The notes beneath the pieces are model-generated. The model had not been told where the DNA came from and ran no database searches. It saw only the letters and a list, made by a program, of their open reading frames with translations. Source: a virus (taxonomy: Duplodnaviria; Caudoviricetes). From it: a DNA stretch of 35,885 nt. Each line of letters starts with the position of its first letter. The first letter of the stretch is position 1. Below, piece after piece: positions 1-35,885 of the stretch. Made by a program: the position numbers and the translations under genes. The stretch covers positions 1 through 35,885 of the IMG/VR virus record IMGVR_UViG_3300037483_000262; one strand, written 5' to 3'.

Positions 1-276
1 ATCAACCAGTTAGAAATGTATTTCGAATAGCTCCTTCGCATTTACACATTTCTTGAAAGCGTGCTTGGACGTATTTCCCGACTGCGCCGGAAATAAATGA
101 ACTGTCAACTGTCGAGCAATAATACCATTCAGGGTCCGGCTCTTGATCTAGTGTTGTAATTTTCACATCATTCATTTTCCCAAGACCCCCCGATTTTAGA
201 AATAGGTTTCCGTAAATTGTTCTCATGTGAACGATAGAATTAGTCAAGTTGTATCTCTGTTGCGACCGGTACGCCT
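1..276. repeat. Terminal direct repeat, left copy
   Basis: Aligns without gaps to 35610-35885. Positions 1-22 and 150-276 are identical; there are 18 substitutions between 23 and 149. Confidence 0.97.
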
Positions 277-748
277 GGAACCATTGCTTTTTGTTAATTT
301 GCATGGGAAGATGAAGGCCGAAATCGAGCGGCTCCTTAATTCCCATTGCCTGTAATATTTCTTTAGTCTTGACAAGGCTTCGCAAATAGGAGCTTTCAAC
401 ACCGTTTGTATGCTGAAGAAGTCGCGCAATTGACTCGTCGATAGTGCAACGGTAGTAATTCTTGAAGATGTGGACCGGTCGCAGGACGAAGAAGTCGTCG
501 TTGAACAGATAGTAATCTTCTGATATGAGCGGGTGTTTATTAGTAATAAGATGGTTCGAAAGCACCTTCTCGTACTTGCTGCCAACGGCATTATTGCCTG
601 GAATGTGACCTACATCACCATTTAGCCAGGGAGGAAGATAACCGACGATCCATACTTTATCGTGCGGAAAGTTCCGGCAAATACTTCGCAAAGTGTAGCG
701 AAGTTCCTCATTTATCAATGCTTCTTTGACCGGAATAACAATATCCAT
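2..748 (-). CDS. Stealth-like protein (putative sugar-phosphotransferase/glycosyltransferase)
   Basis: Motifs NEELRYTLRSI, VWIVGYLPPWL and ISEDYYLFNDDFF resemble Stealth conserved region CR2. Start moved to the ATG at 748 (MDIVIPV) because the longer ORF runs through the capsid terminator. Confidence 0.7.
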   Translation of the reverse strand: MDIVIPVKEALINEELRYTLRSICRNFPHDKVWIVGYLPPWLNGDVGHIPGNNAVGSKYEKVLSNHLITNKHPLISEDYYLFNDDFFVLRPVHIFKNYYRCTIDESIARLLQHTNGVESSYLRSLVKTKEILQAMGIKEPLDFGLHLPMQINKKQWFQAYRSQQRYNLTNSIVHMRTIYGNLFLKSGGLGKMNDVKITTLDQEPDPEWYYCSTVDSSFISGAVGKYVQARFQEMCKCEGAIRNTFLTG

Positions 749-754
749 AAGCTG

Positions 755-760
755 ATTATA
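755..760 (-). promoter_or_regulatory. -10 box TATAAT 6 nt upstream of ATG 748 (leaderless-type promoter)
   Basis: Minus strand reads TTTTTG-TATAAT-CAGCTT-ATG; no Shine-Dalgarno sequence. Confidence 0.6.
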
Positions 761-761
761 C

Positions 762-795
762 AAAAAGAGGGGCCGAATTGCCCCTCTTATTTTTT
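762..795 (-). terminator. Intrinsic terminator after the major capsid gene
   Basis: Stem AAGAGGGGC/GCCCCTCTT (765-773 with 780-788), flanked by A/T tracts, just downstream of the stop at 810. Confidence 0.8.
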
Positions 796-809
796 CAATC
801 GAGAACTGT

Positions 810-1664
810 TTAGGCCGAGGTTGCTTCCTCAAGACTCGCAACAGCATTGACTTTCTTGTTCAGGACGAACGTATCGCTACGATCGCGAAGCTGAAGCTCA
901 ACACCGCTGAAACTTGGGACCGGATCGATAACGACCATGCCGTCACCTTTGGGGTCCATCTTAGGAGTAACATTCACAACCGCACGCTTGTCTACGGCGA
1001 TACCGTAAACACCTTCACCGAGGTAAGCGTCAGGTGCTTCAACAATTTTCGCACCCTTGAACATTCCGAGGAAGCCCTTCTTACCTTCTTTATAGCCCTG
1101 CTCCGAGCCGGTAAAGTTGATTGCGTTGGTCAGCAATGTAGCGAACTCGAAACCGACCCAGGCAATCACCTGGTTCACGTCACCGCCACCGGTGCGAACC
1201 TTATCAATCATACGAGCAAAACCGAGCTTGATCTGATCAGCCGTCGCACCGCTAAGTGCAATTTCGATCCGGTTGCCAATCGGTCGAGCAGCATAGACCT
1301 TACCTATTGAGTAAGCGTCGTGAGCAGGAATGAATACCTGATCCGCTTGCTGCAAAGCAACCTTTTTAGTGAACTGACCAACAGGAATATCCTGAATTTG
1401 CGTTCGTTGGATACGAAGCAACATACTCTTGTTATAGGCCAGAGTAAGGACCTGTTCTGCTGGAACTACCAGTGACGGAGCACCAAAAGGCGCCGTAGCG
1501 TGAGCCTCGTCGTAGTTAGCCAATGAACCGTTCGATACTGAAAGTACACGAACACTATTAACATCAACAAATTTGTAACCATTGTCGCCAAGATAAGGTG
1601 CAACCACAGAGCTAACGCTTAGTGGAATGTCCATTATATTGGCAGTCTTTGTGCCGTATGCCAC
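810..1664 (-). CDS. Putative major capsid protein
   Basis: 284 aa, GTG start, strong RBS AAGGGGG, own terminator. The pattern GFLGMFKGAKIVEAP...DTFVLNKK resembles HK97-fold coat proteins. Confidence 0.7.
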   Translation of the reverse strand: MAYGTKTANIMDIPLSVSSVVAPYLGDNGYKFVDVNSVRVLSVSNGSLANYDEAHATAPFGAPSLVVPAEQVLTLAYNKSMLLRIQRTQIQDIPVGQFTKKVALQQADQVFIPAHDAYSIGKVYAARPIGNRIEIALSGATADQIKLGFARMIDKVRTGGGDVNQVIAWVGFEFATLLTNAINFTGSEQGYKEGKKGFLGMFKGAKIVEAPDAYLGEGVYGIAVDKRAVVNVTPKMDPKGDGMVVIDPVPSFSGVELQLRDRSDTFVLNKKVNAVASLEEATSA

Positions 1665-1756
1665 AATAAACCCCCTTAAAATCTTAATTTAGAATGTAAA
1701 ACCCTTTGCTTACCATTATTGTATATTAATCATAAACACTAATGCAATAGTTTTAA

Positions 1757-1765
1757 TGGTAAAAT
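1757..1765 (+). promoter_or_regulatory. Extended -10 promoter TGGTAAAAT for terL (leaderless-type)
   Basis: TGG-TAAAAT-CTAAAT-ATG(1772); no SD sequence. Confidence 0.55.
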
Positions 1766-1771
1766 CTAAAT

Positions 1772-3133
1772 ATGCAGATTCCCGTACACTTCGATCCGCG
1801 TTGGTATCAAGCTGAAGCACTACGAGCTCTTGAGAACGGCGTAACTTTTGCGGCTTGGTGTTGGGCGCGTCGAGGCGGTAAAGACTTCACAGCTTTCGGC
1901 TATGCGGTTAAGAAGATGGTTGAGCAGCCGATGGGAGTCGCGTTGGTGTTCCCAACCAAAGAGCAGGGCCGCGAGGCGTTTTGGGACAACGTAGAAAATG
2001 ACGGCTTTAAGACCATTGAGCATATCCCGAAGCAGCTTATCAAACGATTCGATAACAAAGATATGAAAATTAGCCTTATAAATGGCTCGACCTTCTCTCT
2101 TTTAAGTGCGCGTGATCCGGACGCATTGCGTGGTGCGAACGCCAAGCTTTATATTTTTTCCGAGTTCGTGGACATTGACAGCTATGCCCTGGACGTCGTT
2201 GAGCCGGTTACAGATAACAACGGCGGCCAGATTATCATTCAAAGTACACCAAAAATCGATGGTATCTCTGGTGGTATGTTCAAAATTCTATTCGATCGGG
2301 CCAAGAAAACAAAAGGTGAATTTTCTTCTCTCATAACCGCAAGAGAATATCTATCGGCCGAAAAACTTGAATCAATCCGGCAACGACATATCGCTAAGTA
2401 TGGCAATGATTTCAAATTCAAGCAGGAATATCTTTGCGATTGGGGCCAGGCGGGAACGGCTTCATACTATGGCGCCATTCTTAAAATGATGGAAAAAGAC
2501 GGCCGAATTGGTATGCACCCCTATAACCCAGGCTTTCCGGTGTACACCGCTAGGGACTTAGGTATGTCCGACAGCACAGCCGTCGGCTTCTTCCAGTATT
2601 ATCTTGTGAATGGCAAGCCGAAGGTCCGTATAATCGATTACTACGAAACCCACAACGTCGGCCGAAAAGCTATTATCGCAGCCGTAGCACAAAAACCTTA
2701 TAACCTTGCCTGGCACTTCTTCCCCCATGATGGTTCGGTGCGGGACAGCGACGCCATTGCCAGGATTGAGAAGTACCGCGAAGACGGCTTAACGAATAGC
2801 TCGTTGCTACGGCGGGAGCCGGTGGACGACGGAATCAACCGCGTCGTCGAAAGCTTCGGGGACACTCTGATTCATAACCCGACTTGCACACCATTGATCC
2901 GCAAGTCTTATCTCTATAAAAGGAAATTCAACCCGCTTACTGGCGACTATTTAGGGCCAGAGCACGACTCCGCGTCGCACGCAGCCGATATGTTGCGCTA
3001 TATTTTTGTGGCTATTGACCAAGAATTTAATAAAGAAGCCTGTGAAATGTATCTCTCACAGGCTTCTCAAGACGATGTTTACGAGTCGGCTATGCCGACG
3101 ACAGCGATCTACTCACCTTCCGGTGCTGGCTGA
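1772..3133 (+). CDS. terL: Terminase large subunit
   Basis: PRWYQ adenine-binding motif, Walker A WARRGGKD, DALRG followed by Walker B-like YIFSE, coupling motif STP, FKQEYLCDW, nuclease motifs DLGMSDSTA, PHDG and SHAADMLRY. Confidence 0.95.
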   Translation: MQIPVHFDPRWYQAEALRALENGVTFAAWCWARRGGKDFTAFGYAVKKMVEQPMGVALVFPTKEQGREAFWDNVENDGFKTIEHIPKQLIKRFDNKDMKISLINGSTFSLLSARDPDALRGANAKLYIFSEFVDIDSYALDVVEPVTDNNGGQIIIQSTPKIDGISGGMFKILFDRAKKTKGEFSSLITAREYLSAEKLESIRQRHIAKYGNDFKFKQEYLCDWGQAGTASYYGAILKMMEKDGRIGMHPYNPGFPVYTARDLGMSDSTAVGFFQYYLVNGKPKVRIIDYYETHNVGRKAIIAAVAQKPYNLAWHFFPHDGSVRDSDAIARIEKYREDGLTNSSLLRREPVDDGINRVVESFGDTLIHNPTCTPLIRKSYLYKRKFNPLTGDYLGPEHDSASHAADMLRYIFVAIDQEFNKEACEMYLSQASQDDVYESAMPTTAIYSPSGAG

Positions 3134-3336
3134 TCGTTGCGCTCTTCTTCGGCATTTTCGCGAGCCGTTTCGTGACCTTCCGCAACCGCGTCGTCACGAG
3201 CGTCAGTAGTGTCCTGACCGCCATTTTCTAGCTCGGCAGTACCGTCGCGCTCTGAACCGGCTTCCGGTTCATTACCTTGAGTTTGACTTTCATCAACCTC
3301 TTGATCGTCGTTCTGATTTACTGGTTCATCTACCAT
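3109..3336 (-). CDS. Small acidic hypothetical protein
   Basis: 75 aa, D/E-rich. RBS AAGGGAGG and promoter TGGTATAAT lie upstream. The 3' end overlaps terL convergently by 25 bp. Confidence 0.65.
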   Translation of the reverse strand: MVDEPVNQNDDQEVDESQTQGNEPEAGSERDGTAELENGGQDTTDARDDAVAEGHETARENAEEERNDQPAPEGE

Positions 3337-3366
3337 AGTAAAGACCTCCCTTAAATTAACTTTTGT

Positions 3367-3375
3367 ATTATACCA
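3367..3375 (-). promoter_or_regulatory. Extended -10 promoter TGGTATAAT
   Basis: Perfect TGnTATAAT upstream of the RBS of ORF 3109-3336. Confidence 0.65.
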
Positions 3376-4170
3376 TTATTGAGCAGAACGCTTCTGTCGA
3401 ATAGCTTCCACTAATTCACCCTTGTTAGCGAACCCTGAAGGTGCGTCAACGCCGGCGTCTTTAGCGATTGATTCAAGTTGAGCGCGGCTCATACCCTCAT
3501 CAACCTCTTGAACTTGAGCCGGTCCTGAAGTCGTATCGCTCCCCGACTCCGCTGGCTGTTCAACACTAGCTGCTTCATCGGCCTTTTCCTCCTCGGAACC
3601 GCCATCATCAGCGTCAGAGGTATCCTCTTCGCCTTCGTCACGAGCGTCGTCAGTCGCTTCTTTTACCTGGTCAGTTATTGGTTCGTCGGTAATATTTTGT
3701 TCGGGGGACGGCTCATCGGCGGCCGTATCAGTAGGAAGCTGTTCAGGCTTCACTTGCTCTTTAGGTGGTAAGTCAAGAGTAGCACCAGAATTCATCTGGC
3801 CGCTATCACGAATACGACGGATATCGTCTTCGTATTGCTTCTGGAAGTCTTCCGGAGTCTGCTCTAACCCTTGAACCTTGCGGTCATTTTGAGCCGAAAT
3901 ATATTGCAAAATGTTCGTTTCGGTAATGCTGTCAGGTAAAATACCAAGCTGAACGGCAATACTTTCCAACAAGCGCGGGTCCTGTTGAATTCGCTCAATT
4001 TCAACTACTGTTTCAGGCGCTAAACGCCAGCCAAAGTCTTGGCCCTGGTTGACATTAGGGGAACGGTCACTAGAGCCCCAAAGAGCCGCTATGTGAGCGT
4101 CAGCGATTACCGGATCGGTTTTAACGACCCTGGATTCGCCGCTTCTGATGTTAAAAAATTTGATAGCCAT
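3376..4170 (-). CDS. Head-module protein with C-terminal Rho-N/HeH-like helical domain
   Basis: C-terminal MSRAQLESIAKDAGV...NKGELVEAI follows an acidic linker; RBS AAGGAGG. Confidence 0.6.
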   Translation of the reverse strand: MAIKFFNIRSGESRVVKTDPVIADAHIAALWGSSDRSPNVNQGQDFGWRLAPETVVEIERIQQDPRLLESIAVQLGILPDSITETNILQYISAQNDRKVQGLEQTPEDFQKQYEDDIRRIRDSGQMNSGATLDLPPKEQVKPEQLPTDTAADEPSPEQNITDEPITDQVKEATDDARDEGEEDTSDADDGGSEEEKADEAASVEQPAESGSDTTSGPAQVQEVDEGMSRAQLESIAKDAGVDAPSGFANKGELVEAIRQKRSAQ

Positions 4171-4187
4171 GTGATTTTCCTCCTTAT

Positions 4188-5294
4188 TTAATTCTCGTAG
4201 TAATCTTTAGCTGCTGCGTCCCACTCTTTATCTTCGGGATCGCGGGTATCGGACTTACCGGTAGAGGTAATATCTTCGCGATCAGTCTGATCTTGTTTGC
4301 GTTCAGTTTTTTTCTGCTCTGTGGCGGCAGTTTTAGCGGCTTCGTCAGGCTTGTCTTTAGCCTTTGCCTGGGCCTCAAGCTGTTGAGCAAGCTTTACATA
4401 GCCAGCCAGAGCCGTATCGTAGAAGCGCACCATTGAAACAGGTGCTTTAACAATTATGCCAGATTTTTCGTCTTTAATCAGCGTATCTTGAAATGCTGCA
4501 TAAAGTTCTTTTTGCAAGTTTTTAAGCTGTGGGTTAGGACTTTGTGCAAATGCTTTGAAAAGCTCGCTATATTTGCCACGAACAGTATCCGCGTCGTCCT
4601 TAAGCCCGAGGTTAACTTCGGCAATCTCTTCGATTTTGCCTTCAGCCTCTTTGATCTGTTTATCAAGATGAGCTTGGGCCTGAAGCAAGTATGAGGCCGC
4701 TTCTTCTTCTGTGAACGGCTTGCGAGTGTTCGGGTTCATCAGCTTCATCACGTCTTCGATGGTCCGGATCGGATCGCCGTCGGCGTCGGTGAGCTCGGTC
4801 TGAAGATCGTCGAACATCTTCTCACGAACATCATTTTTAGTAGCTTTTAGATCGGCTTGCATTTCACGAACTGCGGCACGTTGATCGCGGACGGAGGAGT
4901 CAGCTTCAGGGGTTCTATTGGTGGCAGCAGCCACTTCTTCAGCTTCCTTTTTCTCGGCAGCTTCTTTTTCGTGACGAGCTTTAGTCTGCTCGGGAGTTTC
5001 ATTTTTGGCCTTTTCAGCCTCTTCCTCTTCGGTTTTTTTCTTAGCCTCGGCGTCAGCTTCTTCTTGAGCCTTTTTAGCGGCCTCATCATCGACCGGTTTT
5101 TTATCTTTTTCGGGGTCTGGCTTCTCGGGATCGGTTTTATCGTCCTTTTTTGGCTGTTTTTTTTCAGGTTCAGGAACTTCGTGTTCGGTCTTAAATTCTT
5201 CGTTGGCTAGAAGCCACTCATCATCTTGAGTAGCTGCCGGCGGAGTATTATCAGCGGGAGCGTCATTTGGTGCGGGTGGGTTTTGTGGGTCCAT
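4188..5294 (-). CDS. Putative capsid scaffolding protein
   Basis: 368 aa, highly charged E/K/D/A coiled-coil protein downstream of the portal gene. Confidence 0.6.
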   Translation of the reverse strand: MDPQNPPAPNDAPADNTPPAATQDDEWLLANEEFKTEHEVPEPEKKQPKKDDKTDPEKPDPEKDKKPVDDEAAKKAQEEADAEAKKKTEEEEAEKAKNETPEQTKARHEKEAAEKKEAEEVAAATNRTPEADSSVRDQRAAVREMQADLKATKNDVREKMFDDLQTELTDADGDPIRTIEDVMKLMNPNTRKPFTEEEAASYLLQAQAHLDKQIKEAEGKIEEIAEVNLGLKDDADTVRGKYSELFKAFAQSPNPQLKNLQKELYAAFQDTLIKDEKSGIIVKAPVSMVRFYDTALAGYVKLAQQLEAQAKAKDKPDEAAKTAATEQKKTERKQDQTDREDITSTGKSDTRDPEDKEWDAAAKDYYEN

Positions 5295-5620
5295 TAGTTA
5301 CCTTTCCTCTTTTGAACAACATTTTGAACAGCCGAATCAACTGTACTTTGTAAGGGCATTAAAATATCAAAAGCAATCTGTTTGCCTTCGATTTGGACTA
5401 AAAGCTTTCGACTTGCTTCATCAAGAGTTGGCGACTCGAGAAGCTTTAGAATGTCGAAAGCATTAAAGTCCTTGTAAAGTGCTTCAACCGCCTGATCGAG
5501 AGTCCGTTTAACGTCCTCAAGAGTTGAGAACTCTTCGTCGTCACGATCAACAGCGTCATTGGTTGTAGGAGCCGTTACAGGCGACCGATAGGGGATTGAT
5601 TCATCATTACCAGGGGGCAT
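5294..5620 (-). CDS. Hypothetical protein between portal and scaffold
   Basis: 108 aa; TAATG-coupled to the scaffold gene; has its own promoter. Confidence 0.7.
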   Translation of the reverse strand: MPPGNDESIPYRSPVTAPTTNDAVDRDDEEFSTLEDVKRTLDQAVEALYKDFNAFDILKLLESPTLDEASRKLLVQIEGKQIAFDILMPLQSTVDSAVQNVVQKRKGN

Positions 5621-5626
5621 AGAAAA

Positions 5627-5655
5627 ATGATAGCTTAACCAATTTGTATTGTCAA
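5627..5655 (-). promoter_or_regulatory. Sigma70-type promoter TTGACA-17-TATCAT (leaderless-type)
   Basis: Minus strand: TTGACA (5655-5650), 17 nt spacer, TATCAT (5632-5627), 6 nt, ATG at 5620. Confidence 0.75.
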
Positions 5656-5658
5656 CTA

Positions 5659-7452
5659 TTAACTAGCAATAGTTGATTGTGGGGCCGGTGGTTGGCTAGG
5701 TACTGGCGAATAAGGGGCAACTGGCGCGGCCAATCGCTTAGACTCTGGAACTGATTTTTCAAGAAGCATATCCGTAATCTCACGAACTTTTTGAATACCT
5801 TCAGGGCCAAGCACCTCGGAGTTTTGAGCCAAAACTGCAAGCGTATCCTGAAGATCACCGCGTTTTTTCTCTTCCAGTTCGTCTTTGCTCATACTAAGTT
5901 CGATTTCAACAGTCCAGTCCTTGATAGAGTCATAGTATTCATTCCAGTCAACAACCAACTTATTATCTTTGCCGACCGGAGGAACGAATTGAGTCATGGT
6001 TTGACCGGTTGGATCACTCTCGTCAACTTGTGGTTCAAATTCCTGCTCGGCAATACGATTGATGGTGTTCTTTGCTTCATCATCAATAATTAGAGTGGTT
6101 TCGTTCTTATTGGTTTCGACGTTCCAATCATCAATAGTCCGCTCGGAAACGTAGGTATCAAGTGCCACGAGTGCGTACTGACGTAAGAAGTTCTCAAGAA
6201 TATTCGTAATCTGACTGGTCGAAATGTCTTGAACCCTATCTTGCTGCTTAACACCAGGAGCCGTTTTAGAAAAAGCACTACCGGAATTGATAGAGCCGAT
6301 ACTGTTACCCATGATGTTCTGAATTTGAAGCGACAAATGCTCCATCATCGGTTTGAACTGCGCTAATGCGCCATTGTCCATTGATTTGAGCTCGGCAGTA
6401 GCGTTCTGGTCCAAAGCTTCCCACACGACACCCTGCTTAAGCTGTACTGGCTTAGTGAAGCGACCACGCTTCAGGATTGGCGGCTTACTGTTAAGCAAGA
6501 GCATAGAGGCGATATTCTGGTAGTAGATGTTGGCTAGGTTCTGGTTAGGTGAAGCAAGCCGGACGCGGGACAGGCCGAACGGTGTCAGCGGAGCCGGATC
6601 GATTACCAGGAAGTTCACGCGAGGATAGCCGAACTTCGATCGGTTCTTGATTACTCGAAGCGGACACTCCTTAAGCTGCGGACAAAACGTCACAAACTCG
6701 CTAGGATTACCGACTTCGTATTTGGTTACGAACTGATAGGTATTAGCCGTGTATTCTGCTTGAGCTTTCTTCTGTGGATCGGACAGATAGATTGAATAAA
6801 ATTTGGTCTTCGGGTCCATTTCAAGCAATTCGTCAAGCTTGGCAACGTCCCAACTGGTGTTTGGATTCTCTTTTGCGGCGTCGCGAATCTTGCGAACTCG
6901 AGTCTTGGTCAGGTTGGCCGATACATAATAGAAGCCGGACTCGTTAGCGTCTGAAATGCCTGGTTCCGGATCAACGTCGGCATAATGCAAAAGTCGCATG
7001 GTTGTACCGAAATCATTGAACATTTTGCCGGTCGCAGTCATAAACGGAGCGTAGCCGTGAGTCAACGCTTGCTCTGCTCCCATCTGCATTGTCGAAAGCA
7101 ACCCCTTACCGAACGTGTCTTGATTAAAAACCCCACGTCGCAAAATATAAGACGCGACTGCGGCCTTGATACTGCGCTTTGTGCCATTGACTGAAGCTGA
7201 AAATACTGGTAATTGCTCAAGTGAGGAGCGAGGTATGGCACGGACCAAGCCAGCCAGGGTAGTATCGCCAACATAAGGAGCATTATTCTGATGATTTAGA
7301 GGTACGCCATCAACCAAGTTGTCCAAGCTTACAAAATCGTTTGTATTGTTCTCTCGGTTCTGTCGGGAAGTATCCCACTCCTGAAGCATAGATTCCATAT
7401 CATAGTCGGGATATTTGTACTCGTATGGTTTTTCTGGTTCATTCATAATCAT
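5659..7452 (-). CDS. Portal protein (P22-like)
   Basis: 597 aa; segment PFGLSRVRLASPNQNLANIYYQNIASMLLLNSKPPIL resembles podoviral portals; lies upstream of the scaffold. Confidence 0.75.
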   Translation of the reverse strand: MIMNEPEKPYEYKYPDYDMESMLQEWDTSRQNRENNTNDFVSLDNLVDGVPLNHQNNAPYVGDTTLAGLVRAIPRSSLEQLPVFSASVNGTKRSIKAAVASYILRRGVFNQDTFGKGLLSTMQMGAEQALTHGYAPFMTATGKMFNDFGTTMRLLHYADVDPEPGISDANESGFYYVSANLTKTRVRKIRDAAKENPNTSWDVAKLDELLEMDPKTKFYSIYLSDPQKKAQAEYTANTYQFVTKYEVGNPSEFVTFCPQLKECPLRVIKNRSKFGYPRVNFLVIDPAPLTPFGLSRVRLASPNQNLANIYYQNIASMLLLNSKPPILKRGRFTKPVQLKQGVVWEALDQNATAELKSMDNGALAQFKPMMEHLSLQIQNIMGNSIGSINSGSAFSKTAPGVKQQDRVQDISTSQITNILENFLRQYALVALDTYVSERTIDDWNVETNKNETTLIIDDEAKNTINRIAEQEFEPQVDESDPTGQTMTQFVPPVGKDNKLVVDWNEYYDSIKDWTVEIELSMSKDELEEKKRGDLQDTLAVLAQNSEVLGPEGIQKVREITDMLLEKSVPESKRLAAPVAPYSPVPSQPPAPQSTIAS

Positions 7453-7469
7453 TATTCCTTATGTTTATT

Positions 7470-9560
7470 CTACCTTAAGTCCGGCTTGACTCCTAGATTT
7501 TCGCCTTCGAACGATATAGCACGGAGTAAGTAGTCACAATAATCATCTGGCGTCGAATAGAACCACTGACGTTCGTAGGTGATCTCACGGATACGAAGCT
7601 TAATTCGCTTGTCCACGCGGTCCAGCGTAGTCGCTGACTGATCAATATTCGATACCGCGTCCCAACCAGCCGGCATAGGCGCTTCATTAAAGACATATTG
7701 CGGATCGTCCCAACCACCGGCAAATGAACGCTGATAGACTGGACCCTGGAAAGTCTTCGTCTTGGTCTTTAACCGGCCAGATTGCGTCCGGTAATTCACC
7801 CCAACCGTAATCGAGCCGATTATATCTCGGAAATCAAAGACTGCCTGAACGGTTGATTGGTATTGATTGTGGGCCTCGTTGCCGCTCATCAAAGCTCCGC
7901 GAGCGGAAGTGGAGAAGGTATCCGCACCGCCACCGGCATAATCAACCGATCCGAAAGATTCGAATAATTTAAGAGTTTTATTACCCTGGGAAATATAGAC
8001 AAATGCTGGACTATTAGGAGGTGATACTGTACCAATCCAGTTTGCCTCAATTTCAAGAGGTGGATTCCACGCTCCATTATTATCAATGTCCCGAATAAGA
8101 ATATTTTTCGGAGTATCAAAACCGTATGGCGGTACGATCCAGAGTATTTTATTATCCCAAGCTGTACCGACAATTTCTTTCAGCGCCGACACTTTAATTT
8201 GGCGAGTATACTCTTTGATATCATTATCGACCTTTTTGATTGCCAACACGTTTTGAAGCTGCGGTTGTGTATCCATACTCAAAAAACCATTGGTTGAAGG
8301 GAATGATAGCTGACCCTGGTAATTCACCACGCCATAGCTTGAAGCAACACCGGCCGCACCATAGTTTTGCTCGGTTACACCCCATACTACAAAGCTTTGA
8401 TTGCCGTAGTTTATAGTCTGTTGTTCAAGCAGCGCTTGTTTCGAAAGACCTTCGGTATTGCTAAATAATATAGTTAGGCTCGGGATACCCTGGCCGCTAC
8501 GAAAGCCAACGACAGAGGCGGGGTAGTAGTTTGTTCCACGCGAAGGCTGCGCTCGGTAGCCGCCGTTGGCGCTCGAGAAGTCAAGTGCGTATTCGCCGTC
8601 GCCGCCAATCCAGATGTTATAAGGATCATCAACGTCACCATAAAGCACCGGCCGGCCATTGGTTTCAAGACCATATTGCACGCGAGGGCCGTCCGTGCTG
8701 TTTACTGCCGGAGGATTACCGCGTCCAATATCTATTGCCAGCGTACCATTATCTATAATCTTCTCTTGGTTCAAGTCTAATCCGGCTGCAAGCATAAGCA
8801 TATCCGACGGCTGAATTGAGCCGCCATTGGCTGCCAAAGCTATGTAGAGATTCCAGTAAGTAGCGCCGGCCGGTTCTGTGCCGAAGTCAGGCCGAGTAAT
8901 TGTCAGATATTCATCACCGTCAGGGCTCCAACTGTCACGAGGCTTGCTGATGTCTTGCTCAAGAATCGGCGAGATTTCAGTTTCACCAGTTGCACTCGAG
9001 TAGGTATAGCCGTAATAGATTTTATAATCACCGGAAGCTGTAATGCCGGTTGCGGCCGCCGTTAGCGGGTCGTCCGGATCATCAACAAAAACGTATTTGA
9101 TAACATCAAAAGTTGGGCTCTCTAGGTCAATATAACAAAGCTTATCACCGTTGCCGCCGTTCAAAATCAAGAGCGCGTCTAAGGCCCGAATGAATACCGG
9201 TTTCCCTCCGTTTTGAGTAGTAAGAGTATTGTCGCCGCCGCAATCAGTCCATTCGTCGTCGCCGATTTGACAGTATTTAGCCTTGCCCTCGTCCAGTGTA
9301 AAGTAATAAATCTCGCCATCAACCAATGCCGGATATTTCTGATAAGTAGTTTCTACTGTATCCGGCAAAAATTTCTGAAGAGATTTACGAGGCTTCAAAT
9401 AACCATGAACGGTTAGCTCAACATCATTTCCCGCAACGATTTGATTACCTTTAGCTGCTTGTTCACCTTCGTTAGTGTTGAACCAACCACCAGAGAATCC
9501 AGTGATGTCGTCGCTAGTAATCTCTTTTTTTGGTACTTTTACAGGATTTGTTACTGCCAT
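7470..9560 (-). CDS. Putative tail nozzle/stabilisation protein (P22 gp10 / T7 gp12-like)
   Basis: 696 aa, beta-rich, N-terminal FSGG motif; TAATG-coupled to the upstream adaptor-sized gene. Confidence 0.55.
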   Translation of the reverse strand: MAVTNPVKVPKKEITSDDITGFSGGWFNTNEGEQAAKGNQIVAGNDVELTVHGYLKPRKSLQKFLPDTVETTYQKYPALVDGEIYYFTLDEGKAKYCQIGDDEWTDCGGDNTLTTQNGGKPVFIRALDALLILNGGNGDKLCYIDLESPTFDVIKYVFVDDPDDPLTAAATGITASGDYKIYYGYTYSSATGETEISPILEQDISKPRDSWSPDGDEYLTITRPDFGTEPAGATYWNLYIALAANGGSIQPSDMLMLAAGLDLNQEKIIDNGTLAIDIGRGNPPAVNSTDGPRVQYGLETNGRPVLYGDVDDPYNIWIGGDGEYALDFSSANGGYRAQPSRGTNYYPASVVGFRSGQGIPSLTILFSNTEGLSKQALLEQQTINYGNQSFVVWGVTEQNYGAAGVASSYGVVNYQGQLSFPSTNGFLSMDTQPQLQNVLAIKKVDNDIKEYTRQIKVSALKEIVGTAWDNKILWIVPPYGFDTPKNILIRDIDNNGAWNPPLEIEANWIGTVSPPNSPAFVYISQGNKTLKLFESFGSVDYAGGGADTFSTSARGALMSGNEAHNQYQSTVQAVFDFRDIIGSITVGVNYRTQSGRLKTKTKTFQGPVYQRSFAGGWDDPQYVFNEAPMPAGWDAVSNIDQSATTLDRVDKRIKLRIREITYERQWFYSTPDDYCDYLLRAISFEGENLGVKPDLR

Positions 9561-10282
9561 TAGTAAACTCCCCCGACACTACTAAAATCATCAGTAACAG
9601 CTTCGTCAGGCGTTGAGGACTGCATATTGGCAGCCTTCTCACCATCAAGCAAATCAGCGTACTTCTGAACAAATGATGGCGTCAGGCCACCTTGAACGAT
9701 GTCTGGCAGTACGGCATTTTTAGCTGTCCCGAGAACTAGCAATTGTCGAGGGATAGGTAGATCGAACAGGTCCGTATCAGCAGCAGCTAAACGAGGAAAG
9801 CTGTTCACAATGTCGGCAAAAATATCACCACCAATTTCAGTGTTGTTGAAAGGTCGTGAAAATTTGACCTTACGATTTACATAAGTTACGCGCTGTTCGC
9901 GCACACTATAACTATTACGCTTTGTAATCTGATTCGGGTCTACTACGTCCCAAGTGCTTACCGTACTGCTATCTTGCATAATCACAAGAGGTCGATCTTC
10001 TTCAGCCACTAATCGAAGAGCACCAGATGGAAGATCAAAAGTATCGCTAATCCCCGCAATCGTACCGATTTCTTTATCATTTTCCCGAATATAACTCCAA
10101 TTGGTAGGAGTGCCATCGGGATCTTTTTCCTTCTCAAGCTCGTCAAGTAAAAGGTTACACCAAATAATAGTATTCGCAACGGCTTCAACGCCTTCCTCAT
10201 CAGTAATATCTTCAATGCGCTGACCGTTCAGAGTCAAATAGACCTGTTGGGTAAATTCTTGAAGTTTTTGTTCGTCGGTCAT
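9560..10282 (-). CDS. Putative head-tail adaptor (tail tubular A-like)
   Basis: 240 aa with NWSY...FDLPSGALRL pattern typical of adaptors; adjacent to the nozzle gene. Confidence 0.55.
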   Translation of the reverse strand: MTDEQKLQEFTQQVYLTLNGQRIEDITDEEGVEAVANTIIWCNLLLDELEKEKDPDGTPTNWSYIRENDKEIGTIAGISDTFDLPSGALRLVAEEDRPLVIMQDSSTVSTWDVVDPNQITKRNSYSVREQRVTYVNRKVKFSRPFNNTEIGGDIFADIVNSFPRLAAADTDLFDLPIPRQLLVLGTAKNAVLPDIVQGGLTPSFVQKYADLLDGEKAANMQSSTPDEAVTDDFSSVGGVY

Positions 10283-13200
10283 GCCCTACCTCCCTTAGTG
10301 ACGGTAATCTTTTTAAGCTTACTCCTATCATAGTTTGGCACTTTTTGGAGTTGAGGTATAGCAGTTTGTGGTTGAGAGAAGTTGGCGCTTTGGGCTTTAA
10401 GGGGTTGGAACGTAAATCCTGGCGCTGTTTGAGTTGCGATATCAGTCACGAATTTAGGCTTTTTGCCCTTCTTGCCCTTGCCACCGCCACGTTCAGAATC
10501 TTTAGCGTAATATTTACTCTTCTTCGGATCACCACTATATCGGCTTACGCCGGCGTCAGTAAGCCGCTTATCATACTCGAATAACAATTGGTAGGCTTCA
10601 GGATTGTAATCTTCACTTTCCGGATCACCCATATTGCGCCACTCGGTAAGAGAAGTATCTTTATACCGATCAATAACTTCAGGGTCATAATCATTATCAC
10701 GAGTAATTTCAAGCCGTTTAATTTCAGATTCAATACCCTTGCGAGTCTTTTTAGACATTTCGCCGTCCTCTGCGCCGCGATCAAGCTTCCAACGATAGCC
10801 TTCAATAGCCAGGTCCCAATTGCCGTCTTCAACTTTGGCCTGGATACCATCATCAGTTTCAGGCACACCACGCTTTTTACGATCCTTCTCGGTCTGCTCT
10901 TTAGTTTGAGCCGCAACCTTCTCTTCGCGCTGCTCACCGGACTCACGAGTACCGCGAGTAGCCCGATCCACCACATCTTTAGCAATCGTACCTTCCTTGC
11001 GCTCCAAATCTTGTGCCATAAATGGAATACGAGCTTTCGTCTTATTGATCTCGGTAGCCAACACATCAGTAACTTGCCGGCCAGTTTCAGGATTCTCACG
11101 AGTAACCTTTGTTTCGGCTGCTTCGCCGGTCGGATTAAGTGCTGAACTCTGATCGAGCAAAGCATTTATATCACCGGTAATACCAGGGATATATTGACGA
11201 AAAACATCACCGGTATAGCCGGTCGCGGCTTCAGTGAAGTCACCCTTGCCAATCTTAGCAAGCGTAGTTTGAAGATTATTCTCACCACCGAACACGCTGG
11301 CTACGCCAGTATTCTTGTAAATGTTTTGAGCGAGCGCGTTGACCATTGTGCTGGCGGGGTTTTCGCCTTCGGCCTGGGCGTCTGTGGCCTGTTGGACCGA
11401 GTTACCCAGGATCAGCGGCACGGCGACTGTACCCATGATTGCGACCGGAATGTAGCGGTCGCCTATATTAATGTATAGGCCAGCGTAATCGTCACCATTG
11501 GCGTCTTCAGTCGTAATAACGCCAGCCTTAGTCAGTAACGTACCGACCGCATAAGCTTCAGCGCTGTTCACAGCCAGTTTTGAGAAGCTATCGACGACAC
11601 CCTGAAGATTACCCTTTCGAGCATTGTTCAAGATAGAGCCAGTATTCCATAGGACATTCTTATCTGTTAGAGTCCGGTGTAAGTTACCACCAAGCCAGCT
11701 AGTAAATGGTGCAACTTGGTTTCGAATAAACACCGCACCGGCGCCGTGACCGGCTTCATCAAGCTTCCGAGCCAGGTTATCGCTCAAGAACTTGGAAATC
11801 TTATTATCGTGAAGCATATTGGCTTTCAAGTGAGTTTGAGTAGCGTCATAAAGCTGCTTCTCGTTGGGAATAGAAGCACGCAACTCGGCGTACACTCTTC
11901 GAGCGTCACCTTTCAACCCCTGTTGCGCGGCCTCCTGCATACCTTCACGAAATAACTGCTCCTCGCGGATACCTCGAGTTACGTTGGTCGGTAATTCAAC
12001 CAGCGATCGAACTGCTCGGCGAATCGGACCACCGCCAGTATTAATATCGCCACGAGTAGCACGCTTGGCCTGGCCCATGAAGTCTTCAACAAAATCATCA
12101 CCTTTGAATGAGCGACCAGTCCGCTTCAAGCCTTCTTTGAATCCCTTAATCAGTTTGCGAGGGCTACTAATAACATCTTGAAGATTGCCTCGCTGACCAG
12201 GCACTTTATTCAACACCTTACCGACCAGATTCGATACTCCTCGAGTAGCCAAATCATCGGCTGTCGTAAAGCTCGTTGAGATAATGTCAAAGATACGTCC
12301 GGCCGGCGAACTAAGCATAAATGTTCGGCCGACATCAGCCGCACGCTTACCAATCGACGCTTTAGGAAGATTTTCTTGGTAAGTTTTCCAAGCCTGACCA
12401 TTGACAATTTCAGCATTAGTCCGAGCCTCATCGATAGCTTTAGTCAACCGGCGCACACGAGTTCGAACCTCATCAGGCGTTGACTTGTTGCTGATAAGGC
12501 CGCTATCGATAATATCTTGAGCCTCCGTTTCAAGGACACGAAGATCATTAGTAGCTTCGTCGGCAGCTTCAATTCGAGCCAGCAATTCGGCTCGTTGAGC
12601 GTTTGGCAATTCAGCGCCGGTCGCGGCCTCCAATTTATCAATCAATAATTGTTGCTTCATAACAGTCGGCATATTCTCGTACAAGGCTCGAATTGAGCGC
12701 AAATTCTGACCCGAAACTTCGGCATGGCGAGTCAGGCTATCAACAATGTTTTTGACAGCTAAGTCAGATTCAGGAGTCTTTAATGTCTGTAATCGACGAG
12801 CGGCCAGATTAGCTTCGAACATTTCAGTAGCATTTCTAATCACAGGAGGTTTGTTACCATAAACGGTAATCAAGTCAGCGTCCGAAGCGTCAGTAATTGA
12901 CTGAAGTGCTCGGTTTTCGGCTTCTTCAAGATTAAGAGTGTTCTTCGGATTGAAGTTCTCGAGTACATCAGCTTGCAAATCTTCATTCTTAATCTGACTA
13001 GCAAGCTCTTCTCGCAATCTTGGAGCGGCGGCTCCACTCAAATCAACTTGTTCGCGAACAGCTTGCTCGGAGGCGACTTGACGCGCCTGTTCCTCGGCTG
13101 CCACTGGACTAGCGCCACGATCAGGTACGATACCCTCTTCGGCCAACTGGCGTTGCGCTTCGGCGTCGCTTATTAATGTAGGATTGCCTTCGGCGTCTGT

Positions 13201-14754
13201 GGCGGTTGAAACCCGAAGGTCGCCTTGTGCGGCAGCCTGGCTGATATCAGCCGGTGTTTGTTCGGCCACAACCGGCGCCGGTGCGACCGGTTCAGCTTTT
13301 TGTAGTGAGCCGTTAACGGAGTTGCGGAAATCAGCGATAGGCACTTCAGGCTGACCAGTGGGAGGGGCGGTAGGCACTTGACCACCAGCTTTCGCCAGCG
13401 CAACCGGATTTGTTACGTCTGGTACTCGTGGGATAAGAGGCAACTGGTCAAGTTCTTGAAATTTAGGAGGGGGAATCGGCTCGAGTAATCTTGGCCCTCT
13501 TGATCGTATAGGAGTTGGAGGTGTAGGTGTTTTGATACCATCATCAAGAGTAGTTTTCGGACCAGTTGGGATTTCGTCAACCGCACCAGGAATTTCGGGA
13601 ATATCTTCAGATGGAGCTTTTTTAAGACCATCATCAAGATTATCGATAACTTTACTGCCGGCCGTACCGGTGGCAATAGTAGCTCCTTCTTCAATAGCTT
13701 CGTCCCCCTGACCTCGGAACTTTTTAAGAGCGCGTCGAACGAATGGAGGTAGAAATGCGCCAGCAACGGCTTGCGCTGCGTCTGCTGTACCCCGAGCGGG
13801 AGTAATTTCTTGGCCTCTAGCGGAGTCCTGGCCTAGATAACGACCAGTAAGCTCAAGCTCTTTTTCGAGATTTCGTGGATCAAGGAACTCTTCAATAGCT
13901 TCTTGGCCGAATTTTCGGAGCCTCCCGCCACCTTTGATAACATCATCTAATTTATTACCGAGCTTAGAAGTTAGATTACCAACCTTGCCAGCTTTTGAAA
14001 CTACTGTCGGCGTGAAGTATGTGGCGATTTCAAGTGGTACGTTGCCAGCTTTATAAAGCTTGTCAACTTCCAATTCCTTCGCTAGATCATCAATTTCCTT
14101 CGCTTTGGAGGTCGAAGCTTTAGTAAGCCGATTCTGGCCCTTACCTGGCGTCAAAATATCGTATAAACCACCAGCGCCTTCAGCTAAACCGGTCCCAACA
14201 CGACCGGCTGATAATACCGGCGCAATCCACTGGCTTGCATTGCCCTTGCTAGATTCATCAATTTTTTTTCCAGCACCTTTTTGATAGTCCAAAACAGTCG
14301 GATCACGGTTCCAACCATGCTTGTCTTGGAACTCACGAGTTGCCCGACTAATAGCAGCGGCTTCGGCTCGTTTGTCCCACTTCCGATCCGTAAACTGACG
14401 ATCAAACCAGGAAGTATTCTCTTTTTCGCGGTCAATATATTCTTGCTTATATTTTTCGGTAAGCTCTTCAAGCTCGTTCTTTTTTTTCTGCTCGGGGGTA
14501 GCCTCCGGCAAATTACCGAGAATTGGATTATTGAAGGCAGCTTTCGATAAGGGGGAAGTAAAATCAAACTTTTGCTCTGGCCGAATTACCGTACCAGGGC
14601 GAGGGCCTTGAGCGCGTGCGGCAGCGGCGGCTTCTCTACGACGCCGCTCTTCTTCGTCTTCATCAGCAAGTTGCTGACGCTGACCACGATTTTCTTGGGT
14701 ATCCCAAAAATCCGCACCGGACCAGATTTTGTTTAATCTATCAAAGAGGCCCAT
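10279..14754 (-). CDS. Large virion protein, putative DNA ejection/internal core protein
   Basis: 1491 aa, largely helical with A/G-rich segments; RBS AAGGAGG; located in the virion operon. Confidence 0.55.
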   Translation of the reverse strand: MGLFDRLNKIWSGADFWDTQENRGQRQQLADEDEEERRRREAAAAARAQGPRPGTVIRPEQKFDFTSPLSKAAFNNPILGNLPEATPEQKKKNELEELTEKYKQEYIDREKENTSWFDRQFTDRKWDKRAEAAAISRATREFQDKHGWNRDPTVLDYQKGAGKKIDESSKGNASQWIAPVLSAGRVGTGLAEGAGGLYDILTPGKGQNRLTKASTSKAKEIDDLAKELEVDKLYKAGNVPLEIATYFTPTVVSKAGKVGNLTSKLGNKLDDVIKGGGRLRKFGQEAIEEFLDPRNLEKELELTGRYLGQDSARGQEITPARGTADAAQAVAGAFLPPFVRRALKKFRGQGDEAIEEGATIATGTAGSKVIDNLDDGLKKAPSEDIPEIPGAVDEIPTGPKTTLDDGIKTPTPPTPIRSRGPRLLEPIPPPKFQELDQLPLIPRVPDVTNPVALAKAGGQVPTAPPTGQPEVPIADFRNSVNGSLQKAEPVAPAPVVAEQTPADISQAAAQGDLRVSTATDAEGNPTLISDAEAQRQLAEEGIVPDRGASPVAAEEQARQVASEQAVREQVDLSGAAAPRLREELASQIKNEDLQADVLENFNPKNTLNLEEAENRALQSITDASDADLITVYGNKPPVIRNATEMFEANLAARRLQTLKTPESDLAVKNIVDSLTRHAEVSGQNLRSIRALYENMPTVMKQQLLIDKLEAATGAELPNAQRAELLARIEAADEATNDLRVLETEAQDIIDSGLISNKSTPDEVRTRVRRLTKAIDEARTNAEIVNGQAWKTYQENLPKASIGKRAADVGRTFMLSSPAGRIFDIISTSFTTADDLATRGVSNLVGKVLNKVPGQRGNLQDVISSPRKLIKGFKEGLKRTGRSFKGDDFVEDFMGQAKRATRGDINTGGGPIRRAVRSLVELPTNVTRGIREEQLFREGMQEAAQQGLKGDARRVYAELRASIPNEKQLYDATQTHLKANMLHDNKISKFLSDNLARKLDEAGHGAGAVFIRNQVAPFTSWLGGNLHRTLTDKNVLWNTGSILNNARKGNLQGVVDSFSKLAVNSAEAYAVGTLLTKAGVITTEDANGDDYAGLYINIGDRYIPVAIMGTVAVPLILGNSVQQATDAQAEGENPASTMVNALAQNIYKNTGVASVFGGENNLQTTLAKIGKGDFTEAATGYTGDVFRQYIPGITGDINALLDQSSALNPTGEAAETKVTRENPETGRQVTDVLATEINKTKARIPFMAQDLERKEGTIAKDVVDRATRGTRESGEQREEKVAAQTKEQTEKDRKKRGVPETDDGIQAKVEDGNWDLAIEGYRWKLDRGAEDGEMSKKTRKGIESEIKRLEITRDNDYDPEVIDRYKDTSLTEWRNMGDPESEDYNPEAYQLLFEYDKRLTDAGVSRYSGDPKKSKYYAKDSERGGGKGKKGKKPKFVTDIATQTAPGFTFQPLKAQSANFSQPQTAIPQLQKVPNYDRSKLKKITVTKGGRA

Positions 14755-14767
14755 TTATGAAACCTCC

Positions 14768-15742
14768 TTATACCAATGCTTCTTCGCGCTCTCGCTTTTT
14801 CTGACGACCAGCTAATAGTGTGGTCGGACCACCGGCCCCACCAGTTCCACCGGATCGAACATCGACTGTCATATCACCGGCTCCGGCCAAATAACTTTCC
14901 AAATCACCAGGCGTAAATGCCGCGCCTCGAGCCGTGAACGGAGTTGCACCAACTCGAGTTTTATTAGCAATCACATCATTCAAACCACCAGCCCTGCCAA
15001 GCCATTCTGCGGCTGCGGCAGTATCGCCACCTTCCGCGAACAGTTCAGCCATTTTCTGAAAGTAATTCTGACGCTTACCAGCAATTTCACCTTCAAGTGC
15101 GGTTCGTTGATTTTTACGAGCCGTACCAGCCTCCGCTCGGCGGTCCTCGTCCTCTTCATCAAACCGATCCCACGCCTTATCAAGCGTAGTAGCGTTGCCA
15201 GCAAATGTTTCAGAAGCCTCGCCAATATCCTGATTGGCCGAAGTCTGAACCGCTCGGTCAGCTAATTCACTACCAGTACCACTTAAGGCGCCAATAGCAG
15301 CTAGTGTCCCACGAAGACCGCGACGACCTTGAGCCGCAGCCAAAAGAGCATTTTGTTTATTTTTTAGGAGGTTTTGATTATTAGTAACGCCTTCTTCTTC
15401 ATAATCTTCTCGATTACGAGTGCGTTCTTTGTCATACCTACCGACTAAAGAGCCGTAGCTATCTTCAATATTCCCATAACCAACCTCTTGTTCTGTTCCA
15501 AGACTATCGATCGCCTGTTGCGTCGCGCCAACAGCCGCCTGATTAAGAACTTGTTGTGGCTCGCTCGTACCACCACTACCACCAGCCGGTGCTTGTTGAG
15601 CGACCATCGGATCGTCAATTTGCTGAAGACCCATTTGCTGCGGACTTAACAACGGTGCGAACCACCTCTGAACACCTTCCATACCTTCAGCCTTCATGTA
15701 TGTTTCGCCGTCTTGTCCTATCCAGTAGACTCCATCTGCCAT
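14768..15742 (-). CDS. Putative ejection/pilot protein
   Basis: 324 aa, A/G/Q-rich coiled coil; RBS AAGGGGG; precedes the large virion gene. Confidence 0.5.
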   Translation of the reverse strand: MADGVYWIGQDGETYMKAEGMEGVQRWFAPLLSPQQMGLQQIDDPMVAQQAPAGGSGGTSEPQQVLNQAAVGATQQAIDSLGTEQEVGYGNIEDSYGSLVGRYDKERTRNREDYEEEGVTNNQNLLKNKQNALLAAAQGRRGLRGTLAAIGALSGTGSELADRAVQTSANQDIGEASETFAGNATTLDKAWDRFDEEDEDRRAEAGTARKNQRTALEGEIAGKRQNYFQKMAELFAEGGDTAAAAEWLGRAGGLNDVIANKTRVGATPFTARGAAFTPGDLESYLAGAGDMTVDVRSGGTGGAGGPTTLLAGRQKKREREEALV

Positions 15743-15792
15743 CTAAAACCCCCTTATGATTTTATGATTCAATAATAACATAAACATTACTG

Positions 15793-16074
15793 TTACAATA
15801 CTTTTTCTAGTTGCGAAATTACAGCGTCTATATTTCCTGGGTGAACAACCCAAACGGTTGACCAACCAGCCAATTTTTCAAGCGTTTCTTTTTGGAGTGG
15901 CTTGAATGGCGCTTTAGCCGAACTTTTCACCTCAAAAGCGCCCCACCACCCCTCATAAAAAGCAAAAACGTCCGGACAACCAACCGGCGTACCAGGGCCA
16001 GGCTTCGTTTTGATAACATAGCAGCCTTTGTCTTTGAGATATTTAATCAGTCTTTTTTGAGTTTTTCTTTCCAT
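15793..16074 (-). CDS. VRR-NUC domain nuclease (Holliday junction resolvase-like)
   Basis: PD-(D/E)XK signature: E..TQ..LIKYL, GCPDV, FEVK, PLQK. Confidence 0.88.
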   Translation of the reverse strand: MERKTQKRLIKYLKDKGCYVIKTKPGPGTPVGCPDVFAFYEGWWGAFEVKSSAKAPFKPLQKETLEKLAGWSTVWVVHPGNIDAVISQLEKVL

Positions 16075-16781
16075 GCGTCCATAATCTGCGGCGCCATAAG
16101 CTGATACACGCCGTCCTTATTTTTAGTCGCTCCATACGGTGCTTCCAGCGCATAACTCGTAAGATAAATATCTTCACCCAAAATCCGAATTGTTTCAACG
16201 AGCTTGCCATCAATTTGGTCAAAAATCTCGGTAATAGCCTCAAAATTATTCTTCTCATTCGCTAAAATTAATAAATTAGCCACAATTACCGACTTTACAA
16301 GCGGAAGATTGCCATCTTCCGGAATTTGATCATTTTCAACTTCTTTTTTCCGCTGATGGATTAAAAGCGGTACTTGACGCGGCGAATCAGCCATTTTTTC
16401 AAGTGTTTGTCGAAGCGTCATGGTCGTAACCTTCACCGGTTCTTCCTCGGCCTCCGGCGGTTCATTTAATGGTTCAGGTTCTTCGCCGGTCGTCAGCGTC
16501 GGAGTTTGGCCTGGGGCCGGCAGCGTGACTTTTTGCGCTTCGGGGAACAGGAAATAGATTTTCGGGTATTCGAATTTAATAGGAGTTTCGACCTTGCCGT
16601 CCACGCGGTCGATAGACAATTTGATTGCCGAAAGTTTGCCATCAGAACAGGTCCGGACGAGTGAAAAAACGGCGGCTTGATAGCCGGTATATTTGGGATC
16701 AGCTTCAGCTTCGCAAAACTGTTTCCAGTCCCAATCGATGATTTCCTTGAGGAAGCTTCCTAATTTGCCTCGGTCACTCAT
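16047..16781 (-). CDS. Hypothetical protein with duplicated TerS-like motif (terminase small subunit candidate)
   Basis: Two internal repeats, AIKLSIDRVDGKV and AITEIFDQIDGKL. Confidence 0.45.
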   Translation of the reverse strand: MSDRGKLGSFLKEIIDWDWKQFCEAEADPKYTGYQAAVFSLVRTCSDGKLSAIKLSIDRVDGKVETPIKFEYPKIYFLFPEAQKVTLPAPGQTPTLTTGEEPEPLNEPPEAEEEPVKVTTMTLRQTLEKMADSPRQVPLLIHQRKKEVENDQIPEDGNLPLVKSVIVANLLILANEKNNFEAITEIFDQIDGKLVETIRILGEDIYLTSYALEAPYGATKNKDGVYQLMAPQIMDAWKEKLKKD

Positions 16782-16786
16782 ATTGA

Positions 16787-17029
16787 TTATTGTACATTAC
16801 AGTTATGGTTTGGGGCATTTTTTCGTAATTCGATCTGTTTGCATTTCGGGCAGCGCCAATATTTATGTCCGGTCCCGCGACGCTTCCTCGGGTCGGCGTG
16901 CGCGATATGCCAATGAGGACCACAAGCGTAGTGGATATACTCTTCCTTCCACTTGAAGCCTAGTTTAGTGGCCGCAATTTCGGCTTCGAACTCGGTATCA
17001 TAATGTTTTTTCATTTCGCAAGGTGTCAT
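16787..17029 (-). CDS. Small Cys/His-rich putative zinc-binding protein
   Basis: YACGPHWHIAH and CPKC...HNC; ATGA overlap with the upstream gene. Confidence 0.65.
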   Translation of the reverse strand: MTPCEMKKHYDTEFEAEIAATKLGFKWKEEYIHYACGPHWHIAHADPRKRRGTGHKYWRCPKCKQIELRKNAPNHNCNVQ

Positions 17030-17424
17030 ACTAGCTCCCTGACCATTTTCTTAGTCATTGGATCGACGTATTTGTGATTTTTCTCACAGTTGGCCGAGAA
17101 GCTCAACCATTGAATATTATCGAGCGTATAGCCGATATCAGGGTTAATCCGATCGATGGACGGCGATAGATTCAGGCAAAAACCGGCTTCGGCCCAATCG
17201 AAATATAGAGCTAAAAATATGTTCAGGTTTTCAAAATCTTTGCACCAAATAATAAATTCTTCGATGGTGATGATTTCTTTACCCTCGCTATGGTGCGAAT
17301 GAGTGGCGTGGCCGTTTTGCCGCGCTGCCATGTGGTAATATCGTTTTTTCCAGATTCGAATAAAGTTGTAACGGCGAGCTTCAGTTTCCCATCGTAGTTT
17401 TCTCTTTCGGCTTGACCTCTTCAT
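17026..17424 (-). CDS. HNH-like endonuclease
   Basis: SIDRINPDIGYTLDNIQWLSFSANCEK is the beta-beta-alpha-metal motif. Start placed at MKRSS, which has a GGAG RBS. Confidence 0.75.
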   Translation of the reverse strand: MKRSSRKRKLRWETEARRYNFIRIWKKRYYHMAARQNGHATHSHHSEGKEIITIEEFIIWCKDFENLNIFLALYFDWAEAGFCLNLSPSIDRINPDIGYTLDNIQWLSFSANCEKNHKYVDPMTKKMVRELV

Positions 17425-17530
17425 TGCTCCAACCTTTCTCGAGATCATAGTGATACTCGTTAACGTGCCGCGTCAAGGCACTTTTGCTTTTAACTTGCCG
17501 CCAACAATGGGGACATTCAAAATACGTCAT
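17381..17530 (-). CDS. Micro-protein with a classical C2H2 zinc finger
   Basis: MTYFECPHCWRQVKSKSALTRHVNEYH; ATG at 17530 overlaps the end of the glycosyltransferase gene. Confidence 0.65.
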   Translation of the reverse strand: MTYFECPHCWRQVKSKSALTRHVNEYHYDLEKGWSNEEVKPKEKTTMGN

Positions 17531-18272
17531 TGTTCTTCTCTCGGTAATATTTAAGAATTCGCTTCTGCATATTATTTTTCCAGCGATTAGCCTGATCTTT
17601 TTCCTTCCGGTCCATCGTAACAATCTTGCCACCATGACCTCGCCGACCCAGGCGAGCCGCGTGACTCTCTAAGCGACGCAAATACATAGTGCAAGGTACA
17701 TCAGTCTTGACGAAGCGTGCGCCGGCTTCCACTAAATCAGCCACAAAAGGCGCATTGGGATAATCGTGAGGCTTGTATGGATACTTTTCCCAAAAGCTCC
17801 GACGAAACGGCGAGTGGCCGACAATAAAGCCCTTGCCGCGATATAGAGTCGCCATTTCCTCCGGCGTCTTAGGAATATGAGTCAATACTTTGGACCGGCG
17901 CCACATCGCCTTTGACTGCCACATGATACAAATATAATCAGCCTCCGCTTCCAGCCGAGCATATTCATCGATGGCGTCAGGCAACAAAACATCATCAATA
18001 CTCAAATATTGAATCCATTCGGTTTCGCTCTCATTAATTGCAGCATTTCGCATTGGCCCCATAAGAGGCTTTACTCTTTCGCAAAAATGAAATTGCAAAT
18101 CAAGCATAGAATATTTATCCAATAGCTCGTTGTAATTTTCCAAGCCGTGATCCTTGCCGAGCGCTATAATCACTTTGGTAGGCAAAGTCTTGCTCTGCGA
18201 AATAGCCTCAAGCCATTGATTCGCGAACCGGCCATAATCGTTATAGGCAATAGTTACAATAGCGATATCCAT
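17517..18272 (-). CDS. Glycosyltransferase, GT-A fold (family 2-like)
   Basis: IAIVTIAYN, WLEAISQS, MRNAAI, EWIQYLSIDD (DxD-like). Start at 18272 is TGATG-coupled to the nitroreductase gene. Confidence 0.85.
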   Translation of the reverse strand: MDIAIVTIAYNDYGRFANQWLEAISQSKTLPTKVIIALGKDHGLENYNELLDKYSMLDLQFHFCERVKPLMGPMRNAAINESETEWIQYLSIDDVLLPDAIDEYARLEAEADYICIMWQSKAMWRRSKVLTHIPKTPEEMATLYRGKGFIVGHSPFRRSFWEKYPYKPHDYPNAPFVADLVEAGARFVKTDVPCTMYLRRLESHAARLGRRGHGGKIVTMDRKEKDQANRWKNNMQKRILKYYREKNNDVF

Positions 18273-18856
18273 CACACGTCCATCTTGTCGATTAAGTTTC
18301 GCTTTTTTTCGATCGGCTCGGGGTGCGGATACCCAAATATGAAGGCGCCACAAAATACCGCACCTTCCTCCCAACCCTCCGGCGTGAACCGTTGGTAGAA
18401 AAATTCCTTGTTCTCGTCGCGGATATTCGGATTAATAAACGCACAATGGAGGCCAAGCGCTGTTGCCATAAGCGAAAGCTGCTGGACCATCACGCCGGCG
18501 TCAATATAGCTGTTGTAGTTAATTTCACGGCCACCATCAGCCTTGTAAGCGACCGGATCAGCCATCAGAAGAAAAATCATCGGAGCGCGGTAAACCCAAC
18601 CGGTCCCGCCGACCAATAGGCCGTCGAGTAGGTCTTTGTCGTTCCGCTCGGTAATGATTTTTATTCTCACGCCATGCCGGTCGCAACTGCTCGGGCAATG
18701 CTTCACGCACTCGAGCAAATCTTCAACGTGTTCTTTGCTGACTGCCAAAGTATCGAACCGGCGATTACTGTGGCGTTCTTTCATAAGAGCGATAAGCTCC
18801 TGCTTTTTCCCAAACTGCTGATGAAGTTCGTAACGTGGTTGATATGGATCACCCAT
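18272..18856 (-). CDS. Nitroreductase-family flavoprotein
   Basis: RHSNRRF, CPSSCDRHG and DAGVMVQQLSLMATALGLHCAFI...FGYP motifs. Confidence 0.9.
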   Translation of the reverse strand: MGDPYQPRYELHQQFGKKQELIALMKERHSNRRFDTLAVSKEHVEDLLECVKHCPSSCDRHGVRIKIITERNDKDLLDGLLVGGTGWVYRAPMIFLLMADPVAYKADGGREINYNSYIDAGVMVQQLSLMATALGLHCAFINPNIRDENKEFFYQRFTPEGWEEGAVFCGAFIFGYPHPEPIEKKRNLIDKMDV

Positions 18857-19151
18857 TGATTAAATCCCCTACTTCTGGTTTTTCTTCCTTAAGTTCTTTT
18901 GAAACGACATTAATACTTACTTGGACCCGAGCCTCGTCGATTTTCTGCCAAAGCTCCGACTTAATGACCGTATTGCCTTCTTTATCCGTCACTTCCGACT
19001 GACGCATTTCATAATCGTCACGTTTAGTTGGATTGTCTAATTTATTCCGTTCCCATAGGTCCCGATCCAACTTGTCCCGCGCCATTTGGCGCTGATACCT
19101 AAAAGTTGAAAGGAGTTTCCCCAGAGTCGAGGAGTTCCGCTTGTTTACCAT
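18849..19151 (-). CDS. Hypothetical protein
   Basis: 100 aa ORF overlapping both neighbours in the operon. Confidence 0.6.
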   Translation of the reverse strand: MVNKRNSSTLGKLLSTFRYQRQMARDKLDRDLWERNKLDNPTKRDDYEMRQSEVTDKEGNTVIKSELWQKIDEARVQVSINVVSKELKEEKPEVGDLING

Positions 19152-20553
19152 CTTTGCTCCAATCGCCTATAAGTTTTTCTTGTTCAGCTTCACCTAACCG
19201 ATCGACCTCTCGGTGTTCACTGTCTTTAACCTGATAAATACCAAGCCGCCCTTCAACCTTAATCAAATCTTTGAATTTGGCGTTATTGGCGGTATAAATC
19301 TTTATTTGGCGGCTATTCTCGTCACGAGCCGAACCGCGAACAAAGCCTTTTTCGTCCATAGCACGGCGAAGGACATTTATTGAACTGCGCTTGTAGCCGT
19401 GCTCGGCGCACCAGTTCTCGTAATCCTGTTCGAGCAAGCGGAAGTTCAGGAAGCCGTGCAAGTCCTGGGCCACGAGCTCGTCGGCGTAGGTCTGCGCGGT
19501 ATTGGCGTCGGTATCGTATTTTTCTTTCATCAACGTCGTCGTGTCGCTGAAGACGTACTCGTATTTTTGCTCTTTGAGGATTTGCGCGTACTTGATGATT
19601 TCGGATACGAATCGAGCCACGAATTTTTTGGTAAAATTTCGTTCTTCAAAAGTTTCATCTGGTTTGAAGCGATTATTAAACGGAATGACAAGAGTACGAC
19701 GTCGAGCACCATAACTCTTGTCGCCGAAGGTAGGAATGTTGTTGGCTGAAAATATGTGGTGGACATTACCTTCAATTTGAACCATGTCCTGCGAGTGGAA
19801 CTTATGGACATTAAAACTTTCGTGCGTTCCGATAGATTTATAGGTCCGAGTATCTTCGACGTACCCTTCACTCGATTCCTTACAAATATTTCCAAGTTTT
19901 CCATTGAGTTGGGGGGTGTCCCGCTCGTCTTCGAGTTGTTTGACAGTGACTTCCGTAAGGTACGGCCCGAAGATTTTATAGAGTAAATGAACAAGCGTAG
20001 ATTTTCCATTAGCACCACCTCCTAAATACCAGATCACGCCAACTGGCTTTTTATCCATTATAATCGGCGCGATCGTCTGCATGATATCGCCGTAAACACC
20101 TTTGTCGCCGGAAGACAAATCCATGATGAACTCTAAGGGGGAGCTTTCCGGCTTCAAGTCAACCGGCTCATAATCAACGCGGTAAACACAATCCTCACTC
20201 GAAATTTCGTCAGTCCATTCGAGATTTTTCATATTCCAAACCCGACCACCAAAAGCAATATAATGAGCCTTGTCGCTCATATCCGGCGCTGTCGTCCGGA
20301 ACAAATGCTCCAAATCGGCCACTCGCGAACGACTCAAACCCTCGCCATGAACGCTATAACACGCCTCGGCAAATCGGTCACTAGTCAGATCGCGCCAGGC
20401 GCCATCTTCTTCAATAATTGTCGCGCCTTTGAATCGGGCGATCCGGTATCTAAATCGTAATTTCTCGGCCAGGCGTTGCTTGACCGGCTTATCGGTATCG
20501 CTGGCTGCGGGATTCAGCGCACCTTCAAATTTGTCAATTCCTTTGCGGCTCAT
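19099..20553 (-). CDS. D5/P4-family SF3 helicase
   Basis: Walker A GGGANGKST, Walker B-like ICKES, sensor FSANNIP, GARRRTLVIPF; C-terminal YENWC winged-helix-like segment. Confidence 0.88.
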   Translation of the reverse strand: MSRKGIDKFEGALNPAASDTDKPVKQRLAEKLRFRYRIARFKGATIIEEDGAWRDLTSDRFAEACYSVHGEGLSRSRVADLEHLFRTTAPDMSDKAHYIAFGGRVWNMKNLEWTDEISSEDCVYRVDYEPVDLKPESSPLEFIMDLSSGDKGVYGDIMQTIAPIIMDKKPVGVIWYLGGGANGKSTLVHLLYKIFGPYLTEVTVKQLEDERDTPQLNGKLGNICKESSEGYVEDTRTYKSIGTHESFNVHKFHSQDMVQIEGNVHHIFSANNIPTFGDKSYGARRRTLVIPFNNRFKPDETFEERNFTKKFVARFVSEIIKYAQILKEQKYEYVFSDTTTLMKEKYDTDANTAQTYADELVAQDLHGFLNFRLLEQDYENWCAEHGYKRSSINVLRRAMDEKGFVRGSARDENSRQIKIYTANNAKFKDLIKVEGRLGIYQVKDSEHREVDRLGEAEQEKLIGDWSKDGKQAELLDSGETPFNF

Positions 20554-20644
20554 ACGAGAGTCCTTCCCCCGAGTTCGCCGATTGTGTCGCCGCCATGTTT
20601 GCCCCCTTTGGTTTTTTTAATTACTTTGCGCGTCAGTAAAGTTC

Positions 20645-20653
20645 ACTATATCA
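20645..20653 (-). promoter_or_regulatory. Extended -10 promoter TGATATAGT for the helicase operon
   Basis: TGn plus TATAGT on the minus strand; TTGCCA lies 19 nt upstream of the -10 box. Confidence 0.5.
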
Positions 20654-20738
20654 CAAAAAATTACGCTTATGGCAACAGTAGTTTTTACAACCTACATATA
20701 GCGTAGCGAGGCTCCATTACTACACCATACTACCGTTA

Positions 20739-21998
20739 TTAAGCTGTTCGCTTCCACATATAAACTACGATGTATGGTTGCAAGTTATTGTGGGCGCCAC
20801 CACCGCCGGTACTTGTAGTGTTGGTCGCAGCCGGAGCCGTACCACTAGCATTACCGGTTCCGCTGACTACGTTATAGGTAATGTTTCGGTTTTGACTTGT
20901 TAATCCCCTAAAGCTACTAAAGCCGTCCATGCTTCCGTGTATATGAGCCGGCATTTCTGCGCTTGTAAGAGCATGGGTTTTTGCACCGCCAGTTTCTTCA
21001 GCCGTATCAAAGTCTGTGTCACCTGAATCCCGACCAACTAATACGCGACCAGCACCAAACGCTACCCAAGTGCCAAAGCCGAAAAGCGTATTCGGATTAG
21101 TTGAAACGATTGAAGTATAAATTGAGCCAACCGGATAGACGAGTGGCAATATCGCTCCGGCGTCGCCAGGTGGACCCTCTGGACCTTCGGGACCTTCCGG
21201 ACCAGTCGAGCCTGTTGCACCGGTTTCACCCTGCTCGCCTTGAACGCCCTGCGTACCCTGGATTCCTTGAATACCTTGCTCGCCTGGATCGCCTTGCGGA
21301 CCTTCAGGTCCAGTTGGACCGGTAGCTCCTGTCGCGCCAGTTTCACCCTGAATCCCCTGATCACCTTCCGGTCCAACCAAAGAAACCGGAATCCCCCAAT
21401 CACCCGCCGTTTTTGGCCCATACAGTTCGTTGGTAGCAGTATCCAAATAAAAATCACCGTCCTCGCCTTCAGTTGTAGGCGCAACCGCACCGCTTAATAT
21501 CGTTCTGCCGTCGGCCCCATCATTACCAGCAGCACCAGTTTCGCCTTGAGGTCCTTGCGCCCCTGTTTCGCCCTGTTCACCCTGGGAACCAGTTGCGCCT
21601 GTTTCACCAACCAACGAAGTCGGATCACCCCAAGACCCCAATGTTTTCGGGCCATAAAGCGTTGACGCACTCGTATTAATATAAAAATCACCATTGCTAC
21701 CCACCCCGCCGGAAGGATTTGACGCACCACTAAGAAGCGTCCTACCATTCACCCCATTTGTACCGTCCTCGCCATCTTCCCCTGCTGGACCAGGATCACC
21801 CTGCGGGCCGGCAGGTCCCTGCTCGCCAACCACTCCAACAGAATTCAAAATTGAATGGCCGTTCATGTCCAAATCGCGGTCCATTTCAATCGGCACTTCA
21901 GTTCTTGGCGGTATCGGGGGACTTAGGGTCTGATCGTGGGCCGAATTAAAATAAGCTTCAGCTTGTGCCGCCTCAATAATCTCATCTTCAGGAGGCAT
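20739..21998 (-). CDS. Collagen-like tail fibre protein
   Basis: Gly-X-Y repeats; two GRTxLSG...GDFY...LYGPK repeats; C-terminal YPVGSIY...GTW...GRVLVG...[17 protein letters not shown] tail/baseplate domain. Confidence 0.85.
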
Positions 21999-22225
21999 TA
22001 CTCTAACCCCGCAACAGTTCGAAGCTGCGAAATATTATAGCCAATCATGCCGGCTTTCGTTTCTGCGTTATAGACTAACGGCACGGAAAAACCGAACTGT
22101 TTCGATAGCTCCTCATACTCACTACCCTCCGCTTCATGCACCTCAAAATCCACTCCAATATGAGCCAAATATTTAATAACCATCGGGCAGTACGCACAAT
22201 TTGGCCGCTTAAAAATCTTAATCAT
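21998..22225 (-). CDS. Glutaredoxin/NrdH-like redoxin
   Basis: [13 protein letters not shown] (CxxC), FSVP cis-Pro motif, MIGY; start at 22225 with GGAGG RBS. Confidence 0.85.
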
Positions 22226-22455
22226 GCTGCCTCCGGCGGTTCTGGTAATGGCGTCGATTCGAGGGCTGGTGGTAGATCGGGAGCCGGCGACATAGTGGTA
22301 GTGCGACGATAAGCTTCGAGGCAAGCGGCGCCAACCTCGGGAGCCATGCGCCCCGATAGCACAGCGTCATGTATGCCGTCCTCAATCGTAATCTGTTCAG
22401 CCTCACGAAGTCCCCGATCGATAGATTCAACCGCTCTAAGATGTCGCTTGCTCAT
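22222..22455 (-). CDS. Small hypothetical protein
   Basis: Start MSKRHL at 22455 after a GGGGGA RBS; ATGA overlap with the redoxin gene. Confidence 0.6.
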   Translation of the reverse strand: MSKRHLRAVESIDRGLREAEQITIEDGIHDAVLSGRMAPEVGAACLEAYRRTTTMSPAPDLPPALESTPLPEPPEAA

Positions 22456-22633
22456 AGCCAATCCCCCCAATCTCGGTGTCATGTAAAAATTGTTGGACCG
22501 CCTCATCGAAAGTACATTGTCCGTCGTGATGTAAGTCGATAAGCTCATCAAAAAGTGCGATCCGAGCCAGCCTAATTTGGTAACGCTCAAGTATTTCAGT
22601 TTCTTGGTCGTATAGTTTTTCAGGCTGGCCCAT
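22436..22633 (-). CDS. Small hypothetical protein (first gene of the leftward operon)
   Basis: Start MGQPEK at 22633; the upstream extension of the ORF runs through low-complexity intergenic DNA. Confidence 0.55.
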   Translation of the reverse strand: MGQPEKLYDQETEILERYQIRLARIALFDELIDLHHDGQCTFDEAVQQFLHDTEIGGIGYEQATS

Positions 22634-22979
22634 AGTGCTTTTGATTATGCTACTCGGCAATACAAAACGCAAGAAAAAGCTATGTAATAATAGTGGCGTT
22701 TTGTCAAAAAGGCAAAAAAGCTGATCGGTCCGCTGTGGGAAGTATAAGCCTATTCCTGCACCCACCCACACCCTACCCCCCCTCCCCCCTGGTCTACCAT
22801 TCACCTTAGCCCTTCGCCTCCTTCCACCCTCCCCGCCTCCCAAGCTATTGACATACATTGACAGTATTATTATATATATGTCCGCTATTGACCCCTGATG
22901 AATTGGGTCGTTAAATAACTATTTTGCGACGTGAAAAACCTATTATAACATCACCACCTCTGTTAGTTTCTTACAACAC

Positions 22980-23184
22980 TTTGTAGACACTTAGACACTT
23001 GGTTTTCTATAATTAATAGCCTTTAATACTTTTATTAATTTTTAGAATACTACTACAACAACTGTCTACAAATAGAACAGCGACAAAATAAACTTTTGTA
23101 GACACCACCACACCCCTGTTTTACCTCCTCCCTGCCTGTTGTAATTTTGTATACGATTTGTAGACACTTGTAACTGTCTACAAA
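22980..23184. repeat. Five TTTGTAGACA iteron-like repeats (putative replication origin)
   Basis: Forward copies at 22980, 23095 and 23157; reverse copies at 23063 and 23175; AT-rich spacers; located where the two arms diverge. Confidence 0.75.
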
Positions 23185-23223
23185 AACACCTATCATAATA
23201 ATTAATAATTCCATTAATAGTTA

Positions 23224-23252
23224 TTGACAATTAATAATCCATTTGGTATACT
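23224..23252 (+). promoter_or_regulatory. Strong sigma70 early promoter TTGACA-17-TATACT with extended TG
   Basis: TTGACA at 23224-23229; TGG-TATACT at 23244-23252. Confidence 0.85.
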
Positions 23253-23257
23253 GCTTG

Positions 23258-23460
23258 CAGGATCGATTGACGACCGGACCGACAACGACAAAGCTACATA
23301 GCAGTCACGGCCAACAGTCAAACAATCCTGATCAATAACAATATAAGGATACAGTTTCCACTACTACCCGACGCAGAGTAAAGGCAATATGCTGGCGGTT
23401 CAAATCCGCTCCCTCCATGAAGGCAGAACTCTTAGGGTGGGTAGTCGCGGGAACTGTACG
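23258..23460 (+). ncRNA. Putative structured leader/ncRNA containing a tRNA-like T-arm
   Basis: Two multi-stem domains starting at the predicted TSS; GGCGG-TTCAAAT-CCGCT at 23394-23410. Confidence 0.5.
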
Positions 23461-23480
23461 AAGAGAAAGGATAGATCGCC

Positions 23481-23924
23481 ATGAGCAAGCTATTCACTAA
23501 GTACGAAGCTATCTTGAAGGGTGGCACAATTAAAGAAGGCGAGATTTTAGGGCTGAAAAAAATTCTAAACGGTTACGCCAACGTATCAGTAACAGAAGAC
23601 GAGCGAAAGCAATTGCTTGATCTTGTATATGAGCATGAGCCGCGAGTCACTAAAGAACAGGCCGAAAAAGGCTTGAACTGGTTGAATAATCAGCGCCGGA
23701 CCCCTCGAGGTGTTGAGCGGAAAAATAATCCGTTTGGTACTCGAGAGGAGCAAATTCTTGACGACTTCGATCACTTTACCTTAAGCGGTTTCTATGATCT
23801 ACGAATGGCCTCAAGTTTTGCGCCGGAATTACATAACTACGTTCAATGCTACACGGTTCACGACAACGAAGGGTACTCTTTTGAGTATTATGTCGCCGGC
23901 GGCCAGATTGAGATTATAGGATAA
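23481..23924 (+). CDS. Hypothetical early protein
   Basis: 147 aa; RBS AAAGGA. Confidence 0.8.
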   Translation: MSKLFTKYEAILKGGTIKEGEILGLKKILNGYANVSVTEDERKQLLDLVYEHEPRVTKEQAEKGLNWLNNQRRTPRGVERKNNPFGTREEQILDDFDHFTLSGFYDLRMASSFAPELHNYVQCYTVHDNEGYSFEYYVAGGQIEIIG

Positions 23925-24064
23925 TGACTCAATATCTGATCAGCGCAAGCATGAAGCCGTATACCGTAAAAGTCCAGTTTGTAGAAGAGGCGGCGAACTG
24001 GTCCGAGGTTACGGCCAAATATCCCGACGCCGAATTAATAAAAGTGATAAAGGAGTCAAAATAA
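23924..24064 (+). CDS. Small hypothetical protein (46 aa, not in ORF track)
   Basis: MTQYLISASMKPYTVKV...KESK; TAATG-coupled at both ends. Confidence 0.75.
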   Translation: MTQYLISASMKPYTVKVQFVEEAANWSEVTAKYPDAELIKVIKESK

Positions 24065-24351
24065 TGTACACAATCATAAGCGCAAAGCGATTAAGCAACG
24101 GCGCCGGCGGGAGTGATATATTCACCAAGTCCGGCCAGGTCCGAAAGGATTGCAACGTCACAACTTTCGATGGTACGCCGGAAGAAGCCAAAGCCTACCT
24201 GGACACGATCAAATACCAGGCGACCGGCAAGCCGTATGTCTTCACTCATATCGAAGGCCGCGATCTGTTCAACTGCCGAAGTATAGTCAGGCAAGATGTT
24301 AACGGCCTGATCTGCTCACCTCAAAAGCTGGCTGATCTGCTAGGAGTGTAA
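24064..24351 (+). CDS. Hypothetical protein
   Basis: 95 aa; RBS AAGGAG; TAATG overlap. Confidence 0.75.
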   Translation: MYTIISAKRLSNGAGGSDIFTKSGQVRKDCNVTTFDGTPEEAKAYLDTIKYQATGKPYVFTHIEGRDLFNCRSIVRQDVNGLICSPQKLADLLGV

Positions 24352-24416
24352 TTGATGGACCTGTGGCCGGAAGTCCTTAAAAGCCGGATCAACCATAACA
24401 AATAAAGGAGGGTATA

Positions 24417-24710
24417 ATGTCTACACTGTCAAGCTATAAGCTAGACTTTGAGGAATTACCCCTAAAAACCCGAAAGGGTGGGAAGGACAGTAAAATGTCA
24501 AAAGCAAACCAGACTGAAGCACCCGCTAAAGTCTACAACAAGACCCGAGGCGAGCACGTCAAAGACGTTATGATCGCCGTTCTGGTCGCTAGCATAATCG
24601 CCTTTATTGGCGGTATGCAGTTCGCTAACAAGCAAAACGCTACTGTTAGCGAGGCGGTGAAAGCCGTTACATTAACACAAGACGCCGAAGCGACCTCCCT
24701 AAAAAAATAA
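24417..24710 (+). CDS. Membrane-anchored protein (possible N-terminal part of a frameshifted transglycosylase)
   Basis: TM helix VMIAVLVASIIAFIGGMQFA; RBS AAGGAGG; alternative start at 24495; ends CTA AAA AAA TAA. Confidence 0.75.
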   Translation: MSTLSSYKLDFEELPLKTRKGGKDSKMSKANQTEAPAKVYNKTRGEHVKDVMIAVLVASIIAFIGGMQFANKQNATVSEAVKAVTLTQDAEATSLKK

Positions 24711-25087
24711 TGGGGGCCGCTCCTCCGGAAGTGGAGGAGGTCAAAGCACCCCCTCTTACTGGCTGTGAGGCTGTGCGAGCGGAAATCGCCGAGTATGGCG
24801 GTTGGGACGTGAATCTGGTGGCGGCAATAGCCGAAGCCGAGAATCGGGCCTGTAATCCGCTCAAGCATAATCTAACGGCAAGCGAAACACACCGCCGGCG
24901 CGACGGATCAGTGATATGCGTCGGGAGCTATGGAGCTCTACAAGTGGGGTGCTTGCACTACCGCGAGGGTGAGGACCGCAATGACTTGAAAACCAATGTC
25001 AAAGTGGCTCACCGAGTTTGGGAGGGATCGGGCTACACGGCCTGGACAATGTACAAAAACGGAACATATAGGGAGTTCTTAAAATGA
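24710..25087 (+). CDS. Lysozyme-like / SLT lytic transglycosylase domain
   Basis: VAAIAEAEN (candidate catalytic Glu), SYGALQV, NVKVAHRVW...GYTAW. Confidence 0.8.
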   Translation: MGAAPPEVEEVKAPPLTGCEAVRAEIAEYGGWDVNLVAAIAEAENRACNPLKHNLTASETHRRRDGSVICVGSYGALQVGCLHYREGEDRNDLKTNVKVAHRVWEGSGYTAWTMYKNGTYREFLK

Positions 25088-25248
25088 GATATTACTATTT
25101 GGAGCGGCCTTCCCGACTTAAACGGAACGCCGGTCGATCATTTTGGACGATACTGGCCCTGCTAGTGTTGCTCATGCTATGGGACGCGCTATTCAATAAC
25201 TGCGGCTGGTTCATTAATTTAATAATATGGAGTTCGGAGCGAATATGA
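25084..25248 (+). CDS. Small membrane protein (54 aa, not in ORF track)
   Basis: MRYYYLERPSRLKRNAGRSFWTILALLVLLMLWDALF...; ATGA overlaps at both ends. Confidence 0.65.
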   Translation: MRYYYLERPSRLKRNAGRSFWTILALLVLLMLWDALFNNCGWFINLIIWSSERI

Positions 25249-25322
25249 AAACATTTATCGTAAGGCTGGTAATCGGAGCAATCGCTCTTGGTATTGCTGC
25301 GCTATTTACTATGGGAGGCTAG
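25245..25322 (+). CDS. 25-aa hydrophobic peptide (not in ORF track)
   Basis: MKTFIVRLVIGAIALGIAALFTMGG; GGAG RBS; ATGA overlap; fills the gap up to the helicase start. Confidence 0.6.
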   Translation: MKTFIVRLVIGAIALGIAALFTMGG

Positions 25323-25323
25323 T

Positions 25324-26616
25324 ATGATTAATCTTTATGAATATCAGAAGAAGTATCTGGCCGACCTGAAACCGCGCTCAATAATGGCGGCCGATACCGG
25401 AACAGGCAAGACGTTTATGGCATTGGTTCACTATCAGAAGTGGTCGCTACAATTCTTGAGTGCTAATGGAAGGGTTACGTTCAGGCCGCCTCTTCTTATA
25501 TTGGCGCCGGCCTCCAAAGTCCGAACCGAGGATTGGGAGCGCGAAATTACGGAATGGTTTGGCGAGGGCAATGAACCGGAATATCAAATATACTCTTATG
25601 AAAAATTCAGCCGCAATCCTTCGCTTAAACAATTTCGGGAGGGCAAACGTGCTATCTGGCATGATTACGCACCGAAATACGGCGGCAAGCAATGGGCTGT
25701 GATATGCGACGAAGTACACCGAGCCAAAAACCCGCAATCTGGTATCGGTAAGGCTGTCTATTGGACTGCCAAAGACGCTCAATTCTTCGTCGGCCTATCG
25801 GCTACCCCGCTGCCGAACGGCTGGATCGACTTCGCCAATTATTCAAAGATATGGGGATTCACCAAAGGCATAACCGAGTTCAAAAATCGCTACTGTGAAT
25901 ATGTCGATTACAAGGGTTTCCCCGAGCTCAAGCAATACTGGCATATTGACGAGCTTATGAAGCAATGGGATTCGGTATCTAAAAAGCTGACTAAGGCTGA
26001 AGCCAATGACCTTCCGGACCGCACCTTCGTCGGCGTGGACTTCAAGCGGCCGCCGGCCTACATCAAAACCATAATAGAACGCAAAAACGCCGCCGGCGAC
26101 TTGCTCGACTCGGCCGGCGCTCTGGCCCACGCCATTCGCCAAACGCTCACGCCGGTCAAACTGGACTACTTATCTGACCTACTCGACGGAACGAACGAAA
26201 ACGTCGTGATTTTCTACAACTACATCACCGAACGCGAGGCGATACTTGACCTGTTAAGTAAAAAGCACAAGGATAAGACTGTTTTCCGGCAAGATGGCGA
26301 GAAACATCAGCTACCGAAAAAAGCCGATTGGAGCGGCATTACCAATTCAGTCACAGTATCGCATTACCGGTCCGGATCAACCGGCGTTGAAATGACATAC
26401 GCTACCCAGGTGATTTACTTCAGTCCGACCTATTCATACGCTGACTACTTGCAATCAATCGGCCGCGTATACCGCAACGGCCAAACCAATAAAACCACGT
26501 TTTATAATTTTAGGACGCCGAATAGTATTGAGGAGGATATCTATACGGTGCTCAAAACCAAGAACGACTTTCAAGTCGCTCAATGGATTAAGAAAACATT
26601 TAAGGAGGAAGAATAA
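25324..26616 (+). CDS. SNF2-like SF2 helicase
   Basis: LYEYQ, DTGTGKT, DEVHRAKN, LSATP, QSIGRVYRNGQ; start MINL after GGAGG. Confidence 0.92.
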   Translation: MINLYEYQKKYLADLKPRSIMAADTGTGKTFMALVHYQKWSLQFLSANGRVTFRPPLLILAPASKVRTEDWEREITEWFGEGNEPEYQIYSYEKFSRNPSLKQFREGKRAIWHDYAPKYGGKQWAVICDEVHRAKNPQSGIGKAVYWTAKDAQFFVGLSATPLPNGWIDFANYSKIWGFTKGITEFKNRYCEYVDYKGFPELKQYWHIDELMKQWDSVSKKLTKAEANDLPDRTFVGVDFKRPPAYIKTIIERKNAAGDLLDSAGALAHAIRQTLTPVKLDYLSDLLDGTNENVVIFYNYITEREAILDLLSKKHKDKTVFRQDGEKHQLPKKADWSGITNSVTVSHYRSGSTGVEMTYATQVIYFSPTYSYADYLQSIGRVYRNGQTNKTTFYNFRTPNSIEEDIYTVLKTKNDFQVAQWIKKTFKEEE

Positions 26617-26798
26617 TGCAATATGTCTATTATATCCGCAAACGCAAAGACGGCGAACCACCGATCTCGATTGTTGAAATGAGTGATATTGAAGATGGCG
26701 ATTACGTCACAATTCACTTTGATAAAAAGCGACACGTTACTATTAAAAGCAATAACAAAAAATATAAAAAGCACAACAATAATTCTGTTGACGAATAA
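26616..26798 (+). CDS. Small hypothetical protein
   Basis: 60 aa; RBS AAGGAGG; TAATG overlap. Confidence 0.6.
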   Translation: MQYVYYIRKRKDGEPPISIVEMSDIEDGDYVTIHFDKKRHVTIKSNNKKYKKHNNNSVDE

Positions 26799-26816
26799 TG
26801 TTCATTAATATAGACT
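26788..26816 (+). promoter_or_regulatory. Sigma70 promoter TTGACG-17-TAGACT
   Basis: Near-consensus boxes with 17-nt spacing upstream of ORF 26845. Confidence 0.65.
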
Positions 26817-26844
26817 AATAATTACCACTACGCAAAGGGGTTCT

Positions 26845-27105
26845 ATGAAAAAGTACACAATCTACGCTTATAAGCACTATTGGCCTGACCATCTTAACGA
26901 TCCGGACAGCGGTGATATTCCAGTACCTTATAGTAAAGACGAACGCGATTATGTGATCGAGGCTGAAAGCGAAAAAGAAGCTATTAAAATTGCTGAAGAA
27001 AATTACGGAAGTGGTGAGCGCACTACTGAAGATGGCAAATATATACCAAATTCTGATGGAAGCTGGACTTTGATGGGTGTCAAAAAAGTCGAGGTTCTAA
27101 AATGA
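26845..27105 (+). CDS. Hypothetical protein
   Basis: 86 aa; RBS AAGGGG; IEAESEKEAIKIAE motif common in small phage proteins. Confidence 0.75.
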   Translation: MKKYTIYAYKHYWPDHLNDPDSGDIPVPYSKDERDYVIEAESEKEAIKIAEENYGSGERTTEDGKYIPNSDGSWTLMGVKKVEVLK

Positions 27106-28346
27106 CTCAAGCTGAAGCAATTGACCTGATGATGTCCGGAGCAAGTATATTCCTTACTGGCGAACCAGGAGCCGGCAAGACATATACTCTGAACCAATTC
27201 ATCGAAAAGGCTCGCGCGGCTGATAAGCGAATAGCGATCACGGCCTCAACCGGTATCGCGGCCAGCCATATAAACGGCGTGACGATCCATTCATGGAGCG
27301 GACTTGGCATTGCCGATTCAATAACTGACGCCGAGTTGGATCGCATGAGCTATAAATCATTCCTGCGGGACAAATACAACCGGTGTGACATTCTGATTAT
27401 TGACGAGATATCAATGCTCCACAATTACAGGCTCGATATGATTGAGCGAGCCTGTCGGTGGGTCCGTAACCGGTTTAATGATCCGTTCGGTGGGTTACAA
27501 GTAATATTGGTAGGTGATCTGTTCCAATTGCCGCCGGTGACGCGGGACAGCTTCGGTGATGATTACGTTCACCAGTCCGAGGCGTGGAACGCGGCCGACC
27601 TGAAAGTGGCGTACCTCACGGAGCAGCACCGGCAGGGAGCCGACGACCAATTGCTGACTATCTTGCGCCAAATGCGAACCGGCGATCTATCCGTCGAATC
27701 GCGCCAACGCCTCGCAAGCCGGCAACGTCCCTCTGACGACGATTCAATTACTCGCCTCTATACTCACAACGTAGACGTGGACGCGCTGAATCGCAAGAAG
27801 CTTGACGAGCTTGAAGGCAAGCACCGCACTTTTCACATGAAAAGTTCTGGCGATAAATACCGTAGCCAAGCCATGCGACGCAATATACTCGCACCAGAAG
27901 CGCTTGAGCTTAAGGTTGGCGCCGAGGTGATGTTCGTGGCTAATAATTGGGACGAAGGCTTCGTGAATGGCACGAGGGGCCGAGTAACCGGATTCACCGG
28001 TTCGGGTGAGCCACAAGTTGAAACAGTTGATGGTAACTTCGTGACAGTCGAGAAGCACACCTGGAAGGCTTTTGATGATCTTGGTCAGTATGTAGTCGCC
28101 GAGGTGTCACAATACCCGCTACGGCTCGCCTGGGCTGTTACTATACATAAAAGCCAGGGTATGAGCTTAGACGCCGCTGAAATTGATCTTGGCAAGGCGT
28201 TTGCGCCAGGAATGGGATACGTTGCGCTTAGTCGGGTTCGCAGCCTCGAAGGGTTATACCTTCTTGGCCTCGGTGAACAGGCGTTCGCAATGGACCAAGA
28301 TATCCGTAAATTCGATAAACTATTAAGGAAGGGGAGGTCAAAATAA
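27102..28346 (+). CDS. PIF1/RecD-like SF1B helicase
   Basis: TGEPGAGKT, ASTGIAA, IDEISM, PFGGLQVILVGDLFQLPPV, QYPLRLAWAVTIHKSQGMSLD, YVALSR. Confidence 0.95.
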   Translation: MTQAEAIDLMMSGASIFLTGEPGAGKTYTLNQFIEKARAADKRIAITASTGIAASHINGVTIHSWSGLGIADSITDAELDRMSYKSFLRDKYNRCDILIIDEISMLHNYRLDMIERACRWVRNRFNDPFGGLQVILVGDLFQLPPVTRDSFGDDYVHQSEAWNAADLKVAYLTEQHRQGADDQLLTILRQMRTGDLSVESRQRLASRQRPSDDDSITRLYTHNVDVDALNRKKLDELEGKHRTFHMKSSGDKYRSQAMRRNILAPEALELKVGAEVMFVANNWDEGFVNGTRGRVTGFTGSGEPQVETVDGNFVTVEKHTWKAFDDLGQYVVAEVSQYPLRLAWAVTIHKSQGMSLDAAEIDLGKAFAPGMGYVALSRVRSLEGLYLLGLGEQAFAMDQDIRKFDKLLRKGRSK

Positions 28347-28522
28347 TGGCTGAACAGAATATTAATGTAACGGTTACTATGCCGGTGTCATACGCCGCAT
28401 ATATCGACCGTAAAGCGGCTACGAAGGATCAAAATCGTAGTCAGGTTGTCCGCGCCATGATCCGCAAGGATATGGAAGAAGACGCCGCTAACAAGCCTAA
28501 AAAAGTTAAGGGAGGGAAGTAA
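28346..28522 (+). CDS. Ribbon-helix-helix (CopG/Arc-like) DNA-binding protein (58 aa, not in ORF track)
   Basis: MAEQNINVTVTMPVSYAAYIDRKAATKDQNRSQVVRAMIRKDM; TAATG-coupled at both ends. Confidence 0.8.
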   Translation: MAEQNINVTVTMPVSYAAYIDRKAATKDQNRSQVVRAMIRKDMEEDAANKPKKVKGGK

Positions 28523-29217
28523 TGGCCGTAGAAATAATAAGAGCAAAGCCAGTCGCACCGAGCAAGTTCTTGGTGATTGGCGAGCCGTTTAGTGGCAAAA
28601 CCACATTAGCGGCTAAAGCGCCGAAACCGGTGTTTATCAGCACCGACGGCAATTCGGCCAAGCAGGGGCTTGATACGATTCGTGTCAAGACGGTTCAGGA
28701 CGTCCGTGACGCCATGCAATTGGTGGCAGGGACCAAAGACTATAAAACAATCGTGGTTGACACTGTTGAGGGTATCGTTGATATCTTTGGCGATCAGGTG
28801 TTGTCCGAGTTCAGCAATTACCGGACTCCGGAAGGCAAACCGATCCAGGCGCTTCAGGACGTGCCATTCGGTCGGGCCACTGGTGTACTCAATAAGCGAA
28901 TCCAGGCTTTCGCTGAAGCGCTGATGAAGCTCCCGCATAACGTCGTCGTGCTTAGTTATACTAAGCGGGTTCAGGACGACATTTCCGGCGCTATCAAGCT
29001 AGAGAGCGAGTTTAAGGGTATTCGCCTGTTCACGCGCTTCATGGACGCTCAAGTGCTGTGTTACAGTGATGGCGAGAAGCACCGAGTCAGCTTAATCGAA
29101 AAGCGTGAAGTAATGGCCGGCAAGGTCGATTATGGTGAGATTGGTGATTTCCTAACTGCTATCGGTTGGGAATTACCGAAGAAGTCAACTAAGGTCGGAA
29201 CAGCGAGGAAGCGGTAA
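28522..29217 (+). CDS. AAA_24 ATPase (Sak4-like single-strand annealing protein candidate)
   Basis: GEPFSGKTT, ISTDGN, TIVVDTV; near SSB-like and exonuclease genes. Confidence 0.8.
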   Translation: MAVEIIRAKPVAPSKFLVIGEPFSGKTTLAAKAPKPVFISTDGNSAKQGLDTIRVKTVQDVRDAMQLVAGTKDYKTIVVDTVEGIVDIFGDQVLSEFSNYRTPEGKPIQALQDVPFGRATGVLNKRIQAFAEALMKLPHNVVVLSYTKRVQDDISGAIKLESEFKGIRLFTRFMDAQVLCYSDGEKHRVSLIEKREVMAGKVDYGEIGDFLTAIGWELPKKSTKVGTARKR

Positions 29218-29504
29218 TGGCAAACGTTCATCAACTTAGCAAAGAAAATCAGATGGGAGTTTGGTATCAAGGCAAAGAGTATTGGATACCGGCAATCCCC
29301 TATCCGTTTTTCACTACCAAAGGTTTGCCATTTTGGAAGCGATTCAATGAAAAGAATTGGCGACCTCAATGTGTTTGCGGTAGAATTTTCGAAACTCTGG
29401 AAGACTATAACGCTCATATCGTGTACAACAATACCTTATGGGGTCTTGCTGACGGAGTGAAAACATCAAATGTATCAATAACTAACAATAAGGAGGATCA
29501 GTAA
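29217..29504 (+). CDS. Hypothetical protein with zinc-finger-like motif
   Basis: CVCGRIFETLEDYNAH; TAATG overlap. Confidence 0.6.
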   Translation: MANVHQLSKENQMGVWYQGKEYWIPAIPYPFFTTKGLPFWKRFNEKNWRPQCVCGRIFETLEDYNAHIVYNNTLWGLADGVKTSNVSITNNKEDQ

Positions 29505-29505
29505 A

Positions 29506-30075
29506 ATGGTCAAATTTAGCGACGAGCACAAAGAAGAGCAACAAGGTAATTACTTCGGTCAGGGAGTTCACAAGGTCCAAATTATGCTTGTGGAGTTTGG
29601 TAAGACCGACGACGGCAAAGAGTTCGGTGAATTTACTGTCGTTGATCCGGAAAACGACGATCGGCAAGACAGGGTTCGATTGTGGTTCACAACCGACAAA
29701 GCTGTAAAATTCAGCTTTAGCACCCTTCGCAACATCTTCGTTCATAATGCACCGGAAGACAAAAAGGATTCCACCCGCGAGAAATTCAACGCTTTGAAGG
29801 ATACCGAAGAGCTTGAACAGGCGTGTACGAAAACTCTAATTGGCAAGGAATGTTGGTACACCTTGTACGAGGACCCCGAGCGAACATATACCAACGACAA
29901 GGGTGAAGTGAAAAACAGCTATAACCGGAACATTTACGGATACGAGCCAAAACCTCGCACCGTTACGCCGGCCGAAGGCGTTGAAGATGTCCAGGTTGAT
30001 AGCGGTGAACAAACTAAAAAAGCTGATGGTGATCCAGGTCCGCAAGACCCAGGCAGTCAACCATTCGGATTCTAG
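29506..30075 (+). CDS. Putative single-stranded DNA-binding protein (DUF669-like)
   Basis: Beta-rich N-terminus and acidic disordered tail ending QPFGF; typical position after an AAA_24 gene. Confidence 0.6.
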   Translation: MVKFSDEHKEEQQGNYFGQGVHKVQIMLVEFGKTDDGKEFGEFTVVDPENDDRQDRVRLWFTTDKAVKFSFSTLRNIFVHNAPEDKKDSTREKFNALKDTEELEQACTKTLIGKECWYTLYEDPERTYTNDKGEVKNSYNRNIYGYEPKPRTVTPAEGVEDVQVDSGEQTKKADGDPGPQDPGSQPFGF

Positions 30076-30083
30076 GAGGGGAT

Positions 30084-30323
30084 ATGAAAGCTTTGAGCTA
30101 CCTCGCATTAATCACTGGCGTTCTGTTTCTCGGTTTCACTATCGGAACAGTAGTCGGCTCACAAAAAGAAAAACAATATACCCTTAAGCCATACACCGGA
30201 CTTGGTTCCGGCGTATTGGCCCCAGGGACCGTACTGAAAGAAAACTATAAGAGTCCGGCTTCCGTTATCGGCAAAGTTGACGGCGGGGTTTGGATAATCG
30301 AGGAGGTGTCAAATGACAATTAA
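30084..30323 (+). CDS. Small membrane/secreted protein
   Basis: N-terminal hydrophobic helix; RBS AGGAGG. Confidence 0.65.
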   Translation: MKALSYLALITGVLFLGFTIGTVVGSQKEKQYTLKPYTGLGSGVLAPGTVLKENYKSPASVIGKVDGGVWIIEEVSNDN

Positions 30324-30552
30324 AGAAGCTGCTAAAGAGTTGAAAAAGCTCAAAAACATTCAAGGTCGGACCGGCAATTGGGACTACAATCCCTATATGC
30401 ACGGCTTGTACAACGGCATTGAGTTGGCTCTGGCTACTGTTGAGGGCCGCGATCCGGAGTTCAAGGAAGCACCGGCACGCTGGCTCGAAAAGAACCCAAC
30501 CGTTAATAAACCTCGGGACCCGATCGGCCACGAGAAAGACTTGCGTGTATGA
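30313..30552 (+). CDS. Hypothetical protein
   Basis: 79 aa; RBS AGGAGGT; GNWDYNPYMHGLYNGIELALA. Confidence 0.75.
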   Translation: MTIKEAAKELKKLKNIQGRTGNWDYNPYMHGLYNGIELALATVEGRDPEFKEAPARWLEKNPTVNKPRDPIGHEKDLRV

Positions 30553-31232
30553 AGTTCGAATACTTCGCTGGCGAACAGCGCACCGAACCCTGGTTCCAAG
30601 CTCGAATCGGCAAGGTAACAGCTAGTAATCTTTACCGATGGCTGGCTGTTAGCAAGCGTGACGGATCGCCGCTGAAGGCACGTCACGACTACGAGCGAGA
30701 GCTCATGTTCGAAAGGACGTTCAATACGATATTCGAAAAATGGAGCAATAGCGCCATGCAAGAGGGTATCGACTTTGAAGCCTTTGCGCGGCAAGAGTAC
30801 GAACGGATTACCGGTAAAAAGGTAACAGAGGTCGGGTGTTGGTTTAACGAGTTCTTCGCGGCCTCGCCGGACGGCGGGGTTGATGATGAAGGATTACTCG
30901 AAATCAAGTGGCTCAAAGATACCAATTGGACCGAGGTGCTTCAAACACAAGCTCCGTATGTCGGCAGCGGTGCGGACCACTGGAAACAGTGTCAGGGCCA
31001 ATTATTCGCTTCTAAGCGTAAATGGTGCGACTATGCCGCCGGCAACCTTAACACCAAGAAGATCATCATACTTCGCGTTTTACCAGATAAGAAGTTCTTC
31101 AAAGAGCTCGAAGAATCACTCAAACAGCCAATTTCAGTTGAAAAATTTAATCTTAAAAATGTTCACGATCTCAAGCTGGAACTACCAGAAGGAGCTACGC
31201 CTCCGTCTGATGGTCCGGATTTTGGGTTCTAA
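30549..31232 (+). CDS. YqaJ / lambda-exonuclease-family recombination nuclease
   Basis: QRTEPWFQARIGKVTAS, AMQEG..FE..AR, ASPDG, LEIK, QCQGQL. Confidence 0.92.
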   Translation: MKFEYFAGEQRTEPWFQARIGKVTASNLYRWLAVSKRDGSPLKARHDYERELMFERTFNTIFEKWSNSAMQEGIDFEAFARQEYERITGKKVTEVGCWFNEFFAASPDGGVDDEGLLEIKWLKDTNWTEVLQTQAPYVGSGADHWKQCQGQLFASKRKWCDYAAGNLNTKKIIILRVLPDKKFFKELEESLKQPISVEKFNLKNVHDLKLELPEGATPPSDGPDFGF

Positions 31233-31241
31233 GGAGGGACT

Positions 31242-31832
31242 ATGTTAGACAGATCATTACATAATGCACACGCGGTAGCTTACATCGTTAAGTCGTACCC
31301 CGATAAAAAGATAACCGAAATGAAAGTAGTCAACGGCAGGGCAGAAGAAGTCGGTATTGCTGGAATGTTCGTATTGCCAGTAATGGAGTTCAACGCAGCC
31401 GTTTGGCGTGCCGAAGACCTGGGGTTGATCGAGGTCGCGGCCGACAAATCAGGTGACGTCCGCTTCGCGGGTGATCCCGAAAAGTGGGAGTTCAACGAGG
31501 AAACTCGGCTCATAATCGAAGACCTTCCCTACGTCCTTAAAAAGTTTGCCAAAAGTGAAACCGATTTCGAAGGCAATTACTTGAGCAATTGGACGCTTGG
31601 ATTTGAGCCGCAGAATATTTTCGTTGCCACCAAGTACCTGATTAACGAAGGTATCGTGGCCGAATATGAGCTCACTACTCGAGTGGTATTTGAGCCAAGC
31701 AAAAAAGGTTTGAAGCGCGGCAAAGTACCAAAAGAATCGAAACAAACATACGAGTTCTATACGTTACCGGAAAATCTCGACAAGCAATGGGGCCGAAAAA
31801 TGTTCCCCGATCAATCGAAATTAATCGATTAA
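31242..31832 (+). CDS. Hypothetical protein
   Basis: 196 aa; RBS AAGGAGG. Confidence 0.8.
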   Translation: MLDRSLHNAHAVAYIVKSYPDKKITEMKVVNGRAEEVGIAGMFVLPVMEFNAAVWRAEDLGLIEVAADKSGDVRFAGDPEKWEFNEETRLIIEDLPYVLKKFAKSETDFEGNYLSNWTLGFEPQNIFVATKYLINEGIVAEYELTTRVVFEPSKKGLKRGKVPKESKQTYEFYTLPENLDKQWGRKMFPDQSKLID

Positions 31833-31892
31833 ACCGAATAGTGCTATAATGCAAATATCCTACTTGGTTGTAGGAGAACCACTTTGCGTATT

Positions 31893-31923
31893 GGAGCACT
31901 CTTTCGGGAGTGTTCCTCTTTTT
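31893..31923 (+). terminator. Intrinsic terminator with UUCG loop
   Basis: GGAGCACTCT-TTCG-GGAGTGTTCC followed by TCTTTTT. Confidence 0.75.
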
Positions 31924-31934
31924 AAGGCAAAAAT

Positions 31935-32273
31935 ATGAGTACAGTTGATGATCTAGTCGCATTAATGAATCCAGAACCGGAATCGCTCGGCATTTCGAAG
32001 GTTGAGGGTATCACCGATACCGAGTGGCTCGATGGAATCCACACGCTCGAGGAAAAAGCCGACCAGTATAAGGTAATGGTTCAATGCCGGCGCTGCGCGG
32101 GGTGGACGCTGATCGAGGGCGACCACGAGGCCCACGTCACGATCGGCGGCTACACGCGCGGGAAGAAATGCGAGCATTGCGGCTCCTCGGACTTCGATTC
32201 TCGTTCCATAATCAGCAAGCGGACCTTCAACCCCGAGATTGCCAAACGTAGGAAATTAAACAGCAATAAGTGA
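31935..32273 (+). CDS. Zinc-ribbon protein
   Basis: CRRC...CEHC pair in a 112-aa ORF. Confidence 0.7.
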   Translation: MSTVDDLVALMNPEPESLGISKVEGITDTEWLDGIHTLEEKADQYKVMVQCRRCAGWTLIEGDHEAHVTIGGYTRGKKCEHCGSSDFDSRSIISKRTFNPEIAKRRKLNSNK

Positions 32274-32351
32274 GCCGGATTGATAGTACAATTATAAGAA
32301 AAGCTTGTGATATAATATAGGGGTGAGGTTGAGTCCCGCGAGGGGTTCAGC

Positions 32352-32385
32352 AAAATCGAGGGCAATGCGGGAGCCCTCGATTTTT
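32352..32385 (+). terminator. Intrinsic terminator (possibly bidirectional)
   Basis: AAAATCGAGGGC-9 nt-GCCCTCGATTTTT. Confidence 0.8.
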
Positions 32386-32513
32386 GTTATAATGGTAGTG
32401 CTAAACAGGGGGTATGCTGAAGCGGTTTAGCTTCATCATTTTGAGTAGCTTAGAAAAGTTCAAGCTTTACTACGAAGACCTTCCTCAAAAGAAGTATAAA
32501 ATTCGTAAGAAGC

Positions 32514-32545
32514 AAAAAAGAGCTCTGAAATAGGAGCTCTTTTTT
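32514..32545. terminator. Bidirectional terminator where the two arms converge
   Basis: AAAAAAGAGCTC-8 nt-GAGCTCTTTTTT. Confidence 0.85.
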
Positions 32546-32556
32546 AATGTAGTAAG

Positions 32557-32868
32557 TTAAACGGTTCGTTTATCGATTGCTGAAGGTGGGACGCCTTCAA
32601 GTGGCTTCACAGCCTTCCTAAATAGCTGATTGTACGCAATCGCGGCCACAACGCCGACGGTCGCTATTTGGACCGCTAAATGGCCCAAATTGTCCAGGCT
32701 CCACTCGATCGGGACCAGGAAGAGCGTAGCAACGATACTCAAGAGTACGTTAGTATGCACCGGATACCGATTGGCAAATGCCAGCGGTATGATTTTAAGT
32801 TTTAATATTTCTAAAACGAGTAGCACCACTCCGGACGCTACAACTGCTGCTTCTGATAGAAATTCCAT
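32557..32868 (-). CDS. Putative holin
   Basis: Three hydrophobic segments and a basic C-terminus; directly downstream of the endolysin gene. Confidence 0.7.
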   Translation of the reverse strand: MEFLSEAAVVASGVVLLVLEILKLKIIPLAFANRYPVHTNVLLSIVATLFLVPIEWSLDNLGHLAVQIATVGVVAAIAYNQLFRKAVKPLEGVPPSAIDKRTV

Positions 32869-32882
32869 AATTATTTCCTCCT

Positions 32883-33590
32883 TTATTTGACTATAAACTT
32901 ATGAGTCCCTGGGGTCAGTATTGTGCCACCATCTTGACATTGCGCTAGGTCTTTAGCCGCTTTAGTAACTTTAGCCGACTCTTCTACTAGCAATTTACGT
33001 TGGATAGCTGAAACATATTGCGCCATTTCCTTCCAAGGGCGACTATCAAAGCGTTTTATTTCACCGCTAGTAGGGTCGCGTCTTAAATATGTTTTGAAAT
33101 GTGCTTTTATTTCAGCAATAGTTGGTATCACGATAGGTTCTTCCTCCTTATAAGTTTTTAATCGATAAACATTCGGGTTCTTACTTGCTCGCCAACTTTC
33201 AGTTTCACTACCGATACGAGAAGCATAAACTCTTTGACCATCGACGATCTTCGAAGCTACACCTCCCATATTAACATTTTCTTCAAAAACCCGACCATTA
33301 CTAAGCTGTACCGCAATATGACCATAAGTGCCATACTCGTAACAGATCAAATCCCCGCGCTTACGCTGTGAATAGGCCACTTTAATAGCGTGACCTTGAG
33401 ATACTAGAGCCTTACCGACGTACCGAGCGTCCCCTCTGGCAGCGTGGGGGTTCGGTACACTCGTCATATCTTCCATAAAATTCTTGGTCAGGGTTACACA
33501 CTGACCTTCGAGTGACGCTACAACAGTCTTAAAAAAGATATTTAGTCGTTTAGCAGCATAGAGATCAGCATTAAGAGCTACTTGGGCCAT
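32883..33590 (-). CDS. Endolysin with CHAP/NlpC-P60-like peptidase domain
   Basis: GQCV (catalytic Cys), YGHIAV (His), FEEN; C-terminal helical region. Confidence 0.8.
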   Translation of the reverse strand: MAQVALNADLYAAKRLNIFFKTVVASLEGQCVTLTKNFMEDMTSVPNPHAARGDARYVGKALVSQGHAIKVAYSQRKRGDLICYEYGTYGHIAVQLSNGRVFEENVNMGGVASKIVDGQRVYASRIGSETESWRASKNPNVYRLKTYKEEEPIVIPTIAEIKAHFKTYLRRDPTSGEIKRFDSRPWKEMAQYVSAIQRKLLVEESAKVTKAAKDLAQCQDGGTILTPGTHKFIVK

Positions 33591-33651
33591 TGTCAGCTTC
33601 TTCCTCTGGTTCTACCGGCGGTGCGGGTCTATCAACTGGTTCTTGCCCCAT
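33571..33651 (-). CDS. 26-aa acidic Pro-rich peptide (not in ORF track)
   Basis: MGQEPVDRPAPPVEPEEEADNGPSSS with GGGAGGG RBS and upstream TATAAT (33678-33683); overlaps the endolysin start. Confidence 0.45.
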   Translation of the reverse strand: MGQEPVDRPAPPVEPEEEADNGPSSS

Positions 33652-33710
33652 ATACCCTCCCTTGCTTTAATACTTGTATTATAAACCAATAAAATTTAAT
33701 AGTCTATCTA

Positions 33711-34121
33711 TCATTTATTGATTTCAGCTTGGCAATCACGTTGAGCAAAAGTTCTGTCAATAAATGTTTCAAATTCACTAATTCGTTTTTCCTGTTCTGC
33801 GGTACGCGGCTCCGAAGGAGGTAACGCTAAGATGTAATCCCAAAGGGCATGATTATTTTCACGCGAATCATTGGCAACCTCACAGTTAGCAACAATAGCG
33901 TCTTTAGCTTTTTGTGCAAGTCTAGCTAGTTGGTTGGTTTTATAAGTAAGGAGGCCAAAACCAACTGTTAATAAAAGATTAAATACAATACACACAGCAA
34001 GTATGCGAAGTTGCCTCGTGCGCCGGTGAGCGTCTTTTGTCAAGACTTCTATGCTTTCTTCGGCAGGGTGTTTTTCCATCTGTTTGTCTAGCTCGTCAGA
34101 TCGTTCGTCTAAATTACCCAT
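33711..34121 (-). CDS. Membrane protein with one TM helix (lysis-associated?)
   Basis: ILAVCIVFNLLLTVGFGLLTY followed by a helical domain with two Cys. Confidence 0.7.
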   Translation of the reverse strand: MGNLDERSDELDKQMEKHPAEESIEVLTKDAHRRTRQLRILAVCIVFNLLLTVGFGLLTYKTNQLARLAQKAKDAIVANCEVANDSRENNHALWDYILALPPSEPRTAEQEKRISEFETFIDRTFAQRDCQAEINK

Positions 34122-34467
34122 CTTGCAATTCCCCTTTCAGCGCCAATAAACGCTTATTCTCTTCGCGTAACTCTTCTATTATACGCTTCAGTTCAGCAAT
34201 CTTTTCGATCATACTGGCTGAATTTAGTCGGAGTTTGCCAAGTTCGTCCATGACTGATTGAAGTTTATTATTGACCTCTTGAAGCCGCTGTTCAAGCACT
34301 TCGGCACGTTTCCGATATTCTTGCCGTAAGTCATTACTTTCCTTCCAAAGAGTTGCCGCTTCAGAAGTTGAAATACTACCAGAGGTGGTTCTCTTAGCAA
34401 TTTTGTAGGTAACGTAAGATGAGGCAATTATTCCGATTAGGACTGAAATCGGTGTTATCCACTCCAT
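34114..34467 (-). CDS. N-terminal TM plus coiled-coil protein (lysis-associated?)
   Basis: WITPISVLIGIIASSYVTY followed by a heptad pattern. Confidence 0.7.
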   Translation of the reverse strand: MEWITPISVLIGIIASSYVTYKIAKRTTSGSISTSEAATLWKESNDLRQEYRKRAEVLEQRLQEVNNKLQSVMDELGKLRLNSASMIEKIAELKRIIEELREENKRLLALKGELQDG

Positions 34468-34476
34468 AATAATTCC

Positions 34477-35559
34477 TTATAGGTAAGCGTTTATTGCCTT
34501 AATTACTGTGGGTTGAACAGCCGCACCAAGCACCGCACAAGTGCTGTTCGATCCGTCTGTTTTACCCATCATCGTAAAGGTAGTAGCAGCGGCGACATTA
34601 ATAGGTGTTTGGCTACTCGTAGAATGAGTAAGATTGAGAGTGTTGGTTAAGCGATTAGAGAGAGTTGTTTCGGGGTTGGTTTCCGTACTAGCGTCTGATG
34701 ATAGAGTAAGCTTTATGACTCGATTGACAGCTCCTCCCGCGTGAACGTGCTGAAGCGAAGCTTTTAGTAGTAGTAGCCATGAGCCGATAGGGACAACAAG
34801 GGTGTCTACTAAGCTGGCGAAACTGGTGCTAGTAGTCGCACGATCATTAGCTGAAGTAGTTGTCAATGTCCATTTAATCGGATTAAGAGGAAAGCCTAAT
34901 GGAGCTTTCACTGTCGCAAAACAAGGTACGGTGATATCTTCGTTGTTCAAGGTGTAATCAGTACCAAAATGAACCGTCAAAACGGTCGCTGTAACTTTGG
35001 TAATGATACCGTATTTCACCCCACCAGTTGCTTGAGTGAAGCGAATCCTCATTCCAGGCGAATACTTAGTTGTTGCGTCAGTTGGAACAGTAAGCGTACC
35101 GGTATCGGTAGCAGCGTCAAATGAGGCATATAGCCACTCTTCTTCGGCACTTAACCAGCCACTTCCAAGAGTAGTATCGCCGGCCAACGGCGCGTCCGGT
35201 AGAATCTCGCCGTCAGCATTATGAGCTATCTCTAATAAATCAACGATCGAGTTCTGGCCGTGAACAGTTTGCTTAATAATAGCGACCTGGCCTTCGGTAT
35301 TACCAGTGTCGGAGTAGCCAGGAACGAAACTATCAATCTCAATATTGCCGCCGTCAAGGTGAGCGACCATCTGGCACATACTGGCCGGTGTAAGATAGCC
35401 GTTAGCGTCAAGCGTGCCGGTGACAACGATAAACTCGTCGGGCCAGTTTTCGACGTTATCTACGTCTATTGTGGTGGCGGCGATTGAGCGATCTGATTCA
35501 ATATTTGCGAGGGCAGCGGGGCCAGTTCCGTCGCTTGCTCGTAGTTTTTCTAAATCCAT
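34477..35559 (-). CDS. Putative tail fibre/spike structural protein
   Basis: 360 aa, Thr-rich and beta-rich (KYSPGMRIRFTQ); RBS AAGGGGG; promoter TGTTACAAT at 35589-35597. Confidence 0.55.
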   Translation of the reverse strand: MDLEKLRASDGTGPAALANIESDRSIAATTIDVDNVENWPDEFIVVTGTLDANGYLTPASMCQMVAHLDGGNIEIDSFVPGYSDTGNTEGQVAIIKQTVHGQNSIVDLLEIAHNADGEILPDAPLAGDTTLGSGWLSAEEEWLYASFDAATDTGTLTVPTDATTKYSPGMRIRFTQATGGVKYGIITKVTATVLTVHFGTDYTLNNEDITVPCFATVKAPLGFPLNPIKWTLTTTSANDRATTSTSFASLVDTLVVPIGSWLLLLKASLQHVHAGGAVNRVIKLTLSSDASTETNPETTLSNRLTNTLNLTHSTSSQTPINVAAATTFTMMGKTDGSNSTCAVLGAAVQPTVIKAINAYL

Positions 35560-35609
35560 CTGGTAATACCCCCTTACTATTATTTATTATTGTAACAAGT
35601 TTATGCTAA

Positions 35610-35885
35610 ATCAACCAGTTAGAAATGTATTCCGAATAGCGCCTTCGCATTTACACATTTCTTGAAAGCGTGCCTGAACATACTTCCCCACCGCACCAGA
35701 AATAAATGAGCTATCAACTGTTGAGCAGTAATACCATTCGGGGTCAGGCTCTTGGTCAAGTGTTGTAATTTTCACATCATTCATTTTCCCAAGACCCCCC
35801 GATTTTAGAAATAGGTTTCCGTAAATTGTTCTCATGTGAACGATAGAATTAGTCAAGTTGTATCTCTGTTGCGACCGGTACGCCT
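35610..35885. repeat. Terminal direct repeat, right copy (second allele of the Stealth-like gene 3' end)
   Basis: Translates identically to the C-terminus of ORF 2-748 but carries 18 synonymous substitutions. Confidence 0.95.

Follow-up and report, generated by a model that had tools for sequence, protein, structure and literature searches.

The region from position 23258 to 23480 (plus strand) of this phage genome is predicted to encode a structured, noncoding leader RNA behind the main early promoter. It is composed of a 5'-terminal hairpin (domain 1) and a long outer rod that carries a folded head (domain 2). The window analyzed is the whole virus record, 35,885 bases long and 98% complete. 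The structure itself is real, and the exchangeable-head cassette is its interesting part: family-wide, the leader keeps its 5' hairpin and outer rod and has an exchangeable head. At the sequence level, comparison of related phages establishes the layout, the covariation, the plus-strand polarity, the exchange of heads, and the variation of their loops. As to function, we see about an even chance that this is a structured early leader with a hairpin that shields the 5' end, a rod likely cut by RNase III, and an exchangeable head that contains a generic T-loop.

That early transcripts of phages can have structured leaders and RNase III stems is already known. What appears to be undescribed is one fixed rod that bears no fewer than eight distinct RNA folds, each conserved internally and absent from Rfam. 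No description of the leader was found in the literature searched. IMG/VR has been surveyed for structured RNAs, with 8,495 candidates (PMC10690425), and some of the heads may already be among the unnamed ones. The leader family supplies several new covarying RNA motifs, along with exact predictions of cut sites and product sizes.

Setting and relatives

The leader is found in the gap (22859 to 23480) that separates the leftward from the rightward gene block of the window. The gap was annotated with a C-rich tract, five repeats, the promoter, the leader RNA, a Shine-Dalgarno sequence, and a gene for a 147-aa protein. The C-rich tract at 22760 to 22845 (G-rich on the minus strand) lies to the left of the repeats, and many relatives have one. 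The TGTAGACA/TGTCTACA repeats (22980 to 23185; five copies in both orientations) are part of the genomic context and lie outside the leader RNA. The same repeats are found in relatives, where TGTAGACA, direct and inverted, is conserved with variants. They likely represent either a replication origin (for the P4-type helicase of the phage) or a protein-binding array upstream of the promoter.

A primase search yielded 14 loci, and full examination of 13 records showed all of them to be syntenic. Further relatives were added by repeat pattern, ORF alignment, and helicase alignment. The repeat pattern had 43 matches in metagenomes; 13 were assigned to the same family on the basis of the promoter and leader that follow, and 30 were dropped. 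It also had 9 matches in viral contigs, of which 1 was dropped. In relatives with the region present and the promoter recognizable, the order is the same: repeats, a TTGACA-17-TANNNT promoter, an AG start, the 5' hairpin, an A-rich linker, mostly a rod, a Shine-Dalgarno sequence, and a variable first gene. The rods of the relatives comprise 20 to 24 bp and end just upstream of the ribosome-binding site. L109 and L206 have no rod ahead of the first gene, and the promoter-leader unit was not recognized in several distant loci, nor in G012-G013. In G003 (33579 to 34423), L216, and L199, the same promoter is followed by a much longer leader that includes several additional folded modules.

Promoter and overall fold

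The promoter at 23224 to 23252 (plus strand) is of the sigma-70 type, TTGACA-17-TATACT with an extended -10 element, and its spacing is conserved in relatives. The sequence-only reading had called it the strongest promoter. This holds by consensus score (11/12 plus the TG of the extended -10), which is a score and not a measured strength: of the 44 sites listed as promoter-like in the window, no other combines 11/12 with TG, and two further sites score 11/12 without it. The transcription start that it had placed at 23258 is nearly right in position, but A23259 is the likelier base, because relatives keep an AG at this promoter spacing and the C23258-G23330 pair is weak (p 0.50) and is lost in G009. 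Host RNA polymerase would thus start at A23259.

The predicted leader fold has an energy of -66.5 kcal/mol (z -3.73), and none of 200 shuffled sequences folds as well. All pairings previously listed for domains 1 and 2 are present in the sequence and are formed in the prediction. As had been stated, the stem of 20 bp (23350-23369/23439-23458) contains exactly one G-U pair and two mismatches (A23360.C23448 and U23362.C23446), and its 18 paired positions have probabilities of 0.92 to 1.0. The AGAGT/ACTCT helix (23375-79/23428-32) forms with p 0.84 to 0.99 and the hairpin at 23394 to 23410 with p 0.73 to 0.97. The A-rich linker at 23331 to 23349 (plus strand) is single stranded in the predicted fold and similar in relatives. 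A Shine-Dalgarno-like AGAAAGGA (23464 to 23471, plus strand) is found 5 nt past the rod and is unpaired in the fold.

The proposal of an undescribed structured RNA is supported: the leader is conserved and covaries in relatives behind the main early promoter and is absent from Rfam. A search of the window against Rfam 15 gave no match at gathering score and two chance matches only at E ≤ 10, and the leaders of 14 and of 8 related loci likewise had no Rfam match at gathering score. A BLASTN search with 321 nt of the region found no match in cultured phages.

Domain 1

Domain 1 (23259 to 23330, plus strand) is a beaded hairpin of short Watson-Crick helices and A/C-rich loops with 14 homologues. 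In these it is a string of 2- to 6-bp helices. The helices contain a single G-U in 252 pairs, and A or C accounts for 418 of the 463 unpaired bases. The base helix is found as GGAU/AUCC, GAUC/GAUC, or GAAUC/GAUUC, the second helix as UUGAC/GUCAA, GUUAGC/GCUAAC, or GUUC/GAAC, and the tip as GCU/AGC or GCG/CGC. This inner covariation comes from a helix-by-helix reading, as the alignment is too poor for automatic covariation analysis, which recovers 9 outer pairs only. Domain 1 starts within about 3 bases of the predicted transcription start, and a hairpin that begins right at the start of a transcript has the anatomy of a 5' stabilizer. It would fold at once, leaving almost no unpaired 5' end, and would likely shield the start of the RNA. 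In more distant phages, domain 1 is reduced to a short hairpin whose loop is different. Short 5' hairpins in L106 (4516 to 4536), L097, L206, L209, L213, and L216 display a conserved AAGGAAC-type loop, which we take to resemble a Shine-Dalgarno or CsrA-type site.

The near absence of G-U pairs would also be expected of a DNA hairpin, and the leader is located 75 nt from the origin-like repeats of a phage that encodes a P4-type helicase and no recognizable polymerase. Hence the leader might be a replication element, either a primer RNA or a single-stranded DNA hairpin for the adjacent origin. We regard this as quite improbable: domain 2 uses G-U freely (40 of 457 pairs), domain 1 is fixed to the promoter rather than to the repeats and varies in length, and an A/C-rich RNA would be a poor R-loop former.

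The minus strand of domain 1 folds equally well as the plus strand or better. The loop oppositions, 38 A.C and 35 A.A, give no sign of selected minus-strand G-U pairs. Together with the plus-strand G-U alternation in the rods, they do not favor a minus-strand RNA.

The rod and its predicted cleavage by RNase III

The two strands of the outer rod (23350 to 23369 and 23439 to 23458, plus strand) meet in a central C23361-G23447 pair flanked by the two mismatches. In all, 16 distinct rods were read. In six relatives with related heads, 149 of the 150 cells in the rod and inner helix are paired, compared to 30 to 36% in slid controls, and 14 of the 25 pairs show changes on both sides. The covariation score of the rod was reached by none of 500 shuffles, a test that is inflated by the relatedness of the sequences. 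Both-side changes are also found in 12 of 37 pairs among the three sequences with type B heads. The check for conservation and covariation in related phages, which the sequence-only reading had named, thus favors the RNA. Read on the plus strand, five rod positions switch between G-U and A-U or G-C, a pattern consistent with plus-strand polarity of the RNA.

The RNase III registers were counted in the 12 related rods that start with AUG...CAU or align with such a start, with the register chosen after seeing the data; the rods of the window, G004, G008, and G006, which do not share this base register, were left out. Only one of seven registers (center 13/14) places A-U/U-A at both D (fourth) positions, in 11 and 9 of the 12 rods, over a background of 47%. 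In the same register, 10 of the 12 rods have C-G at the center and 10 of the 12 have a 5' G at J (tenth). A-U/U-A at D/D', G-C/C-G at the center, and G at J are described as preferences of Escherichia coli RNase III (PMC6212723, PMC1540722) and as broadly shared in Bacillus subtilis (PMC11780869).

The window rod has the preferred pairs at D' and at the center, but its lower D position is C-G, so that the rule fits on the upper side only. The rod of G004, the other complete one of type A, fits the D rule on neither side; both keep the central C-G/U.C element. The central A' position is a mismatch in 9 of the 12 rods, compared to in vivo E. coli sites that are reported to be about 90% paired at A' (PMC6212723). 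These misfits at D, the mismatches at A', and the rodless L109 and L206 speak against an RNase III-processed leader. On the other side, the window rod, with 20 positions and a further irregular helix, amounts to roughly two helical turns that have small interruptions, and one set of boxes is enough for one RNase III cut (PMC1540722), which makes a single nick plausible. The fit to RNase III is likely to be good for the family and partial for the window, with the caveat that the signature is that of the E. coli enzyme and may not be that of the host.

RNase III would cut the rod near the central C-G pair, with the main cut predicted after 23447 and perhaps a partner cut after 23362. In the R1.1 stem of phage T7, the single cut reportedly falls on the 3' strand. 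The predicted cleavage would produce a new 5' end of the early mRNA about 33 nt ahead of the AUG and would leave, upstream, a stable RNA of about 190 nt; cuts on both strands would release a head of 85 nt instead. It would not be needed to free the Shine-Dalgarno sequence, because in the window this is already unpaired in the intact fold. No such rod is found in the other early gaps of the window. A 9-nt word that is part of the rod's 5' strand in the window (23347 to 23355) recurs in the 3' strand in G004 (L026, 1814 to 1822), as if the stem had been flipped.

The closest known systems are the early RNAs of phages T7 and SP82, which are processed at RNase III stems (PMC8708148, PMC4838370). 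As with T7 R1.1 and the SP82 stems, the leader is part of an early transcript from a promoter for the host polymerase and has an interrupted two-turn stem before a gene, and the RNase III base pair preferences fit most members of the leader family. However, T7 and SP82 have a stem before each early gene, whereas here there is one rod, at the leader; it is capped by an exchangeable folded head of 35 to 90 nt, and its cleavage is predicted from sequence.

Exchangeable heads

About eight head folds are found on one rod among the 16 leaders. The head of the window (23370 to 23438, plus strand), labeled here type A, consists of an irregular helix (23371-79/23428-38), a short arm (23383-93), the T-loop hairpin, and a purine-rich linker, and is shared with G004. 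Type B is found in G009, G005/L058, and G008, type C in L054, L092, and L086, and type D in L070, L091, L106, and L194; types E, F, G, and H are represented by G006, L155, L209, and L213, respectively. Types C and D are related to each other. A model built from them recovers the six sequences that it was made from as well as L155 (E 4e-6); it does not recover the window. Type G, from the distant L209, has the paired AACG/AC loops of type B with a changed helix. In the heads of L024, L025, and L058 and in L209 (1995 to 2028), two-fold symmetric AACG/AC internal loops surround a 4-bp helix, and this loop pair resembles the sites of dimeric proteins. Within one head type, loops are constant and stems covary, suggesting that the head probably binds a partner, either protein or RNA.

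The heads vary independently of domain 1, the rod base, and the first gene. L070 and L086 are 92% alike in domain 1, yet they carry heads of types D and C. Domain 1 of the window is 76% alike to that of L054 (type C), 72% to that of G009 (type B), and 57% to that of G004, which shares its type A head. One first gene is found behind heads B and C and another behind D and F. One soil contig keeps head A and has 23241 to 23359 replaced (119 bases by 113 others). As the heads do not follow their neighbors and head A is kept in this contig next to a replaced upstream stretch, we infer that heads are exchanged by recombination. In another contig (X6), no substitution is found in 23279 to 23507 among the 40 of 139 rows listed, and there are two single-base deletions (23329 and 23337). 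Over 23279 to 23900, this contig differs from the window in 52 letters. In these 40 of 139 rows, the pattern would be a sign of strong conservation of 23279 to 23507.

The type A pattern has one match in viral contigs, which is G004, and none in GTDB genomes. With 53 nt of the head, BLASTN found no match in plasmids and only 13 matches at E = 4 in cultured phages, two of them on the T-arm of tRNA-Asp.

The diversity of heads might mean that the leader is a cassette for a small trans-acting RNA, with the rod as its release site and the head directed at a host protein or defense system. This is compatible with the RNase III-processed leader and places its purpose in the head. Several observations point that way: the many heads on one rod with invariant loops and covarying stems, the recurrence of the AACG/AC loop pair in type B and the distant L209 with the helix changed, and the first-transcribed position, from which abundant small RNAs are produced at Pleft of mycobacteriophages (PMC5712189). 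Against it, the head is neither repeated nor complementary to anything in the phage's own genome, apart from one chance-level 12-mer, and domain 2 is missing in some relatives. We tentatively entertain a slot of interchangeable small RNAs, decoys or sponges, that would be released by a constant RNase III-type rod and traded like early anti-defense genes, although it is not the likely outcome. If the heads do act in trans, the leader would mark a hotspot for early effectors that consist of RNA alone, probably in phages whose hosts are ultra-small bacteria. Like the leader, the Pleft RNAs of the cluster A mycobacteriophages L5, D29, and StarStuff are noncoding, directly follow the main early promoter, and lie in a variable region. 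As described (PMC5712189), they are about 500 nt long, abundant, and toxic, whereas the leader is about 200 nt long and known from sequence alone, and it is not known to be related to them in sequence.

Two stems directly behind the main early promoter are also the reported arrangement of put in phage HK022. An antitermination element had been among the earlier suggestions, and a put-like nascent RNA might modify RNA polymerase for the 9-kb early operon. No positive evidence for this was obtained: from 23480 to 31890, the plus strand has a single, weak terminator-like site, and the heads are unrelated between phages that share the operon. An antiterminator is accordingly held to be a distant prospect.

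The T-loop hairpin

The hairpin at 23394 to 23410 (plus strand) has a 5-bp stem and the loop UUCAAAU; U54, purine 57, and A58 are kept in homologues. The sequence-only reading took it for a canonical T-psi-C arm followed by CCCTCCA. This describes the window well, but not the relatives. In G004, the corresponding site in head A holds a hairpin of 4 bp that shows two compensatory changes; its loop is UGCAAGC, with G55 in place of U55. The pairing probability of this hairpin is about 0.45, and forcing it costs 0.3 kcal/mol. Hairpins of the form GG-U(U/G)CRA-NN-CC are found only 4 times in 928,668 bases (14 genomes), 2 of them at the same place in head A; with a pattern this rare, the match in G004 is not due to chance. 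Two soil contigs (run X7) have C23401A and A23402G, that is, C56A and A57G, and C56 is the base that builds the tRNA elbow; the changes among the rows listed leave U54 and A58. The CCCUCCA tail is absent in G004 and is not conserved, and the exact T-arm pattern had no match in viral contigs.

The hairpin is likely a generic T-loop folding motif and not a copy of tRNA, as the loop varies, the tail is not conserved, and the leader has no acceptor stem, D-arm, or CCA. Two closing G-C pairs, a U and an A that can pair across the triloop, and two bulged 3' bases are present both in the window and in G004. These are the elements of the T-loops of AdoCbl and FMN riboswitches, RNase P, as well as the T-box, for which the generic definition and riboswitch occurrences are given in PMC2258182 and PMC4919913; the G004 loop has the GNR triloop form described there for riboswitches. 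Unlike the riboswitches, the leader has a single T-loop and no riboswitch family match.

A tRNA mimic, which had been suggested as a decoy for tRNA nucleases or a signal for RNase P or RNase Z and could be a captured 3' half of a tRNA, is very unlikely, although a tRNA ancestry of the single copy in the window is conceivable. In the window alone, the order of short arm, T-arm, and CCCUCCA resembles the 3' half of a tRNA with a long variable arm, and relative G008 bears a true tRNA-like gene nearby, so that the lineage picks up such RNAs. However, only one of the roughly eight head types has the loop, and U55 and C56 are lost in relatives. As had been noted before, no 5' acceptor strand or anticodon arm is visible: the window leader has no 7-bp acceptor stem on the T-stem, no D-arm, no anticodon arm that might serve as bait for an anticodon nuclease, and no CCA or CCA-addable end, with UGA following CCCUCCA in its place. 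Pairing with the sole 6/7 acceptor partner (23435 to 23441) would come at the expense of the rod (p = 1.0), and this partner is not conserved in G004. ARAGORN, proposed as a check, called no tRNA in the window leader, and the tRNA model had no match there at E ≤ 10. An isolated hairpin that looks like a T-psi-C arm need not imply tRNA mimicry.

The tRNA-like gene of G008 (L025, 2070 to 2157, plus strand) is 88 nt long and lies on the other side of the origin; ARAGORN reports it as 'tRNA-???'. It has G3-U70, A73, an encoded CCA, a long variable arm, and no readable anticodon. We take G3-U70 and A73 to be an alanine-type identity. Its ends match the tmRNA model with E 4e-11, below gathering score. 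No counterpart was found in the window.

Features shared with the YrlA Y RNA (PMC4201824) are a size of about 115 nt, a long closing stem, and the order of variable arm, T arm, and short stem. Unlike YrlA, the leader has no GNCGAAN0-1G motif (G.CGAA does not occur in 23258 to 23480), no D stem-loop flanking an AS stem, and no YrlA match in Rfam at E ≤ 10, and the Ro60 (TROVE) gene, expected within about 4 kb of a YrlA RNA, has no match in the phage genome (G000). An identity with YrlA was therefore rejected on the motif, the D stem-loop, and the Ro60 gene.

Head A overlaps a 31-codon ORF (23389 to 23484), whose conservation the sequence-only reading regarded as a result that would count against an RNA. 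Its frame is open, and its stop overlaps the next AUG. In G004, however, the shared 14-nt block has a stop in its other frame and there is no matching peptide in any frame, so that the ORF is not conserved; it also has no Shine-Dalgarno sequence and no Pfam match. We give practically no credence to it as the functional element.

Other features of the phage

The window has the gene content of a tailed phage, with genes for capsid, terminase, the P4-type helicase, two further helicases, and Sak4 and YqaJ-type recombination genes. No integrase is found among the 45 ORFs scanned, and no polymerase is recognizable among the phage's genes despite the P4-type helicase. The first early gene (23481 to 23924, plus strand) encodes the 147-aa protein, which has 18 database homologues, none named by function, and no family match. 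The early ORF at 24710 to 25087 (plus strand) is conserved (173 homologues) and matches no Pfam family; an invariant Glu and a GxxQ pattern in it resemble those of a lytic transglycosylase. This ORF has homologues in a second group of phages as well, one of which, at locus L141, sits among genes with clusters named Nanosynbacter or Saccharibacteria. Hence the host of the phage is possibly a member of Saccharibacteria. Host searches with the primase gave no GTDB contigs, and those with the capsid a single match at 26%. A cluster of perfect hairpins at 32340 to 32545, where the early and late blocks converge, likely represents terminators.

Follow-up and report, generated by a model that had tools for sequence, protein, structure and literature searches.

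A short membrane protein and a lysozyme-fold domain are encoded in overlapping frames by phages and prophages of Saccharibacteria, and sequence comparison makes it very probable that programmed -1 frameshifting joins the two into an anchored lysozyme-fold fusion. The arrangement was followed from the window, the whole stretch of 35,885 nucleotides of viral DNA analysed here, to its relatives. An earlier note on the window had proposed a programmed -1 frameshift producing a membrane-anchored fusion, and this proposal finds strong support in sequence conservation, in relatives that are naturally fused in frame and in the lack of other start sites in most clusters. In Saccharibacteria phages from the environment and from the human mouth alike, the frameshift would set the dose of a wall enzyme bound to the membrane.

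The cassette in the window

Most of the terminase, major head, tail-fibre and primase genes of the window are on the minus strand, whereas its plus strand has SNF2, Dda/Pif1, Sak4 and YqaJ genes. The cassette is found in the replication operon, upstream of the SNF2 and Pif1 helicase genes. A sigma-70-like promoter match (23224..23252, plus strand, 11/12) is located upstream of this operon; six such sites were found versus 4.1 expected, and the match is weak by itself. Unlike the structural genes around it, which are on the minus strand, the terminase large subunit gene (1772-3133) is on the plus strand. The phage also has minus-strand genes for a glycosyltransferase (PHROG 9549), a nitroreductase and a glutaredoxin (17517-18856 and 21998-22324).

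The membrane ORF, in the 0 frame of the plus strand, is SD-led and encodes 97 aa in its long form (24417..24710), ending as Leu-Lys-Lys-stop. A second in-frame SD-led start gives a short form of 71 aa (24495..24710, plus strand). A single transmembrane helix is predicted at residues ~51-69 of the long form (24567..24623, plus strand; hydropathy 2.32 over 19 aa), with boundaries set by hand. The ORF closes with CTA AAA AAA TAA (24699-24710), a tract including seven A (24701-24707), and the stop and the next ATG overlap as TAATG. The putative slippery site CTA_AAA_AAA (24699..24707, plus strand) holds the NYA_AAA tetramer (24701-24704) within an A_AAA_AAA heptamer, seen directly before TAA as the earlier note had it. 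A two-tier 3' stem-loop (24712..24753, plus strand) begins 7 nt past the first AAA codon and 4 nt past the heptamer. The -1 frame is open from 24650 to TGA 25087, and its plus-strand segment 24707..25087 encodes a Pro/Ala-rich linker and an SLT_3-like lysozyme-fold domain with four invariant Cys; the invariant Glu44, the predicted catalytic acid (alignments A1 and A4), corresponds to 24839..24841, plus strand. Gene callers place the start of this ORF at ATG 24710, and no SD is found before that ATG in the window sequence. The lysozyme-like ORF had been described as lying in the -1 frame, open over the site and devoid of an SD of its own, and all these traits are seen.

The window alone proves nothing, because the GC-rich hairpin (-22.4 kcal/mol) folds as had been described but is not significant by itself (z -1.58, 15 of 200 shuffles equally good), and A7-TAR occurs once where 0.71 occurrences are expected. 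A second study provides a 641-nt contig (run X2, covering 24346-24983) that includes the A7 run without any indel; the run length, which the note had wanted checked against reads, is identical. The contig differs from the window at six positions just 3' of the hairpin, every one of them a synonymous third position of the -1 frame. Run X1, which may be the source of the window, is left out of this comparison.

Two hydrophobic ORFs of 54 aa (25084..25248) and 25 aa (25245..25322) follow on the plus strand, both with ATGA overlaps, the latter before the SNF2 helicase gene. The chain of tiny coupled membrane ORFs noticed earlier is therefore present in the window, but it is little shared: a small hydrophobic ORF follows the lysozyme frame in 11 of the 33 clusters defined below, and a second one is seen in the window alone.

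The predicted fusion is 223 aa long from 24417, close to the ~220 aa originally estimated, or 197 aa from 24495, the other SD-led start. A pair of SD-led ATGs separated by 10 or more codons is found in 13 of 28 untruncated clusters. Those of the window are 26 codons apart; dual-start clusters share a similar leader, and several have a small hairpin ahead of the second SD. Dual start and frameshift combined could give four products. A Met-Lys-Met dual start like that of lambda S was considered, and is present in L001 only.

Conservation of frame, slip site and downstream helix

Scans of viral, metagenome and genome contigs yielded 173 loci, many of them redundant, and 174 were examined with the window. 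Sixteen are truncated, two did not score, and in 156 a hydrophobic ORF overlaps the domain frame in -1. The -1 overlap of membrane and lysozyme-fold ORFs, which the earlier note had proposed to follow across homologues, is hence kept in 156 of 158 untruncated loci. The exceptions, L122 (unrelated DNA in place of the anchor) and L143 (indels within the anchor ORF), still carry the slip site. At 75% junction identity the 156 loci form 33 clusters, and a homologous membrane ORF is found in all of them (alignment A5).

Twenty-three further loci were analysed. Eleven, among them duplicates of L079 and L194, show the -1 overlap. Natural in-frame relatives, also among the checks suggested at the outset, were seen in DNA at eight (L185, L186, L203-L207, L209), where the anchor is fused directly to the domain. 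The remainder are a -1 copy with an internal stop (L196), one truncated locus and two other proteins. Broken prophage copies comprise, besides L196, the truncated L232 and L233. A search from the anchor side recovered L219, again with a lysozyme domain in the -1 frame. Eleven of 38 anchor-profile loci were examined; weak matches in genomes (L231, L235, L236, L240, L242, L243) and in viral contigs (L220, L221) turned out to be unrelated membrane proteins. A viral scan with P0181 gave no match.

In a midpoint-rooted tree built from 118 columns of 74 domains (with many unresolved forks; duplicates and L208, L209 and L211 left out), frameshifted genes fall in three separate clades, and at least three changes are needed on the starred branches. 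Three host-chromosomal in-frame genes (L204, L205 and L207, in G018, G325 and G318, respectively) are nested among frameshifted phage genes in the tree, and adjoin lemA and/or H+-pyrophosphatase genes. Their place in the tree points to a possible domestication, with the frameshift lost.

An in-frame A_AAA is found within the overlap, 9 codons or less from the stop, in 33 of 33 clusters. For A_AAR the figures are 33/33 clusters versus 61/351 control ORF ends; the site rule was chosen after data inspection and the clusters are related, so that p values overstate the case. The slip-site Lys codon is AAA in every cluster, and the preceding codon is always NYA (GTA in 13, TTA in 12, TCA in 4, GCA in 2, ACA and CTA in 1 each). 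The A run is A7 in 17 clusters, A6 in 3 and only A4 in 13. Conservation of the heptamer had been expected; what is kept throughout is the tetramer, and since perfect heptamers are limited to 24 of 33 clusters, NYA_AAA is regarded as the conserved core. The arrangement is seen on three catalytic subclades, and some of the further loci feature perfect A_AAT_TTA or T_TTA_AAA heptamers. The anchor is 20-28 codons from the site in 32 of 33 clusters, including those in which the stop is 7-8 codons further. Upstream SD-like stimulators of the dnaX/IS911 type are not enriched (4/33 versus 20/165 controls). Two other mechanisms were discarded: slippage at the last codon before the stop for L004, L005, L081, L082 and the CAG-TAG clusters, and hopping from the stop codon onto a downstream Lys codon because of L003, which has none within reach.

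The first stable helix begins 4-8 nt downstream in 26 of 33 clusters, at exactly 7 nt in 15, compared with 192 of 660 control positions. Pairing probability averages 0.02-0.40 in the seven bases next to the AAA codon and then climbs, to 0.81-0.94 for bases 8-12. Against synonymous-codon shuffles that keep the -1 protein, junctions fold with a median z of -2.2, and 19 of 33 are below -2; inside the domain the same test gives a median of -0.36, with 0/33 below -2. In 14 junctions, including those of the window (-1.68) and of the oral clusters, z is above -2. In 17 of 28 junctions the junction's own 3' arm is among the three best partners, out of 28, for its 5' arm, and in 6 it is the best; for L064 it ranks 27th.

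Four stimulator layouts are distinguishable. They include heptamer-stop-hairpin, tetramer-stop-hairpin, a stop-containing hairpin (L028, L030) and a long-range layout (L004, L005, L081, L082, L099), in which the site is 7-8 codons before the stop and a ~110-nt helix encloses the stop, its first arm being 7-8 nt past the site and the partner ~110 nt downstream. In these five clusters the long-range helix is 95.6% paired, with compensatory changes at 3 of 9 pairs; slid controls reach at most 55.6%, and 27 of 500 shuffles match the pairing, the basis being five sequences. The stem covariation sought at the outset is thus seen as compensatory changes in the long-range helix; for hairpins, RNAalifold found no consensus pair in a sequence-only MAFFT alignment of 19. 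At the A_AAT_TTA loci L193, L195, L197 and L199 the first helix is 15-27 nt away. The hairpin loop keeps CTGACC in L001, L013, L020, L079, L095, L098 and L106, where stems differ; a protein constraint (Thr-Asp) or a tertiary contact are both possible reasons.

One fusion or two proteins

The -1 frame is conserved, coding and without an independent start in most clusters, although the synonymous excess in the linker is weak (43/122 alleles versus 32 expected). Ribosomes might nevertheless terminate and start afresh at the TAATG overlap, or at GTG or ATA, releasing a free lysozyme domain. The window has the TAATG overlap, gene callers list the domain as a protein of 89-138 aa, and an ATG is found in the linker of 6 of 33 clusters, some NTG codon in 26. 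Start codons are however scattered: no ATG occurs between the site and the first Cys in 27 of 33 clusters, so that TAATG re-initiation, the outcome that the earlier note had named as fatal to its proposal, is no general explanation, and 7 of 33 have neither ATG nor GTG nor TTG. A free domain would lack an export signal despite its four invariant Cys, as a hydrophobic N-terminus is found in 0/120 close homologues of 89-138 aa (the best 120 of 173). Among longer distant homologues it is found in 82 of 104, a count that leaves out 4 proteins >400 aa. Re-initiation also leaves unexplained the invariant NYA_AAA 8 codons or less before the stop and the helix 7 nt behind it, and is judged quite improbable. 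Word searches for longer homologues, with the domain at 220-2000 aa and the anchor at 126-2000 aa, gave none, which is weak evidence; in the clade of the window itself, no in-frame fusion is present among the best 120 of 173 near-length matches.

Slippage of the polymerase, one extra A in the transcript making the fusion in place of the ribosome, fits the A7 run of 17 clusters and predicts the identical frame relation. In Thermus, dnaX relies on slippage of the polymerase, and two Lys tRNAs are present as in these hosts (PMC5009743). A run of only A4 in 13 of 33 clusters and of A6 in 3 makes such slippage very improbable, and the ribosome is a better fit both for the phase of the run and for a downstream helix 7 nt away. 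Still another view is that the break is an assembly error, or that a once-fused gene is decaying. The homopolymer at the break and the broken prophage copies (L196, L232, L233) would be in line with this. The break is identical, however, in 156 loci from three collections, a degree of conservation that excludes the homopolymer error feared in the earlier note; the second-study contig is identical over A7 and has synonymous changes only in the -1 frame, and catalytic residues are invariant. The chance that error or decay accounts for the arrangement is put at next to nothing.

In the frameshift model, tRNA-Lys(UUU) would re-pair from AAA to the -1 AAA once the helix, 4-8 nt downstream, is encountered. 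At heptamers the slip may be tandem; in the window, tandem and single slips would lead to the same junction. Most ribosomes would stop, releasing a membrane peptide of 57-100 aa, and a minority would slip. The fusion would export the Cys-rich domain, itself devoid of a signal, leaving the enzyme membrane-anchored and outward-facing. The frameshift would act as a dose limiter, holding a wall enzyme that could kill the cell at a constant, small fraction of an abundant anchor-only partner, in analogy to the G:GT ratio of tail chaperones.

A_AAA was the weakest of six shifty tetramers in E. coli, and yet is used by IS elements (PMC4066793), so a low fusion ratio is expected. The ribosomal protein bL9 was not found in any of the 151 class genomes searched (positive controls detected in 10 of 14), in line with PMC8406219. 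Loss of bL9 raises -1 frameshifting in E. coli (PMC6815119), and its lack may raise the output of A_AAA in these hosts. Both Lys tRNAs are found in 5 of 5 hosts (by ARAGORN on two loci); the dedicated tRNA-Lys(CUU) would explain why the site has AAA and not AAG.

Known -1 frameshift signals comprise Z_ZZN tetramers, NNA_AAG hexamers and X_XXZ_ZZN heptamers (PMC4066793 and PMC5009743). The cassette shares with IS3/IS1-family elements and dnaX an in-frame A_AAR, a near 3' helix, and a short 0-frame plus a longer -1 product, but has AAA in place of AAG, lacks an upstream SD stimulator, features several helix architectures within one family and encodes a membrane-anchored wall enzyme. With lambda G/GT and Ig-like capsid and tail extensions it shares a phage -1 frameshift conserved despite low similarity and a set ratio of short to extended protein (PMC5009743); it differs from lambda G/GT in being outside the tail/head operon, in its membrane protein and in having an enzyme domain as the extension. 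The position typical of a G/GT tail-assembly chaperone is not found, the cassette being in the replication operon and not between major tail and tape-measure genes. As in Sindbis virus 6K/TF, a transmembrane helix lies at a narrow distance upstream of the slip site. The Sindbis spacer is of 44 aa (residues 748-791; PMC8682741) versus 20-32 here, so that pulling by the translocon of the Sindbis type is not supported. The mechanism class is well known (PMC5009743). A search of main texts, with most subscription journals outside it, turned up no use of it for a membrane-anchored wall enzyme, no account of this family and no frameshifting reported for Patescibacteria, and the word "frameshift" is absent from PMC13578794 and PMC13059738.

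The known conserved phage frameshifts concern, to our knowledge, virion assembly. The cassette offers a natural, testable case of recoding on bL9-less ribosomes, together with a range of natural stimulators around a single minimal slip site. It also puts right the annotation of an entire family that is at present entered as two hypothetical proteins.

Enzyme, hosts and possible purpose

The model of the window domain (pLDDT 77.9) belongs to the lysozyme superfamily. It matches insect lysozyme 1gd6 (Z 9.0, rmsd 2.9, 98 aligned), MltF (Z 7.9), EtgA (Z 7.8) and Slt70 (Z 7.3), and by Foldseek hen lysozyme HEWL (E 1.4e-3). Atlas neighbours of the domain are SLT_3 at 0.96. The window protein has no Pfam match at E<=1, and a PDB sequence search with the domain gave nothing meaningful. 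A close relative, P0106, scores 20.9 bits against Pfam SLT_3 (PF18896), below the cut-off of 27; several distant relatives exceed the cut-off, as do the frameshifted relatives L195 and L200. Profiles A1 and A4 align at E 1e-39. Glu44, at the end of the first core helix, is invariant in 63 of 63 sequences of A1, and the matching Glu in 29 of 29 of A4. A second acid, Glu59, is conserved, being Asp in 86% of A4; at the position of Asp52 of c-type lysozyme the domain has Ser. Four Cys are invariant. The domain, labelled lytic transglycosylase in the earlier note, is SLT_3-like and predicted to cut peptidoglycan, as either a transglycosylase or a muramidase. SLT_3 proteins with N-terminal anchors share fold and catalytic Glu with the cassette, which splits anchor and domain by the frameshift.

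Genome matches are all in Saccharibacteria (11/11), and the domain is found in 18 of 401 class genomes. Carriers span environmental and human-oral Saccharibacteria phages and prophages, and by kinship with them the host of the window is inferred to be a member of the group, which fits the epibiont first guessed. The one named phage among the carriers is TM7 phage DolZOral124_53_65 (MG269973.1, CDS CQ476_31), in which the cassette has the long-range helix. In its record the membrane ORF (17967-18227; L212 1196-1456) is labelled "lysozyme-like domain protein", and the lysozyme frame (17584-17922) has no CDS and no annotated frameshift. In G208 C1 two identical-scoring copies of the cassette (511068-511651 and 546861-547444) are 35.8 kb apart, about one phage genome length; a terminal repeat and a tandem prophage are possible readings. 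A SNF2 helicase resembling that of the window is found in the fetched flank of 14 of 38 loci. The cassette is the first phage gene after a host rsmD or TPR gene in L167, L168 and L163, and has a strong sigma-70-like promoter just upstream in 7 of 22 clusters versus 7 of 86 control windows. The "early operon" of the earlier note applies only to the clade of the window; elsewhere the cassette either opens the prophage or forms a separately promoted unit.

Given the frameshift, we tentatively favour, at somewhat less than even odds, that the enzyme would remodel the wall of the host itself, early in infection or in the lysogen. The stalk of 45-75 aa makes the wall of the Saccharibacterium the most likely substrate. 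Superinfection exclusion, in which the abundant peptide would block DNA entry and the rare fusion alter or mask the wall, is possible though rather unlikely. Membrane-anchored exclusion genes are known at prophage ends, and the cassette directly follows a host rsmD or TPR gene in L167, L168 and L163 and has a promoter match of its own in 7 of the 22 clusters, but the membrane ORF matches no known family, and the chromosomal relatives beside lemA and H+-PPase genes (L204, L205, L207) suggest wall housekeeping.

That the enzyme would act on the wall of a partner bacterium, the prophage improving attachment or feeding, is unlikely. Saccharibacteria are epibionts, the lysozyme-like domain is predicted to be exported, and stalks have up to 52 extra residues in oral clusters; yet a tether of 45-75 aa would reach only ~15-25 nm, and chromosomal relatives have shorter stalks. 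SAR endolysins feature an N-terminal Ala/Gly-containing helix plus a lysozyme fold, and the cassette product is alike, but a secreted endolysin of this type, or a lysis accessory, is quite improbable. The cassette is in the replication operon, several basic residues lie ahead of the helix, and MG269973.1 has a separate amidase gene. A CHAP/NlpC-like gene (below the Pfam cut-off) and a holin-like gene are paired ~7.8 kb off on the opposite, late strand, in agreement with the 8 kb from the lysis cassette given in the earlier note, so that the position expected of the SAR class is not found.

A broader and doubtful idea is that of a portable module of anchor plus frameshift for bL9-less ribosomes, in which an A_AAA too weak for most bacteria, interchangeable helices (the ~110-nt long-range one among them) and swapped lysozyme-fold domains would dose a surface enzyme. 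If true, the dosed enzyme would reshape the wall of a tiny host or of its partner; no earlier recoding system would then have been described for CPR ribosomes, and their fidelity could be read out directly with this one. The cassette may also help in studying how the envelope of epibiotic bacteria is altered by phages.

Some minor features of the contigs are worth recording. In prophages L167 (4351-4732) and L168 (near 4311) the end that adjoins host rsmD has no integrase gene, and many viral contigs start ~700 nt ahead of the domain. ARAGORN identified a tRNA-like element with an unreadable anticodon in L166 (8379-8458), L168 (8043-8122) and L172 (8068-8147).
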